From the NCBI GenBank assembly GCA_963821525.1, contig CAWGED010000005.1:160001-224000 (forward strand): 64,000 nt of DNA. The letters are read 5' to 3'. This document shows positions 1 to 64,000 of the stretch, piece after piece. How positions within the stretch are numbered: position 1 is the stretch's first letter; every line of letters begins with the position of its first letter. The notes under the pieces are model-generated. The model had not been told where the DNA came from. It did no database searches and was given only the letters and a program-made list of their open reading frames with translations. Made by a program: the position numbers and the translations under genes. The DNA is from an uncultured Gemmatimonadales bacterium. GTDB taxonomy: Bacteria; Gemmatimonadota; Gemmatimonadetes; Gemmatimonadales; GWC2-71-9.

Positions 1-483
1 GGGGGCTGCGGCGATGATGGCCGCAGGCTGGTGTTCCCTGAGGGCATGAACGGCGGCGAGCAAGGTGGACCCAGTGGCCGCACCGTCATCGACGAGAAGG
101 ACCGTCATTCCTCTCAGGACCGGAAAGGGCCGGTCCATCCGATACTCCCGGTCCCCCAGAGCCAGCTTCTGTTGCTCTGCTCGGGTGACGGCCTCCACTG
201 CCTCCTTCGAGATGTTGAGGGCCTGGATCACGCCGGGGTTCAGAACTCGCGCGCCGCCACTGGCGATAGCTCCCATGGCAAACTCTTCGTGTCCCGGTAC
301 GCCCAGTTTGCGCACCAGAAACACGTCCAGCGGCGCCTCCAGCGCCTCGGCTACTTCGGCCGCTACCGGCACCCCGCCGCGCGGAAGGCCAAGAACCACC
401 AAATCGCTGCGTCCCGCGAGGTTCAGCAGTCGGTCCGCGAGTTGACGTCCCGCATCCTGGCGGTTGAAAAAGGGAAATGCCAT
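1..483 (-). CDS. Phosphoribosyltransferase family protein (3' end outside window)
   Basis: Read manually on the minus strand (not in the ORF track): MAFPFFNRQDAGRQLA...VVLGLPRGGVPVA...VRKLGVPGHEEFAMGAIA...TVLLVDDGAATGST; the last is the PRPP-binding motif. Confidence 0.9.
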   Translation of the reverse strand, partial: MAFPFFNRQDAGRQLADRLLNLAGRSDLVVLGLPRGGVPVAAEVAEALEAPLDVFLVRKLGVPGHEEFAMGAIASGGARVLNPGVIQALNISKEAVEAVTRAEQQKLALGDREYRMDRPFPVLRGMTVLLVDDGAATGSTLLAAVHALREHQPAAIIAAAP

Positions 484-583
484 AACCCACCTCAGCGGAT
501 ATCGACGGTTGGAAGATGGGATGCCGAGGATGAAACAACCGTGAGGAAACGCCGAATCGACCGTGATCTTCGGCGTGGCGGCC

Positions 584-2215
584 TCAAAGCGGGGGCCCTG
601 CCCGATTCCGAAGCCCCTCGTTCAGGCTGCGATCCTGACCGTAGATGTCGTCGTAGAACCAGGTCGTACCGTCGGGTCGAACTACTGCCGTGGTATAGAA
701 GATCGCCAGCTGAAGCGGGTGCCTGAGCCAGATCCGGCGCGTTTCGGGCCCATGGATGCCAAAGGCTGTGCTGTCGGGTTGCCAGCCCGGCTCGTCCCGC
801 ATGACCCAGTTGGCAAGCGCTGACGGATCTTCCACCCGGATGCAACCGTGGCTGAAGTCACGGCGGGTCCGGCTGAACAGTTCGGGAGACGGCGTTCCAT
901 GCAGGTAGACCAGGGCCGTATTGGGAAATCCGAACTTGATGAGCCCCAGTGGGTTGGTCGGGCCTGGCTGCTGTCGAATCTCGAGTTGGCCGCGCCGCAG
1001 CTGACGCAATACCTCGGGCGTCACTCGGTCTCCCAGAACCTTGCCTGCGCCGACCAACTCCATCCCATTGGCACTCAGGTAATCAGGTTTCCGCTCCAAT
1101 TGCGGCAGGATTTCCTCGACCGCGATTCGCCGCGGGACGTTCCAGTAGGGCCAGAACTCGACGTATCTGAGCTGTTCGAGCAGCACCGGGGTGCGCCGGT
1201 CAATCGCGCGACCGACGATCACCTTCATCTCCAGACTCGGCGTTCCACTCCGGCCCGCCGAGTCGAATCCGAAGAGCTCGAACGCGGGGATGTTCACCAC
1301 CAGGACTCGATCTCCTTCCAACGGTGGGAGCCAGCGCAAGCGCTCGAGGGCGAGTTCAATCTGCCGCACCCGCCACTGGAGTGGAGTCCGGAGACGGGCG
1401 AAAGTTGCAGGGCCGAGCACGCCGTCTGGCTTGAGACCGTGCCGGGTCTGAAAGCGTGTCACCGCCTCCACAATCGGTCCCAGGTACAAACTGTCCGGTG
1501 GTGTGTCGTTCACGGCGAGATCGCCGAATGCTATCAGCCGCCGAGTCAGGGCCGTGATTCCCGAATACGGATCCCCGGGGTGAACTGTGGTGGTAGCCTG
1601 GAGTGGAGGAAACACGGAGTCGGCCGCGAGTCGGCGATATCGCGCGAGGGCAGCGAGAAGGCTCCGGTACTGGACCAGTCGAGGCTGCAGTGCGGCGATG
1701 AGTCCAGGAAGGGTGTCGGCCTGGATCGCTTGGCCCAGGGCGGCGACGAGGTCGAGCTTCGCCGCCTCCGATCCGCGGGCTCCGAGAGGATTGGGATGGA
1801 GCCGGCCGCGGTGCAGGTCGTCGAGGTAGCGGAGCAGGTCGATGCTGAGGAGCAGGTCGAGTGAATCACGGGTGAGCTGCGCAAGGGAGCGTACTGAGGA
1901 CTCACCTTCCAGGCTGTCCAGCAAAGCGGCGTCGTAGTCCGCGGAGTCGAGTCCCCAGTCACCCGCGGTGCGCAGTTGGGCAATGGCGGCAGAAGCTGCG
2001 GGGGACAGTCGCGGACCATCGTGCCAGATCAGCCTGGAGCCGTTGATCAGGTAGAGCCGCGAAAGGTCGGCTGAGTACGAGCCGAAGTCGGGCCAGCGCG
2101 ACCAGGCATGGTGCCCGGTTGCGATCAGCGGGCCTACGGTGCCGACCGTGCTGTCCTGAGCGACCAGCGGCAGCGGTGCCAGCAGGAACGGGAGGATCAG
2201 AAGTGCCGGTTTCAT
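584..2215 (-). CDS. L,D-transpeptidase (YcbB/LdtD-like) with peptidoglycan-binding domain
   Basis: Signal peptide; FQTRHGLKPDGVLG PG-binding motif; VNIPAF, YLHGTP and FSHGCIR catalytic motifs. Confidence 0.92.
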   Translation of the reverse strand: MKPALLILPFLLAPLPLVAQDSTVGTVGPLIATGHHAWSRWPDFGSYSADLSRLYLINGSRLIWHDGPRLSPAASAAIAQLRTAGDWGLDSADYDAALLDSLEGESSVRSLAQLTRDSLDLLLSIDLLRYLDDLHRGRLHPNPLGARGSEAAKLDLVAALGQAIQADTLPGLIAALQPRLVQYRSLLAALARYRRLAADSVFPPLQATTTVHPGDPYSGITALTRRLIAFGDLAVNDTPPDSLYLGPIVEAVTRFQTRHGLKPDGVLGPATFARLRTPLQWRVRQIELALERLRWLPPLEGDRVLVVNIPAFELFGFDSAGRSGTPSLEMKVIVGRAIDRRTPVLLEQLRYVEFWPYWNVPRRIAVEEILPQLERKPDYLSANGMELVGAGKVLGDRVTPEVLRQLRRGQLEIRQQPGPTNPLGLIKFGFPNTALVYLHGTPSPELFSRTRRDFSHGCIRVEDPSALANWVMRDEPGWQPDSTAFGIHGPETRRIWLRHPLQLAIFYTTAVVRPDGTTWFYDDIYGQDRSLNEGLRNRAGPPL

Positions 2216-2414
2216 AGCCTGCGGCAGAGTATGCCTCGCAACATAAAGCCGACGTGGAGGAGAGCTGAGGACTTCTTCAGATCAGGTGAGGCTGTCGGCA
2301 CGGGGTGTGGGGAAGATCCTCTCGATGTACCTTGTGGCGGGGCTTCCATTGCTCAACCTGGGGAAACGGTTAGGGACATAGATGTGAAACGTTTGTTGAC
2401 CACGAGGCCTCGAG

Positions 2415-4202
2415 ATGCGGCCTCTTGAAATCCTGCTGTCGCTTGCCAATCTGCTGACCTTCCTCGCGCTGGTTGTCCCACGGCTCCGCGCGGTGCCGTG
2501 GGTCCGGTTCGCCGCGCCGGCGTCGGTGCTATTCTGTGTGCTGCAGGTGGTACTGGAGGGACCGCGCTGGCAGATGGTTCCGGCCTACCTGCTCAGTGCA
2601 CTGGTGTTCCTCGGGTGGCCGCTGAGCCCGAGAGAGGGCGCCACGGCTAAAGCGCCGAGTCTGGCCCATTGGTTCGCGGCTGGTACAGGAACATTGGTCG
2701 GGCTGGTGTGGTTGTCGGCTTCCATCGCCCTGCCCCTGCTGGTTCCCATCTTCCGCTTCCCCCATCCGACCGGTCCGTTTGGGATCGGGACAATGACTTA
2801 CCATTGGGTCGATTCGGCCCGCGCCGAAGTTTTCACGGCCGATCCTACCGACCGCCGCGAAGTGATGGTGCAGATCTGGTATCCGGCACCGGCGACTGCA
2901 TCGGGGCGCCACGCCTCCTACGTGGTGCACCCTCAGGTACTCGCTCCTCTGGCCAAGCTGTTTCACCTGCCTGGCTTCGCGTTTGGATACCTCAAGTACG
3001 TCAGCACCAATGCCATCTCCGGGGCGGATGCGGCGGAGGGGTCGTTTCCTGTGCTGCTCTTTTCACACGGCCGCGGTGGTTTTCGCCAGCATAACACCGC
3101 GAATGTGGAGGAGCTGGTCTCGCACGGCTACGTCGTCGCGACGATCGATCATCCGTATGCGGCGAGCGGCGTCGTGTTCCCCGACGGACGACTCGCGAAA
3201 TTCGACCCTCGCATGTTCGATCCAGACCATCCGGGACATCCGGCATTCATCGACAGCATTATCCCGTTCCTGGCCCAGGACGCGATCTTCACCCTGGACC
3301 GGCTCGCGAACCTCAACCGGCTGGATCCGAGGGGAATCCTGACCGGTCGGTTGGACCTGCAGCACGCCGGCATGTTCGGCGTCTCGCTGGGCGGGGCCAC
3401 GACTGCCGAGGCGTGCCTGCGCGAGCTGCGGCTCAAGGCGTGTCTCATGATGGATGTCTTCATGCCGGCCAATGTGGTTAAGAGCGGCCTTACCCAACCC
3501 GCGATGTGGATCAGCCGTGATAGTGCGAGCATGCGGCTGGAAGGGTGGGGGCAAGGAGACATCGACGAGACCCAGCACACCATGCGAGCGGTGTTCGACC
3601 GGCTGCCGGGAGACGGCTACCTGGTGCTGATACCGGGCATGTTTCATCCCAACTTCTCGGATTTTCCGCTTTTTTCACCGGTGACCCGGTGGCTTCATCT
3701 GGTGGGTCCGATCGATGGGCGCCGTGGGCTCACTATCGTAAGCGCGTTTGAGGTGGCGTTCTTCGATCGGGAGTTGAAGGGGCAGGAGACGGTATTGCTG
3801 GATCGTCCCGCGGAGCGATTTCCGGAGGTGGTGTTCGAGGCGCGCCGCGCCGTGCTGGCTCAGCTGCTGGTCCGACCGAAAGTGCCAGGCGTCCGACCCT
3901 TGTGTACCGGTGTACGACGGCTGACTATGATTGCAGGAACGTCAGCTGAAGGCACCCCGACGCAATGCGGAGGACGCCCATGTCCGGCAACTATCAGCGC
4001 GCCTGCAACGAGGCGATCCGCTCGCCGGAGCGATTCTGGGGCCGCGCCGCCGAGGCGATCCAGTGGTACCGGCCCTGGGAGCACGTACTGGACCCGTCCA
4101 ACGCCCCTTTCTATAAGTGGTTCACCGGCGGCGAGCTCAACACCTGCTACAATGCCATCGACTTCCACGTCGAGCATGGGCGCTCCGATCAGCTGGCTCT
4201 GA
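2415..4202 (+). CDS. Membrane-anchored alpha/beta hydrolase (PAF-acetylhydrolase-like)
   Basis: N-terminal TM helices, IWYPA, FSHG, GVSLGG nucleophile elbow, HPNFSD. Homology appears to end near 3850; the extension overlapping prpE is probably a lost stop or indel. Confidence 0.8.
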   Translation: MRPLEILLSLANLLTFLALVVPRLRAVPWVRFAAPASVLFCVLQVVLEGPRWQMVPAYLLSALVFLGWPLSPREGATAKAPSLAHWFAAGTGTLVGLVWLSASIALPLLVPIFRFPHPTGPFGIGTMTYHWVDSARAEVFTADPTDRREVMVQIWYPAPATASGRHASYVVHPQVLAPLAKLFHLPGFAFGYLKYVSTNAISGADAAEGSFPVLLFSHGRGGFRQHNTANVEELVSHGYVVATIDHPYAASGVVFPDGRLAKFDPRMFDPDHPGHPAFIDSIIPFLAQDAIFTLDRLANLNRLDPRGILTGRLDLQHAGMFGVSLGGATTAEACLRELRLKACLMMDVFMPANVVKSGLTQPAMWISRDSASMRLEGWGQGDIDETQHTMRAVFDRLPGDGYLVLIPGMFHPNFSDFPLFSPVTRWLHLVGPIDGRRGLTIVSAFEVAFFDRELKGQETVLLDRPAERFPEVVFEARRAVLAQLLVRPKVPGVRPLCTGVRRLTMIAGTSAEGTPTQCGGRPCPATISAPATRRSARRSDSGAAPPRRSSGTGPGSTYWTRPTPLSISGSPAASSTPATMPSTSTSSMGAPISWL

Positions 4203-5899
4203 TCTACGACAGCCCGGTCACCGGCACGCTCCGCACCTTCACCTATGGTCAGCTGCTGGAAGAGGTCGCCCGCTTCGCGGGCGTGCTAGCCTCGCTGGGG
4301 GTTGCCAAAGGCGATAGGGTGATCATCTACATGCCGATGGTGCCCGAGGCGCTCATCGCCATGTACGCCTGCGCCAGGATTGGGGCGATCCACTCGGTCG
4401 TGTTCGGCGGCTTCGCGTCCCACGAGCTGGCGGTGCGGATCGAAGACGCTGCGCCGAAGGTAGTAGTCTCCGCGTCCTGCGGGATCGAGATTAAGCGGAT
4501 CGTCGAGTACAAGCCGCTGCTCGACCGCGCGCTCGCGATCTCCCGGCATCAGCCGGATTACTGCGTCACCCTGCAGCGGCCGGAGCATCGCTGCGCCGTG
4601 TTCCCCCCTCGCGACCTGGACTGGCACGAGCTCATGGCCTCGGCACGCCCGGCTGGTTGGGTTCCCGTGGCCGCGACCGACCCGCTCTATATCCTCTATA
4701 CATCCGGCACCACCGGCATGCCCAAAGGTGTGGTGCGCGACAACGGGGGACACGCGGTCGCGCTCAAGTGGTCGATGGAGCACGTCTATGGGGTTCGCCC
4801 CGGCGAGGTGTTCTGGGCCGCGTCGGACATCGGGTGGGTCGTGGGTCATTCCTACATCGTGTACGGGCCGCTGCTCCACGGATGTACCACCGTCATGTAT
4901 GAGGGCAAACCGGTCGGCACGCCGGATCCGGGAGAGTTTTGGCGGGTCATCGAGCAGCATGGCGTGCGGGTGCTGTTCACCGCGCCCACGGCCATCCGGG
5001 CGATCAAACGGGAAGATCCCGACGGCGAATTCTTCCGGAAGCACGACGTCTCCGGCCTGCGCACGCTCTTTCTCGCCGGCGAGCGACTCGACCCCGACAC
5101 CTATCACTGGGCCCGTGGTCTGCTGGAGCGGCCGGTGATTGACCACTGGTGGCAGACCGAGACTGGCTGGCCGGTCGCGGCCAACTGCATGGGCCTCGAG
5201 CCGCTGCCGGTCAAGCCCGGCTCGCCCACCAAGCCGGTCCCGGGGTACGTGGTCGAGATTCTGGATGACGAAGGCAAGCCCGTGCCGCCGAACCGCGATG
5301 GAGCGGTGGCAATCCGGCTGCCGCTGCCACCCGGCACTATGCCGACCTTGTGGCAGAACGACGAGCGATTCCGCGACACCTATCTCACGCGGTACCCCGG
5401 CTACTATCTGACCGGCGACGGCGGCTACATCGACGAGGACGGGTATCTCTTCATCATGGGCCGGATCGACGACGTCATCATCGTGGCGGGGCACAATCTC
5501 TCGACCGGAAGCATCGAGCAGGCGCTCGCCAGCCATCCCGACGTCGCCGAGTGTGCGGTATTCGGGGTGAAGGATCCACTCAAGACCCAGCTGCCGGTCG
5601 GGTTGGTGGTGCTCAAGGCTGGCGTGCGCCGGGAACCGGCGGTGATCGTCGAGGAGCTAATCCGAATCGTGCGGGAACAGGTGGGCCCGGTCGCGAGCTT
5701 CAAGCAGGTCAGCGTTGTCTCCCGGCTTCCCAAGACTCGCTCGGGCAAAGTGCTCCGCGGTACGATGCGGCAGATTGCAGACGGGGAGCCGTACCGAGTG
5801 CCGCCGACGATCGACGACCCGGCGACGCTCGAGGAGGTGAGATGGGCGCTGGAGCGGCTCGGGTATGCGAGACAGTCGCCGGCAGTGATTGGGGGCTGA
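3980..5899 (+). CDS. prpE: Propionyl-CoA synthetase (acyl-CoA ligase)
   Basis: YILYTSGTTGMPKG AMP-binding motif, DHWWQTETGW, LPKTRSGK. Confidence 0.9.
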   Translation: MSGNYQRACNEAIRSPERFWGRAAEAIQWYRPWEHVLDPSNAPFYKWFTGGELNTCYNAIDFHVEHGRSDQLALIYDSPVTGTLRTFTYGQLLEEVARFAGVLASLGVAKGDRVIIYMPMVPEALIAMYACARIGAIHSVVFGGFASHELAVRIEDAAPKVVVSASCGIEIKRIVEYKPLLDRALAISRHQPDYCVTLQRPEHRCAVFPPRDLDWHELMASARPAGWVPVAATDPLYILYTSGTTGMPKGVVRDNGGHAVALKWSMEHVYGVRPGEVFWAASDIGWVVGHSYIVYGPLLHGCTTVMYEGKPVGTPDPGEFWRVIEQHGVRVLFTAPTAIRAIKREDPDGEFFRKHDVSGLRTLFLAGERLDPDTYHWARGLLERPVIDHWWQTETGWPVAANCMGLEPLPVKPGSPTKPVPGYVVEILDDEGKPVPPNRDGAVAIRLPLPPGTMPTLWQNDERFRDTYLTRYPGYYLTGDGGYIDEDGYLFIMGRIDDVIIVAGHNLSTGSIEQALASHPDVAECAVFGVKDPLKTQLPVGLVVLKAGVRREPAVIVEELIRIVREQVGPVASFKQVSVVSRLPKTRSGKVLRGTMRQIADGEPYRVPPTIDDPATLEEVRWALERLGYARQSPAVIGG

Positions 5900-5972
5900 G
5901 TGTGATGGGAGTAACTGCGGCTCGCACCCTCCGGTAAGGGTGGCGGGGTCTTACCAGGATCGTCACTGCAAC

Positions 5973-6002
5973 CCCGGCGCGCAGGTCACGCGACCTCTTG
6001 CT
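5973..6002 (-). repeat. Possible degenerate copy of tRNA-Arg(CCG) 3' half (old att site)
   Basis: CCCGGCGCG (5973-5981) and CGCGACCTCTTGCT (5989-6002) match 10647-10655 and 10665-10678 in the same order. Confidence 0.45.
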
Positions 6003-6045
6003 ACTTTGGCGCCGTGGAGTAGGAAGAAGCTTTGCTGTGGCTGGT

Positions 6046-8325
6046 TCAGCCGAGTCCCAGCTTCTCCGCCAACGCATCGTACCTCGGGTCCGATTGCAGG
6101 GCCTCGCACCATGGGGCCACTTTGAGGAACATCAGGCCCGGATCCCGCAAACTGAGGGCCCGCTCCAGCTTTTCGAATGCCCGATCCTTCTCGCCCTAGC
6201 GTCGGTGAACAGGAGCTGCCGATCAGTGAAAGGCCCACCGGTCTTCGCTTGCCAGCTTGGAGTCAAGCTCCCACAGGATCCCGCGGGCCTCCTCTCTGCT
6301 TCCCCGCCGCGGCGCAGGCGTATCCCCAACATCAGCTTCCTCACAGTGCGGGGCCCAGGGCTGCTCGGCCCCCCCTCCGGATATCGGCAATCGCCTGCCT
6401 CGTATGCTCCCCTTCGCGACATAGGCCCCACCAGAGCACCAGGCGAGCGCCCAGGAAGTCGGGGTCGATCACCAGCGCCTTCCGCAACTCCTCGATCGGC
6501 TTCGTCGTAGTGGCGGCTCGAAAATAGAGCACCCAGTCCGGCGGCGCGGTTCACCGGGGACGGAGAGCGGGTCGAGCTGCTGGGCCTTCTGGATCTCCGC
6601 GAGCGCTTCCTCGTGGCGGCCGAGCGCCGCCAGATACTCGGCGTACCACTCGCGAGCCATGACGTAATTCGAGTTGAGCTCGATTGCGCGCCTGAACTCC
6701 CGCTCGGCCCCCGACCAGTCCAGGTCTCCCAGCCAACGGGCATAGGCCAGAGAGGTGTGCGCTTCGGCGAGGGTGTCGTCCATCTCCAGTGCCTTCACCG
6801 CCTGGGCCTTCGCCTGCGCCAGGTACTCAGCTGAGGGGCTTCGAGCCGAGCCCGATGGCTGAGCAGCTCGTAGGCGTCGGCCAGACCAGCGTAAGCGAGG
6901 GCGTAGTGGGGGATCCTTTGCAATGGCTAACTGGAAATAGTCGATCCGCCTTCTGCACGTTTGCTTCGGACCATTTGTTGGCATGATGGCGGCCAAGGAG
7001 GTAGAGATTGTATGCGTCGCCGCTGCCGGTCGGTTTTTCTCGACCCGCTGCTTCTGCTGCGGGGGATAAGGGCCACCAAGAAAGCGCCCCGGAAATCCGT
7101 TCCGCCACCTCGCTCTGTACCTCGAACACGTCGGCCAGCTGGCGATCGAAGGTGTCGCCCCACAGGTGCTGCTCGGTCTGCGGGTTGATCAGGTCGGCGA
7201 CGATCCGCACGCGCGTCCCGGCCCTGCGGACGCTGCCTTCGAGAATCGCCCCCACCCCAAGCTCCCCCGCAATCGCGGTAAGCGTCTTGGTCGTGTTTTG
7301 TACCGCATCGAGGAGGTGCGGGAGATGACCTTGAGCGCGCTGATCTTGGAGAGCTGAAGCGATGATGTCGCCGGTGATCCCGTCGGCGAAGTACTCATTC
7401 TCCGGGTCGGTGCTCATGTTCTCGAAGGGCAGGACCGCGACTGATTTCGGGGCGGTGACTTCCCGCACCATAGCCTGCGCCGCCCCCATGGCGATGGCCG
7501 CGGTCGCGGAGGTGCCGAGCGCCTCGGCGAACAGGGCGGCTGTCGAGTACCGATCGGCCGGCAGACTGGCCATGCCCTTCCTGACCGCCGCATCGACCGC
7601 TTCGGGCACCAGTTCGCGGAATGCACGCGGCGACGGTACTGGGGTGGTCAGCCGGTTCGCGATGATCGCCGTGATGGTGGATCCGGGGAACGGCTGCTCG
7701 CCCACCAGCATTTCGAAAAGGACACAGCTCAGGCTGCAGATGTCGCTCCGTCCGTCGATGTAGGCGCTGCCATCAATCTGCTCCGGGCTCATGTAGGCCG
7801 GGGGGCCGATTATCTGCTGGGTCAAGGTCTCGTCCCCGCCGATGGCTCGGGCGATGCCGAAGTCCGCCACCAGGGCATGACCTCCCTCCAGCAGGATGTT
7901 GGCCGGCTTGATGTCCCGGTGGATCACGTTGGAGCTGTGCGCGTAGCTCAACGCATCCGCCACCTCGCACGCGATCTGAAGCGCGTCATCGATCGGGAGC
8001 TGGCGTTCCCGGGCAAGGCGATCGCGCAGGGTCTCCCCCGTGATGTAGGGCATGACGTAGTAGACCAGGCCACCAGCCTGATCCGAGTCGTAGAGCGGCA
8101 GGATGTGAGGGTGATGGAGACGAGCCGCGATTTGAATCTCGCGCAGGAACCGGCTTGCTCCCACCTCTCTGGCCAGGTCGGGGCGGAGCACCTTTACGGC
8201 GACGCGCGGTCATACTTGACGTCGTGGGCCAGGAAGACCTTCGCCATCCCGCCCTCCCCCAGTTGGCGCTCGATACAGTAGCGAGGAGCCAGCGCGACGC
8301 CGAGGCGTTCCAATGACTCCGTCAC
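6046..8325 (-). CDS. Ser/Thr protein kinase with TolB-like and TPR domains (several frameshifts)
   Basis: Joined from fragments: LGEGGMAKVF, VAVKVL, HRDIKPANIL, DFGIA, AYMSPEQ, SVAVLPFENM, TPR repeats, C-terminal LQSDPRYDAL; GTG at 8325, TGA at 6046. Confidence 0.85.
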
Positions 8326-9100
8326 AATGCGCCTTTCCTCTCAGACGTGCCACATCCGATGAACAGGCTCGTCCGTGACTTCAACGAGTCGGCAAGGACG
8401 CTGGGCGACTCCGCCGCACTTGTCGTGTTCCACGCACGAGCAGGTAGCGGCAGCGGAGCGCTGTCAGCGAGTCGAGCAAATAGTGAAAGGGGGACGAACT
8501 TCAGGCACCTCGAATATACCCTGGCGTACGGGTGCCTGACAGGTGCGAGCGCTGGTTAAACAGCGGATGGCTATGGCTGGTTCGTCCAGGTGGAGCCGTA
8601 AGCGAAGACCGGCGAACGATGTCACCGGAACCGGAGCGGTGCTCCCTGGGACGAGTAAGTACACGTCCTGGGGCTGAGATGGGGTGTCGCCTTACTGTAA
8701 TGCCCCAACGGCCTCGAGCTAGCGTCGCGGCACCGCTCCGCCTGGCCTTCATTCGCGCCAACAGACTCCAGCCCGTCTGTAGGTCCGCGGCTGACAGGGC
8801 TGCCCGCACTTTGACCTGCGCGATCCTCGGCTGCCGGCTGATTATCGGGGTTCAGGGGAATGGTACAATTGTTCCCAACTGCCATACCGCACGACGCGGA
8901 GAGAATCGCCGGAATCCTCAGACTACCTCCGGAGTCATCGCAGGCGAGGCTTCAATAATGGATGACAGAGTCGAAACTGGGACCGGGCCGCCATGCGGAA
9001 CAGGCATGAGGTGCGGCCCCGGGAGTTTTTGGGGAAGGGCGAGGTGGGAGGTGGTTGTCTCGATCAACACTGGTGTGTCACACATCGAAGGAGAATCAAC

Positions 9101-9613
9101 ATGTCTATCGGATGGAAATCGCTGCGCGGATTCCTCGCGCTTACCTCACTCTCGATTCTCGGGAGCGCCTGTCAACAGGAGAGTGGGCTCACTGCGCCGG
9201 AGAATAACCCGGCCATGTTGAAAACCAATGCGGCGCTCGCAGCTGTGGGAAGCGTGAATGGCGCTGCAGGTCAGATGCCCGCGTTCTACGAGGGTGAATT
9301 ATTCACCGTCAATATGAAAGAGCTGTCCGCATCCGCCTCGATAATCGCGAAGAATAAGAACCTCAACGAAATCTACGCGACGAACGATTTGGATGACCCC
9401 CAGGATTTCTTTCCCGTAATCAATGCCATCCAGGGTGAAGGATTCAATCCCTTATGGCATCAGATCCTCATTGTTTTCAATCCGGGGTTTACCCCTCATC
9501 AGTTCGTCTCTGAAGACGAGGTTGAGGCGGCTGCCGCTGGTGCGAATCCCGAAATCACTCTGGTTGTAACCGACGAGGTGTATCGTTGTTCGGTGGTTGG
9601 TCGGAAGAACTAG
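9101..9613 (+). CDS. Putative lipoprotein of unknown function
   Basis: GAAGGAG RBS before ATG 9101; lipobox-like LGSAC; domain with FNPLW and C-terminal YRCSVV; AT-richer than flanks. Confidence 0.75.
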   Translation: MSIGWKSLRGFLALTSLSILGSACQQESGLTAPENNPAMLKTNAALAAVGSVNGAAGQMPAFYEGELFTVNMKELSASASIIAKNKNLNEIYATNDLDDPQDFFPVINAIQGEGFNPLWHQILIVFNPGFTPHQFVSEDEVEAAAAGANPEITLVVTDEVYRCSVVGRKN

Positions 9614-9638
9614 ACGGGCAAGTCGGAACCTCGGTCTA

Positions 9639-9684
9639 GGTCGTGGGTCATGGGATTTGGCTCTTGCTCCCATGGCTCACGACC
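9639..9684. terminator. Hairpin downstream of lipoprotein gene
   Basis: GGTCGTGGGTCATGGGA...TCCCATGGCTCACGACC inverted repeat (G-U pairs). Confidence 0.5.
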
Positions 9685-9818
9685 CCGAGTCGCTACCTTC
9701 ACCGAATCTGCTGCCGAAGAACCAAGTGGTGGGAGGAGTGGGGCGGTGTGCTGATCCGTCGTACGGACCAATTCTGCACAAGTAATCCGCACAACGGCGC
9801 GGGTGGATGGGCTAACTC

Positions 9819-9852
9819 CATGGGCCCGGCGCGATTCGAACGCGCGACCTCT
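9819..9852 (-). repeat. Exact 34-bp duplicate of tRNA-Arg(CCG) 3' end (att-like direct repeat)
   Basis: CATGGGCCCGGCGCGATTCGAACGCGCGACCTCT is identical to 10641-10674. Confidence 0.95.
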
Positions 9853-9986
9853 CCCTGACAAAATTGCGCACCCCTAACTGACTGCTGGGCATAGGCTTGC
9901 AGTCGTCCGGCTTTCGCGATCCTTTGTCAAGCCGGGTACCGGCCTGCAGGTTCGGGCTTCTGATTGTTTCTGCCATGGAGGGCATC

Positions 9987-10589
9987 ATGCGAGGCCATCT
10001 CTTGGTTGGCGTCCTGGTCCTGCTCTCACGCGGGTTGCTTGCCGCTCAGGAGCCGCCCCCGGCCTCGGCGCATGGCACCTGCTTTCGCGGGCGCCCCCAG
10101 TCCGAGTGCGATTCGTTCTTCCTCACGGAATGGTCCTGGGTCTTCCGAACCGCAGGAGTGGGCTCGATAAGTCCCAATGTGCAGGCGGGCAACTCGTACT
10201 GGACTTGGCAAGTCGGATGGATGAAGAACGTGAGCCGCCATTCCGCATTTGGAGCCACGTTTTTCCTCGGCGCGGAGCAGGACCGCACCGGGGGCTCTGA
10301 GACCATCGGCGTGAAGGCCCGGTTCCGGCGCTGGGTGGGCCCCAAGGCCGCGGTGGAAATCGGTGCGGGGCCGACGCTCGAGGGGTCGGCGATCGTGCAC
10401 GCGGCACTCGTGTATGGCGATTGGGTCGCGCTCGAGGCACAGGCGGAGCCGGGACAGAAGATCTTCGGCGAGCGTCACCTGGCTACCTACGTGGGCGTCC
10501 GCTTCGGATCTGTGCCGGGTTCCGTGCTGGGCATCGCGGCTCCGCTGACACTCCTCGCGGTCTTCCTGGCGACGTACGAGGCGGACTAG
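9987..10589 (+). CDS. Secreted hypothetical protein, possibly beta-strand-rich/outer membrane
   Basis: GGAGG RBS, signal peptide, CFRGRPQSEC Cys pair, alternating aromatic/Gly strands, hydrophobic C-terminus. Confidence 0.7.
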   Translation: MRGHLLVGVLVLLSRGLLAAQEPPPASAHGTCFRGRPQSECDSFFLTEWSWVFRTAGVGSISPNVQAGNSYWTWQVGWMKNVSRHSAFGATFFLGAEQDRTGGSETIGVKARFRRWVGPKAAVEIGAGPTLEGSAIVHAALVYGDWVALEAQAEPGQKIFGERHLATYVGVRFGSVPGSVLGIAAPLTLLAVFLATYEAD

Positions 10590-10596
10590 GTCATGA

Positions 10597-10633
10597 GAAA
10601 GCCCCGCACGTCAACCTGACGGCGGGGCTTTGT
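10597..10633. terminator. Bidirectional intrinsic terminator between cassette gene and tRNA-Arg
   Basis: AAAGCCCCGC...GCGGGGCTTT. Confidence 0.7.
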
Positions 10634-10642
10634 CTTGCCTCA

Positions 10643-10716
10643 TGGGCCCGGCGCGATTCGAACGCGCGACCTCTTGCTCCGGAGGCAAGCGCTCTATCCA
10701 GCTGAGCTACGGACCC
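10643..10716 (-). tRNA. tRNA-Arg(CCG)
   Basis: Cloverleaf GGGTCCG...CGGGCCCA, anticodon loop CTCCGGA, TTCGAAT T-loop; no encoded CCA. Confidence 0.96.
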
Positions 10717-10752
10717 TCACAAGGGAGGAAAAACTTCGCCCCGTCGCCCTCC

Positions 10753-12199
10753 TTATGCAACTACCGCCCCGCTCCCCCGCGGCGACCAGACCGCCTCTCC
10801 ATCAATCCCCTCAGGTACCGGCACATCGAGCCACTCCAGCATGGCGGGGAAGAGATCCACCGTCCGGAGCGGAGTGACCAGTCCCGGATGGCTGGACCAC
10901 GCCGGCGTCTGCATGTGCGCCCGGAACATGCTCCCGTGCCCCGACTTGTGCTCCGGCACTTCGTAGCGCTTGCGGAAGTCGTATCCCTCGTTGGCCACGA
11001 CCAGCAGATCACCGGTGCGGGAGGCGCGGAACTGGTCGAACAAATGGAAGGGAGCGTCGGGGAACGGTGCGTCCCAACACACCTCGAGCCATTCCCGCTC
11101 ATCGGCCACCCGATCGAAGCCTAACGCCAGGGGATCTCCGGTCAGCCGGCGATAGCCGATCTGTCCGTCTTCTTCCCGTGGTGAGGTCGGCCTCGCCTTC
11201 GGCACCGACGACTCGCAATCCACCCTCGACTTCTCCCGCCACGAACGCCACCGCGGGTTCCGCTGCGAGCCGAGCAACAATGTCAAAGCTCGTCTCGAAC
11301 GTCTTCGGATCACGCAGTCGGGAGAGCGGCCACCGTTCGGCTCTGCTCTCGTTGGGTCGCGCGTAAACCATCGCCGAACCGTTGCCCGCCACCATCACCG
11401 CAGCCAGCGGGTCACGCTCCCAGATGATCGGATGTGACATCGTGCGCACGCCCTGGGCCCGGAACCAGTCGGGCAGGTCGAGATGGGTGTGCACCACGGA
11501 AGCGCCGTGGTCACTCACCACGAGAATGAGGGTGTCGTCCAGCTCACCTCGGGCGCGGAGCCGCTCGCGCACCCGTCCCACCGTTTGATCCACCAACCGG
11601 AGGGAACGACGCACCTTGTCGCTGTCCGGCGTGGTCTGGTGGCTGTACCCGTCCACCGCGGGGAACTGGGCGAAGATGAAACGCCAGCCGCGGTCTATCC
11701 CCCGCAGCAGATGCCGAGTTACCGCGTCGTCCGACGGCTGATGCCACAGCGCGTAATGGGCGACGGCACCCCAGAACTTCCGCTCTCCGCGAGAAGGGTC
11801 TCGCTCTTCGGTCAGGCCCTTCGCCACCGGCGTGAAGATGCCGAGGCTCTCGGGCACCAGCTCGAAGATGGAGCGTACTCCGGGAGCGATGTCTTGATCG
11901 AGCCTCGGCGCCTGGTAGCCGCAGTAGCTGCGTACCGCCTCACGGTCTTTCCACCAGCGACCCTGGTAGCGACTGCGGTCGAGCCAGCGAATCGAGGGGA
12001 CGTTGCACTGACCGGGAGTGCAGCCGGTGAGAAAGGGCAGGTAGGCGACGCTGGTGGTCGAGGGGAACGCCGTGATCGCGCGCGCCGAAGAACCCGTGGC
12101 GAGCATGGCCTGGAGAGCAGGGAGCTCTCCGGCGCCCAGCATCGATTCGGCGAGGTCGGGCCGAAGCCCGTCTACCAGCAATAGAACGACTCGGTTCAC
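10753..12199 (-). CDS. Alkaline phosphatase superfamily / type I phosphodiesterase (frameshift ~11160)
   Basis: LLVDGLRPD, FPSTT nucleophile, VDGYSH, VSDHG, HGSM; GTG start at 12199. Confidence 0.87.
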
Positions 12200-12211
12200 G
12201 TCTCTTCCTTG

Positions 12212-12257
12212 TGTATTGAATACGAACAGCCGCCGCTGTATTGAATACGAACAGCCG
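12212..12257. promoter_or_regulatory. Tandem 21-bp direct repeat with palindromic core (putative operator)
   Basis: TGTATTGAATACGAACAGCCG at 12212-12232 and 12237-12257; core GTATT-G-AATAC. Confidence 0.55.
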
Positions 12258-12410
12258 TCCAGAATTCTTTCGGTCGAGGACGCACCAGATCGCTGAGACA
12301 AATTAATCATCTGAACGCGTCGTCGGGAGACTTGCCCCCGACTGTGTATGTGTCTAACTACCGTCGCCCCCGATAAAGCCATGCGGCGGTAGCCCTGACT
12401 TGGAGACTCC

Positions 12411-13450
12411 GTGGACCTTCGCCCTCGGTGCCTTATTGGTTTGTTGTGCCTGTTGCCTGGCGTGCTCGCAGCCGCCGAACCCACCGGACCGGCTCCCACG
12501 CTCAGCCTCGTGGTGGATCCGATTCGCCATGAGATCACGGTGACCATCGGGCCGTTCGATGTTCCTGCGATGCCTTCTGGAGTTGACGGCCACGCGGCGC
12601 ACGAGCACGTCATGCCGCGGTACAGCGAAGAGTTTATTTGGCCGGTGAACGGTTCGGCCGCGGCTTCACGCTCCAGTTGACCGATAGCGCGGGTCACGCC
12701 GTCACTCGCCGGGCACTCCATCATATCGTGATCGAAAACAAGGGACGTCGCCAGCTCATGATGCCGGTGTCGGAGCGGCTGCTCGCCGCCGGCCGGGAGA
12801 CCGGCAACCTGATGCTGCCCTCCAGCATCGGACTGCCGCTCGCGATCGGCTCGCCGATGAAGGCAGTGACAATGTGGCACAACGAGACCGGAGCGGACTT
12901 GAAGGGTGTCACGCTTCGGCTGGTGATCCGCTACATGCCGCCGAGCCAGATGCCGCGGCCGCTTCCGGTGCTGCCCTTCACTTTCGATGTCGAGGACAAG
13001 ATTGGTCTCCCGAACACATTCGATATTCCGCCGGGCCAATCGGAGCGGAGCCGGGACTTCGTGATGCCGGTTGACGGCCGGGTACTGGGCGTGAGCGGGC
13101 ATATGCACGACTATGCGGTCGCACTCAGGCTGGAGGACGTAGCCACCGGTAAAGTGGTCATTCGCCTGCCGGTGCGGACCGATTCGGGCGGCAAGATTCT
13201 CAATGTCCCGATCAAGTACTATGGCATCGTGGGAGACGGACTCCGGTTGTACGGCGGCAAGCGTTACCGCCTGGTCGCGGTCTACAACAACCCCACGGCG
13301 ACTACTCAATCCGGCGCGATGGCGCATCTGGATGGTCTGCTGAGTCCCACGAAGATCAGCGCATGGCCGGCGGTGGGATCACCCGAGATGGCCTACCAGG
13401 ATGCCCCCGACACGGTCAAAGCGACGGCAGAGGTCCATCAGCATCATTGA
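12411..13450 (+). CDS. Secreted PHM/copper type II monooxygenase-like protein (frameshift ~12650)
   Basis: Signal peptide; LHHI, MWHN, GHMH and GAM follow the order of CuH/CuM ligands in peptidylglycine monooxygenase. Confidence 0.65.
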
Positions 13451-13502
13451 CGGATCCGGACGCCGGATAGGCTTGGCAGACCGGGAATGGGTCCGGCTCA
13501 GG

Positions 13503-13777
13503 AAACACAGAGGCACAGAGGGCACAGAGGGCTCCGACCGAGCCCGGTCGCCTCGTAATCAATATCACTGCGTGGCTTGCCGCGAAGCCGTTCTCCAGTC
13601 TCCAGCTTCAACACAAAGAACACAAAGAGCGCGAAGAACACGAAAGAAAAACTCTTGATGTGAATTCGGCTGGGCCTTCGTGCTATTCGTGCCCTTCATG
13701 TTGAATTTGGGAGCCTTGGAACGGCTTCGGGGCAAGTGACGCAGCGAAACCTCTGTGCCCTCTGTGCCTCTGTGTTT
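13503..13777. repeat. Nested stutter inverted repeat (MITE-like)
   Basis: Perfect 28-bp IR AAACACAGAGGCACAGAGGGCACAGAGG (13503-13530 / 13750-13777) around inner ACAC(A/G)AAG / TTCGTG arms. Confidence 0.8.
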
Positions 13778-13817
13778 GCTTTTTGAACTGAAATGCAGTA
13801 GCAGCCCGACCAAAGAC

Positions 13818-13848
13818 GAAGGGCCGTCCAACGGGACGGCCCTTCTTC
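13818..13848. terminator. Intrinsic terminator hairpin between convergent genes
   Basis: GAAGGGCCGTCC-AACG-GGACGGCCCTTC. Confidence 0.75.
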
Positions 13849-13916
13849 ATCTATCTCCGCCTCACCCGACCTGACCGCCCTGCTCGCCCTGTCCGCCATC
13901 TGCCCTGTCCGACTCA

Positions 13917-16535
13917 CTACCTGTCCATTGCCTCGTCTCCTCGCTTCAACTCCGACAAGGCACCACGAATCCGGTCGGCCATCCGGCGTTCCTCTCTCAA
14001 TGTGGCGAGAAGCGATTCGGCCTGCTTCGCTTCCAGCGACAGAGAGTTGGCCTGCTCGAGGAAGTAGTCCACCTGCGACTTCTGAGACAGCAGTATCTCC
14101 AGCGCGCCGCGCAGATCGGTCATCAGGGTGTCGGCGTGAGCCAGACGCTCTTCGGCCCGGTCCAGCTGGCGACGCCGGTCAACCAGGGTCTTCATGACGC
14201 CATCGCTGTCGTCGAGCTTGGCGAGTATCTCGTCGAGTGCGATCCGAGTGGTCGCGATTTGAGGCTGAGCCTCTGCCACGGCACGCGCATCCTCCTGCAC
14301 CAGTTCGATCTTCTCGTAAAGCGCGCGGATCTCCGACTGGAGCGCGGTGACGGTCAATTGGCGCGACGCAGCCTGCTCCATCGCGTGCGCCAGCTGCTGC
14401 TCCACTCCCCGCCACTCAGCGAGCCGAGCCTCGAATCCCGCGATCTTTTCCGGCACGATCTGCAGCGCGCTGGTGCGACTCTCCAGCTCGCGGGAGAGGG
14501 CATTGAGCGCGGCGAGGCGCTCATCGGCCTGTCCCAGTGACTGATCGATCTCCCGCGCCCGCTCGCCCAGGGTGGCCGCGGCGGCGGCGGCGTCCTGCCG
14601 CAACGAGGTCGCGCGATCAAGATGCTCAGTCGCTTTGCGGAGGGCGTTCTGTCGCTGATCCATGTCGCGGGACAGTTCGCGCATCCGCTCGGATAGCTCC
14701 CCCAGATCTTTGACCTCTCCCTCGAGTCCACCGACCGATTCCTTCATCCCGTCAACTCGCTGTTCCACTTCCCGCAGGTCCGCGCTGAGGCCCAGGAGCT
14801 GGCTGCCGGCGCGGCCCACCTCATCCAGCCGCGGAATGATGGTGCCGAGATGATTCTCGGCGGTGTCGAGCCGCTCGGTCAGACCGCGGGCTCGCTCCTC
14901 CATCGCGGCACTCAGCCCGGCCGCTTCGCCGAGCCGCCGTTGGACATCCTCTACCAGGCCGCGACGGGATTCGATGGCGTTCATGCTCGCGGTGAGCTGC
15001 TCCACCTCCTGACGGAAGGTGTCCACCGTCGAACGCATCTTGTCGAGGCCGGCCACCTCGTTACGCAATCCCCCGACGCTGCGTTCGGTGTCGGTGAGCC
15101 AGCTCCGGGTGTTGTCGAGCCTGCCTCGGGTCTCGGTCAACTCCTCGCGAGCCTCGCGCAGCTGCTCCAGCGCCTCGCGGATTGCTTCCTGGGTGGCGCT
15201 CATCGAGCCGAGGTCTTTCATGGCCCGTTCCAGAGCAGGTCGCGCTTCCTCGACGCGACAGGTCCGCTCCGTCAGACCGTTGATAGCTGCCTCGAGCGTC
15301 ACGAGATCGTTCAGGCCGGCGTTGACTCTGGTCCCCAGTTCCGAGAGACGGGCCAGCTCAGTGCCCAACTGGCTCACTTGCGCGGCGAGACTGTCGGCTC
15401 GGGATGCCGCTCCGGCGATGGCCTCGGTGCCAGCGGTGAGGTCGGACAGCCGGTTCTCGTTGTCCGCCAGCGCTCGCCGGATTTCGGCGACCCGATCGGT
15501 CACGCCGTCCACGGTTCGCGACTCGTACGACATCCGCTCCACATGCTGGTCGAGCGTCTGGCGCAGCGCCGCAAGGGTCCGCTCTGCCGCCGCCACTCCC
15601 GACTCTACCCGGCCCATTCGATCCACCGCGACGCCGCTCTGGTCGTGGAGGGTCTGGTGTCCCTCGCTCAGCCCTTCGAGCTGGGTCCGCAGCGCCGCCG
15701 CGGTCCGGAGCATCTCGGCCTGCTGCTCCAGCCCGGTATCTGCCCGCTGCATCAGGTCGGTCAGGTGCTCGAGCTTGCCGGTGGCGCGATCGATCTGCTC
15801 CCGCTGCTGCTCGAGGAGCTGCACCTTCTGCGAGATCGTGTCGGTTGTCACCTTGGCGGCGGCGAGCTGACGCCGGGTCTGCGCCATGGTCTCGGTGACC
15901 GGTGCGAGATCGCCGAGGAGCTGTTCCAGCCCCGCGATCCGGTGCTCGGTTTCCGTGATGGTGCGGGTGATCCGCTGCCAGTCTCCCTCGAAGCTCTCCA
16001 GCCTCGATGTCGCCGTCCGGTAACCGCCTACCGTGGTCTCGTGCTCGCTCCGGACCTTGGCCATCTCGTTCCTGAAGTTCTGGCTCTGGGTCTGGAGCTC
16101 GTCCATTTCGCGGCGCATGTCCCGGAAGGGCTGCTGCATGGCGAGGAAGCCAGATAGCTCTTCCTTGAGCCGCAATGTCGCGGCGACGGTCTCCTCGATC
16201 GTCTCGGCCTGGGTACTGACCGCCTCGATCCCCTCGGCCGTCTCGGCGAGACCCGAGGCGAGGCGATCGTAGGTTCCGGTGAGCTTGCTGACCTGGAGTT
16301 CCGCCGCGCTGATCTTGGGCGGCAGCTGTTCCAGCCCGTTTAGTTGCTTCTCCAGCGCGCTGACCCGTTCTCCCAGGGTGCCGAGTCGCTGCAGCTGCGC
16401 GATCGACCGGTCGGCATGCTGAACCAGTCGCTCGAGGTTGGTTTGCTGCGACTCAAGCCGCTCAACGAGCTGGCGCAGTTCGGGAAGCTCCTCGGTAGAA
16501 CCGTTCCTGCGGAGATTACGGAGAAAGGTGGCCAT
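13917..16535 (-). CDS. 872-aa all-coiled-coil protein
   Basis: Intact ORF with GAGGAG RBS; continuous L/E/R/A heptad pattern; no Walker motif or TM helix. Confidence 0.85.
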   Translation of the reverse strand: MATFLRNLRRNGSTEELPELRQLVERLESQQTNLERLVQHADRSIAQLQRLGTLGERVSALEKQLNGLEQLPPKISAAELQVSKLTGTYDRLASGLAETAEGIEAVSTQAETIEETVAATLRLKEELSGFLAMQQPFRDMRREMDELQTQSQNFRNEMAKVRSEHETTVGGYRTATSRLESFEGDWQRITRTITETEHRIAGLEQLLGDLAPVTETMAQTRRQLAAAKVTTDTISQKVQLLEQQREQIDRATGKLEHLTDLMQRADTGLEQQAEMLRTAAALRTQLEGLSEGHQTLHDQSGVAVDRMGRVESGVAAAERTLAALRQTLDQHVERMSYESRTVDGVTDRVAEIRRALADNENRLSDLTAGTEAIAGAASRADSLAAQVSQLGTELARLSELGTRVNAGLNDLVTLEAAINGLTERTCRVEEARPALERAMKDLGSMSATQEAIREALEQLREAREELTETRGRLDNTRSWLTDTERSVGGLRNEVAGLDKMRSTVDTFRQEVEQLTASMNAIESRRGLVEDVQRRLGEAAGLSAAMEERARGLTERLDTAENHLGTIIPRLDEVGRAGSQLLGLSADLREVEQRVDGMKESVGGLEGEVKDLGELSERMRELSRDMDQRQNALRKATEHLDRATSLRQDAAAAAATLGERAREIDQSLGQADERLAALNALSRELESRTSALQIVPEKIAGFEARLAEWRGVEQQLAHAMEQAASRQLTVTALQSEIRALYEKIELVQEDARAVAEAQPQIATTRIALDEILAKLDDSDGVMKTLVDRRRQLDRAEERLAHADTLMTDLRGALEILLSQKSQVDYFLEQANSLSLEAKQAESLLATLREERRMADRIRGALSELKRGDEAMDR

Positions 16536-16795
16536 CAGGCGTTGCTCCTCGATGGATGCGCGCGCGACTGGAGAGTGCCGGTGGATGACCGGCGGGACAT
16601 TCCATCGTAGGAAGGCTCAAGAGCCAGCGCTAGACTGGCAGTTTGCGCGAGCGAAGGCGAGTGTGGCGCGAATGTGTGGCGGGAAAAACTGTGGCGAAAG
16701 CGCGGCGGCGGAAAACATTCACCCCGCGGCGATAGGATGCCGCAGGGGTGAGTAGGAAGTGGACGGTGTAAGACTTTTCGACTCTTCGGAAGGGA

Positions 16796-18149
16796 TCAGT
16801 GCACCGCGCAGCATCCCTGAGCGCACCGAACCCAGAGCTGCTCGTCATTTTCGTCCCACTTCCACCGTGCCGTTCCAGGGATATCGACTGGGTTTCCGTT
16901 CAGGTCCTTTACTCCGGCGTGGTCCGTCCGATACGCGCATTTGTACTCAGTCGTACCATCTGGCCCCACAATCTTTGCCCACCAGTTGCCGTCCCACTTA
17001 CCGAAATCACAACTGGGTCGGCCTCCATCAGGGAAACAGGTATTCTCGTTGCTGGTGCACAAATAGATCTGTGTCAGCGGTTCCAGCGTCGTCCCGTGAG
17101 GCAGGTTCCCCTTATATAGGTTCAGATGTTCCCGGTACTTCGACATCGGAGCTTCCAGGGCTACCTTTGCCACCGGTATCCAAACGTCCTGGAAGGAGTT
17201 CGTGTTGTCCAAGTCATCGAGTCCGGGGTCGGCTATGATGGTGCCCTTGAATGCCGCAGGGATCAGTTTGCCATTTACGTCCAGTTGTCCCAGTCTCTGT
17301 TCGTCGTACCAGCCTTTGATCTCGAAGACCCTCCGGTCCTTATCTGACGCCCCAGGTTGCAAGCGATAGTCATCCGAAGGGGCAAAGGCACTCACAAAGG
17401 GGTCGGTAACCTCGCACCATCTCTTGTGGCAGCCGAGACCGATGTAATGCGTGTGTCCATCCCAATCCCAGCGGCCAACTGCTGGGTAGTTACCTTCGCC
17501 GAGGCCAGTGCTGGAGAACGACACGTTGAGGGCCTTCCCTCTGGTGAGGGTATCAGGCCGTGCCGGTCTGGTGCAGGTGTAGGGATCCTCAACGGGAACC
17601 ATTCGCGCCGTATAGCCGCCAACTGTGGGAAAGAGGAAAAGGCAATTCCATCCCCGTTCAATCCCGAGGGGTCGGTAACCCTGGGCGCTTCCCGCGGGTT
17701 CCGGCCATGCATAAATCTCGGCGAATGGCAAGCCAGTTCCAGTAGGAAGAATTGGCGCTGGCAGGCTTGGGACCCCCACTATCTACGAGCTGCTGCGAGT
17801 CCCTCAGTTGCATGTTGATGGGAGGCAGTTTAGCCAGGGAGTCCGGAAGTCGATCCAGCACATCCGATACCCAAATTCCCACGAGCGCACCGTACTTGTT
17901 CGGGTCCGAGAGCGAGATCAGTCGCTGGCAATCATGAAACTCCGCGATGGGCGTGGTCTCCCCGGCCAATGGCACGATCGAGACAGCTGTGTCCCCGCTA
18001 GCCACCGGGGGGAGCTTCACGTCATGGTCGGGGCAATCGTAGGCGACCGCAGGGGAGACCCCAGTGCATCGTGCGCAGACGATGATGAGCACTGCCACCA
18101 CGATCATCAACCCGCCCCCCGACAACCACTTCAGCGGTTTTCCGTCCAT
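16796..18149 (-). CDS. Secreted or membrane-anchored Cys/Trp-rich hypothetical protein (frameshift ~17780)
   Basis: 163-aa ORF (N-terminal hydrophobic segment, EFHDCQRL) joins the 327-aa ORF ending ARWKWDENDEQLWVRCAQGCCAVH. Confidence 0.7.
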
Positions 18150-18273
18150 GGGTTCTTCTCCTGGTTAGGATGCAGCATTTGCTGCACGTGACTCCGGACT
18201 GATTCACCCCGCGGCGATCCTCGGTATCCACAGTCACTAGCCGAATGTTCGGCTGGCCTCGACTCGGTTTCTC

Positions 18274-21200
18274 TTAGGTCGTCAAGCGCGCGAGTTTCCG
18301 GACGCGTGGCTGCAAAAAGCTGTCAGCATTCGACCAGAGAATCACAACCATCCTTGCCCACTGGGCGGCCGCCGTCTTGTCCCCAAGCCGAGACGCGAGC
18401 TCGGCTCGAAGAGCCATCGTCCGCACCAGTGCGCCGGCTGGGACCGGATCCTCGAGTATTCCCGGGGCGATCCCAGGCAAGGCACCGAGGGTCGGATCCA
18501 CCCATGCCACGGCTCCACGCAGATCACCCAACTCCACCAGGAGACAGGCCTCGGGGTAGAGAGCGTCCGAACGCCCGTTCAGACGGCGGTATGGACTGCC
18601 TCGTCTTTCGCAGATCCTCGAGCATTCTGCGCACCGAAGTGGTGTCCCCGCTCTGCAACCACGCCAGGCCGTCCAGCAGGTAGTCGCCACTTCCTGCAAG
18701 ATCGTGGATCGCAGTCAAGAGAAAGTCAGGAAAGGCGAGGGTTGCAGCTCTTGCCAACCAGGCGCTTCGCACCCAACCTCCGATCCGTTGCGGGCACGGC
18801 GTTCTCGATTGCGCTGGAGACCCGAGGCTCCAGCACCTTGAGGCTGTCCGGTGGCCCCCCCATCGCCGCGAAGATCAGCAGGGCAGGGGCGGCATCGGAG
18901 AGCACTGGAGCAACAGTCCATTGTTCAGCGAAGGCAGAATGCCGGCTTAGCGAGGCGGCCAGATTCGCTCGTCCGGTAAGGGCAGCCAGGCTGGAGTAGA
19001 GCACCGAATCGGGCCCATCCGGGGGAGGCGCTCCGTTGAGTAAAGAATCGGCCAATCGTCGAGCGACTGCTGAGCCCAGTCGGGTTCGGATGGGATCGAG
19101 AACCGCACGCGCGCCCAAACCTCAGCCGAGGCCAGGCGAAGCCGACTCCTCATCCCGAGTCGCCAGCCTTCTCGCTGAGCGAAGGGTATCGAGCGCGGCC
19201 GGGTTGCCCAGCATGGTGAGTGAAACGGCCAGTGCCTCGAGCGCCACGCGCTTCGGGGAAAAGCTGCCGCCCATCCTGTTCGCGATTCCGTGGAACAATT
19301 CACGCTCGTGCCGCACCGCCTCAGCTGCAGTACTGCTTTGTGCCCACGCCTCCATCAGGCGATTGCAAGCGGGTAGGGTCGAAATGCCAGCGAGTCGCCC
19401 TCCCAAGTCGGATAGGCCACAAACGCGCCGGTATCAGGAGCGATCGCGTGACCGCTTCTCAGGTCGGTGACACTCGGTGTAGAAAAGCTGGCGTACCGAG
19501 AGGAACGATCTGGGGCTGAGCGCTCGATGGATGGAGGGCAGCAGCTGAAACGCCCGCTCATAGGCTTTCAGCGCTGAGTGGTAACTGGTGCGGAACCGCC
19601 AGCCCGACGGGCTCCGGCTGTCGCGTAACACCGCATCGTCATTCGTCAGACAAATGGCCGAGCCGTACCACACCACGAAATCGTCCGGTTCTCGACGCGT
19701 GAGACCTACCCAAAGCGGACACGCGGTAGCCAGATCCCCCGCGCCTGAGTGAGAATCGCCCCTGCGATTGCCTGGTCACGGGCTGACAGTCTGGCGCGGC
19801 CCGCGGCTGCCTGCTCTGCGGCGTAGCGCCACCTCGCTGGCTCAGCGCCGGCCCAGGCCCGCACCAGGGCCAGGCGCAGATACGCTTGTGCGAACCGGGG
19901 ATCCGCCCCGGTAGCAGCGGTGAACGCCGTATCCGCACCGGCAAGATTCCAGGCTTGGATCGCCCGCTCACCGCGGGCGTAGGCTTGCCGGGCGGGAAGC
20001 GACAATGATCCGACAGAAACTCGATGCTCGTTCCCGTCGGACGCTTCGCGCAGCAGCAGGCGCCACCGAGTAAGGTGAACAAGGAATCCACCCCAGCGAG
20101 TGAAGGGGGGAGTTTGATCGTTCCCTCGCTGAGCTGCTTCCCACCATCTGGTACGTCGTACAGCGTGGCGTGTACCCTAAGCGAGTCTCCAGCCCTGGAC
20201 ACTTCGCCGCGGACCAAACGGCCTGCGCCCAACTCAGTCGAGAGTTTGACCGCCTCCGGGCTCGTCAGCGAGGCAGTTCCACGCCGGTCCAGTGCATCAC
20301 GAACCTGGAAATGATCCACCACGCTGAGCCCGCTCCATCGCGCCAGCGCATCGTGCAACAACTGCTCTTCGTTGATGGACTGGGTAATGCCGCTCTGGTA
20401 CTCCATCGGCAGAATGGCGTAACGCGTCGTGTCCGGAAGGGTGGCTTCAGGAGTTGGTGGCCTGGCGGCCAATACACCAGGATCAGGATGACAGCGATCA
20501 GAGTCAGCGCCGCCACCGAGGCGACGCGAATGACCTTCTTTCGGGGTGAGACGCTTGGCCTTGGAGCGGCGACGGGTCCTTCGAGTGCCGCCGCAAACTC
20601 CGCGACATCGGTGAACCGCTGCGAGGGGTCCAGCGACAAGGCTCGCTCGAGCGCAATCTCAATCGAAGGTGACACGTCGGAACGACTGGCACGGAGCGCG
20701 CGACGAACCGAAATGGGGCCGCTAAGGTGCGACGGCGGGGAGCCGAGCAACATCTCGTGAAGCACGCAGGCGAGAGCGTACTCGTCGGCCCTGCCGTCCA
20801 CCGTGGAGGTGACGTGCTGTTCCGGAGCCATGTAGGCCGGGGTTCCGACTGCCAGGCCGGTGGCGGTGAGCTGGTCCTCGGTCATCTTCTGCCGCACTGC
20901 CCGCGCGATGCCGAAGTCCGCAATGAACGCGTGACCGCTCGAGAGCAGGATGTTGGCTGGCTTGATGTCGCGATGGACGACACCATGCTGGTGCGCGTAG
21001 GTGAGTCCCGCCGCCACCTGACGGGTGAGACTCAGTGCCTCGGCAAGGCTGGGGATCGGAGGGTGGGCGAGCCGGTCCTTCAGGGTTCCACCCTCGACGA
21101 ACGGCATCACATAAAACAGCCTCCCGAGTGCCTCGTCGGAATCGTAGAGCGGGAGGATGTTGGGATGGGTGAAATGCGCGGTGACTTCGATCTCCCGCAG

Positions 21201-21416
21201 AAACCGCTCGGAACCTATGACCGAGGCGATCTCATGCCGGAGCACTTTGAGTGCGACGGAGCGGCCGTGCTTGAGTTCGTGGGCCAGATACACCGTCGCC
21301 ATCCCGCCCCGTCCGAGCTCGCGCTCGATGCGGTAGCGGTGAGCGATGGCGGCCCGAAACGCCTCAAACGGGTCGTTGTTCACGAGGGCCTGCCCGGAAC
21401 GGGCATTCCCTATCAT
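18274..21416 (-). CDS. Membrane Ser/Thr protein kinase with long helical/TPR-like C-terminal region (several frameshifts)
   Basis: LGRGGMATVY, HRDIKPANIL, DFGIA, GTPAYMAPEQ, TM helix, then helical fragments ending LWSNADSFLQPRV. Confidence 0.82.
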
Positions 21417-21464
21417 GGAGGCCGGGGAAGGGGCCCGCAAGCACGAGCACTGGGGCCGAGAAGC

Positions 21465-21502
21465 AGTGAGGCCCGGCCGCATGGTGCGGCCGGGCCTTCA
21501 CT
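21465..21502. terminator. Hairpin directly downstream of the tRNA-Pro fragment
   Basis: AGTGAGGCCCGGCCGCA...TGCGGCCGGGCCTTCACT. Confidence 0.65.
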
Positions 21503-21508
21503 TAGTAC

Positions 21509-21559
21509 ATCGGGGCGCCCGGATTTGAACCGGGGACCGCCTGCTCCCGAAGCAGCCGC
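21509..21559 (-). repeat. 51-bp duplicate of tRNA-Pro(CGG) 3' portion (att-like direct repeat)
   Basis: 49/51 identity to 22838-22888. Confidence 0.93.
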
Positions 21560-21562
21560 AGT

Positions 21563-22078
21563 TCAGTCGTCCGAGTCTTCCCGGTCAGGCGGAGTGACTT
21601 CGACTGGTGTGCCTGCTCCGCTCCCGACCTGCGCGTGCGCCTCGGCGGCCCGATAGCGATACACGAGCTGGCCGCCTGAGTGGCCCACCAGCGTTACGGC
21701 GACCAGGAGCCCGAGGGCGCCAGCGGACGTGGCAAGCCGTGCTGCCGCGCCGAGCCGGCCAGGAAGCATGCCCGCCCCGGCGAGGAGCAGAACTCCACCG
21801 GAAAGAGCGAGGAACCGTTCCGCCGCCTCCTCGTGGCTCTCGAGCGGCGCCTCTGCCACCGTGCGTTCGACGCGCTCCTCGTCGGCTTCTCCCGTCTCAA
21901 CGGCTAACCAGGAGCTGCCGCTCAGGGCAGCGGCGGTCGCAACGGCGATACCCCAGACAGGGCGAGTTGCCCCACCTCGACGAATGCGCCAAAGTGCGGC
22001 GAGCGCGACGATGGGCAGCAGAAAGGCCAGCACGATCGGGAAGTGAACGACCGCGGGGTGCAGCGGATCGGGCAACAT
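21563..22078 (-). CDS. DUF2231-like membrane protein
   Basis: PLHPAVVHFPI, HEEAA and GHSGGQLVY motifs; about 4 TM helices. Confidence 0.85.
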   Translation of the reverse strand: MLPDPLHPAVVHFPIVLAFLLPIVALAALWRIRRGGATRPVWGIAVATAAALSGSSWLAVETGEADEERVERTVAEAPLESHEEAAERFLALSGGVLLLAGAGMLPGRLGAAARLATSAGALGLLVAVTLVGHSGGQLVYRYRAAEAHAQVGSGAGTPVEVTPPDREDSDD

Positions 22079-22203
22079 CACTTGCTCCAGTTTGAGGTTG
22101 TCCGCATGGTGCTGGTGCAGCCGCGCTCGCGCCATCCGATATTCGACGTAGAATGGCGTCCAAGCGGTATTTTCCAGCACATCCGGCAAATGACGGAGTT
22201 TCA

Positions 22204-22785
22204 GTGACCGAAGACCCGCCAGCGCGGCTCCGCCTCCCGCTCACCATTCTGCTGCTCGCCATCGTGGCAGGGGGTGTCGTGGACCTGATCCTCGATGCAC
22301 CGACGGATTGGCGGTCCTTCCATGTTCTTTACGAGCTGGGGCTCATCGGAGCCGCACTTGGTCTGACGGCGTGGCTCTGGCGGGGCTGGGGGCGTGCCGA
22401 AGCCTCCGCTGGTGCCCTGCGCCGGACTCTGGCCGCGCAAAAGGTTGAGCGCGACGCGTGGCGGGCACGTGCCGAACGGGCACTACAGGGACTTGGTAGC
22501 GCCGTGGACGAGCAGTTTCGCATCTGGAGGTTGACCCCGAGCGAGCGGGAGGTGGCGGTGCTGTTGCTCAAGGGCCACGGACACAAACAGATCGCAGCAG
22601 CCACCGGTCGGAGTGAACGCACGGTGCGGCAACATTCAGTCGCGGTGTACCAGAAGTCCGGCCTCCAGGGCCGCGCCGAACTCGCTGCCTTCTTTCTCGA
22701 GGACCTCGTCGTTCCTGACTCTTTGGCTGCGAGCGTCGAGCCTCGTCAACCGATCAAAGCCCATGAGCGGCGCCCAGAACGATGA
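22204..22785 (+). CDS. Membrane-anchored LuxR-type HTH regulator
   Basis: Two N-terminal TM helices; LTPSEREVAVLLLKG...TVRQH...VYQKSG. Confidence 0.88.
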   Translation: MTEDPPARLRLPLTILLLAIVAGGVVDLILDAPTDWRSFHVLYELGLIGAALGLTAWLWRGWGRAEASAGALRRTLAAQKVERDAWRARAERALQGLGSAVDEQFRIWRLTPSEREVAVLLLKGHGHKQIAAATGRSERTVRQHSVAVYQKSGLQGRAELAAFFLEDLVVPDSLAASVEPRQPIKAHERRPER

Positions 22786-22795
22786 GCTGAAAGAC

Positions 22796-22829
22796 AAAGT
22801 GCCAGTCTCCGAGAGGAAACTGGCACTTC
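22796..22829. terminator. Terminator of the tRNA operon / LuxR gene
   Basis: AAGTGCCAGT...ACTGGCACTT. Confidence 0.65.
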
Positions 22830-22838
22830 ATCGACCAA

Positions 22839-22913
22839 TCGGGGCGCCCGGATTTGAACCGGGGACCTCCTGCTCCCGAAGCAGGCGCGCTAACCGGACT
22901 GCGCTACGCCCCG
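22839..22913 (-). tRNA. tRNA-Pro(CGG)
   Basis: CGGGGCG...CGCCCCGA, anticodon loop TTCGGGA. Confidence 0.96.
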
Positions 22914-22917
22914 TCAG

Positions 22918-22991
22918 CGGGCCCTGAGGGACTCGAACCCCCAACCTTCTGATCCGTAGTCAGATGCTCTATCCAATTGAGCTAAGGGCCC
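22918..22991 (-). tRNA. tRNA-Arg(ACG)
   Basis: GGGCCCT...AGGGCCCG, loop CTACGGA. Confidence 0.96.
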
Positions 22992-22993
22992 GA

Positions 22994-23067
22994 TGGGCGG
23001 TACAAGACTCGAACTTGTGACCTCCACGATGTCAACGTGGCGCTCTAACCAACTGAGCTAACCGCCC
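22994..23067 (-). tRNA. tRNA-Val(GAC)
   Basis: GGGCGGT...ACCGCCCA, loop TTGACAT. Confidence 0.96.
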
Positions 23068-23072
23068 AAAAA

Positions 23073-23158
23073 GCGAGGCGGTCGAGGCGGACGGGGCGGT
23101 CGGGTCGATGCAGAACCGCTCTGACCGCCCTGACCGCCTTGACCGCCGTGACCGCCCT
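23073..23158. repeat. 9-mer stutter inverted repeat within the tRNA cluster
   Basis: GAGGCGGTC-like units facing four TGACCGCC(C/T/G) units. Confidence 0.7.
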
Positions 23159-23162
23159 GCAA

Positions 23163-23236
23163 TAGCGGGGGTGGGATTTGAACCCACGACCTCCGGGTTA
23201 TGAGCCCGGCGAGCTACCAGACTGCTCCACCCCGCG
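23163..23236 (-). tRNA. Initiator tRNA-fMet(CAT)
   Basis: C1:A72 mismatch, three G-C pairs in the anticodon stem, loop CTCATAA. Confidence 0.96.
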
Positions 23237-23283
23237 ACGGTTTCCTTTATAAGAGCCCCCGCGAGGGGCTCAGCAACCTTCAG

Positions 23284-23356
23284 AGCGGGAAACGGGACTC
23301 GAACCCGCGACCCCAACCTTGGCAAGGTTGTGCTCTACCAACTGAGCTATTCCCGC
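23284..23356 (-). tRNA. tRNA-Gly(GCC)
   Basis: GCGGGAA...TTCCCGCT, loop TTGCCAA. Confidence 0.96.
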
Positions 23357-23429
23357 GGTATCGAGGGCCAGAGTTTATCGGCTGGTCCCCCGGATTGCAA
23401 CACCGGGCTTGAACAGGCCCAAGCCACAA

Positions 23430-23502
23430 TGGAGGCGAGGGGGATCGAACCCCTGACCTCGTGAATGCCATTCACGCGCTCTCCCAACTGAGCTACGCCC
23501 CC
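23430..23502 (-). tRNA. tRNA-Ala(GGC)
   Basis: G3:U70 pair, loop ATGGCAT. Confidence 0.96.
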
Positions 23503-23555
23503 ATTATATTAGCGCGCCCGTTTCGCGCCCAAACGCCGGGGCGAGCGAGCACGGC

Positions 23556-23584
23556 AAGGTAGTTTCGCCCCTCAGGAGAGTCAA
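23556..23584 (-). promoter_or_regulatory. Sigma70-type promoter of the tRNA operon
   Basis: TTGACT-17 bp-TACCTT upstream of tRNA-Ala. Confidence 0.6.
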
Positions 23585-23630
23585 GCATTTCCTGGCGCAA
23601 AACGCTCAGGCGCCGCACGATTAGGACGCG

Positions 23631-24638
23631 ATGACCAAGCGGAAATCTCCCGCGCCCCGCACGGCAAAGTCCAAGAGCAAAGCGACGACGGATCCGGCAC
23701 CGGACAAACCGGTGTCTCTATCCGAAGTCCAGAGATTCTGGCCAGCTCTCCGCCCAAGAAGGCTCGCAGCCGCAAACGGGAAACCGCGAAGACCCTCGGC
23801 GTGTACGACGCCGACAAGGACATCCTCGACCAGTACCTGTTCGAGGTGAGCCAGACTCCGCTCCTCACCCCGCAGCAGGAAATTGCCATCGCGAAACTGG
23901 TCCGCGCCGGCAACCAGGAGGCGATGCAGGAGCTGGTGAAGCGCAACCTGCGCTTCGTCATCTCGGTCGCCAAGAAATACCAGAACCGCGGCCTCCCGCT
24001 CACCGATCTGATCGGCGAAGGGAACGTGGGACTCCTCACCGCCGCGCGGAAGTTCGACCCGGACCAGGGCGTCAAGTTCATCTCCTACGCGGTCTGGTGG
24101 ATCCGCCAGGCAATTCTCGCTTCGCTGGCCCGCCAGGGCCGGACCGTGCGGGTGCCGCTCAACCGTACCGCGGACCTTTCCCGCATCGTGCGCACCGCGG
24201 AGACTCTGCGCCAGGAGCTTCGTCGCGAGCCTACGCCGGAGGAAATCGCCAAGTCCACCGGACTCTCGCTCGAAGTGGTTCAGTCGCTCGCTGCGCTCAA
24301 CACCAGCCGAGGTCCGGCTCGACGCCCCGCTCGATCCCGAGGGAGACCGCTCGCTCATCGAGCGCTTCATCGCGGGCGACCAGGCCGACACCGAAGACGA
24401 GGCGATGGATCGCTTCCTGACCGACGAAATCGAAGGGGCACTCCCTACGCTCCCGCCCCGGGATGCCAAGGTGCTCCGGCTCTACTTCGGCCTGGACGGC
24501 GGCCGCGAGCATACCCTGGAAGAGATCGGCGGGATGCTCGGCGTCACCCGCGAGCGGGTCCGCCAGCTGCGCGACCGCGCCCTCAAGCGCCTGCGCGAGG
24601 GAGACGTGGGCCGGGCGTTGGCGAGTTTCGCTGCATAG
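23631..24638 (+). CDS. RNA polymerase sigma-70 factor, RpoD/RpoS family (frameshifts)
   Basis: NLRFVISVAKKY, DLIGEGNVGL, KFISYAVWWIRQ, region 4 TLEEIG...TRERVRQ. Confidence 0.93.
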
Positions 24639-24790
24639 CTGCCAGACTAGCAGCTATTAGCTCTAAGCCTAAGCCGGATAGCTATCACGACTTGCCGATA
24701 GTCCCGACACATGCCAGCTTCGCTTTCCGATACCAAATGGCCGCTTTATCGAGTGTCGCACTAGCTAATGGCTAACGGCTAACAGCTAAT
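24636..24790. repeat. Heptamer (GCTAACA-type) stutter inverted repeat between sigma stop and mlaE start
   Basis: AGCTATTAGC... facing GCTAATGGCTAACGGCTAACAGCTA-ATG. Confidence 0.65.
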
Positions 24791-25522
24791 GGCTGTCACA
24801 GCCTCCATCACGCGCGTCGGCCACGGCGCCATCGAGTCCGGCCGCGCCCTGGCCGATGTGCGGACCTGGCTCCCGCTGCTCGCGGCCCAGCTGCGCCGGC
24901 TGGGCGTGGACTCGGTGCCCATCGCCCTGTTCATCGCCGTCTTCACCGGCATCGTCCTGTCCCTGCTTTCCAAATACATCTTCACCGGCGCCGTTCCGCT
25001 CTACTTCGTCGGTGCCCTGGTCGGGAAGACCATCATGATGGAGCTCGGCCCGGTGCTCACCGGACTGGCTCTCGCGGGCAGAGTGGGCGCCAACATCGCC
25101 GCCGAGATCGGGACGATGCGGGTAACCGAGCAGGTGGACGCGCTCGAGACCCTGGCCTACAATCCCAAGAGCTATCTGGTTGTGCCCCGGGTGCTGGCGG
25201 GCGGCATCATGTTTCCCGTCGTTACCGCACTCGCGGTCGCGGTCGGCGTCACCGCGGGCTGGCTGACCGCGATCAATCTGCTCGACTCTCCACGCTCGAA
25301 TTCGTGAAGGGCCTCCGACTCTTCTACCGCTGGAAGGACATCTGGTTCGGTCTGGTGAAGGCGGCGAGCTTCGGCATCGCCGTCACCCTTGCCGGCAGCC
25401 TCATGGGCCTTTCCACCCGGGGCGGGGCAGAGGGCGTCGGCCGCAACACGACCCGCGCCGTCGTCCTGGGTTGCGAGGCGATCCTGGTGCTGGACGCGTT
25501 CTGGGCGTTGGTGCTTTTGTGA
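24789..25522 (+). CDS. mlaE: MlaE-family ABC permease (frameshift ~25290)
   Basis: ELGPVLT, GRVGANIAAEIGTMRVTEQVDALE, GGAEGVG. Confidence 0.92.
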
Positions 25523-25619
25523 GAGGCGGACGGGCCGGACGAGTCGGTCAGGACGGACAAGGCGGACGAACCCTTTTCAGTCCGCCGGTCCGCAAGTCCG
25601 CCGGTCCGCCGGTCCGCTG
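25522..25619. repeat. Octamer stutter inverted repeat between mlaE and mlaF
   Basis: GGCGGACG units facing GTCCGCCG units, ending at ATG 25620. Confidence 0.7.
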
Positions 25620-26382
25620 ATGATCCAATTCCACAACGTCCACAAATCCTTCGGCGCCAAGACCGTCCTCGAGGGCTTCTCGCTTTCCATTCCGGATCGC
25701 GAAACCACCGTCATCATCGGCTACTCGGGGAGCGGGAAGAGTGTCGCGCTCAAGCACATTGTGGGTCTCATCCTGCCCGATTCCGGCCAAGTCGAGGTGG
25801 ACGGCCAGGCGGTGGGCCAGCTTGGCAAGGATGAATTGACCGAGCTGCGGCGGAAGGTCGGGTACGTATTCCAGTTCGCGGCTCTGTTCGACTCGATGAC
25901 GGTCGCGGAAAACATCGGGCTCGGTCTCGCGCGCCGGGGCTTGTCCGAGAGTGAGATCGAACGCCGGATCGCCGACAGCCTCGCGCTGGTGGATCTGCCC
26001 GGACACCCAGGCCCGCTATCCTGCGGAGCTGTCCGGCGGCATGCGGAAGCGGGTGGGCATCGCCCGAGCGATCGCTCTCCAGCCGCGCTACATTCTGTAC
26101 GACGAACCCACCTCGGGCCTCGATCCCGTGACCTCCGCGGTGATCGATGAGCTCATGGTTCGCGCCCGGAAGGAACTGGGGGTGACCGGGGTAGTCGTCA
26201 CCCATGACATGCGCAGCGCCTATACCGTGGGAGACCGCATCGCGATGCTCTACCAGGGTAAAGTCCGCCAGGAGGGAACCATCGCCGAGATTCAGGCCAC
26301 TCGAGACCCGATCGTGCGGCAGTTCATCGAGGGGCGCCCGCGCGAAGCGGCTCCCGACTCCAGCGCCACGGTCGGGGCATGA
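25620..26382 (+). CDS. mlaF: MlaF-family ABC ATPase (frameshift ~26000)
   Basis: GYSGSGKS, FQFAALFDS, LSGGMRKR, YDEPTSGLDP. Confidence 0.92.
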
Positions 26383-27386
26383 AGCGAAGCAACGAATTCC
26401 TGGTGGGTCTCGTGCTGCTGGTAGCGCTCGGCATCACCATCGCCGGCGCCCTCTGGCTTGGCGAGACCAACGTGGGGCGGCGCGAGCAGCTGCACGTGGC
26501 CCGCTTCCGCACGGTGGGAGGCCTCACCCCCGGCGCACCGGTCACCCTGCGTGGTGTGAAGGTGGGCCGGATCGATGCTGTGCGTCTGGGCGAGGGAGAC
26601 TGGGTCGACGCCGATCTCAGGGTTTACCAGGGTGTCGAGCTTCCCGCCCGCCCTGCCGTGATCGCCGCCTCCCAGAGTCTGTTCGGTGAATGGTCCGCCA
26701 CGATCGTCTCCGGCGACGAGCCGCAGGACGACCCCAACGTGCGGGAGATGCTGACTGAAGCGGCGAAAGCGGGCGGTGGCGCGTGGCCCGGTGCCACACT
26801 CCCCGACGTCGGGCAGCTCACCGCACAGGCCGGCCGGATCGCCACCGACATCGCTGCTGTCGCGGAGCGGGTGCAGACCACCTTCGACTCGAGTGCCGTG
26901 TTCGAGCTACGGAAGGGAGTGAAGGACTTCGCCGCCATCACCGACCGGCTGGCCAAGTTCACCCAGAGCCAGACCAGCCGGCTCAACACGGTTACCGGGA
27001 ACATCGATACGACGGCGTTCGCCGTCCGGAACGCCAGTGAAGATCTGCGCCAGGTCCTCGCCCGGATCGACGCGGCGACCGACAGCAACCAGCTCGAGGG
27101 AATCGTCCGGAATGCGCAGACCGGGACGGCCAGCCTCAGGACGGCGGCGGCGGACATCCGGACCCTCACCGAGGCGGCCCGCGTCCATCAGGCCAACCTG
27201 ATTCGCGTTCTCCTCGCCGCAGACTCCATATTGGGACGGATCCAGACCGGGCAGGGGACCCTTGGCATGCTCTCCCGGGACAGCGCACTGTATAATGAAA
27301 CCACCGAGACCATGCGGGAATTCCGCAAGCTGATCGCGGACATCCAGGCCAATCCGCGAAAGTACTTCAAGTTCAGCGTGTTCTAA
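26379..27386 (+). CDS. mlaD: MlaD/MCE family protein
   Basis: N-terminal TM, GLTPGAPVTLRGVKVGRI, C-terminal NPRKYFKFSVF. Confidence 0.9.
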   Translation: MKRSNEFLVGLVLLVALGITIAGALWLGETNVGRREQLHVARFRTVGGLTPGAPVTLRGVKVGRIDAVRLGEGDWVDADLRVYQGVELPARPAVIAASQSLFGEWSATIVSGDEPQDDPNVREMLTEAAKAGGGAWPGATLPDVGQLTAQAGRIATDIAAVAERVQTTFDSSAVFELRKGVKDFAAITDRLAKFTQSQTSRLNTVTGNIDTTAFAVRNASEDLRQVLARIDAATDSNQLEGIVRNAQTGTASLRTAAADIRTLTEAARVHQANLIRVLLAADSILGRIQTGQGTLGMLSRDSALYNETTETMREFRKLIADIQANPRKYFKFSVF

Positions 27387-27390
27387 GAAA

Positions 27391-27522
27391 GCGTGAGAAG
27401 TGAGAGGTAAGACGGTGAGAGGGATGCGGCACTCGGGCTCTCGCGCGCGGAAGGGAAGCGTGATATTGGTCATGCTGACGAATCGCAGGTCCTGCTCACT
27501 TCTCACCGTCTCACTGCTCACG
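27391..27522. repeat. Heptamer (GTGAGAA-type) stutter inverted repeat
   Basis: GTGAGAAGTGAGAGGTAAGACGGTGAGA facing TCACTTCTCACCGTCTCACTGCTCAC. Confidence 0.7.
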
Positions 27523-27538
27523 TTTTGGGGGTAAGGCG

Positions 27539-28030
27539 ATGGGTAAGCGACGCCCGGAACGCGAGGTGTCGGCAGGGGGGATCGTGTTCCGGAGAGAGCC
27601 GGACCGTTCCGCCCGTTTCCTGCTGATTCGCGATTCCTATCGCAACTGGGGTTTTCCCAAGGGCCATCTCGAGGGCGAGGAATCTCCCGCCGAGGCCGCC
27701 GGCCGGGAAACCAGCGAGGAGACCGGTCTCTCCGACCTGGTCATGCACGGTCCAATCCGGATCATCGACTGGCATTTCCGCTTTCGCGGCCGCTACATCC
27801 ACAAGTTCTGTCACTTCTTCCTGTTCGAGAGCCCGGCCGGCGAGGTGAGACCTCAGGCCGACGAGGGCATCACCGATTATCGCTGGTGTACGCTCGATGA
27901 AGCGCTCGAGACCCTGAGCTACGACAATGCCCGGGGTGTGTTGAAGCGGGCGGGAGACATGGCGAGGACGCTCGTGGCCATGGGAAGCGGCCGCTCGCAA
28001 CCCACCACCGCACCGCTGGTCGAGAGCTGA
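27539..28030 (+). CDS. NUDIX hydrolase (Ap4A hydrolase-like)
   Basis: WGFPKGH...AAGRETSEETG Nudix box. Confidence 0.9.
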   Translation: MGKRRPEREVSAGGIVFRREPDRSARFLLIRDSYRNWGFPKGHLEGEESPAEAAGRETSEETGLSDLVMHGPIRIIDWHFRFRGRYIHKFCHFFLFESPAGEVRPQADEGITDYRWCTLDEALETLSYDNARGVLKRAGDMARTLVAMGSGRSQPTTAPLVES

Positions 28031-28031
28031 A

Positions 28032-28805
28032 GTGCCTGTCGTCGCCGCGCTCCTCGAGAGCCGCGACGCCGCGCAGGCGCTTCGCCGCTCACTTCCCCGC
28101 AGCAACTGGTCGCTCGCCCGCTGCCGTCACGCCAACGGGTTGCGGAAGGTCCTCGCGACCCGCCTGGTAGATGCCATCGTACTGACTCCCCAGGCCGTCG
28201 CTCAGCCGCAGATTCAGGAAGTTCGGGCCGCGTTCCCCGGAGTTCCCATGGTGGCGTTCGGGCCCTTCCGTCCCGACGACGGGGAGATGATGCTGGCCTG
28301 CCATGAGGCGAAGGTCGCGGCTCTGCTGGTCGAAGGGGTGGACAACGCGGTGTCCGGCGAGGTGGTGCTTCGCGTCTCCGCCGCCGAGGAGCGCCGCCGC
28401 ACTCTGGCGGACGCGCCTCGTGCGCTCCGTCTCACCGATCCGGTGCAACGCGACGTGTGGGATTATCTGCTGGAGCGGGTGGATCAGACGGTGAGAACCG
28501 GCGCGCTGGCTCAGCGGCTCAAGATCAGTCGGGAACATCTGAGCCGGCAATTCGGTGCCGGTGGCGCTCCCAATCTCAAGCGGGTCATCGATCTCACCCG
28601 GATCGCATGCGCCGCGCAGTTGCTCCGCAATCCCGGCTACGACGCCGGAACCACCGCGCGACTCCTCCGCTTTGCCACCTCCAGCCACCTCACCATCACC
28701 GCCAGGCGTATTGCGGGAGCCTCGGCCAGCGGGCTGGCGAGCATGGGACCCCGAGGCGTTCTCGCCGCGTTTGCCCGGGGGAACACCCGAAGCAGGATTC
28801 GGTAG
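28032..28805 (+). CDS. AraC-family HTH regulator
   Basis: C-terminal LAQRLKISREHLSRQF...LRFATSSHL. Confidence 0.75.
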   Translation: MPVVAALLESRDAAQALRRSLPRSNWSLARCRHANGLRKVLATRLVDAIVLTPQAVAQPQIQEVRAAFPGVPMVAFGPFRPDDGEMMLACHEAKVAALLVEGVDNAVSGEVVLRVSAAEERRRTLADAPRALRLTDPVQRDVWDYLLERVDQTVRTGALAQRLKISREHLSRQFGAGGAPNLKRVIDLTRIACAAQLLRNPGYDAGTTARLLRFATSSHLTITARRIAGASASGLASMGPRGVLAAFARGNTRSRIR

Positions 28806-30434
28806 CTCGAACCCTCAGCGAGGTCCGGTCCGCCGGTGCGCTCCACCACCGCTCGCGCGGCACCACCACCGAATGTTCCGGCTGACTCATGAAGTGGGGT
28901 GAAAGGATCTGCACCCCGTGCTCGTTGAATGCGTCCTGGATGTTGGTGTGCAGCTCGGAGAGGATGAACACGCGCTGGGCCGGTTCCTCGGGTTGGAAGT
29001 TGAGGGTGTATTCGACGTAGAAATCGGAGAGCGAGCTTTGCAGGACGAAGGGTGGCGGCGTCCCGGCGAATCCCTTGAGTCCGTTCCGCCGCCTGGCAAA
29101 GCATCGCGTGAACCTGTCGCCACGGAGCGTCATATCCGATGGTGACAGAGGTGCGATACCAGAGCGTGTCGGCTCGGTCCATTCTGGAGTAATTCGTCGT
29201 CGCCGCGCCCAGCACCACCGCATTCGGAATCGTCACCAGCTCCTGCCATGGAGTGCGGATCCTGGTTGCCACCAGCCCGACTTCGGCCACTGTCCCCTCG
29301 TACTCGCCGACCCTTACGTAGTCCCCAAGCCGGAGCGCCCTGGCATAAACCAGAATGAGCCCACTCACGATCTGGTTGATGCTGCCGCTTGAGCCAAGGG
29401 TGACCAGGAGCCCGAGAAGAACGCTCACTCCCTTGAAGGCGTCGCTTCCGCTCCCCGGCAGATGCGGGTAACAGAGAACGAGACCGAATACCCAAAGCAG
29501 CGTCACCACGATCCGTTCGGTGGGGGCGGCCGTATCCGGAGGAAGCCACGGTACCGATACCCTGCCGGACTGAACCGCCCGGAAAAATCCCCGAGTCAAC
29601 CGGACCAGGAATCGAATGAAGAGCAGGATGACGACGGCGGTGAAAAGACCCGGGATGGTCTTCAGCGCCCCCAGGGCGAGGTCCCCAAGCGTCGTGAGCA
29701 GGAAGTGCCTGAGGGCCCGTCCCCAGGGGCGGTGTAGGGGAACCGGCCCAGCGAGAAGCTGAGCCAGATCTCCGCAAGCACCAATCCCGCGACCCATGCG
29801 AGCGCGGTAGTGAGGTACTTCAAACCCTGCCGGATCTGCTCGTGATCCAGCAGCTGGAATCCGCCCAGCTTCCCCGAGCGGACGTCTCTCACCGCGCGGG
29901 TCTGGAGCCACCTGAGGAGAACCAGCCGAAGTTTGATGATGATCTGAAGAACCACGACGAGGAGTGTCGTGGCGAACAGCGCCCAGAGCGCGCCGCGAAG
30001 CAGCACCCCGGGACTTCGCGCCGCGCGCTCGGCATCAATCGCCTCACGCAGCCGAGCCGCCGCCGAGTCGGCGACTACAGCTGAGATCCTCTCCGGCCAG
30101 GCTGTCGGCATCGGCGGGACCCAGCACCAGAACCACGGTGCCGGTTGCGGTGACGGTAATGGCACCGAGGAGGTGCTCGACTCCGACGCTATCGCCAGTA
30201 GCGGGACCCTCGAGTACCTTGGCGAGGCGTTCGCGGGCCAGCGCCGCCCGCTCCGCGGGGGAGTAGGAGCCCAGCGGCTCGGCGGTAGACGAAGATCGGC
30301 CGGTTCTGGAGGACGAGAGTTGCGGTGTCTGCTGCCTGGAGGGGCTTGGACGGCCCGTCGGCCCGGGCGGCCAAGGGGTGAACCAGCAACAAAAGCCCCA
30401 GCCCGGCGAGGGCTGGTCCGCAGGCGGCTTCCAT
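28696..30434 (-). CDS. MscS mechanosensitive channel family protein (frameshifts; true stop probably ~28800)
   Basis: GDYVRVGEYEGTV, VTIPN, IGYDAPWRQVH, DFYVEY, IQDAFNEHGVQILSPHF. Confidence 0.88.
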
Positions 30435-30607
30435 CTTCCAAGTTTTGGCCGCATGGCCGATTATATCGCCCGCTGCAGGACCCGGCGAGAGCCGACCGGG
30501 CTTGGCCGACGGCTTGGACCTTCGGGCAAACTTGCCCGAAGGGTCTCCATGTGATAATTTTCACAAGCTAAGTTCTGACCGCATTTCCACTCACAGATCG
30601 AAGGCTT

Positions 30608-32186
<1,579 letters not shown>

Positions 32187-33088
32187 ATGGCCAAGTCTCG
32201 CGGCGCTCCGGGGACGGATCCGCTCCGTGCAGAACACCCGCAAGATCACGCGGACGATGGAGCTGGTCTCCACGTCCAAGCTCAAGCGGGCCCAGGATCG
32301 CGTCGTCGCGGCGCGGCCCTACGCGGAGGCGCTGGCGCGAAGTCATCGCCGATCTGGTCACGCCCGAGCTGCCAGGCCCGATTCCCGCTGCTCCGGCAGC
32401 CGGCGCCGCACGGCAAGGGCGGTCCCAAGCGGGCGGCGGTCATCCTGATCACGTCCAACCGCGGGCTGGCCGGCGGGTTCAACTCCAACCTGATCAAGGA
32501 AGCCCGCCGCCGCATCGAGGCGCTCGAGGGCGCGGGCTACACCGTCGATCTGCACGGCGTGGGTAAGAAGGGCATCGGGTACTTCAGGTACATCGGGCGC
32601 GCCGCTGGCACTCAGCGGCTCGACATCGGTGACAAGCCGACGGCCGATCACGCCTCGGAGCTGGTGGCTCCGCTGATCGAGGAGTTCGCGGCGGGACGGC
32701 TCGCCAGCGTGGACATGGTCTACGCCAAGTTCAACAGCCCGCTGTCCACGCCGCCGACGCCTGCTGCCGGTCCTCCCGGTCGAGACGCCGGAGCGGCCGA
32801 AGGGCGGCAGTGCGGCCCGACTACATCCTCAAGCCCGGGGCGGACGAAATCCTGGAGCAGCTGTTGCCGCTCTACGTCCGGAACCTGGTGTACCGGGGCC
32901 TGGTCGAGACCGCCGCGTCGGAGCACGGCGCCCGGCGCACCGCGATGAAGAACGCGACCGACAACGCCGGTGAGATTCACGATCTGCTGAAGCGCACCTA
33001 CAACCGCCAGCGCCAGGCGGCGATCACGCAGGAAATCGCGGAGATCGTCGGCGGGGCAGCGGCGCTTGGAGGGATAGTCGCCGATTGA
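32187..33088 (+). CDS. atpG: F1 ATP synthase gamma subunit (frameshifts)
   Basis: [45 protein letters not shown]. Confidence 0.96.
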
Positions 33089-33156
33089 AGATCGAAGAAT
33101 TCAGATTGAAGATTGAAACAGCTAGCAGCTAATGGCTAACAGCTAACACAGCTAAC
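33083..33156. repeat. Chimeric heptamer stutter tract between atpG and atpD
   Basis: GATTGAA units followed by GCTAACA units. Confidence 0.7.
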
Positions 33157-33172
33157 GGACCGACAGGCACAC

Positions 33173-34853
<1,681 letters not shown>

Positions 34854-34864
<11 letters not shown>

Positions 34865-35469
34865 GCTTCTGGTGTTTTTAGTAGCGGCAGGACTGGCGTC
34901 AACGGCAGGGACGTTGCCGGCGCAGACGCTCGGCACGCCAATTTTCATGGCGCCGACCCGCGCGTTTCAGAAACAGGAATTAGGTGGTTATATCTCGGAT
35001 CCCGGCGAAGGGGTGAGCATCGCGATCGAGGGCGAGTACCGGCGCTTCCATAAGACCTTCGACTGGGGTTTCCAGGGCGGTTACATGGACGCAGATGGTG
35101 GCGGCGACAACATCGGCGCGCTCGGTATTGATGCCCGCGCCGTCCTCGCCAAGCACAGCGAGGATTTCCCGCTCGACGCTGCGGTGACGGGTGGCTTTGG
35201 GGTTCTCTTTTCCGGCGGTGACGTCGGTTTCCTCATCCCGCTCGGCGTTTCGCTTGGGACGCCAGGTCCTGCTGGAAGAGTCCAAGATCAGCTTCACCCC
35301 CTACGTCCACCCGGTCATTGCTCCGGCCTTCGGCGACCTGTTCGACGACGCTCAGTTTGGTCTGGGTCTCGGCGTGGATATCACCCTCACCAAGACGTTC
35401 GATGTTCGGGTGAGCGGTGCGGTGGGGGACTACGAAGGAGTGGGGATCGGCGTAGCGTGGCATAAGTGA
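34854..35469 (+). CDS. Outer-membrane beta-barrel protein (frameshift ~35250)
   Basis: Signal peptide, alternating strands, C-terminal GIGVAWHK. Confidence 0.7.
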
Positions 35470-35516
35470 GTAGCCCGCTGCCGGCCTGTTTCTTATCAGC
35501 CGTTCCCGTATGACAC

Positions 35517-35546
35517 GACCCTCCTCGGCGTGGAGCCGAGGAGGGT
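35517..35546. terminator. Hairpin after the atp/OMP operon
   Basis: ACCCTCCTCGGC-GTGGA-GCCGAGGAGGGT. Confidence 0.6.
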
Positions 35547-35657
35547 TGTGCTATCAGGCCCGTTTCACGGCGTCCGATCTCTGCCCACCAGATTGACGAA
35601 CCCCGCGCGACGCCGCTACCTTGCGCGCCGATTCGACTCGATTCCCCGGAGGTGTTG

Positions 35658-36293
35658 ATGCGGCGGTACCCGACAGTGCTTGCTGCGGCGTGCGTGTTGC
35701 TCGCCGGTCCGCTCGAGGCGCAGGTCACTGGCCTCCCCACCCGCAATGCCGGCATCCCCAGCGGCCTCAGTGTCGGAGCCGAAGTGGGCTTCCCCAACTC
35801 CGACTACGGCGATGGAACCGCGTATGGGGCACGGGGCGCGATCGGGTTCGGCACCATCGGACTCTCGGCGATCATCTCCCACTTCGATCCTGAGGGGTCG
35901 GTCGATGGCTACACCGCCCTCGGCGGCGACCTCAATCTCAAGGTCTTCGGCGGTCCATTGGTCCCGCTCTCCGTGACTTTACAGGCCGGTGCCGAATACG
36001 CCGACCCGTCGGGTCCGGGAACCGTCGTCCACGCGCCGATCGGCCTGGGTATCGCGCTCACAATTCCCAATCCCAACCTCGCCATCAGGCCCTGGATCGC
36101 TCCGCGGGTTGATGTCACCCGAGTCACTGGAAATGTCGATGAGACCAACACCAACTTCGGACTCTCGGGCGGCATCGATCTGAATTTGATTTTCGGGCTC
36201 GGCCTGACGTTCTCTTACGATCAGGTTTGGGGCGACAACGGCGTGAAGCCCTCGGTGTTCGGTGTGGGAGCCAACTGGACGTTCGGACTCTGA
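35658..36293 (+). CDS. Outer-membrane beta-barrel protein
   Basis: Signal peptide (LEA-Q), C-terminal FGVGANWTFGL. Confidence 0.75.
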   Translation: MRRYPTVLAAACVLLAGPLEAQVTGLPTRNAGIPSGLSVGAEVGFPNSDYGDGTAYGARGAIGFGTIGLSAIISHFDPEGSVDGYTALGGDLNLKVFGGPLVPLSVTLQAGAEYADPSGPGTVVHAPIGLGIALTIPNPNLAIRPWIAPRVDVTRVTGNVDETNTNFGLSGGIDLNLIFGLGLTFSYDQVWGDNGVKPSVFGVGANWTFGL

Positions 36294-36297
36294 TCGC

Positions 36298-36675
36298 GTG
36301 AATTTCCGCCTGCATCTGCCCGCCCGGATCATTCTTGCCGCGGGACTGCTCCTCGTGTCGGGCTGCGCCAACACGTTCGACGCGACACGGCTTGGCGTGC
36401 CGGTGACCATGGCATCAGGTGGCGACGCCCCCGCACAGGGCACCTCGTTCAAGGTGACCTCGCACGCCGTTTACGGTTTCTGGGGCGTGGTCCAGTTCTC
36501 TGAACCGTCGCTCAAGAAGGCCTTGAGCAGCCAGCTGGTCGGGGGAGCCGGAGTAGCCGACCTCAAAATCAAGGTCCGCAGCAGGTTTCTCGATGTGATC
36601 ATTACCGGGCTTACGCTCGGGATTATCGTGCCGCGCTCGGTGACGTTTGAAGGCGTTGTAGTCCAGCCGAAGTAA
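36298..36675 (+). CDS. Small lipoprotein (Bor/TRL-like)
   Basis: Lipobox VSGC; YGFWGVV and ITGLTLGIIVPRSV. Confidence 0.65.
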   Translation: MNFRLHLPARIILAAGLLLVSGCANTFDATRLGVPVTMASGGDAPAQGTSFKVTSHAVYGFWGVVQFSEPSLKKALSSQLVGGAGVADLKIKVRSRFLDVIITGLTLGIIVPRSVTFEGVVVQPK

Positions 36676-37957
36676 CCAGCCCCTCAACCATTCGCGCGCA
36701 GCGCTCCGCCGCTCCGCGTCCCTGATCGACCACCGCCCGGGCGACCCGTCCCGCCGCGGCCCGGGCCGCTTCATCCGTGTGCCAGGCAGTCCACGCGCGG
36801 ACGAGGTCCGCGGCTCCGGTCGCGCCTCGCCGGATGGAAAGCCCGCCTCCCTGAGCCAATAGCCGGCTCGCGTCCAGGCTCTCGTGCCAGTGGGGGCCCA
36901 CGGTCACCGGAATCGCCCAGGCCGAGGGCTCCAGTACCGAATGGAGGCCCGCGGTGCCAAACGCGCCGCCCACATGAGCAACTTTTCCTGCTCCGTACAA
37001 CCTCGCGAGCCTTCCGGAGCGATCCTCGACCATGAGGGGTGCGGGTTTGACGGCGTCCGCCACAAGCACCGGGGGAGGCAGCCCGAGTTGAGCCGCGGTG
37101 CGTTCGATCCGGTGGAGCTGACGGGATGATGGTTCGTGAGGCACCAGGATGAGCCGGGAGTCGGGGTGCTGCCGTCGCAGTGTCCTGAAAGCGCTGAGCA
37201 GCACCTGATCGTCGGAGTGCCAGGTCGATCCCCCCACGATGGTCCATGCATCCGCACCCAGGGCTAGCAGGGGGTCTTCCGGTGACACCTCGGCGACCTT
37301 GGCCGCGACGCTGTCGTAGCGCGGGTCGCCCAGCGTCTGGATTCGATCCGCTTCCACGCCAAGTTGGACGAGCCGGTCGGCATCGTCTTCCGATGCCGTT
37401 CCGACGGCGTCCAGGACAGAGTACCCCGGATGGAGCAATGCGCGGATCGGCCACCGGAGCCTGCCGCTGTGCGGCCGCACTGTCCCCGTGATCAATCCGA
37501 GCTTGATGCCACGCTGATGCGCCCTGGTGGCGAGCTCGGGCCAGATATCGACTTTGGTGAAGATCAGGACGGTGGGGGAGAGGAGGTCGAGGAACTCGGT
37601 GACGTCGTGCACCCGGTCGTAGGGGAGGTATCCGGTAACGTCGGCGGGGAGCTTCGTCAGAAGCGGTTCAGCCGAGGGACTGAAACAGCTGAAACCGATC
37701 TGCCAATCGGGCTGCAGGCGGCGGAGCTCACGCATCACCGCCTCGGCCTGGCGTGCTTCTCCCACCGATGGCGCGTGAAACCAGACCAGCGGCTTTGCCA
37801 GGTCGCGGCTCGCAGCGGCCCATTGGCGGAATCCTTCGAGACTCGCTGCGCGCCCTTCATGCCCGAGCACGATCTTCCGGCTCCAGGCCCCCGCCACCGG
37901 TGCGAGTGCGGTGCCGAGCGTGATCGCGGCGCGATAGAACGGGTTGGTTTCGGTCAA
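36623..37957 (-). CDS. waaA: 3-deoxy-D-manno-octulosonate transferase
   Basis: WFHAPSVGE, YLPYD, DIWP, GSTW, LVPHEP, GLHSVLEP. Confidence 0.9.
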   Translation of the reverse strand: MTETNPFYRAAITLGTALAPVAGAWSRKIVLGHEGRAASLEGFRQWAAASRDLAKPLVWFHAPSVGEARQAEAVMRELRRLQPDWQIGFSCFSPSAEPLLTKLPADVTGYLPYDRVHDVTEFLDLLSPTVLIFTKVDIWPELATRAHQRGIKLGLITGTVRPHSGRLRWPIRALLHPGYSVLDAVGTASEDDADRLVQLGVEADRIQTLGDPRYDSVAAKVAEVSPEDPLLALGADAWTIVGGSTWHSDDQVLLSAFRTLRRQHPDSRLILVPHEPSSRQLHRIERTAAQLGLPPPVLVADAVKPAPLMVEDRSGRLARLYGAGKVAHVGGAFGTAGLHSVLEPSAWAIPVTVGPHWHESLDASRLLAQGGGLSIRRGATGAADLVRAWTAWHTDEAARAAAGRVARAVVDQGRGAAERCARMVEGLVTSAGLQRLQTSPSAAR

Positions 37958-38007
37958 GGAACGCCGGGCGGTAAGAGCGCCGCTTTGGAGTGAGCCATCC
38001 TGTCGAC

Positions 38008-38037
38008 TTGCGAGAGCGCCCTGCCTACTGCTAAACT
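38008..38037 (+). promoter_or_regulatory. Sigma70-type promoter with extended -10
   Basis: TTGCGA-18 bp-TAAACT, with TG one base upstream of the -10. Confidence 0.6.
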
Positions 38038-38043
38038 AAGTCC

Positions 38044-38245
38044 GTTCGCCCTATGTTCCACCCTGTGAGAGGAGGTGATCCATTGTCTAGTGAGAGTTGC
38101 ATCCGTAGCTCGAGCAGGGCAAGCGATCGCCTGAGCGAGTAGCGGCGTCGAAGTGACGCCGGAGGCCCGAGGCCGATCGTCTCGAGCTCGATGACAACCG
38201 ACCGCGCCATTCCGTGAACTCACGGGGTGGCGCGGCCTGCTTTTC
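38044..38245 (+). ncRNA. Candidate structured small RNA / sORF transcript with a 13-nt complement of the 16S 3' end
   Basis: Promoter; AGGAGGTGATCCA at 38070-38082; multi-segment hairpin 38096-38198; terminator 38202-38245; ORF 38053-38142 (29 aa). Confidence 0.55.
38202..38245 (+). terminator. Intrinsic terminator
   Basis: CCGCGCCATTCCGTG-AACT-CACGGGGTGGCGCGG followed by CCTGCTTTT. Confidence 0.65.
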
Positions 38246-38286
38246 CCTCCTCAGTCCTCAGTCCTTTCCCTCATTACTTTCTTTCC

Positions 38287-39012
38287 ATGCCCTCCTACTG
38301 GTCCACCACCCGGGCCCCCCGCTACAGCCTCACCTTCGCCTTCCCATTGCTGATCCTCTACGAGTTCATGGCCCGCGGCCTGTCCGGGCCGGACGGCTCG
38401 GGGATCCGGAATGGGGCCGATGTTCTTCTCAAGAGCCTGTTCGTCCTGCTGGGCGGAGGACATGGCCTGACGATCTTCGGGGTGCTTCTGCTGGGCACCG
38501 GCATAGTCCTGGTGTGGCGAGACCGGCGGAAGAACGGGCCCATCGAGGGCCGGTACTTCGTTGGGATGCTGGCGGAGTCCGTGGTCTACGCGGTGCTGTT
38601 CGGGGTGGTGACGAGCCTGCTCACGACGCTGGTGCTTCAGGGACCGAGACTCCTGGCGCTCGGTCCAATGGAGGGACAGGGCCTCGGCACCCAGATCATG
38701 GTTTCGCTGGGTGCCGGGATCTACGAGGAATTGCTGTTCCGGGTCCTGATTGTCGGGGCGCTGTCGCGGTTTGCGATCGGGGCCTTCCAGATGAAGCCCT
38801 TTCCGGCGGGAGTCTTCGCGACGCTTCTGGGAGCGGTCATCTTCGCGGCATTTCACTATGTCGGCCCGCTGGGCGACAGCTTCGAGCTGACCTCCTTTAC
38901 CTTCCGCACCATTGCCGGCGTGTTGCTGAGCGCCCTGTATCTCGTCCGGGGCTTCGGCGTCACGGCCTGGACCCACGCGTTGTACGATGTGTTGCTGACG
39001 GTGGCGCGGTAG
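38287..39012 (+). CDS. CPBP (CAAX/Abi) intramembrane metalloprotease
   Basis: YEELLFR, FAAFHY and HALYD motifs; multiple TM helices. Confidence 0.9.
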   Translation: MPSYWSTTRAPRYSLTFAFPLLILYEFMARGLSGPDGSGIRNGADVLLKSLFVLLGGGHGLTIFGVLLLGTGIVLVWRDRRKNGPIEGRYFVGMLAESVVYAVLFGVVTSLLTTLVLQGPRLLALGPMEGQGLGTQIMVSLGAGIYEELLFRVLIVGALSRFAIGAFQMKPFPAGVFATLLGAVIFAAFHYVGPLGDSFELTSFTFRTIAGVLLSALYLVRGFGVTAWTHALYDVLLTVAR

Positions 39013-39153
39013 CGGTCGAGGTCGATGGTCGATGGTCGATGGTCAATGGTCTAAGGTCGTGAGTCTAGGGTCTTGAGTCTTGTGACCATGACTCATGACC
39101 CAAGACCTATGACCAACGACCTATCGACTATCGACTATCGACTATTGACTATC
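39013..39153. repeat. Heptamer (GGTCGAT/ATCGACT) stutter inverted repeat filling a convergent intergenic gap
   Basis: About 9 units per arm; the right arm runs into the DsbA stop codon. Confidence 0.8.
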
Positions 39154-39776
39154 ACCCTTCACCCCCGTCCTCACCTTCCACAACGAATCCAGAATGTGCC
39201 GGTAGGTTTCGAGGGGTGCGGCTCCCTTGAGTAGTCCGGCTCCCTCGATGTAGACCGTCGGCGTGCTGGAGACGCCGGAGCGGGCGGCCGAATTGGCTTC
39301 GCTCTGGATGAGGCCCGGGTTTCCTGCTTCTGGAGACAGGAAACAATCGAGTCTCGCGGCACGCCGGCCGAGTCGGCGAGCGTGAGGAGAAACGGCGCCG
39401 GATCCTTGAGCGGGGCCCACTTGGACTGGTACTGGAAGAGCAGGTCGTGGATCGGCCAGAAATGATCGGCCTTGGCGGCGCACATCGCGAACTCGGCGGC
39501 CGCCCCCGCGTTGGGATGGAGATCGGTGATCGGGAAGTTCACGAAGATCCAGCGCACTTTTCCGGTCGAGATGAATTCCTGTTCCAACTGCGGCAGCACT
39601 TCCATGGCCTGCTTCCGGCACCAGGGACACTGGAAGTCTGACATTTCGTAGACCGTGACCGGCGCCGTCGGCGAACCCTTGGTTCGTGCGGCAACCAGGC
39701 CCGGATCCTTGAGCTGCGCCGCGGCGCTCGTGAAGCCGCCGATCGTCAGCAAGAGCGCCAGCATCGGAATTCGCAT
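39142..39776 (-). CDS. DsbA-family thioredoxin (frameshift ~39320)
   Basis: Signal peptide, SDFQCPWC, GVSSTPT cis-Pro loop. Confidence 0.9.
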
Positions 39777-39777
39777 G

Positions 39778-40524
39778 TTAGTACCTCGACTGCCGCTTTC
39801 CCGTCGTGCGATCGAGCACGATCTTGCCACTGCGGATCGGGACATTCCAGTACCATTCTGCGTTGGGATCGTCGGCCACCCACGAACGAGCGTACACCCA
39901 CCAGTCGCCATTCGGCAACCGGATCGTCACCGAACCATCGGCGCCCGTCGTGTCTGGAATCGGCTGGCGTCCAACTACATTGTTGAGCCGGTCGACGATA
40001 CTGTCGTAGCCCTTATAGGTGCTATCTTGCCAACGGCTCATCAGTTCGCGGAGGCTGTCGATCGGCGCGGCCAGCGTGTCGCGAGCCTTCTTGAGCTGGA
40101 GTTGTGCCGCGTCGCGCCGCTTGGCGAAGTCGGCGAGCGAGTCGGAGAGGGTGTTGAAGTGCCGGTAAAGGAACGCGTAGTCCGGTGCCGACCGCGGCAT
40201 TGAATCGAGCCGGACCTTGAGGCGTGCGAGGGAATCCTGGGTGCGGGTCACGGCCAGCGACGCAGTGACGTAGGCGTGGAACGGCTTCTGGAAGGCATGG
40301 AACAGCGTATCCAGTCGCTGCTTGATCCGTGTCGGCGGGGTGGCCTTGGCCTCGAGCAGGGCGATGATGCTGTCCCGGTCGTAGGAGAGTACGATCAGTG
40401 GTAGGTTCGCCACCGGCGCGTCAACAGAATCGGGGCCGGGAATGGCGACGTCTACACGGACTTCCCGGCCGCCGCAGGCGGCCAGAACCAGAGCGAGCGT
40501 GATCAAACAGCGGGGCACAGGCAA
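39778..40524 (-). CDS. Hypothetical lipoprotein with coiled-coil insert
   Basis: Lipobox LAAC; C-terminal WWVYAR...EWYWNVP. Confidence 0.75.
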   Translation of the reverse strand: MPVPRCLITLALVLAACGGREVRVDVAIPGPDSVDAPVANLPLIVLSYDRDSIIALLEAKATPPTRIKQRLDTLFHAFQKPFHAYVTASLAVTRTQDSLARLKVRLDSMPRSAPDYAFLYRHFNTLSDSLADFAKRRDAAQLQLKKARDTLAAPIDSLRELMSRWQDSTYKGYDSIVDRLNNVVGRQPIPDTTGADGSVTIRLPNGDWWVYARSWVADDPNAEWYWNVPIRSGKIVLDRTTGKRQSRY

Positions 40525-40528
40525 CCGG

Positions 40529-41402
40529 GTGAGGGGGACCGAAGGGGTATTCGGGCCGGGGAAAGCTAGGCGAGTCCTGGGGTTGCTTCAACTCATCCCG
40601 GCGCTGCTCGTGGCACAGCAGAGCGGCGGAATCGACTCGCTCTTTCCCGCGCGCCCCACCGGGTACCTCACCGACGTTGCTGGCGTCGTGGATCAACCGT
40701 CGGCCTCCCGGATCGAAGACCTTGCCGCCCGCCTCCGGACCGCCACGGGCGCTGAGCTCGCCGTGGTTACCCTCCCCACTCAAGGACGCTACGAAACCTC
40801 CGAGCTTGCCCTGGCCATCGGTCGGGCTTGGGGCGTGGGGGCCAAGGCCGAGATCGGCGACCAGCGCCGCAACGCGGGCCTGGTACTCCTCGTCGTGCCG
40901 AAACGCGAAGGACAAAAGGGCGGGCTCTACCTCGCCACCGGGCGCGGAGTCGAGGGCATCGTCACCGATGCCACCGCCGGCCGGATTCTGGATCTCATGA
41001 TCCCGCAGCTCCGACAGGGTGAATACGGGCCCGGCGCTCGTCACCGGCACCGAGGCGATCGCAAGCACCGTCGCCAAGGGCTTCGGTGTCACCGACTCCG
41101 CCCTCACCGCGGCCGATCCCTTCAAGAGCTCCGGGGGCGGTGAGGGCGGCATTCCGGGCTGGGTGATTCCGGTTCTGTTCATCCTCGTGTTCTTTGTTCT
41201 GCCCATGTTGGCGCGCGCCGGTCGCGGCCGCGGTGGTCGAGGGGGTAGAGGCGGCCCCCCGATTTACTGGGGACCGGGCTGGGGTGGCGGTGGCTGGGGC
41301 GGTGGCTTTGGCGGTGGAGGTTTTGGTGGTGGTGGGGGAGGATTCGGCGGCTTTGGTGGTGGCGGCGGGTTCAGTGGTGGCGGTGCGGGAAGGAGCTTCT
41401 GA
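40529..41402 (+). CDS. TPM-domain protein with Gly-rich tail (frameshift ~41030; start uncertain)
   Basis: YLTDVAGVV, ELAVVT, WGVG, TGRGVEG, GGGGFSGGGAGRSF. Confidence 0.88.
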
Positions 41403-42124
41403 TGAGCAACGACGTCGAGCAACTGCTCCAGTCATTTCTCACTCGGGCCGATCAGGCAGGGTTGGGCAACTACGTTGCCGTACTCTACGGTTCCCATGCC
41501 CGGGGGCATGCGCTGCCCCGCCGGTCGGACGTGAACCTGCTCCTGATTCTGGACCAGGTAGACGCTGCGAGGCTGCGAGCATTGGGCCCCGCGTTCAGCG
41601 AATGGGAGGCGGCCGGGCAACCGCCACCAATAATTCTATCGAAGGTGGACTGGGAGCGGTCGGCCGACGCGTTCCCGCTCGAGATCTCCGACATGGCGTT
41701 GGCATACCGGGTCCTCAGGGGAGACAATCCGCTCGCGAGCATCGCCGTGGATCGCGCCGACCTCCGACGCGCGCTGGAGCGGGAGCTGCGCGGCAAGATG
41801 CTCCGGCTGAGACAAGCCTACGCCACGTTCACCGGCAAAGGGGACCGCCTGGCGGAGCTGGCGCAGGGTAGCGCGGGAGTCATCCAGTTTCTCTTCCGGA
41901 TGCTGGTCAGTGTCGCCGGGGAAGCTCCCCCGGGAGACGCCCAGCAGGCGGCGGCCGCGGCGGGCCGGCTTGCCGGCTTCGATCCCGCCGCCACCCAGAC
42001 AGTCTTCGCCCATCGGGGCGACCCCAATTGGCGCTGTAGCGACGAGGATTTCGTAGGGTATCTTCACGCGGTGGAAGCGGCCGCGCGCTTTGTGGACCAA
42101 CTTCAGACTGGAGAGCGGAGATGA
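41402..42124 (+). CDS. Nucleotidyltransferase-like protein
   Basis: VLYGSHARG...SDVNLL, DAFPLEISDM. Confidence 0.75.
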   Translation: MSNDVEQLLQSFLTRADQAGLGNYVAVLYGSHARGHALPRRSDVNLLLILDQVDAARLRALGPAFSEWEAAGQPPPIILSKVDWERSADAFPLEISDMALAYRVLRGDNPLASIAVDRADLRRALERELRGKMLRLRQAYATFTGKGDRLAELAQGSAGVIQFLFRMLVSVAGEAPPGDAQQAAAAAGRLAGFDPAATQTVFAHRGDPNWRCSDEDFVGYLHAVEAAARFVDQLQTGERR

Positions 42125-42684
42125 TGCGGTACCTTCGGCTGTCTCTGTTGCTGCTCGCGGTGACGGCCACTGGCTGCGGCTATAACAGGATCCAGGCAAT
42201 GGACGAGCAGGTCAATTCCGCCAAGGGACAGATTGCGGCCCAGCTGCAGCGGCGGGCCGACCTGATCCCGAACCTGGTGGAAACGGTGAAGGGCTACGCC
42301 AAGCACGAAGAGACGATCTTCACCGAAGTCGCCAACGCGCGGGCCAAGCTCGCGGGCAGCGTGCAGTCGGGGAATGTCGAGGAGATGGCGCAGGCCAACC
42401 AGGCCATGAACGGCTCGCTGGGACGCCTCCTCGCGATCGCCGAGAACTATCCGCAGCTCAAGGCTGATCAGAACTTCCGCCAGTTTGCCGACGAGCTGGC
42501 CGGCACCGAGAACCGGATCTCCGTGGCTCGGCAGGACTACAATACCGCGGCGCAGCAGTACAACACCTTCATCCGCACCTTCCCCTACAACCTCACGGCG
42601 AAGGTCTTCGGCGCCGGGGGACCCAAGCCCTACTTTGAGGCGAAGGAGGGGGCGGAGGAGGCGCCGTCTGTGAAGTTCAATTAG
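42121..42684 (+). CDS. lemA: LemA family protein
   Basis: GCGYN, QRRADLIPNLVETVKGYAKHE, ENYPQLKA, GTENRI. Confidence 0.95.
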   Translation: MMRYLRLSLLLLAVTATGCGYNRIQAMDEQVNSAKGQIAAQLQRRADLIPNLVETVKGYAKHEETIFTEVANARAKLAGSVQSGNVEEMAQANQAMNGSLGRLLAIAENYPQLKADQNFRQFADELAGTENRISVARQDYNTAAQQYNTFIRTFPYNLTAKVFGAGGPKPYFEAKEGAEEAPSVKFN

Positions 42685-42688
42685 TCGG

Positions 42689-42801
42689 GAGCTGTTAGCT
42701 GTTAGCTATTGGCGGTCAGAAACTAAGAACCCTCCGGGGACACACCGGAGGGTTCGCTTTTCTGGGAGCTGCTAACAGCTAATCGCTAACAGCTAGCCGC
42801 T
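42689..42801. repeat. GCTAACA heptamer inverted repeat enclosing a terminator hairpin
   Basis: GCTGTTAGCTGTTAGCTATT...GCTAACAGCTAATCGCTAACAGC around GAACCCTCCGG/CCGGAGGGTTC (42727-42755). Confidence 0.75.
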
Positions 42802-43720
42802 AGTCCACCACAACCTGCGGCAGCACGTACCGCAGCGGATCGACCGGCTGGCCACGCACGTGGACCTCGTAGTGGAGGTGCGGGCCGGTGGCGAGGCCGG
42901 TATTCCCCACCTGGGCGATCAGGTCGCCCCGCTTCACCCGCTGGCCCTGGTGCACCAGAATCTTCGAGCAGTGGGCGAACTTGGTGGTAATCCCATAGCC
43001 GTGATCGATCTCGACCGTGTTCCCATAGCCGGTTTCCCAGCCGGTGGAAATCACTACGCCCGCGCCGGGGGACTGGATGGGGGCGCCGAGGGGGGCCTGC
43101 ACATCGATGCCCTCGTGCGGCCGCGCGTAGTGCAGGATGGGATGCTCCCGCATCGAGGCAAATGCACTCGTGAGCCAGCCCGTGGTGGGCATGATGGACG
43201 GCATCGCCACCAGCCGATCGCGGTGGGCGGAGATGCTGTCCGTGGCTTCTTTGAACGAGAAGGCCAGCAGGTTGGCCCGACGGATCAGGCCGGCCAGATC
43301 CACCCGGACCTCCTCGGCCCGGCGGGCGAGCACGTTGATCGGCCGCGCGATCGCACCCTCGGGGGCCGGGCCACCGATACCGGCCTGCTGCACCTGGGGA
43401 TCGTTGGGCTCCAGGTTCGCCATCAGGCGAATCTTGGCGTCTCGCTGGGCGATGAGGCGCAGGGTATCCGACAGGACGTCGACCTTGCCGTTGAGCTGGC
43501 CGATCTGCTCGGCCAAGTCGGCGTTTTCACGCTGGAGGGCGGAACTCCGCTGGAGACTGACGCTTCGTGAAACGGTGGCGTAGCCGAGAAGGAGGGCGGA
43601 AAGGACGAGGACCACACCGAAGCCGGCTGCGATCTTCAGCAGCGCCTGAGATACCTCGACTGCTTTCGAGGCACCTGAGCCAGGTGGCACGATGACAAGA
43701 GTCCACTTCCGTTCGCCCAT
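42800..43720 (-). CDS. M23 family metallopeptidase
   Basis: HEGIDV, GYGN, TGPHLHYEV; N-terminal TM and coiled coil. Confidence 0.93.
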   Translation of the reverse strand: MGERKWTLVIVPPGSGASKAVEVSQALLKIAAGFGVVLVLSALLLGYATVSRSVSLQRSSALQRENADLAEQIGQLNGKVDVLSDTLRLIAQRDAKIRLMANLEPNDPQVQQAGIGGPAPEGAIARPINVLARRAEEVRVDLAGLIRRANLLAFSFKEATDSISAHRDRLVAMPSIMPTTGWLTSAFASMREHPILHYARPHEGIDVQAPLGAPIQSPGAGVVISTGWETGYGNTVEIDHGYGITTKFAHCSKILVHQGQRVKRGDLIAQVGNTGLATGPHLHYEVHVRGQPVDPLRYVLPQVVVD

Positions 43721-43829
43721 TCGCCTGCCTTAGCTAAGCTGTTGGAGTTGTGTGAATAAGCTGGCGTTATAATGCTCCTCGGTCCCAGGCATGTCAAGGT
43801 ACAAGACGACACGTTCAAGTGTTTGACTG

Positions 43830-45353
43830 TCAAGTTTTTACTATGGCTAACTTGGGGAAAAGTCCGGCGGGTTTTCTGACCTGCAGGCCGGCCACTTTGG
43901 GGCGCTCCAGCCCCTGAATCCGGCTCTTTTCGGCCCGGCCCTCCAAGCCCAGGTGGGTCCAAAGCTCCTCGGCCTTCCCGGGAAGGAACGGGGAGGTGAG
44001 GACCGCGAGCCGGAAGAGACAGCGGGCCAGCGCGGCAAGGGTGGCATCGAGTTCCGTCTCCTTGCCCTCCTTGGCCAAGGTCCAGGGGGCGCGCTGGACG
44101 ATGAACTGGTTCGCCTCCCCTACCAGGGTCCAGGCAGCCTCGGCGCCACCCTTGAGGTCGGTGGCATCCATGGCCTTCCGGTAGGCGGCCAGCGCCGCCG
44201 CTCCAGCTGCATCCAAGGGCGTATCCGCTCCTTCGGGCACCACTCCGGCCCGGTACTTCTCGATCATGGCGAGAGAGCGTGAGGCGAGATTCCCAAGTCC
44301 GTCGGCCAGGTCGCTGTTGTAGCGCGCGTCGAATCGCTCCCAGCTGAATTCTCCGTCTCCGGAGAACCCGACCTCACGTAAAAGGAAGTAGCGCAGCGCA
44401 TCCGGTCCGTGGTGGGCGATTGCCTCCGACAACTCGAGCCGCACCCCGGCGCTCTTGGAGAAGCGGTCGCCACCGAGATAAATGAAGCCATGGGCCCAGA
44501 CCTGTTCCGGCAATGCTTCACCGGCAGCCTCGAGCATCGCGGGCCAGATCACCGTGTGGAACCGGGTGATGTCCTTGCCGACCACGTGAATCTGGGCGGG
44601 CCAGCTGGCGCGGGAATTGGGGAATCGCTGCGCGGTCCAGTAGTTCGGCAGGGCGTCGAACCAGACGTAGGTGGTTTGGGTCTCGCCGTCGCTGGTCGGA
44701 CGGGGGAAGGGTACACCCCAGCTGAAGCGGCTGCGGCTCGCCGAGACGTCCTCCAGCCCTTCTCTCAGGAGTCCGAGAATTTCGTTGCGGCGGATCTCCG
44801 GCTGGACGAACTCCGGTTTCCTGGCGAGCAGATCCTCGAGGAACTTCTGGTAGCGGGAGAGCCGGAAGAACCAGTTCCGCTCCTCGACCAGCTCGAGGGT
44901 CCGGGTGGGATGCAGCGCGCAGTGCCCGTCCACGATGTCCGCTTCGGTCTTGAACGACTCACATCCGACGCAATAAAGCCCGGAGTACGACTTCTCGTAA
45001 AAGTCATCCGGGTTCCGCGCGAAGATCTTCTCGATCAGCTCACGCACCCCCGCCTTGTGCTCGGGGGCGGTGGTGCGAATGAACTGGTCGTAGCTGATGT
45101 TGAGCTCCGCCCAGGTGCGCTGGAAGGACGTTGCCACCTGATCCACCAGGGCCTGAGGAGTGATGCCCTGGTCGGCCGCGGTCTGGGCCACCTTCTGGCC
45201 GTGCTCGTCCATGCCGATGAGGAACCAGACGTCGTCCCCCTTCAGCCGGTGATATCGCGCGATGCAGTCGGCGCCGACCTTTTCGAAGGCGTGACCCATG
45301 TGAGGGTCGCCATTCGCATAGTCGATCGCAGTCGTAATGAAGAAGTGACCCAC
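43830..45353 (-). CDS. metG: Methionyl-tRNA synthetase (short form)
   Basis: YANGDPHMGH, DEHGQK, YVWFDAL, GKDITRFH, RFSKS. Confidence 0.95.
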   Translation of the reverse strand: MGHFFITTAIDYANGDPHMGHAFEKVGADCIARYHRLKGDDVWFLIGMDEHGQKVAQTAADQGITPQALVDQVATSFQRTWAELNISYDQFIRTTAPEHKAGVRELIEKIFARNPDDFYEKSYSGLYCVGCESFKTEADIVDGHCALHPTRTLELVEERNWFFRLSRYQKFLEDLLARKPEFVQPEIRRNEILGLLREGLEDVSASRSRFSWGVPFPRPTSDGETQTTYVWFDALPNYWTAQRFPNSRASWPAQIHVVGKDITRFHTVIWPAMLEAAGEALPEQVWAHGFIYLGGDRFSKSAGVRLELSEAIAHHGPDALRYFLLREVGFSGDGEFSWERFDARYNSDLADGLGNLASRSLAMIEKYRAGVVPEGADTPLDAAGAAALAAYRKAMDATDLKGGAEAAWTLVGEANQFIVQRAPWTLAKEGKETELDATLAALARCLFRLAVLTSPFLPGKAEELWTHLGLEGRAEKSRIQGLERPKVAGLQVRKPAGLFPKLAIVKT

Positions 45354-46400
45354 TCAGGACTCAGTCGGAGGGGATTCGGGGCCTTCGCTCGCTCCGCCAC
45401 GGCCTCTGCGGCCACGCCGCCGCCGCCGCCGTCGGGGCCCGCTTCCCGGCTCCGCGGGGGCCTGAGACGAAGGAGGCGCGGACTCCCTGGCGGGAGCGGG
45501 AGTAGGAGCGGGCGCCGGAGGCGGAGGCGGAGCGATGGTGGCCGCTTCCGGGTGGGCGGCTTCCATTTCGTCCCGGAGTTGCACCAGCGGGATAATGCGC
45601 GAGCCCTGCTCTTCGTGGCGGAGGAAGACCCGCTCCCGGAAGATGTCGACCGCCACCACCTTCTCCGGGCCGCGGGCAGTCTGAAGCGTCTTCCCCTCGC
45701 GGGGGAATCGCTTGCGCGAGGCGACGTAGAACTCGTGTTCGTACTTCAGGCAGCAGAGCAGCCGGCCGCAGCCGCCGGAGATCTGAGCCGGGTTGAGCGA
45801 GAGATGCTGGTCCTTCGCCAACGCCAGGCTCACCGGGGACAGCTCGGTCAGCCAGGTTGAGCAGCAGTATTCCCGCCCGCAACGGCCCACGCCCTTGAGC
45901 CGTGCCGCCTCATCCCGCACGCCGATCTGACGCAACTCGATCCGGGTACGAAACTGTGCTGCGAGATCGCGGACCAGGGCGCGGAAGTCCACCCGCTTTT
46001 CCGCCGTGAAGAAGATGGTGAGCTTGCCCCGGTCCCACTGCCACTCGGCATCGCTCACCTTCATCTCGAGGGAGTGTTGCCGGACCTTGTCGATCACCTT
46101 GCGGCGGGCTTCTTCTTCGTTCTGGCGCAGTTCGTTTGCGGTGCGGATCTCTTCCTGGGAGGCACGTCGTACCACTGGACGCATCGCGGGAGGGGCCGTG
46201 GCGCCTACCGCGCACCCGTTGCAGGCGCCGGCGCATTTCTTCTGCGCCACCTCTCCCGCCGAAAACACCCGTCCGAAGTCGAGGCCACGCTCCGCCTCGA
46301 CCACGACCGCTTCCTTCAGCCGGAGCGGATCCTGCTCGTCGGTCCAGAGGAAAAAGTCGCGGCGGGTACCCTTGAAGCGTACTTCGACGGTTTGAGGCAT
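45354..46400 (-). CDS. ricT: PSP1/YaaT (RicT) family protein
   Basis: RVDFRALVRDLA, IELRQIGVRDEA, GRCGREYCC, ISGGCGRLLCCLKYE. Confidence 0.92.
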   Translation of the reverse strand: MPQTVEVRFKGTRRDFFLWTDEQDPLRLKEAVVVEAERGLDFGRVFSAGEVAQKKCAGACNGCAVGATAPPAMRPVVRRASQEEIRTANELRQNEEEARRKVIDKVRQHSLEMKVSDAEWQWDRGKLTIFFTAEKRVDFRALVRDLAAQFRTRIELRQIGVRDEAARLKGVGRCGREYCCSTWLTELSPVSLALAKDQHLSLNPAQISGGCGRLLCCLKYEHEFYVASRKRFPREGKTLQTARGPEKVVAVDIFRERVFLRHEEQGSRIIPLVQLRDEMEAAHPEAATIAPPPPPAPAPTPAPARESAPPSSQAPAEPGSGPRRRRRRRGRRGRGGASEGPESPPTES

Positions 46401-47362
46401 CAGGTCTCGGTAAAAGCGCCCATGGCCGCGTACTTGTCAGCACGGCGGCGCACCAGCTTTTCGGGCCGGACCTTTCGCAACTCCGTCATGTGGCGAATGA
46501 GAGCTTCTCGCAGAGCCTCACCGGTCGCGTCGGGGTCGAAATGCGCCCCTCCGAGCGGTTCCGGAATAATTTCGTCAATGAGCTTGAGTCGGAGCAGGTC
46601 CTGCGCCGTCAGCTTCAATGCATCGGCCGCCCGTTCCCGCTGAGAGGCGTCCTTCCAGAGAATCGCCGCGCATCCCTCGGGCGAAATGACTGAATAGACC
46701 GAGTTCTCCAGCATCAGCACCCGGTCGGCCACACCGAGCGCGAGCGCTCCGCCGGAGCCACCCTCGCCGACGACGACCGCGATGCAGGGCGTCGGGAGTG
46801 CGGCCATCTCCAGAATGCTGCGGGCCAGGGCTTCCGACTGTCCCCGCTCCTCCGCGCCGAGTCCTGGATAGGCGCCCGGCGTGTCGATGAGGGAGATGAC
46901 CGGAGCGCTGAACTTGGCCGCCAGCTTCATGAGGCGGAGCGCCTTGCGGTATCCCTCCGGGTGCGCCATGCCGAAATTGCGCTTGAGATTCTCCTTGGTG
47001 TCCCGCCCCTTCTGGTGCCCGATCACCATCACCGAGACGCCGGCCAGCCGGGCCCAGCCCCCGACGATCGCCGGATCGTCGCGGTACAACCGGTCTCCGT
47101 GAAGCTCGATGAAGTCGGTAAAGATGGTGCTCAGGTAATCGAGCGTGTAAGGCCGGCGTGAATGGCGCGCCACCTGCACCCGCTGCATTGGGGTCAGGTT
47201 CATGTAGATCTCGGATCGGAGGGTGTTGAGCCGGACCTGGAGGAGACGGGCTTCTTCCGAAACGTCGATCTGCTGCTTCTCGCCCAGCTGGGTGAGATCC
47301 TCGATCTGCCGCTCCAGTTCCTGCAGGGGCCGCTCAAAATCGAGACTGTAGGTGTTCGCCAT
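46400..47362 (-). CDS. accA: Acetyl-CoA carboxylase carboxyltransferase alpha
   Basis: LDFERP, ELHGDR, PEGYRKALR, GEGGSGGAL. Confidence 0.97.
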   Translation of the reverse strand: MANTYSLDFERPLQELERQIEDLTQLGEKQQIDVSEEARLLQVRLNTLRSEIYMNLTPMQRVQVARHSRRPYTLDYLSTIFTDFIELHGDRLYRDDPAIVGGWARLAGVSVMVIGHQKGRDTKENLKRNFGMAHPEGYRKALRLMKLAAKFSAPVISLIDTPGAYPGLGAEERGQSEALARSILEMAALPTPCIAVVVGEGGSGGALALGVADRVLMLENSVYSVISPEGCAAILWKDASQRERAADALKLTAQDLLRLKLIDEIIPEPLGGAHFDPDATGEALREALIRHMTELRKVRPEKLVRRRADKYAAMGAFTET

Positions 47363-47379
47363 TTCGTTTCTAAGAGAGG

Positions 47380-47440
47380 AGCCCCAAGCCCGAAGCCGTA
47401 AGCCATAAGCATGAGAGCCTAAGGCCTATGGCTTATGGCA
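47380..47440. repeat. Heptamer (AAGCCAT/ATGGCTT) stutter inverted repeat between dnaE and accA
   Basis: AAGCCCGAAGCCGTAAGCCATAAG facing CTATGGCTTATGGC. Confidence 0.6.
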
Positions 47441-47481
47441 TTCCCCCGAAAGGGGTTTCTGGTTCGCGGTTTCGCCCAGGG

Positions 47482-50400
47482 TTAGCCTGCCCGAACATAC
47501 TGCACGTGCTCGGCACCCAGCAACCTGCGGAGTCCCTGGATCAGCTCCTCATCCGGGGCAATCCTGACCCGTCTGGACCGGGCCCTCAGCCGCTCTCCAT
47601 TCCCGTCGCTCCATTCAATATAGAGCGGAGCCGGGCCCGGGTGAGCGGCGCAGAGCGCTACGGCTTCCTTGATTCGCTCGGGGGGCGGGGCTTCTGGTGC
47701 CTTCCAGCGGAGCGCCACGCCGAGGGCTCCGCTGGGTATGAGCTCATCGAGCGGCCGCGCCAATTCTACGACGAACGGTGCCCGTTCCTCCCCGCGATCC
47801 CGGGCGCTGTAGCCGCCCGTGAGCAGCACAGGCAAATCGTCACGGATCACCTGGTTGAGCCGGGCCCAGGCGTCCGGGAAGACGATGGCTTCCGCCGTCC
47901 CGTGGAAATCCTCGAGGGTGATCCGGGCGTACTCCTTCCCGGTCTTCTTGGAGATCTGCCGTTTCACCAAAGTGATGACCGCCGCGATCGTCACCTGGTG
48001 TTCACTCCATTCTCCGAGCGTGCTCGTGGTCCGGGTGCCGAACACTTCAACCTCGGCGCGGAACCGTTCCAGCGGATGGCCCGAGATGAAGAAGCCCAGG
48101 ACCTCCTTCTCCTTCGCCAACCGGTCGGCTTCACTCCATTCGGGCACTTCCGGCAACGTCTCCTGGTGATGCCGCGCGGCGACCGCATCTCCGAACAAGG
48201 AGGCTTGTCCCGCCTCCCGCTCCTGTTGGGCCAGTTGTGCTTCGCCCAGCGCCTCATCCAGCCCAGCCGCGAACTGCGCGCGGTGCCCGCCCAGGGAGTC
48301 CAGCGCACCTGCAGCGACGAGGGATTCGATCACCCGCTTGTTGGCGAGGCGCAAATCAATCCGGCTGGCGAAGTCTGGCAGTGATTTGAACGGCGCGTCC
48401 TTCCGCGCGGCGATGAACGAGTCGATTGCCCCGCGCCCCACGTTCCGCACCGCGCCCAGCCCGAAGCGCAGCCTCCGGTCTCCAATCACCGTGAACTTGA
48501 ACCCCGACTCATTCACGTCGGGTGGGAGCACCTCGAGGTCCAGCTCCCGGGCCTCGTTGATGTACTGCACCACCTTGTCAGTATTCCCGATTTCGGACGA
48601 GAGCAGCGCAGCCAGAAACTCGGCGGGGTAGTAGGTCTTGAGCCACGCCGTCTGGTACGACAGGAGCGAGTAGGCGACCGAGTGCGACTTGTTGAAGCCG
48701 TACCGGCCGAAGGTCTTGATCTGGCCTCCCAGCTCCTCCGCCAGTCTGCGCTGAATGCCGTTGGCGACGGCCCGCTCGATGAACCGCCCAACTTCCTTGT
48801 CGATGAGCTCCTGATCTTTCTTGCCTACTGCCTTCCGCAGCACGTCGGCTTCGGCCAGGCTGTATCCCGCGAGCACGTTCGCGATGCGCATCACCTGCTC
48901 CTGGTAGGTGATGACGCCATAGGTCGGCTCGAGCACCTCGGCAAGCAACGGATGCGGGTAGGTAACCGTTTCCTGTCCCAGCTTGCGCCGAATGAAGACC
49001 AGGTGCATGCCGGCATCGAGCGGCCCGGGACGCAATAGCGCGTTCGAAGCCACCAGATCATCGAACCGGTCGCACTTCATGTTGCGTAGGGTGTCGGTGG
49101 CCAGCGGAGATTCGAACTGGAATACGCCGGCCGTCCGGCCGTGCCTCAGCATCTCGTAGACTTTGGGATCGTCGAGCCCCAGCGTGTCCATGTCGAGCGT
49201 AATGCCGTGACGCTCCTTGATCATTTCGATCGCATCGTGGATCACGGTCAGCGTCTTGAGGCCGAGCATGTCCATCTTCAGCATGCCGACCTTCTCGAGG
49301 GCGTCCATTTCGTACTGCGTGATGATCGCGTCTTCGCCCTCGGCCGTGGCCCCGGCGCCCTTGGTCGGCGCGGTGCATACCGGTACGTACTCGGTAAGTG
49401 GTCCCGGAGCGATCACCACTCCCGCCGCATGCACCGACATGTGCCGGGAGATGCCTTCGATTCGGGAGCCCAGACGTCACCAGCCGGCTGTACACCGGAT
49501 CGTTCCGCACCAGGTCCCGGAGCTCGGGTACTCGGTCTACGGCCTCTTCGATGCTCAGGCTGTAGGCCGGTCCCGAGGGGATGAGCTTGGTGAGCCGGTC
49601 GGCGTCACTGGGCGGGATCCGCAGCAGCCGGGCTACGTCCTTGAGCGCTGCCCGCGCCTTCAGGGTTCCAAAGGTGATGATCTGACCCACGCTCTGGCGC
49701 CCGTAACGTTCCCGGACGTACTCGATCACTTCACCCCGGCGTTCGAAGCAGAAGTCCACGTCGATGTCCGGCATGGATATCCGCTCGGGATTCAGGAAGC
49801 GCTCGAACAGCAGATCGAACCTGAGCGGATCGACGTTGGTGATGCCGAGCGAATAGGCGACCAGCGAGCCGGCGGCGGAACCGCGGCCGGGGCCCACGGG
49901 GATCCCGCGCTCCCGTGCCGCCGCGATGAAGTCTTGTACAATCAGGAAGTAACCCGCGTATCCCGCCTTGTTGATCACCCCGAGCTCGTAGGCCAGCCGC
50001 TCCTGGACTGCCTGGGGCAAGGGTGAGCCGTACCGGGCGCTGGCTCCTTGCCGCGCGAGATCCTCCAGGAGCTGCTCATCACTCGTGTGCGTGGCAGGGC
50101 GGGGGAAACTCGGGAGGAAATACTTCTTCTCGAAGCTGAATTCGCAGAGGTTGGCCACCTTCGCCGTATTGGCCAGGACCTCCGGCGTGCGCTCGAACAG
50201 CGCCGCCATCTCCCGCTCCGACTTGACGTACGACTCCTGCCCCATGAAGCGGAATCGCTTCGGGTCGTCCAGTTCGGCGCCGGTTCCGATCGCGAGCAGT
50301 ACGTCGTGGGCCTCGGCATCCTCCCGCCGGAGGTAGTGCGCGTCATTGGTAGCGACGACTCCAAGGCCCAACTCCTGGCCCAGCTGGAACATTCCGGCAT

Positions 50401-50962
50401 TCACCTGGACCTCTTCCGGAATGCCGTGCTGCTGCACCTCCAGCCAAAAGCCGTCCGGTCCGAAGGTCCTGGCGAACCATTCGGCGGAGCGCTTCGCCTC
50501 CTCGTAGTTGCCTTGCCGCAGGTAGAGCGAGATCTCCCCAGACAGACATGCCGCGAGCCCGACCAGTCCCTCGGAATGTTCCGCGAGGACTTCCTTGTCG
50601 ATCCGCGGCCGGCGGTAGAAGCCCTCCAGATAACCGATGGAGCTCAGCCGGACCAGGTTCCGGTAGCCCGCACGGTTCTTTGCCAGCAACACGAGATGGC
50701 TGTAGATCCCGGGCGCGCCCTGCGGCTTCTGCTGATTTCTTCGGGAACCGAAGGCGAGATACGCCTCGAAGCCGAGGATCGGGCGGATGCCCTTCGCCTT
50801 GGCGTGATCGTAGAACGACCATGCCGCGTGAAGGTTGCCGTGGTCCGTCACGGCCAGGCTGTCCATACCGAGGCGCTTTACGTGATCAACCAGCTCGGGT
50901 ATTCGGTTGGCGCCGTCGAGGAGGGAGTACTCGGAGTGGGTGTGGAGATGAACGAATGCCAT
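47482..50962 (-). CDS. dnaE: DNA polymerase III alpha subunit (frameshift ~49460)
   Basis: HLHTHSEYSLLDG PHP domain, GRGSAAGS, MPDIDVDF, YGFNKSH, C-terminal OB fold. Confidence 0.97.
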
Positions 50963-51047
50963 GGTAGTTCGCTGTCCACGGTTCCTCGTCGCGATCCTGC
51001 CGTGCCGCATGCGCGGCCGGCCCCAATCGCTGATGGCCCGCGAACAG

Positions 51048-51734
51048 CTATTTCTCCCGGTCCTGGAGCTCCTTCAACACGGCGCCCAGCGGGACACCGC
51101 GCGACTGCAGGAGCACCAGCAGGTGATAGAGGAGATCGGCCGCCTCGGACGCGAGACGGTGTTCATCCTCCGAATTCGCTGCGACTACAACTTCAACTGC
51201 CTCTTCTCCGACCTTCTGCGAGATCTTGCCACGGCCCTGTTCCAGCAGCGAGGCCGTGTAGGAACCCGGCTGAGGATTCCGCGCCCGGCTGGCGATCAGG
51301 GCGGCGAGGCGACTCAACTGATGCCCGCCCGGATCTTCCTCTTCAACCGGCCGGATCGATTCATCCTGCGGGGAAGAATCCCGCCGAACCGCCTTCGAGA
51401 AGCAAGTCCGGGTTCCGGTGTGGCAGGCGGGCCCGGTCTGCTCCACCCGGTACAACACCGCGTCGCCGTCGCAGTCGAGCCGGATCTCGACGACTCGCTG
51501 TTCGTGCCCGGAGGTCTCGCCCTTGCGCCACAGCGTCTGGCGGCTGCGACTGTAGTAGTGCGCTTTGCCGCTCAGCAGCGTCTGTTCCAGCGCTTCCCGG
51601 TTGGCCCAGGCGAGCATCAGCACATCGCCCGAGAGGCGTTCCTGAGCGACCACGGGCACCAGTCCATCGGTGCCGAAACGGACCTCTTCGAGCCAGTTCG
51701 CGGCAGTCACGCCCGAAGGTATTCGGAGGGTCAA
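51048..51734 (-). CDS. hisIE: Phosphoribosyl-AMP cyclohydrolase / PR-ATP pyrophosphatase
   Basis: [32 protein letters not shown]. Confidence 0.96.
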
Positions 51735-51775
51735 CGATTGTCAAAACCCGTTGTGCTGCTTTATCTTGCCTCGCG

Positions 51776-52663
51776 ATGCCGAGCCTCCGGCTTGCCGCGT
51801 ACTGTTCTCTCCTCACGATGTCGGCAGCCACTAACGGGGCCGCACAATCTCCCCGACCCACCCCACTCGCCACCACCTTACCGATTTCGGTCCGTTTCGC
51901 CGGATTGGGCGGTGCCTCCGTGGCCGTGAGCGGGGACGCCGGTTCAGTGTTCTTCAACCCGACCGGGCTTGCCACCGTACGGAATATCGCGGTCGAAGGC
52001 TCGCTGCAGCGATATCCCGATGGCACCGCCGAAACCATGGGTGCTGCGGCGTTTCGGTTGCTGCAATTCGATCTGGGGGGCGGGTATCACTACCTTCGAT
52101 TCAACAGTGATTCGCCGATCAAGGACAACATCATGTGGGTCGGTTCGGCCACGTACCGATTCGGAATCATTGCGGTCGGTGGCACGACCAAGTACGTCTC
52201 GCAGGAGGACTCGGCGGGAAAGATTCTCCGCTCCGGGTCGGTCGACGCCGGACTCGGCATCTATGTGTTCGACCTGATGTCGCTCGGCTTCTCGGTGCAG
52301 AACCTGGGAGACTGGGCGGTGAGCGGAGGCGGCGTCGAGCTTCCGACGAGCAAGCATTTCGGGTTCACCTTCAATTTCGTGGATCCGCAGGAGACGGCGC
52401 GGCTTCTTGCTACCATGGACGTCGCCTGGACCGAAGGCCAGGACCGGCGGACCGTGCTCGGCGCCGAAGCCGGTGTAGTCTTGAGCGGAGTCGGGCTGGT
52501 GGGTCGGGTCGGATATGGCGCGGCGCCCGATGGTTCAGGCCAGCGCGACGTCTCCTTCGGCGCCAGCCTGGTGTTGAGTCGGGTGAATATTGACTACGCC
52601 CATCAAACACGCACTACGCTGGGCGACTACGTTCACCGGTTCGGCGTGCGGTTCACCCTCTGA
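51776..52663 (+). CDS. Outer-membrane barrel, PorV/UPF0164-like
   Basis: SVRFAGLGGA...SVFFNPTGL hatch motif, C-terminal HRFGVRFTL. Confidence 0.7.
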   Translation: MPSLRLAAYCSLLTMSAATNGAAQSPRPTPLATTLPISVRFAGLGGASVAVSGDAGSVFFNPTGLATVRNIAVEGSLQRYPDGTAETMGAAAFRLLQFDLGGGYHYLRFNSDSPIKDNIMWVGSATYRFGIIAVGGTTKYVSQEDSAGKILRSGSVDAGLGIYVFDLMSLGFSVQNLGDWAVSGGGVELPTSKHFGFTFNFVDPQETARLLATMDVAWTEGQDRRTVLGAEAGVVLSGVGLVGRVGYGAAPDGSGQRDVSFGASLVLSRVNIDYAHQTRTTLGDYVHRFGVRFTL

Positions 52664-53736
52664 TGAAGCGGCGGGCGATCGTGATCTTTCTCATCGTGGT
52701 TGGCGCGCTCATGGCCGGCTATGGCACCGCGTATGTCGCGAGCGAAGACGTTCGCTACATCACCCGTGCCGGGTTCGAACAAACCCACATTCTTCAGGCC
52801 CGGCGCCCCATCTCGAAAATCCTGGCCGATCCCAAGACCGACGCCGCTACTCGCGGTTCACTCGAACTGGTGCTGGCCGCGCGCGACTTCGCGGCTCAGC
52901 TCGATTTCGAGGCGAAGGACACCTACACGACGTACTCCGATATCGGGCGCGACACCCTGCTCGTCGTGCTGTCTGCGTCTCCCAAGAATTGTCTCTGCCC
53001 CTATACGTGGAAGTACCCGATCGTCGGGAGGATTCCCTACAAGGGCTTCTTCGATCCCGCGATGGCGCGGAAGGAAACCAGCAAGCTCGACGCGATGGGC
53101 TACGACACCTATCTGCGGCCGGCCGCCGCGTTCTCGACGCTGGGCTGGTTCAACGACCCGCTGCTTTCGACCGCGATGACCCGGGATTCAGTCGAGCTTG
53201 CGGCGCTGGTCCTGCACGAGATCGCCCACAACACACTCTACGTGAAGAGTGCGACACCCTTCAACGAAAGCTTCGCCCAGCTCGCCGGATATCGCGGAGC
53301 GGAAGCGTTCTTCCGCTCCCGCGGAGAGCAGGAGGCCGCTGACAAAGCAGCCGCACGCTGGGAGGACGAAGTCGTTCTGAGCGGCTACTACACCGCTCTC
53401 GCTGCCCGGCTCGACAGCCTGTATCAGTCCACGCCCGACTCGGCAGCACTCGCCGCTGGGCGAGCCAGTATCGCCGCCTGGGCCCGGGAGCAGCTCCAGG
53501 GGCCGATCGCCCAGCAGCTTCGCTCCTACCGGATCGGACGGATCTCCGAGCGTCCCATCAACAACGCGCAGATCATCTCGGCGAGAATCTACCGGACGCG
53601 GCTCGACCTGTTTGACCGCTGGTATCAGAAGGAGGGACAGGACATCAAGCTGGCGGTGAAGGATCTCAAGGCACAGCTGGATGGAGTCACGGGCGACTCG
53701 GCGTTTGCGGTGCTGGAAAAAGCGGTGGGCGAGTAA
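52663..53736 (+). CDS. Putative zinc aminopeptidase
   Basis: PYKGFF, AFSTLGWFNDP, HEIAH...FNESFA. Confidence 0.87.
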   Translation: MKRRAIVIFLIVVGALMAGYGTAYVASEDVRYITRAGFEQTHILQARRPISKILADPKTDAATRGSLELVLAARDFAAQLDFEAKDTYTTYSDIGRDTLLVVLSASPKNCLCPYTWKYPIVGRIPYKGFFDPAMARKETSKLDAMGYDTYLRPAAAFSTLGWFNDPLLSTAMTRDSVELAALVLHEIAHNTLYVKSATPFNESFAQLAGYRGAEAFFRSRGEQEAADKAAARWEDEVVLSGYYTALAARLDSLYQSTPDSAALAAGRASIAAWAREQLQGPIAQQLRSYRIGRISERPINNAQIISARIYRTRLDLFDRWYQKEGQDIKLAVKDLKAQLDGVTGDSAFAVLEKAVGE

Positions 53737-53795
53737 CTGAAAGCGGTGAACAGGGAACCGGGAAAGGGAACCGGAGCAGGGTGAACTGATCTAGC

Positions 53796-53888
53796 ACCTC
53801 ATCCCGAGGAGTTACGTCGCGAGCAGGATCTCCCTGCCTTGACACTTCGGATAGGACGCTAGATCCCTCGCTGCGCTCGGGATGAGGT
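53796..53888. repeat. REP-like palindromic element
   Basis: ACCTCATCCCGAG...AGATCCCTCGCTGCGCTCGGGATGAGGT, 13-bp terminal IR, flanked by GGGAACC-type stutter arms. Confidence 0.7.
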
Positions 53889-53926
53889 TCTCACCCGGTC
53901 CCGCATTCCCCTTCCGCCCTCCCGCC

Positions 53927-54967
53927 TTACCGCCTCAGGGTCACATCCCCCGACCCGGTCTCGATATCAATCCTCCCCTGACCGTCCCCCAGCTTCGCGA
54001 TCAGTTTGCCTTCCTCTTTACGGATCAACTGGACCGGAAAGTCCACCTGGAATTCGCCGCTCCCGGTCTCGAGGCTCAGCTCGGCTCCGACAGCTTCTGG
54101 AATTCGCAGGGTGACATTGCCGGAACCGGTCTCCGCGTCCAGCGAATTGACGTCGGTCTCGAGGGTCACCTCCACGTCGCCGCTCCCGGCGCTCAGCTCG
54201 AGGTCGGTGGACTTGGCGGCGGCGATCGTGATGTTGCCCGAACCGGTCTCGATGTCGAGCCGGGGCGATTCGATCTGGCTGCCTTGCACGTTGCCGCTCC
54301 CCGTCTCGATGTCGAGGACGGTTCCCTTGAACGTGGTTACCCTGACGTCTCCCGAACCGGTGTCGATATTGAGCGTGCCGCTGGCCGTCGTCGCCTCGAC
54401 GTTGCCCGATCCCGTGTCCACGTGGAGCTGACCGCCGACCGAGGTCATCCGGATATCGCCTGAAGCGGCGTCCAGGCTGATGTCTCCATTCACATTCGAG
54501 GCCTCAATCTTCCCCACGCCAAGGAATACGGCGATTCGCTGGCCCTCGGGTACTCGAACCGTGATGTCGGCATGGGCCTCGAGGCCGTCACCGTCGCCTC
54601 TTACCGAGATGCGGCGGGAGTGCTTGCCGCTGTCGCCCCAGGTCCCGTCGTCATTGACGCTGAAGTTGGAATTGGAGTGGCGGCCGAGAGCGGGATAGAC
54701 GATGTGATCTTCGGGGAAATTGACTCGGATCGCCGGGCGACCCCTGATCGAGGTGGATTCAACCGTGAGCTTGCCGGCGTCCTTGCCACCCGGCCTCACT
54801 TCGACCTGGACCGAAGGGCCGCTCCCTCGCTCAACCGTCATCTCGCCGACCAGATCGTATACCGCCACGTCCTGGCCCTGCAGAGTGAAGGTCTTGGTTT
54901 GAGCCGCGGCGACAGCGGGGAAGGCAGCCAGCACTGCTACGAGTGTAGAAGAAAGGGCGCGCATCAT
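53927..54967 (-). CDS. DUF4097 beta-strand repeat (adhesin-like) protein
   Basis: Signal peptide; repeated (I/L)(D/E)TGSG(N/D)V. Confidence 0.88.
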   Translation of the reverse strand: MMRALSSTLVAVLAAFPAVAAAQTKTFTLQGQDVAVYDLVGEMTVERGSGPSVQVEVRPGGKDAGKLTVESTSIRGRPAIRVNFPEDHIVYPALGRHSNSNFSVNDDGTWGDSGKHSRRISVRGDGDGLEAHADITVRVPEGQRIAVFLGVGKIEASNVNGDISLDAASGDIRMTSVGGQLHVDTGSGNVEATTASGTLNIDTGSGDVRVTTFKGTVLDIETGSGNVQGSQIESPRLDIETGSGNITIAAAKSTDLELSAGSGDVEVTLETDVNSLDAETGSGNVTLRIPEAVGAELSLETGSGEFQVDFPVQLIRKEEGKLIAKLGDGQGRIDIETGSGDVTLRR

Positions 54968-55086
54968 GTTCTCCGGGGAGCGGTGCTGGCTTTGACGGGC
55001 CCGGGAGAGGGAAGGTTGCACCAGCCTATCGCCCACAGGCTTGGGGCGGCATACTACACCTGTCTTTTCGGGAAAGGTCAGCGAGG

Positions 55087-55937
55087 ATGGCGCGGGATCT
55101 TCTGCCCATGGTGCGGCAGGCACTAAGCGGGCGTTATGAAGTCGATCGCGAGATCGGCCGGGGCGGAGCCGCACGGGTGTTCGCCGCGCGGGCCAGCGAT
55201 GGGAGACTGGTGGCCCTCAAGGTCCTGCATCCCCAGCTTGCCGCCAGCGTTGCCGCGGAGCGTTTCTTCCGGGAGATCCATCACCTGGCACCGCTGGAGC
55301 ATCCCCACATCGCCCGTCTGATTGACTACGGTGAGGAAGACTGGGTCCTCTACTACGTGATGGATTACGTCGAAGGGCCTACCCTCAAGCAACATCTTCA
55401 GGCGGTGCGGCGGGCAGGGATCAGCGATACGCTGCGAATCGCGCATGACGTGCTGGATGCCCTGGCCTGCGCTCATGACCGGGGCATCGTGCACCGAGAC
55501 GTCAAGCCGGAAAACATTCTGCTGGCACCTCAGGGTGCGGTGCTCGTGGATTTTGGGATCGCGCGGGCAGTCTCCCAGGCCGGGGCGGACCGGCTGACCC
55601 GTTCAGGCTTCGCCGTCGGCACTTCGGCCTACATGAGCCCGGAGCAGATCGCCGGTTCCGACGATATCGACGCCCGCTCCGATATCTATTCGCTGGGGTG
55701 TGTGCTGTTCGAATGCCCTGGCTGGACGACCGCCCTACGAGGATCCGCTTCGAGGATGCCGTGTTGCGGCTCCACCGGACCGCTCCGGTTCCATCGGTTC
55801 TGGAACGCCGGGAAGACACGCCGCCGGCACTCGCGGAGGCCATTCACCGCGCGATGGCGAAAGATCCTGCGGACCGGTGGCCCAGCGCCCAGATGATGCG
55901 TTCGGCCCTGCCCGAGTTGGAACCCTCCCCCCGCTAG
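55087..55937 (+). CDS. Stand-alone Ser/Thr protein kinase (frameshift ~55715)
   Basis: IGRGGAARV, HRDVKPEN, DFGIA, AYMSPEQ. Confidence 0.9.
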
Positions 55938-55943
55938 CTCCGC

Positions 55944-56456
55944 TCAGCTCGTCTCACTCAAGACCCTCTGGTATTCGTGCAGGTCCGTCTCGCTGAAACA
56001 GACGAACCGTACCAGCTCCACGTTCGGATGAGTTCGGACCGTATCGCGCACGGTGCGCACCGCGATTTCCGTCGCCTGATCCAGCGGGTAGCCGTAGATC
56101 CCGGTGCTGATGGCGGGGAATGCGATGGATCGAAGCCCGTACTCGTCCGCCAGCTCGAGTGACCGCCGGTAACAACTGGCCAAATCGTCCGGTTCTCCCT
56201 TGGCGCCACCGTGCCACACCGGGCCGACGGCGTGAATCACATGGCTGGCCTTGAGAGCAAATCCCGGAGTAATCCGGGCATCTCCGGTCGGGCAGCCTCC
56301 CAGTTCGGCGCAGGCCCTGGCTAACTCGGGGCCAGCTGCCCTGTGGATGGCGCCGCAAACTCCCCCGCCCGGAGCGAGCGAGGAGTTGGCGGCATTGACG
56401 ATGGCGTCGGTGGTTTCCTGCGTGATATCGCCGCTTACGGCGAGCAACCTGGACAT
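55944..56456 (-). CDS. Macro-domain O-acetyl-ADP-ribose deacetylase
   Basis: [31 protein letters not shown]. Confidence 0.93.
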
Positions 56457-57557
56457 TACGACAACACCCGTCGCTGCAGCCTCCCTTCCGGATGCTGGGC
56501 TGCTTCGGTCGCGAAGGGGAGATCACACGCGGCGCCGCCGGCACCGACCAGGACGCCGAAGACGTCCGCGGCCTCCACGTCGGGCACCTGTTGCAGCGCC
56601 AACGACAATCCGCGGCCGAGGCAGGCGAGATCCGCGTTCGCGGCACTCCAGCGCGAATCGGTTCCATCGGGACGCCGGGCTACGAGCAATGGCACCGGAC
56701 TCGGATCCGAAGGGAGCCCATCGAGCACCGGGATGTCGAGCGCAGTGGAGAGTCGCCGCCAGCCTTCCCAATTGTCGGTCGAGATCAAGCAGGTGAAGCG
56801 CCATCCCTGTTCTCGAGTGAGTTGGGCGAAGGCGTCCAGCAACTGGCCTTCGGTCGGTGGCGCGACACTGGAGGTGGATGTGAGCGGCACCGCGCCCGTC
56901 TCCGCGAACCAGCGGCGGGGAAGAGGGATGTTGTCGGGACGCTGGCCGGGGAACGCGGCGTAGCGGCGGGTCACCCTGACCTGGCGCTCCGCCTCGGCGC
57001 GTTGTTCGGGGAACTCTGCCGCCTCGGCGGCGCCCTCGAAAGAAACCTCGGCGGCGAGGTACCGTCCCGCCTGCCGAAGGACCTTCCCTCTGAGGTGAAG
57101 AGTTCCGCTATGGGGCTCCAGTGCGAAGGCACGGTCCAGTGCCATGAGGGCCCGGGAATACTCGCCCAGCCGGTACGCTGCGTACCCTGCCTCATGCCAT
57201 ACGATGCCCAGATTGGGATCCCGTGGCAGCTGCCTCTTCCAGCGCGGCGAGCCCGTCGCGATAGCGTCCCAGCTCCACCAGCGCCGCACCCCGGAGCGCC
57301 GGGCCGAGCGCATCGTCGCCAAAGCGGCTCATCGCCTTCTCGCTCAAATCCAGCGCGTCTTCGAAGCGGCGGTGGTGTCGCAGCAACCCGAAGTACTCGA
57401 GCCAGGCCGCGCGCAGGTCGGGTTCCTGTTCCAATACGGTGCGGTAGGCGAGGTCGGCGTCGTGGGCCCGGCCCTCGTGCAGCAATCTCCGGGGACGGGA
57501 GAGAATGCGGTCGGAGTGCTCACCGCTGAAGACCCGGTACTGGCCAGTCGAGAACAT
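56456..57557 (-). CDS. TPR-repeat protein (frameshift ~57230)
   Basis: Consecutive TPR-like helices, then an alpha/beta C-terminal domain. Confidence 0.75.
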
Positions 57558-57648
57558 GAGCGCGAATGTATCCGGCCCGCGACCGAGCGCTAGAGGTCAA
57601 TCGTCCCTCACTTTTCCCCCGTCCGATGACTCAGTAGTTTCCTCTCCC

Positions 57649-59016
57649 ATGCCAAACCATACCCTTGCCCGCTCGCACGATCTCCTGCTCGGCGAACTGA
57701 CCGAGTTCCTGTCCATCCCCAGCATCAGCGCGCTCCCCAACCACGCCCCCGACTGTCGTAAGGCCGCTGAGTGGCTACTCGCTGATCTTCGGCGGCTGGG
57801 CTGCCCGGTCGCGACCCTCATCGAGGGAGACGGGCAGCCCGTGGTCTGGGCCGAAAGCCCGCCGGTCCCCGGCGCCCCGACGCTGCTGATCTACGGCCAC
57901 TACGATGTCCAGCCGGTCGATCCTCTCGACGAATGGGTCACACCGCCATTCACGCCGACGGTTCGGGACGGCAAGCTGTACGCCCGCGGTTCCGCCGACG
58001 ACAAAGGCCAGGTCTTCTGTCTTCTCAGGGCGTATGAGGCGCTCTGCGATACCACTGGCCACCCGCCCCTCAACGTCCATTTCATCTTCGAGGGCGAGGA
58101 GGAGAGTGGGGGCCACGTCATCTACGACCTGCTCAAGCGGGAACCCGAGCGGACCAAGGCCGATGTCGTCCTGGTGTGTGACATGTCCTACTACGCCAGC
58201 GGGTATCCCGCGGTGTACACGGCGCTGCGCGGCATGTGCTACGCCGAGATATCGGTGCGCACTCTGCGGCGGGACCTCCACTCGGGAACTTATGGCGGTG
58301 TCGCGCCCAACGCGGTCGAGACGCTGGTGCATCTGCTCCATGATTTGAAGAGCGAAGACGGGCGGATCCACATCCCCAAGCTCTACAAATCGGTGAAGCC
58401 GCCCTCAAAGCTGGAGCTGAGAACCTGGAAGCGGCTCCCGTTCAAGAAGAAGCAGTTCCTTCAGGAGGAGGTGACCGGCAAGGGACTGACCGGCTTGAGG
58501 AAGTACTCGGTGTTCGAGCGCACCTGGGCGCTTCCCACCTTCGAAATTCACGGCATCAAGGGTGGATTCGTTGGCGATGGAGCAAAGACGGTGATTCCCG
58601 CTCAGGCGACCGCGAAGGTGAGTCTCCGGCTGGTCCCGGGGCTGAGCTTCGATGCGGTCCAGAAGTGGCTGACCCGTGCGGCGCAGCGCGCGGCTCCATC
58701 GTACGCCGAGGTCCAGGTCAAGATCCTGCACGGAGGGGATCCAGTTCAGGTGGACGTCAACCATCCGGCATTCGCGGCGCTCGACGAAGCGTTCAAGGAA
58801 GGCACCGGGCGAGAGGCGGTGCGGGTGCGGGCCGGCGGTTCGATTCCGATCGTGCCTCAACTGGGTGCCATGGGTGCGCCGGTCGTTCTCACCGGCATCG
58901 GGCTTCCCGATGACGGGCTGCACTCTCCCAATGAAAAACTGGATCTGCAGCAGCTGTGGGACGGGATCGGAATCTTTGCGAGCTTCATGGAGAAGCTGGC
59001 GCAACGCGGGACGTAA
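57649..59016 (+). CDS. M20 family dipeptidase
   Basis: YGHYDVQP, ARGSADDKG, EGEEE, GGSIP, HSPNE. Confidence 0.94.
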   Translation: MPNHTLARSHDLLLGELTEFLSIPSISALPNHAPDCRKAAEWLLADLRRLGCPVATLIEGDGQPVVWAESPPVPGAPTLLIYGHYDVQPVDPLDEWVTPPFTPTVRDGKLYARGSADDKGQVFCLLRAYEALCDTTGHPPLNVHFIFEGEEESGGHVIYDLLKREPERTKADVVLVCDMSYYASGYPAVYTALRGMCYAEISVRTLRRDLHSGTYGGVAPNAVETLVHLLHDLKSEDGRIHIPKLYKSVKPPSKLELRTWKRLPFKKKQFLQEEVTGKGLTGLRKYSVFERTWALPTFEIHGIKGGFVGDGAKTVIPAQATAKVSLRLVPGLSFDAVQKWLTRAAQRAAPSYAEVQVKILHGGDPVQVDVNHPAFAALDEAFKEGTGREAVRVRAGGSIPIVPQLGAMGAPVVLTGIGLPDDGLHSPNEKLDLQQLWDGIGIFASFMEKLAQRGT

Positions 59017-59165
59017 GAAGTAAGAAGTAGGACGTGAGTAGTACGCGACTGCGGACGTGATACGTGGACTAGGCAAAAGCAAGCCTCCGCGCAGTCGAGG
59101 CGGAGGCTTCTGTTTTGTCTCACGTCTCTCACTTCTCACTTCTTACTCCTTACTCCTACTCTTAC
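59014..59165. repeat. Heptamer (GTAAGAA/TTCTCAC) stutter inverted repeat around a terminator
   Basis: Arms overlap both convergent stop codons; central AAGCCTCCGC...GCGGAGGCTT. Confidence 0.75.
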
Positions 59166-59716
59166 TGCTCGTCCTCCTCCTGCACCACCCTCTTTCCTCC
59201 GGCGTACTGCGCCTCGGTCCGGGCATGCAGCTCGTCTACTCCGACAACCGCACGCACCGACGCCACGATTCCGGCCACGACGTCTTCCGACCAGTAGGGA
59301 TCAGGCCGCTCTGAGGCAGGCAGGCCGGCCGCACACGATTCGAGAAACTGAATCGCCGTCGTGATCCACTCCGACTGGGCGCTCGGCACCAGGGCCCAGG
59401 ATCCCGTCGCTTTCAGCTCCAACTCGGTGAGTCCCGCGAGTTCCTTCTCGACTCCCGAGGTTACGGCGCTGGAGGAAAGGCGCTTGGCCACGAGAGAGAG
59501 CACGGTGCGACGCTCCGTTTCCTGCGGCTCGGGCAACGGTGCCAAATAGTGTCGTTGATCCGCCACCATCTCGCCCAGCCGGATGCATACCGCGCGCACC
59601 GCTGGTTGCAACGCAGGCGGAGCCTCCCGGGCCCAGCCTGCTGCAGCCTTCAGAATATCGTTCACCCGCTGGTCCGCCTGCGACTCCGGACTCGGCCGGT
59701 CTGTGCTTTCTGCCAT
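59162..59716 (-). CDS. Hypothetical protein
   Basis: Intact ORF downstream of the oxidoreductase gene. Confidence 0.65.
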   Translation of the reverse strand: MAESTDRPSPESQADQRVNDILKAAAGWAREAPPALQPAVRAVCIRLGEMVADQRHYLAPLPEPQETERRTVLSLVAKRLSSSAVTSGVEKELAGLTELELKATGSWALVPSAQSEWITTAIQFLESCAAGLPASERPDPYWSEDVVAGIVASVRAVVGVDELHARTEAQYAGGKRVVQEEDEQ

Positions 59717-59761
59717 AGGACTCACAGAATCGCCCCAAGGCGCCCGAAAGGCAATGCCCCG

Positions 59762-60389
59762 TCACGATCTGGGGCCTCGCCGCATTCGCACCGGATCGGG
59801 TCGGCCGTATCGCTCTTCGGCCCAGGGCTCGCCGCGCTTGTGATAGCCGTTCTGCTCCCAGAATCCGGGGTAGTCTTCCTCGAGGAACTCGAACCCCGTC
59901 ACCCATTTGGCGCTCTTCCACAAGTAGAGGTGCGGAATCAGCAGCCGAACCGGACCGCCGTGTTCCGGATCCAGATCGCTTCCATTGTGAGTCAAGGCGA
60001 GGAGATTGGCCGGCCGATCGAGGTCGGAGAGGGGGAGATTCGTGGTGTACCCTTGTTCCGCATGCACGAGGACGAAGCGAGCCTCGGGCTTGACCTTCGC
60101 CCGCTGGATGATGGACTGGACCGGAATCCCGCCAAACACATTGTCGTAGCGGCTCCAGCGCGTCACGCAGTGAATGTCGCAGACAGTTTCCTGACGGGGC
60201 AGCCCCATGTAGCTCGTCCCAGGTGAGCTCGAAGGGCTGTTCCACCGCTCCCCAGACGCGGAAGCGCCAGGTGGCGAGGTCAACCTTGGGTACTGTCCCG
60301 TAGTGAAGGACGGGCCACTTCACCGTGACAATCTGTCCCGGTGGAAGCCGTTTCCCTTCCTGGTTGCGGACGTCAACGCGATCGGTCAT
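59762..60389 (-). CDS. Sulfite-oxidase-like molybdopterin oxidoreductase (frameshift ~60210)
   Basis: RLPPGQ...WPVLHYG, DIHCVTRWS, EHGGPVRL, KSAKW, GFWEQNGYH. Confidence 0.92.
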
Positions 60390-60493
60390 TGCGGGCTCCG
60401 ACTGAAGTAACCTGTGAACCAGTTCTTAACGCCGGCTGGCCTCGGTTGGTTCTCTCGATCGGAGGAACTATTGAAAGGCCGCTGTGGGCCGGC

Positions 60494-61223
60494 TCAGGCA
60501 GGAACGGCCGGAAGGAAGCGGGGCAGTGTCGCGGGGATCGCTTCTCGGCTCAGTATCTTCGCGACCTCCTGAATCACCGACTCCCGAGTCGCCTGCCACA
60601 AATCGGCACCGTGCAGCCTCGTGTCTCCATCAGCCGCATCGGCCCAGGCGCCTTCCCGTTCGACGGAGGTCATCTCCACTCCGGCGTATCCCGCAGGGAA
60701 TGATGAGATTGAAACCGGATTCCTCATCCAGGACATTCAACGCGAAGCCATGGGTTGTAACCCACTGCCGGACGTGAATGCCGATGCTCGCGATCTTCCG
60801 CCCTCCGGTCCAGACTCCGGTCAGCCCCGCTGTGCGCTCCGCGGTGATCCCCAATCTTTCGAGCGCTGAAATGAGGCCTGCCTCGAGCTGGCGCAGATAC
60901 CAGTGCAGGTCCTGGCGATGGTGGTGGAGATCGAGAATCGGATAGCCGACCAACTGCCCGGGGCCGTGGTAGGTCACATCGCCACCCCGCTCCACTTCCG
61001 CCACCTCCAGCCCCTTCGCAGCCAGTGCCGCCGGAGAGAAGGGAAGGCTGCTTTCGCGGGTGCCGCGACCGAGGGTCACGACGGGATCATGCTGCACCAG
61101 CAGCAAGATGTCATCGCTGATCTCGCCGGCGATACGGCGATCGGCAAGGTCCCGCTGCAACCGGTGAACCTCGTCGTAGCCCCGACGGCCGAGGTCGATC
61201 ACGTAGAGCGGAGGATTACTCAT
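60494..61223 (-). CDS. lipB: Octanoyltransferase (frameshift ~60690)
   Basis: HDPVVTLGR, RGGDVTYHGPGQLVGYP, KIASIG, HGFALN, IIPCG. Confidence 0.95.
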
Positions 61224-61642
61224 TGGGGGCGTGGCTGTCGGGCGCGACCAAGCCAGAGGCAGGCTAGAACCGCCGCGGCGGCCAGAGCGAGGAGACCCAT
61301 GCGCCCGAAGGCGCGGTCGAGCGGCATCGCGATGAGAGCGGCGACGAGCGACGCGAATCCGGCCACGAGCGAGAATGCCCCCCGCCGGTACAGCGATTCG
61401 ACCGGCCTCAGCAGCGACCAGGTCGCGGCACCGCCCGCGAGCACACCGGCCAAGGTTCCAATCAACAGGAGCATGGCCTGGGGACCGCCGGTCTCAGGCG
61501 AGGTCGTAGGGGGAGACTGCAGTTGCAGGGTGCGCACGAGCCACAGGACCATCGCGATGACTGCCGTGCCGAACAGCACCCCGAAGGGGAGAGCGCGGAG
61601 CACAAGGCCGAGCTGGTGCGCCTCCTCGTCTTCGTTCAGCAA
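61220..61642 (-). CDS. Membrane hypothetical protein
   Basis: Four hydrophobic helices; its stop overlaps the lipB start. Confidence 0.7.
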   Translation of the reverse strand: MLNEDEEAHQLGLVLRALPFGVLFGTAVIAMVLWLVRTLQLQSPPTTSPETGGPQAMLLLIGTLAGVLAGGAATWSLLRPVESLYRRGAFSLVAGFASLVAALIAMPLDRAFGRMGLLALAAAAVLACLWLGRARQPRPQ

Positions 61643-61657
61643 TTAGCCTTCCCGTTC

Positions 61658-61770
61658 GATTGAAGATTGAAGATTTCAGATTGAAGATTAAATGCGTTTC
61701 CGCTGGACCTTGGCGATGGCAGATTCGAAACTGAAACAATCTGCAATCTGAAATCTTCAATCTGAAATCC
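61658..61770. repeat. Heptamer (GATTGAA/TTCAATC) stutter inverted repeat
   Basis: GATTGAAGATTGAAGATTTCAGATTGAAG facing AATCTGCAATCTGAAATCTTCAATCTG; abuts the lpdA stop. Confidence 0.8.
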
Positions 61771-63166
61771 TCAGATGTGCAGCACCCGGCCCATCGAATC
61801 GAGCGCTGCCTCGGCGATCGCCTCGGAGAGTGTCGGGTGGGCATGGATCGCCAGATCCACTTCCTCGACGGTGTATTCGTTCTCCCGGGCCACGGCGAGT
61901 TCATGGATCATCTCTGATGCGTGAGACGCCACGATATGGGCTCCGAGGATCTCGCCGTACTTCTTATCGCGAATGATTTTTACGAAGCCTTCTGTCTCGT
62001 TCGACGCGCGGGCTCTTCCGTTGGCGCTGAAGGGGAACCGGCCTACCTGGTAGTCAAGCTTCTTTTCCTTGCACTGATCCTCGGTCAGCCCGATGCTGGC
62101 GACTTCCGGATGGCAATAGGTTACGCTGGGCACATTGTCGTAGCGGATCGGATGGGGCTTGTGGCCCGCGAGCAGCTCGGCCACGAACACCCCCTCACGG
62201 CTCCCCTTGTGGGCCAGCATGGGAGGCCCGGCCACGTCGCCGATGCAATAGACCCCGGGCGCGGTCGTCTCGAGAGTCGCAAGGTTGACCTTGACGAACC
62301 CCCGCTGGTCCAACTGCACTCCCGCTTCCTTGAATCCCATGTTTTCCGTGTTCACCGCGCGACCCGCGGCCATGAGCACCTTCTCCGCCTGCACCGTTTC
62401 GGTCTTGCCGCCCACTTCAACCGTCAGCGTCACCTTGTCCTTGCTCGACCTGGGCCTTGGTGACCTTGGCACCCGCGAACACATCCATCTTCCGCTTCCG
62501 GAAGCTTTTGCTGATCACATCCGATGATTCGGCGTCCTCCAGCGGAAGGATCCGAGGCAGCGCCTCGATGAGCGTGACCTTCGACCCGAAGGCGTTGAAG
62601 ATGTCGGCAAACTCGCAACCGACCGCTCCTGCTCCGATCACCGCGACCGAGGCCGGCAGTTTCTCCAGGAAGAGCGCCTCATCGGAGCTGATGACCGTCG
62701 TCTTGTTGATCTCGAGCCCGATCTGCGGAATGCCCTTCACTCGCGAGCCGGTCGCGATGATGACCGCCTTCTTGGCTTCGTGGGTCTCCCCGCCGACCTT
62801 CACTTTTTTCCCCGGAAGCAGGCTCCCCTCACCCTTCAACACCGTCACCTTGTGCTTCTTCATCAGGAACTCGACGCCCTTCGAGTTCTGCTCGGCGACT
62901 CGCCGCGACCGCTTCATCGCGACCCCGTAATCGGTCTTCACGCTGCCGACTTCGATGCCGAGGTCCTTCGCGTCGTGGGCGATGAGATTGGCCGTGTATG
63001 CGCTGTGAAGCAGCGCCTTGGTCGGGATACACCCGATATTGACGCACACCCCACCGAGTTTGTCTTTCTCCACGACGGCGGTGGCGAGCCCAAGCTGTGC
63101 GCACCGGATGGCGCAGACGTAGCCTGCAGGGCCACCGCCGAGGATGATCACATCAAACTGGGCCAC
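61771..63166 (-). CDS. lpdA: Dihydrolipoamide dehydrogenase (frameshift ~62450)
   Basis: GGGPAGY, GGVCVNIGCIPTK, GAGAVG, HAHPTLSE. Confidence 0.96.
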
Positions 63167-63188
63167 ACTACCTCCAGAGGTCGTTGTC

Positions 63189-64000
<812 letters not shown>

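Follow-up and report, generated by a model that had tools for sequence, protein, structure and literature searches.

Locus and predicted features

The window, by which we mean the whole stretch of 64,000 nucleotides that was analysed, contains a predicted RNA of about 200 nt that appears, from its sequence, to be a stand-alone gene lying between a waaA-like gene and a gene for a CPBP-type protease. The features of this locus are as follows.

36623-37957, minus strand: waaA-like Kdo transferase gene, the divergent neighbour, outside the RNA (Pfam PF04413, E 3.5e-37)
38008-38037, plus strand: likely sigma-70-type promoter, with -35 TTGCGA at 38008-38013, an 18-nt spacer and an extended -10 TGnTAAACT (TGCTAAACT, 38029-38037)
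38044-38066, plus strand: predicted 5' leader, C-rich, with GCCC at 38048-38051; probable start near 38044
38067-38082, plus strand: extended Shine-Dalgarno (SD) sequence containing AGGAGGTGATCCA at 38070-38082, pairing with the genome's own 16S 3' tail
38083-38142, plus strand: conserved small frame of 19 codons (MSSESCIRSSSRASDRLSE), with TTG start at 38083-38085 and TAG stop at 38140-38142
38074-38131, plus strand: predicted fold A (SD hidden), pairing 38074-38080 with 38125-38131, and the start codon plus codon 2 (38083-38088) with 38117-38122
38096-38198, plus strand: fold B, a long hairpin of frame and 3' arm predicted with covariation, with an 8-nt bulge at 38115-38122 and a side hairpin at 38144-38161
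38202-38245, plus strand: intrinsic-terminator-like hairpin of 15 pairs (38202-38235) with a short T run, from a terminator search
38287-39012, plus strand: CPBP/Rce1-like intramembrane protease gene, the other neighbour, outside the RNA (Pfam PF02517, E 1.3e-10)

The promoter, 16S-tail motif, TTG, TAG, hairpin arms and terminator of an initial annotation of this DNA are all present, letter for letter, where they had been placed. The candidate promoter matches the consensus at 4/6 and 4/6 positions, which is below the threshold of a consensus scan that called no promoters; among the 92 relatives described below, a promoter-like TAnnnT stands at the matching distance in 48 and a TTG or TTC in 59, counts for which no null was computed. 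DNA similarity with distant relatives sets in at about 38043, and the leader GCCC is found in 73 of the 92. The hairpin annotated as closing the unit was recovered by the terminator search, and a downstream hairpin of at least 7 pairs is called in 87 of 92 relatives under loose criteria, some of these terminator calls being evidently wrong. Because the terminator hairpin lies between the element and the next gene, the element does not encode a leader peptide of that gene. The element strand folds better than all of 200 shuffles (z -4.17), and NCBIfam matches to the waaA-like gene fall below their cut-offs.

Several other observations concern the surrounding DNA. A short tandem repeat of CTCAGTC units lies 3' of the terminator at 38250-38265; the 32 genome matches to a 14-mer of it fall in places that look intergenic, some of them as inverted pairs, and it is likely a genus-specific REP-like repeat. 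At 33173-34604 a gene that appears, from its sequence, to encode ATP synthase beta is split over three overlapping frames, and an outer-membrane-like gene (34854-35469) and a TPM-domain gene (40442-41402) also shift frame, all three probably reflecting insertion/deletion errors of assembly. A cluster of six tRNA genes occupies 22839-23503 and a single tRNA-Arg lies at 10643-10716; searches with Rfam at its cut-offs and with ARAGORN gave only seven tRNAs in the window.

Complementarity to the 16S rRNA tail

Measured against the genome's own 16S tail, taken from contig C5, the site forms 13 perfect pairs, or 16 contiguous pairs (38067-38082) with one G-U. The initial annotation regarded the 13-nt match as far longer than an ordinary SD; the match is indeed perfect, but its length is not beyond chance, since outside the rRNA gene the genome contains further long runs complementary to the tail, two of them 13 nt and one 14 nt long, and length alone is thus unremarkable. 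Among runs of at least 11 nt, this is the only one in the genome with a start codon at that spacing: TTG 38083 follows directly on the match, 7 nt behind AGGAGG, a spacing that was built into the pattern used to search for relatives. Of 387 candidate sites outside rDNA, it also binds the single-stranded tail most strongly, at -25.6 kcal/mol against -22.9 for the next, and it ranks third when the tail is lengthened to include the base of the last helix. When relatives are scored against this genome's tail, the match reaches at least 16 nt in 23 of 92 counting G-U pairs and in six without them; the conserved SD core spans the single-stranded tail, and two variable bases follow it (CA in 52 of 92). 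That the site is what is left of an rRNA gene on the opposite strand was considered and rejected: it resembles the genome's 16S in the tail only, and the rRNA gene of this genome is found at another place.

Distribution of the family

A pattern composed of the SD core, two bases and a start codon was scanned over 301 genomes of the phylum, with the reversed pattern as control. It is present in 149 of them, mostly as a single copy, and the control in two, so that the motif picked out by the initial annotation proves to be conserved. The figure of 149 is a lower bound for the family because variants outside the pattern exist, yet it includes some chance matches; the exact pattern is absent from about half of the genomes searched. 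Outside the window's class one of 17 genomes matched, at a locus (L158) that was dropped from the family. DNA similarity search matched 15 of 61 genomes, these being the genus and scattered relatives, some of them through the short downstream repeat only.

The sample used for comparison combines 90 of about 166 pattern matches with 14 loci from the similarity search, giving 98 distinct loci and 92 after removal of six, four with long frames (L158, L160, L169 and L203) and two whose short frames are unlike the family (L179 and L242). Five of the 92 had no terminator call, leaving 87, and five more with arms shorter than 35 nt were left out of the arm-pairing and fold-ranking tests, leaving 82. 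These relatives are kin, and statistically non-independent. One of the dropped loci, L203 (G101:C1:392485-393300), has its pattern match within a spacer of a repeat array that looks, by eye, to be of CRISPR type; the match is possibly due to chance, or the spacer was possibly acquired from an rre-like sequence.

A scan with one genome per species yielded at least 120 loci across phyla. Among the matches listed these are mostly from Alphaproteobacteria, with several from Gemmatimonadota, a few from Gammaproteobacteria, one Planctomycete and one Clostridia record, and 114 of 120 loci carry a frame of 10-27 codons (the pattern having fixed the start and the next bases). Three Gemmatimonadota records (L031, L035 and L042) carry the same subfamily sequence as the window copy. 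The same type of gene is seen in Gammaproteobacteria records L043, L099 and L102 and in Planctomycetaceae L049, and in L067 and L121 the same start is fused to longer frames with signal-peptide-like ends.

The neighbouring genes are not constant. Of 92 loci, 24 have a CPBP gene downstream and 28 have waaA upstream (60 of the fetched regions having flanks of only 400 bases), and at least ten loci with 1.5-kb flanks have neither, so the link to the protease is one of local gene order.

Transcription of the region

Part of the region is contained in 24 RNA-library runs, from which four, belonging to four studies, were chosen and viewed as contigs only, so that transcript ends are not defined. The sole contig of run X12 is 153 nt long and covers 38073-38221, free of differences. 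The contig of run X2 also spans the promoter, that of run X3 runs from waaA into CPBP, and run X6 has no contig on the element.

The small open reading frame

Start codons among the 98 loci are TTG in 84, GTG in 10 and ATG in four, and 94 of the 98 frames are 11-25 codons long, with subfamilies of about 20, 14 and 11 codons; the other two reading frames fall within the 11-25-codon range in 29 and 16 of 92. The initial annotation began its open reading frame at an ATG at 38053. That frame exists, but only 17 of 92 relatives have an in-frame ATG upstream, and leader ATGs are spread over all three frames (19/26/12); the conserved frame is thus that from TTG 38083 to TAG 38142.

The sequence of the encoded peptide is poorly conserved across relatives. 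When near neighbours are compared (51 distinct frames, 32 of 50 tree edges), substitutions are spread evenly over the three codon positions (42/47/50) and pN/pS is 0.71. In 64 copies the 'ASDR' residues, encoded GCA AGC/AAC GAT/GGT CGC, show one synonymous against 19 residue-changing variants. The segment that can pair with the SD, of the GAUCGCC type, is read in differing frames across the 11-, 14- and 20-codon subfamilies (65 versus 26 of 92), and the stop lies 16 or 18 nt past its first base in 71 of 92; a frameshifted copy, L239, retains a short frame. Selection would seem to act mainly on the RNA and on the presence of a short open frame, with the peptide constrained mainly via RNA pairing.

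Two alternative folds

In fold A, the GGUGAUC of the SD pairs with GAUCGCC (38125-38131), and the start codon and codon 2 pair with GGGCAA (38117-38122). A 7/7 partner for the SD is found inside the frame in 87 of 92 relatives compared with 6.7% of shuffles, and in a 32-row alignment 98.6% of cells are paired, with one-sided changes only, against 34-50% for slid controls. Fold A lacks two-sided covariation because the SD side is invariant. A looser pattern, run over the same 301 genomes for two-sided covariation, was too noisy, with its control matching about as often; of 13 variant sites that were fetched, four were family members and nine unlike members, and in L248, the sole family member found with a variant SD, the pairing of fold A is kept by G-U only. 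Among the 114 cross-phylum loci with short frames, the longest pairing of SD to frame is barely above that of shuffles, and the cost of opening the SD is higher in 83 of 113, a signal for fold A that is weak by the first measure and moderate by the second.

Fold B corresponds to the five-segment hairpin of the initial annotation, and was found unprompted by RNAalifold. Among 32 rows picked for good pairing, 13 of its 15 pairs are compensatory and its covariation score is 0.51 versus 0.28, a score that none of 500 shuffles reach and slid controls (at most 0.13) do not approach. Among unselected copies, 12-13 of 13 fold B pairs form in 43 of 64 compared with nine of 640 shuffles, and the length of the bulge has a sharp optimum at 8 nt (64 relatives). 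In 82 loci, a frame pairs better with its own 3' arm than with the arms of other loci, at a median of -43.3 versus -31.6 kcal/mol. Fold B begins at widely varying distances from the start codon, mostly between +4 and +23, which does not support a constant placement of this fold at the ribosome entrance.

Since both folds use GAUCGCC, they are mutually exclusive. The hairpin first annotated is conserved and covarying, but it is not the lowest-energy fold of the window copy; that is fold A, which is predicted to lie 3-7 kcal/mol below fold B (-96.4 vs -89.6). Fold A is the best fold of 17 of 82 relatives, and in 37 its energy is no more than 3 kcal/mol above the minimum. Opening the ribosome-binding site takes a median of 11.5 kcal/mol when the nascent piece is folded, against 8.3 for the full body; when the arm of the latter is shuffled the median is 10.9. 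The native arm gives a lower opening cost than the shuffled one in 72 of 87 relatives, and in the window copy the 3' arm is without effect (11.9 vs 12.1 shuffled). In these models the RNA likely flips between a fold A that hides the SD and a fold B that frees it. We also note that the leader GCCC (38048-38051) co-occurs with the GGGC of the bulge (38117-38120), in 61 of 64 copies versus 11 of 28, a comparison confounded by lineage; a third pairing or a pseudoknot within fold B is possible.

Type I toxin mRNAs such as hok and aapA offer a parallel, in that the nascent RNA forms a metastable hairpin over the SD, which is later superseded by a long-range fold; the frame described here, by contrast, is hydrophilic and variable, and encodes no membrane toxin.

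Relationship to known RNAs

The best Rfam match of the locus, which is in turn the best match to that family in its genome, is RF01867 (CC2171), at 24.4 bits against a gathering cut-off of 75 (E 0.0028, genome-wide E 0.0064), and by this score the element is not a member. The RF01867 consensus shares the SD core, the start and a UCU with the window locus, whereas only the 5' core and the terminator of the locus align and the Rfam class is that of an sRNA; CC2171 has been validated by Northern blot in Methylorubrum (bioRxiv 10.1101/2022.01.24.477521). As for 6S RNA, SRP RNA, tmRNA and riboswitches, which the initial annotation had named for comparison, none was found at the Rfam cut-off, by ARAGORN or among the three weak matches (E up to 10).

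The element is real and conserved, and its kind has already been published, as the rre-type small mRNAs rreB and rreR (Hahn et al., PMC5711450); a view of it as a novel kind of RNA is not supported. The resemblance is extensive. Like rreB and rreR, it is a unit of similar size, here a putative stand-alone one, with a short frame, no conserved gene context and a long match to the 16S tail reaching a non-ATG start (PMC5711450). Its SD and start are predicted to be enclosed by a hairpin that leaves a short 5' toehold, here fold A, which is backed by prediction and one-sided conservation; for rreB, too, a hairpin is predicted around the SD, with a seed of 5 nt (PMC5711450). The rreB cloning primer (PMC5711450 supplement) matches the start region of scan locus L126, and the 14-codon rreB-like scan loci carry the same GATCGCC in frame. 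With 19 codons, the frame described here is comparable to the published ones of about 14-18 codons (PMC5711450).

The differences lie in the extent of the match, the start and the phylum. The rre definition asks for complementarity to the 16S 3' end over 16 nt or more, usually including the first base of a GTG start, with ATG noted in Azospirillum, and rreB and rreR have matches of 16-17 nt (PMC5711450); here there are 13 perfect pairs, or 16 with G-U, and the start is TTG, as in 84 of 98 loci, which places the start codon outside the 16S match, unlike in rreB and rreR. The 19 residues of the window frame are unrelated to the published peptides, and the phylum is another one, the accessible text of the rre paper reporting Alphaproteobacteria only (PMC5711450). 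Nor does that text contain a second, covarying fold with an 8-nt bulge. In every sequence test run, the element appears to behave like rreB except for the GTG start and the perfect 16-nt match. What is added here is a phylum-wide sample, the covarying second fold and a case against selection at the level of the peptide.

Extended SD motifs in Staphylococcus aureus likewise lengthen the SD pairing towards weak start codons and assist them, but they consist of two extra pairs on ordinary mRNAs, where they aid initiation, with no mini-gene and no alternative folds in the accessible text (PMC13009471). No follow-up work on rreB or RreR beyond Hahn et al. was found by a literature search covering few subscription journals. 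A literature search by DNA motif gave only 16S-primer papers among the matches listed, and one combining Gemmatimonas or 'ribosome-regulated' with the rre class gave nothing further among the matches listed.

Discussion

We propose that the element is an rre-type RNA that docks on the 30S subunit, that its fold and lifetime follow ribosome loading, and that it is rarely translated, its peptide being incidental; the evidence leaves us about evenly divided between belief and doubt. As the frame is transcribed, GAUCGCC and GGGCAA are predicted to fold back (fold A) onto the start codon and the SD, of which just a few 5' bases would stay exposed as a toehold. By analogy with rreB, a 30S subunit would seed on this toehold and the 16S tail would displace GAUCGCC, itself a mimic of the tail. 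The freed frame could then pair with the 3' arm (fold B), by prediction repaying part of the opening cost and holding the bound state. With an over-long SD and a weak start, initiation would be slow and the RNA would thus sit mostly on the 30S; again as suggested by rreB, an occasional round of translation would unwind fold B and lead to decay or refolding. Through docking, rare translation and refolding, the fold and lifetime of the RNA would come to follow the supply of free, initiating ribosomes. The selected trait would be the act of initiating and stopping, the peptide likely being a by-product. For rreB, full-length RNA co-sediments with 30S subunits and is weakly translated, and a change of its GUG to UAG removes start-codon-dependent decay, raising the half-life from 10 to 37 min (PMC5711450).

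The element could instead be a true small mRNA whose product is the 19-residue peptide, with the long SD, weak start and folds keeping output low until it is released, a reading we find rather doubtful. Frame, start and length are conserved, the pN/pS ratio is slightly below one, translation of RreB fusions and conservation of the peptides within clades are reported (PMC5711450), and extended SDs do aid weak starts in S. aureus (PMC13009471). Against this, the conserved residues, on codons almost without synonymous change, are those whose bases are paired in fold A, the subfamilies read the GAUCGCC-type segment in different frames, and RreB and RreR are dissimilar to each other and unstructured in solution (PMC5711450). 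A peptide made from the ATG at 38053, cut at a GG site by the adjacent CPBP protease, is highly implausible even though the ATG frame is present here and in the genus and CPBP is the next gene in some loci: the GG codons are the SD itself, and with the ATG in frame in so few relatives and CPBP an inconstant neighbour, many loci having others, the processing idea put forward by the initial annotation fails.

That annotation also offered a ribosome-binding or sequestering sRNA. A small transcript with a super-SD does fit the published 30S-binding class, whereas simple sequestration is argued against by rreB, of which a 20-fold overproduction had no effect on growth (PMC5711450). In a related form, the RNA would serve in ribosome storage or protection, covering the 16S tail on 30S subunits that are idle and thereby shielding it or keeping the subunits inactive under stress. 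This would suit a site that binds the single-stranded tail more strongly than any other in the genome, a conserved core that covers just that tail before the sequence begins to vary, and the co-sedimentation of full-length rreB, but ribosomes far exceed rreB (PMC5711450) and a pure holder would need no conserved short open frame with a stop; we consider this form unlikely. A trans-acting base-pairing RNA gated by ribosome loading, with fold B showing its 8-nt bulge to an RNA or protein, is distinctly unlikely. The bulge length is fixed and GGGCAA is nearly invariant in 64 copies, and the frame region of rreB gives rise to a stable piece of 60 nt that is free of ribosomes (PMC5711450); yet conservation of the bulge is already accounted for by start-codon pairing in fold A, the bulge possibly also pairs with the leader GCCC, and the 11- and 14-codon subfamilies lack it.

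A broader version of the docking model is that rre genes are cross-phylum bistable ribosome sensors, in which a mimic of the 16S tail shuts the site, a captured 30S flips the fold to display the conserved bulge, and the RNA is reset or destroyed by being translated once, so that the supply of free 30S is read out and the peptide is irrelevant; we offer this as a speculation that is rather unlikely to be right. As the covarying second fold excludes the SD-hiding hairpin, mutants of the proposed switch can be rationally designed.

The rre genes have a single published description, and the variant presented here extends the class to another phylum, with a frame that is apparently kept for being translated and not for its peptide. 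If the switch is real, it would point to a widespread RNA device that senses or buffers idle small subunits.
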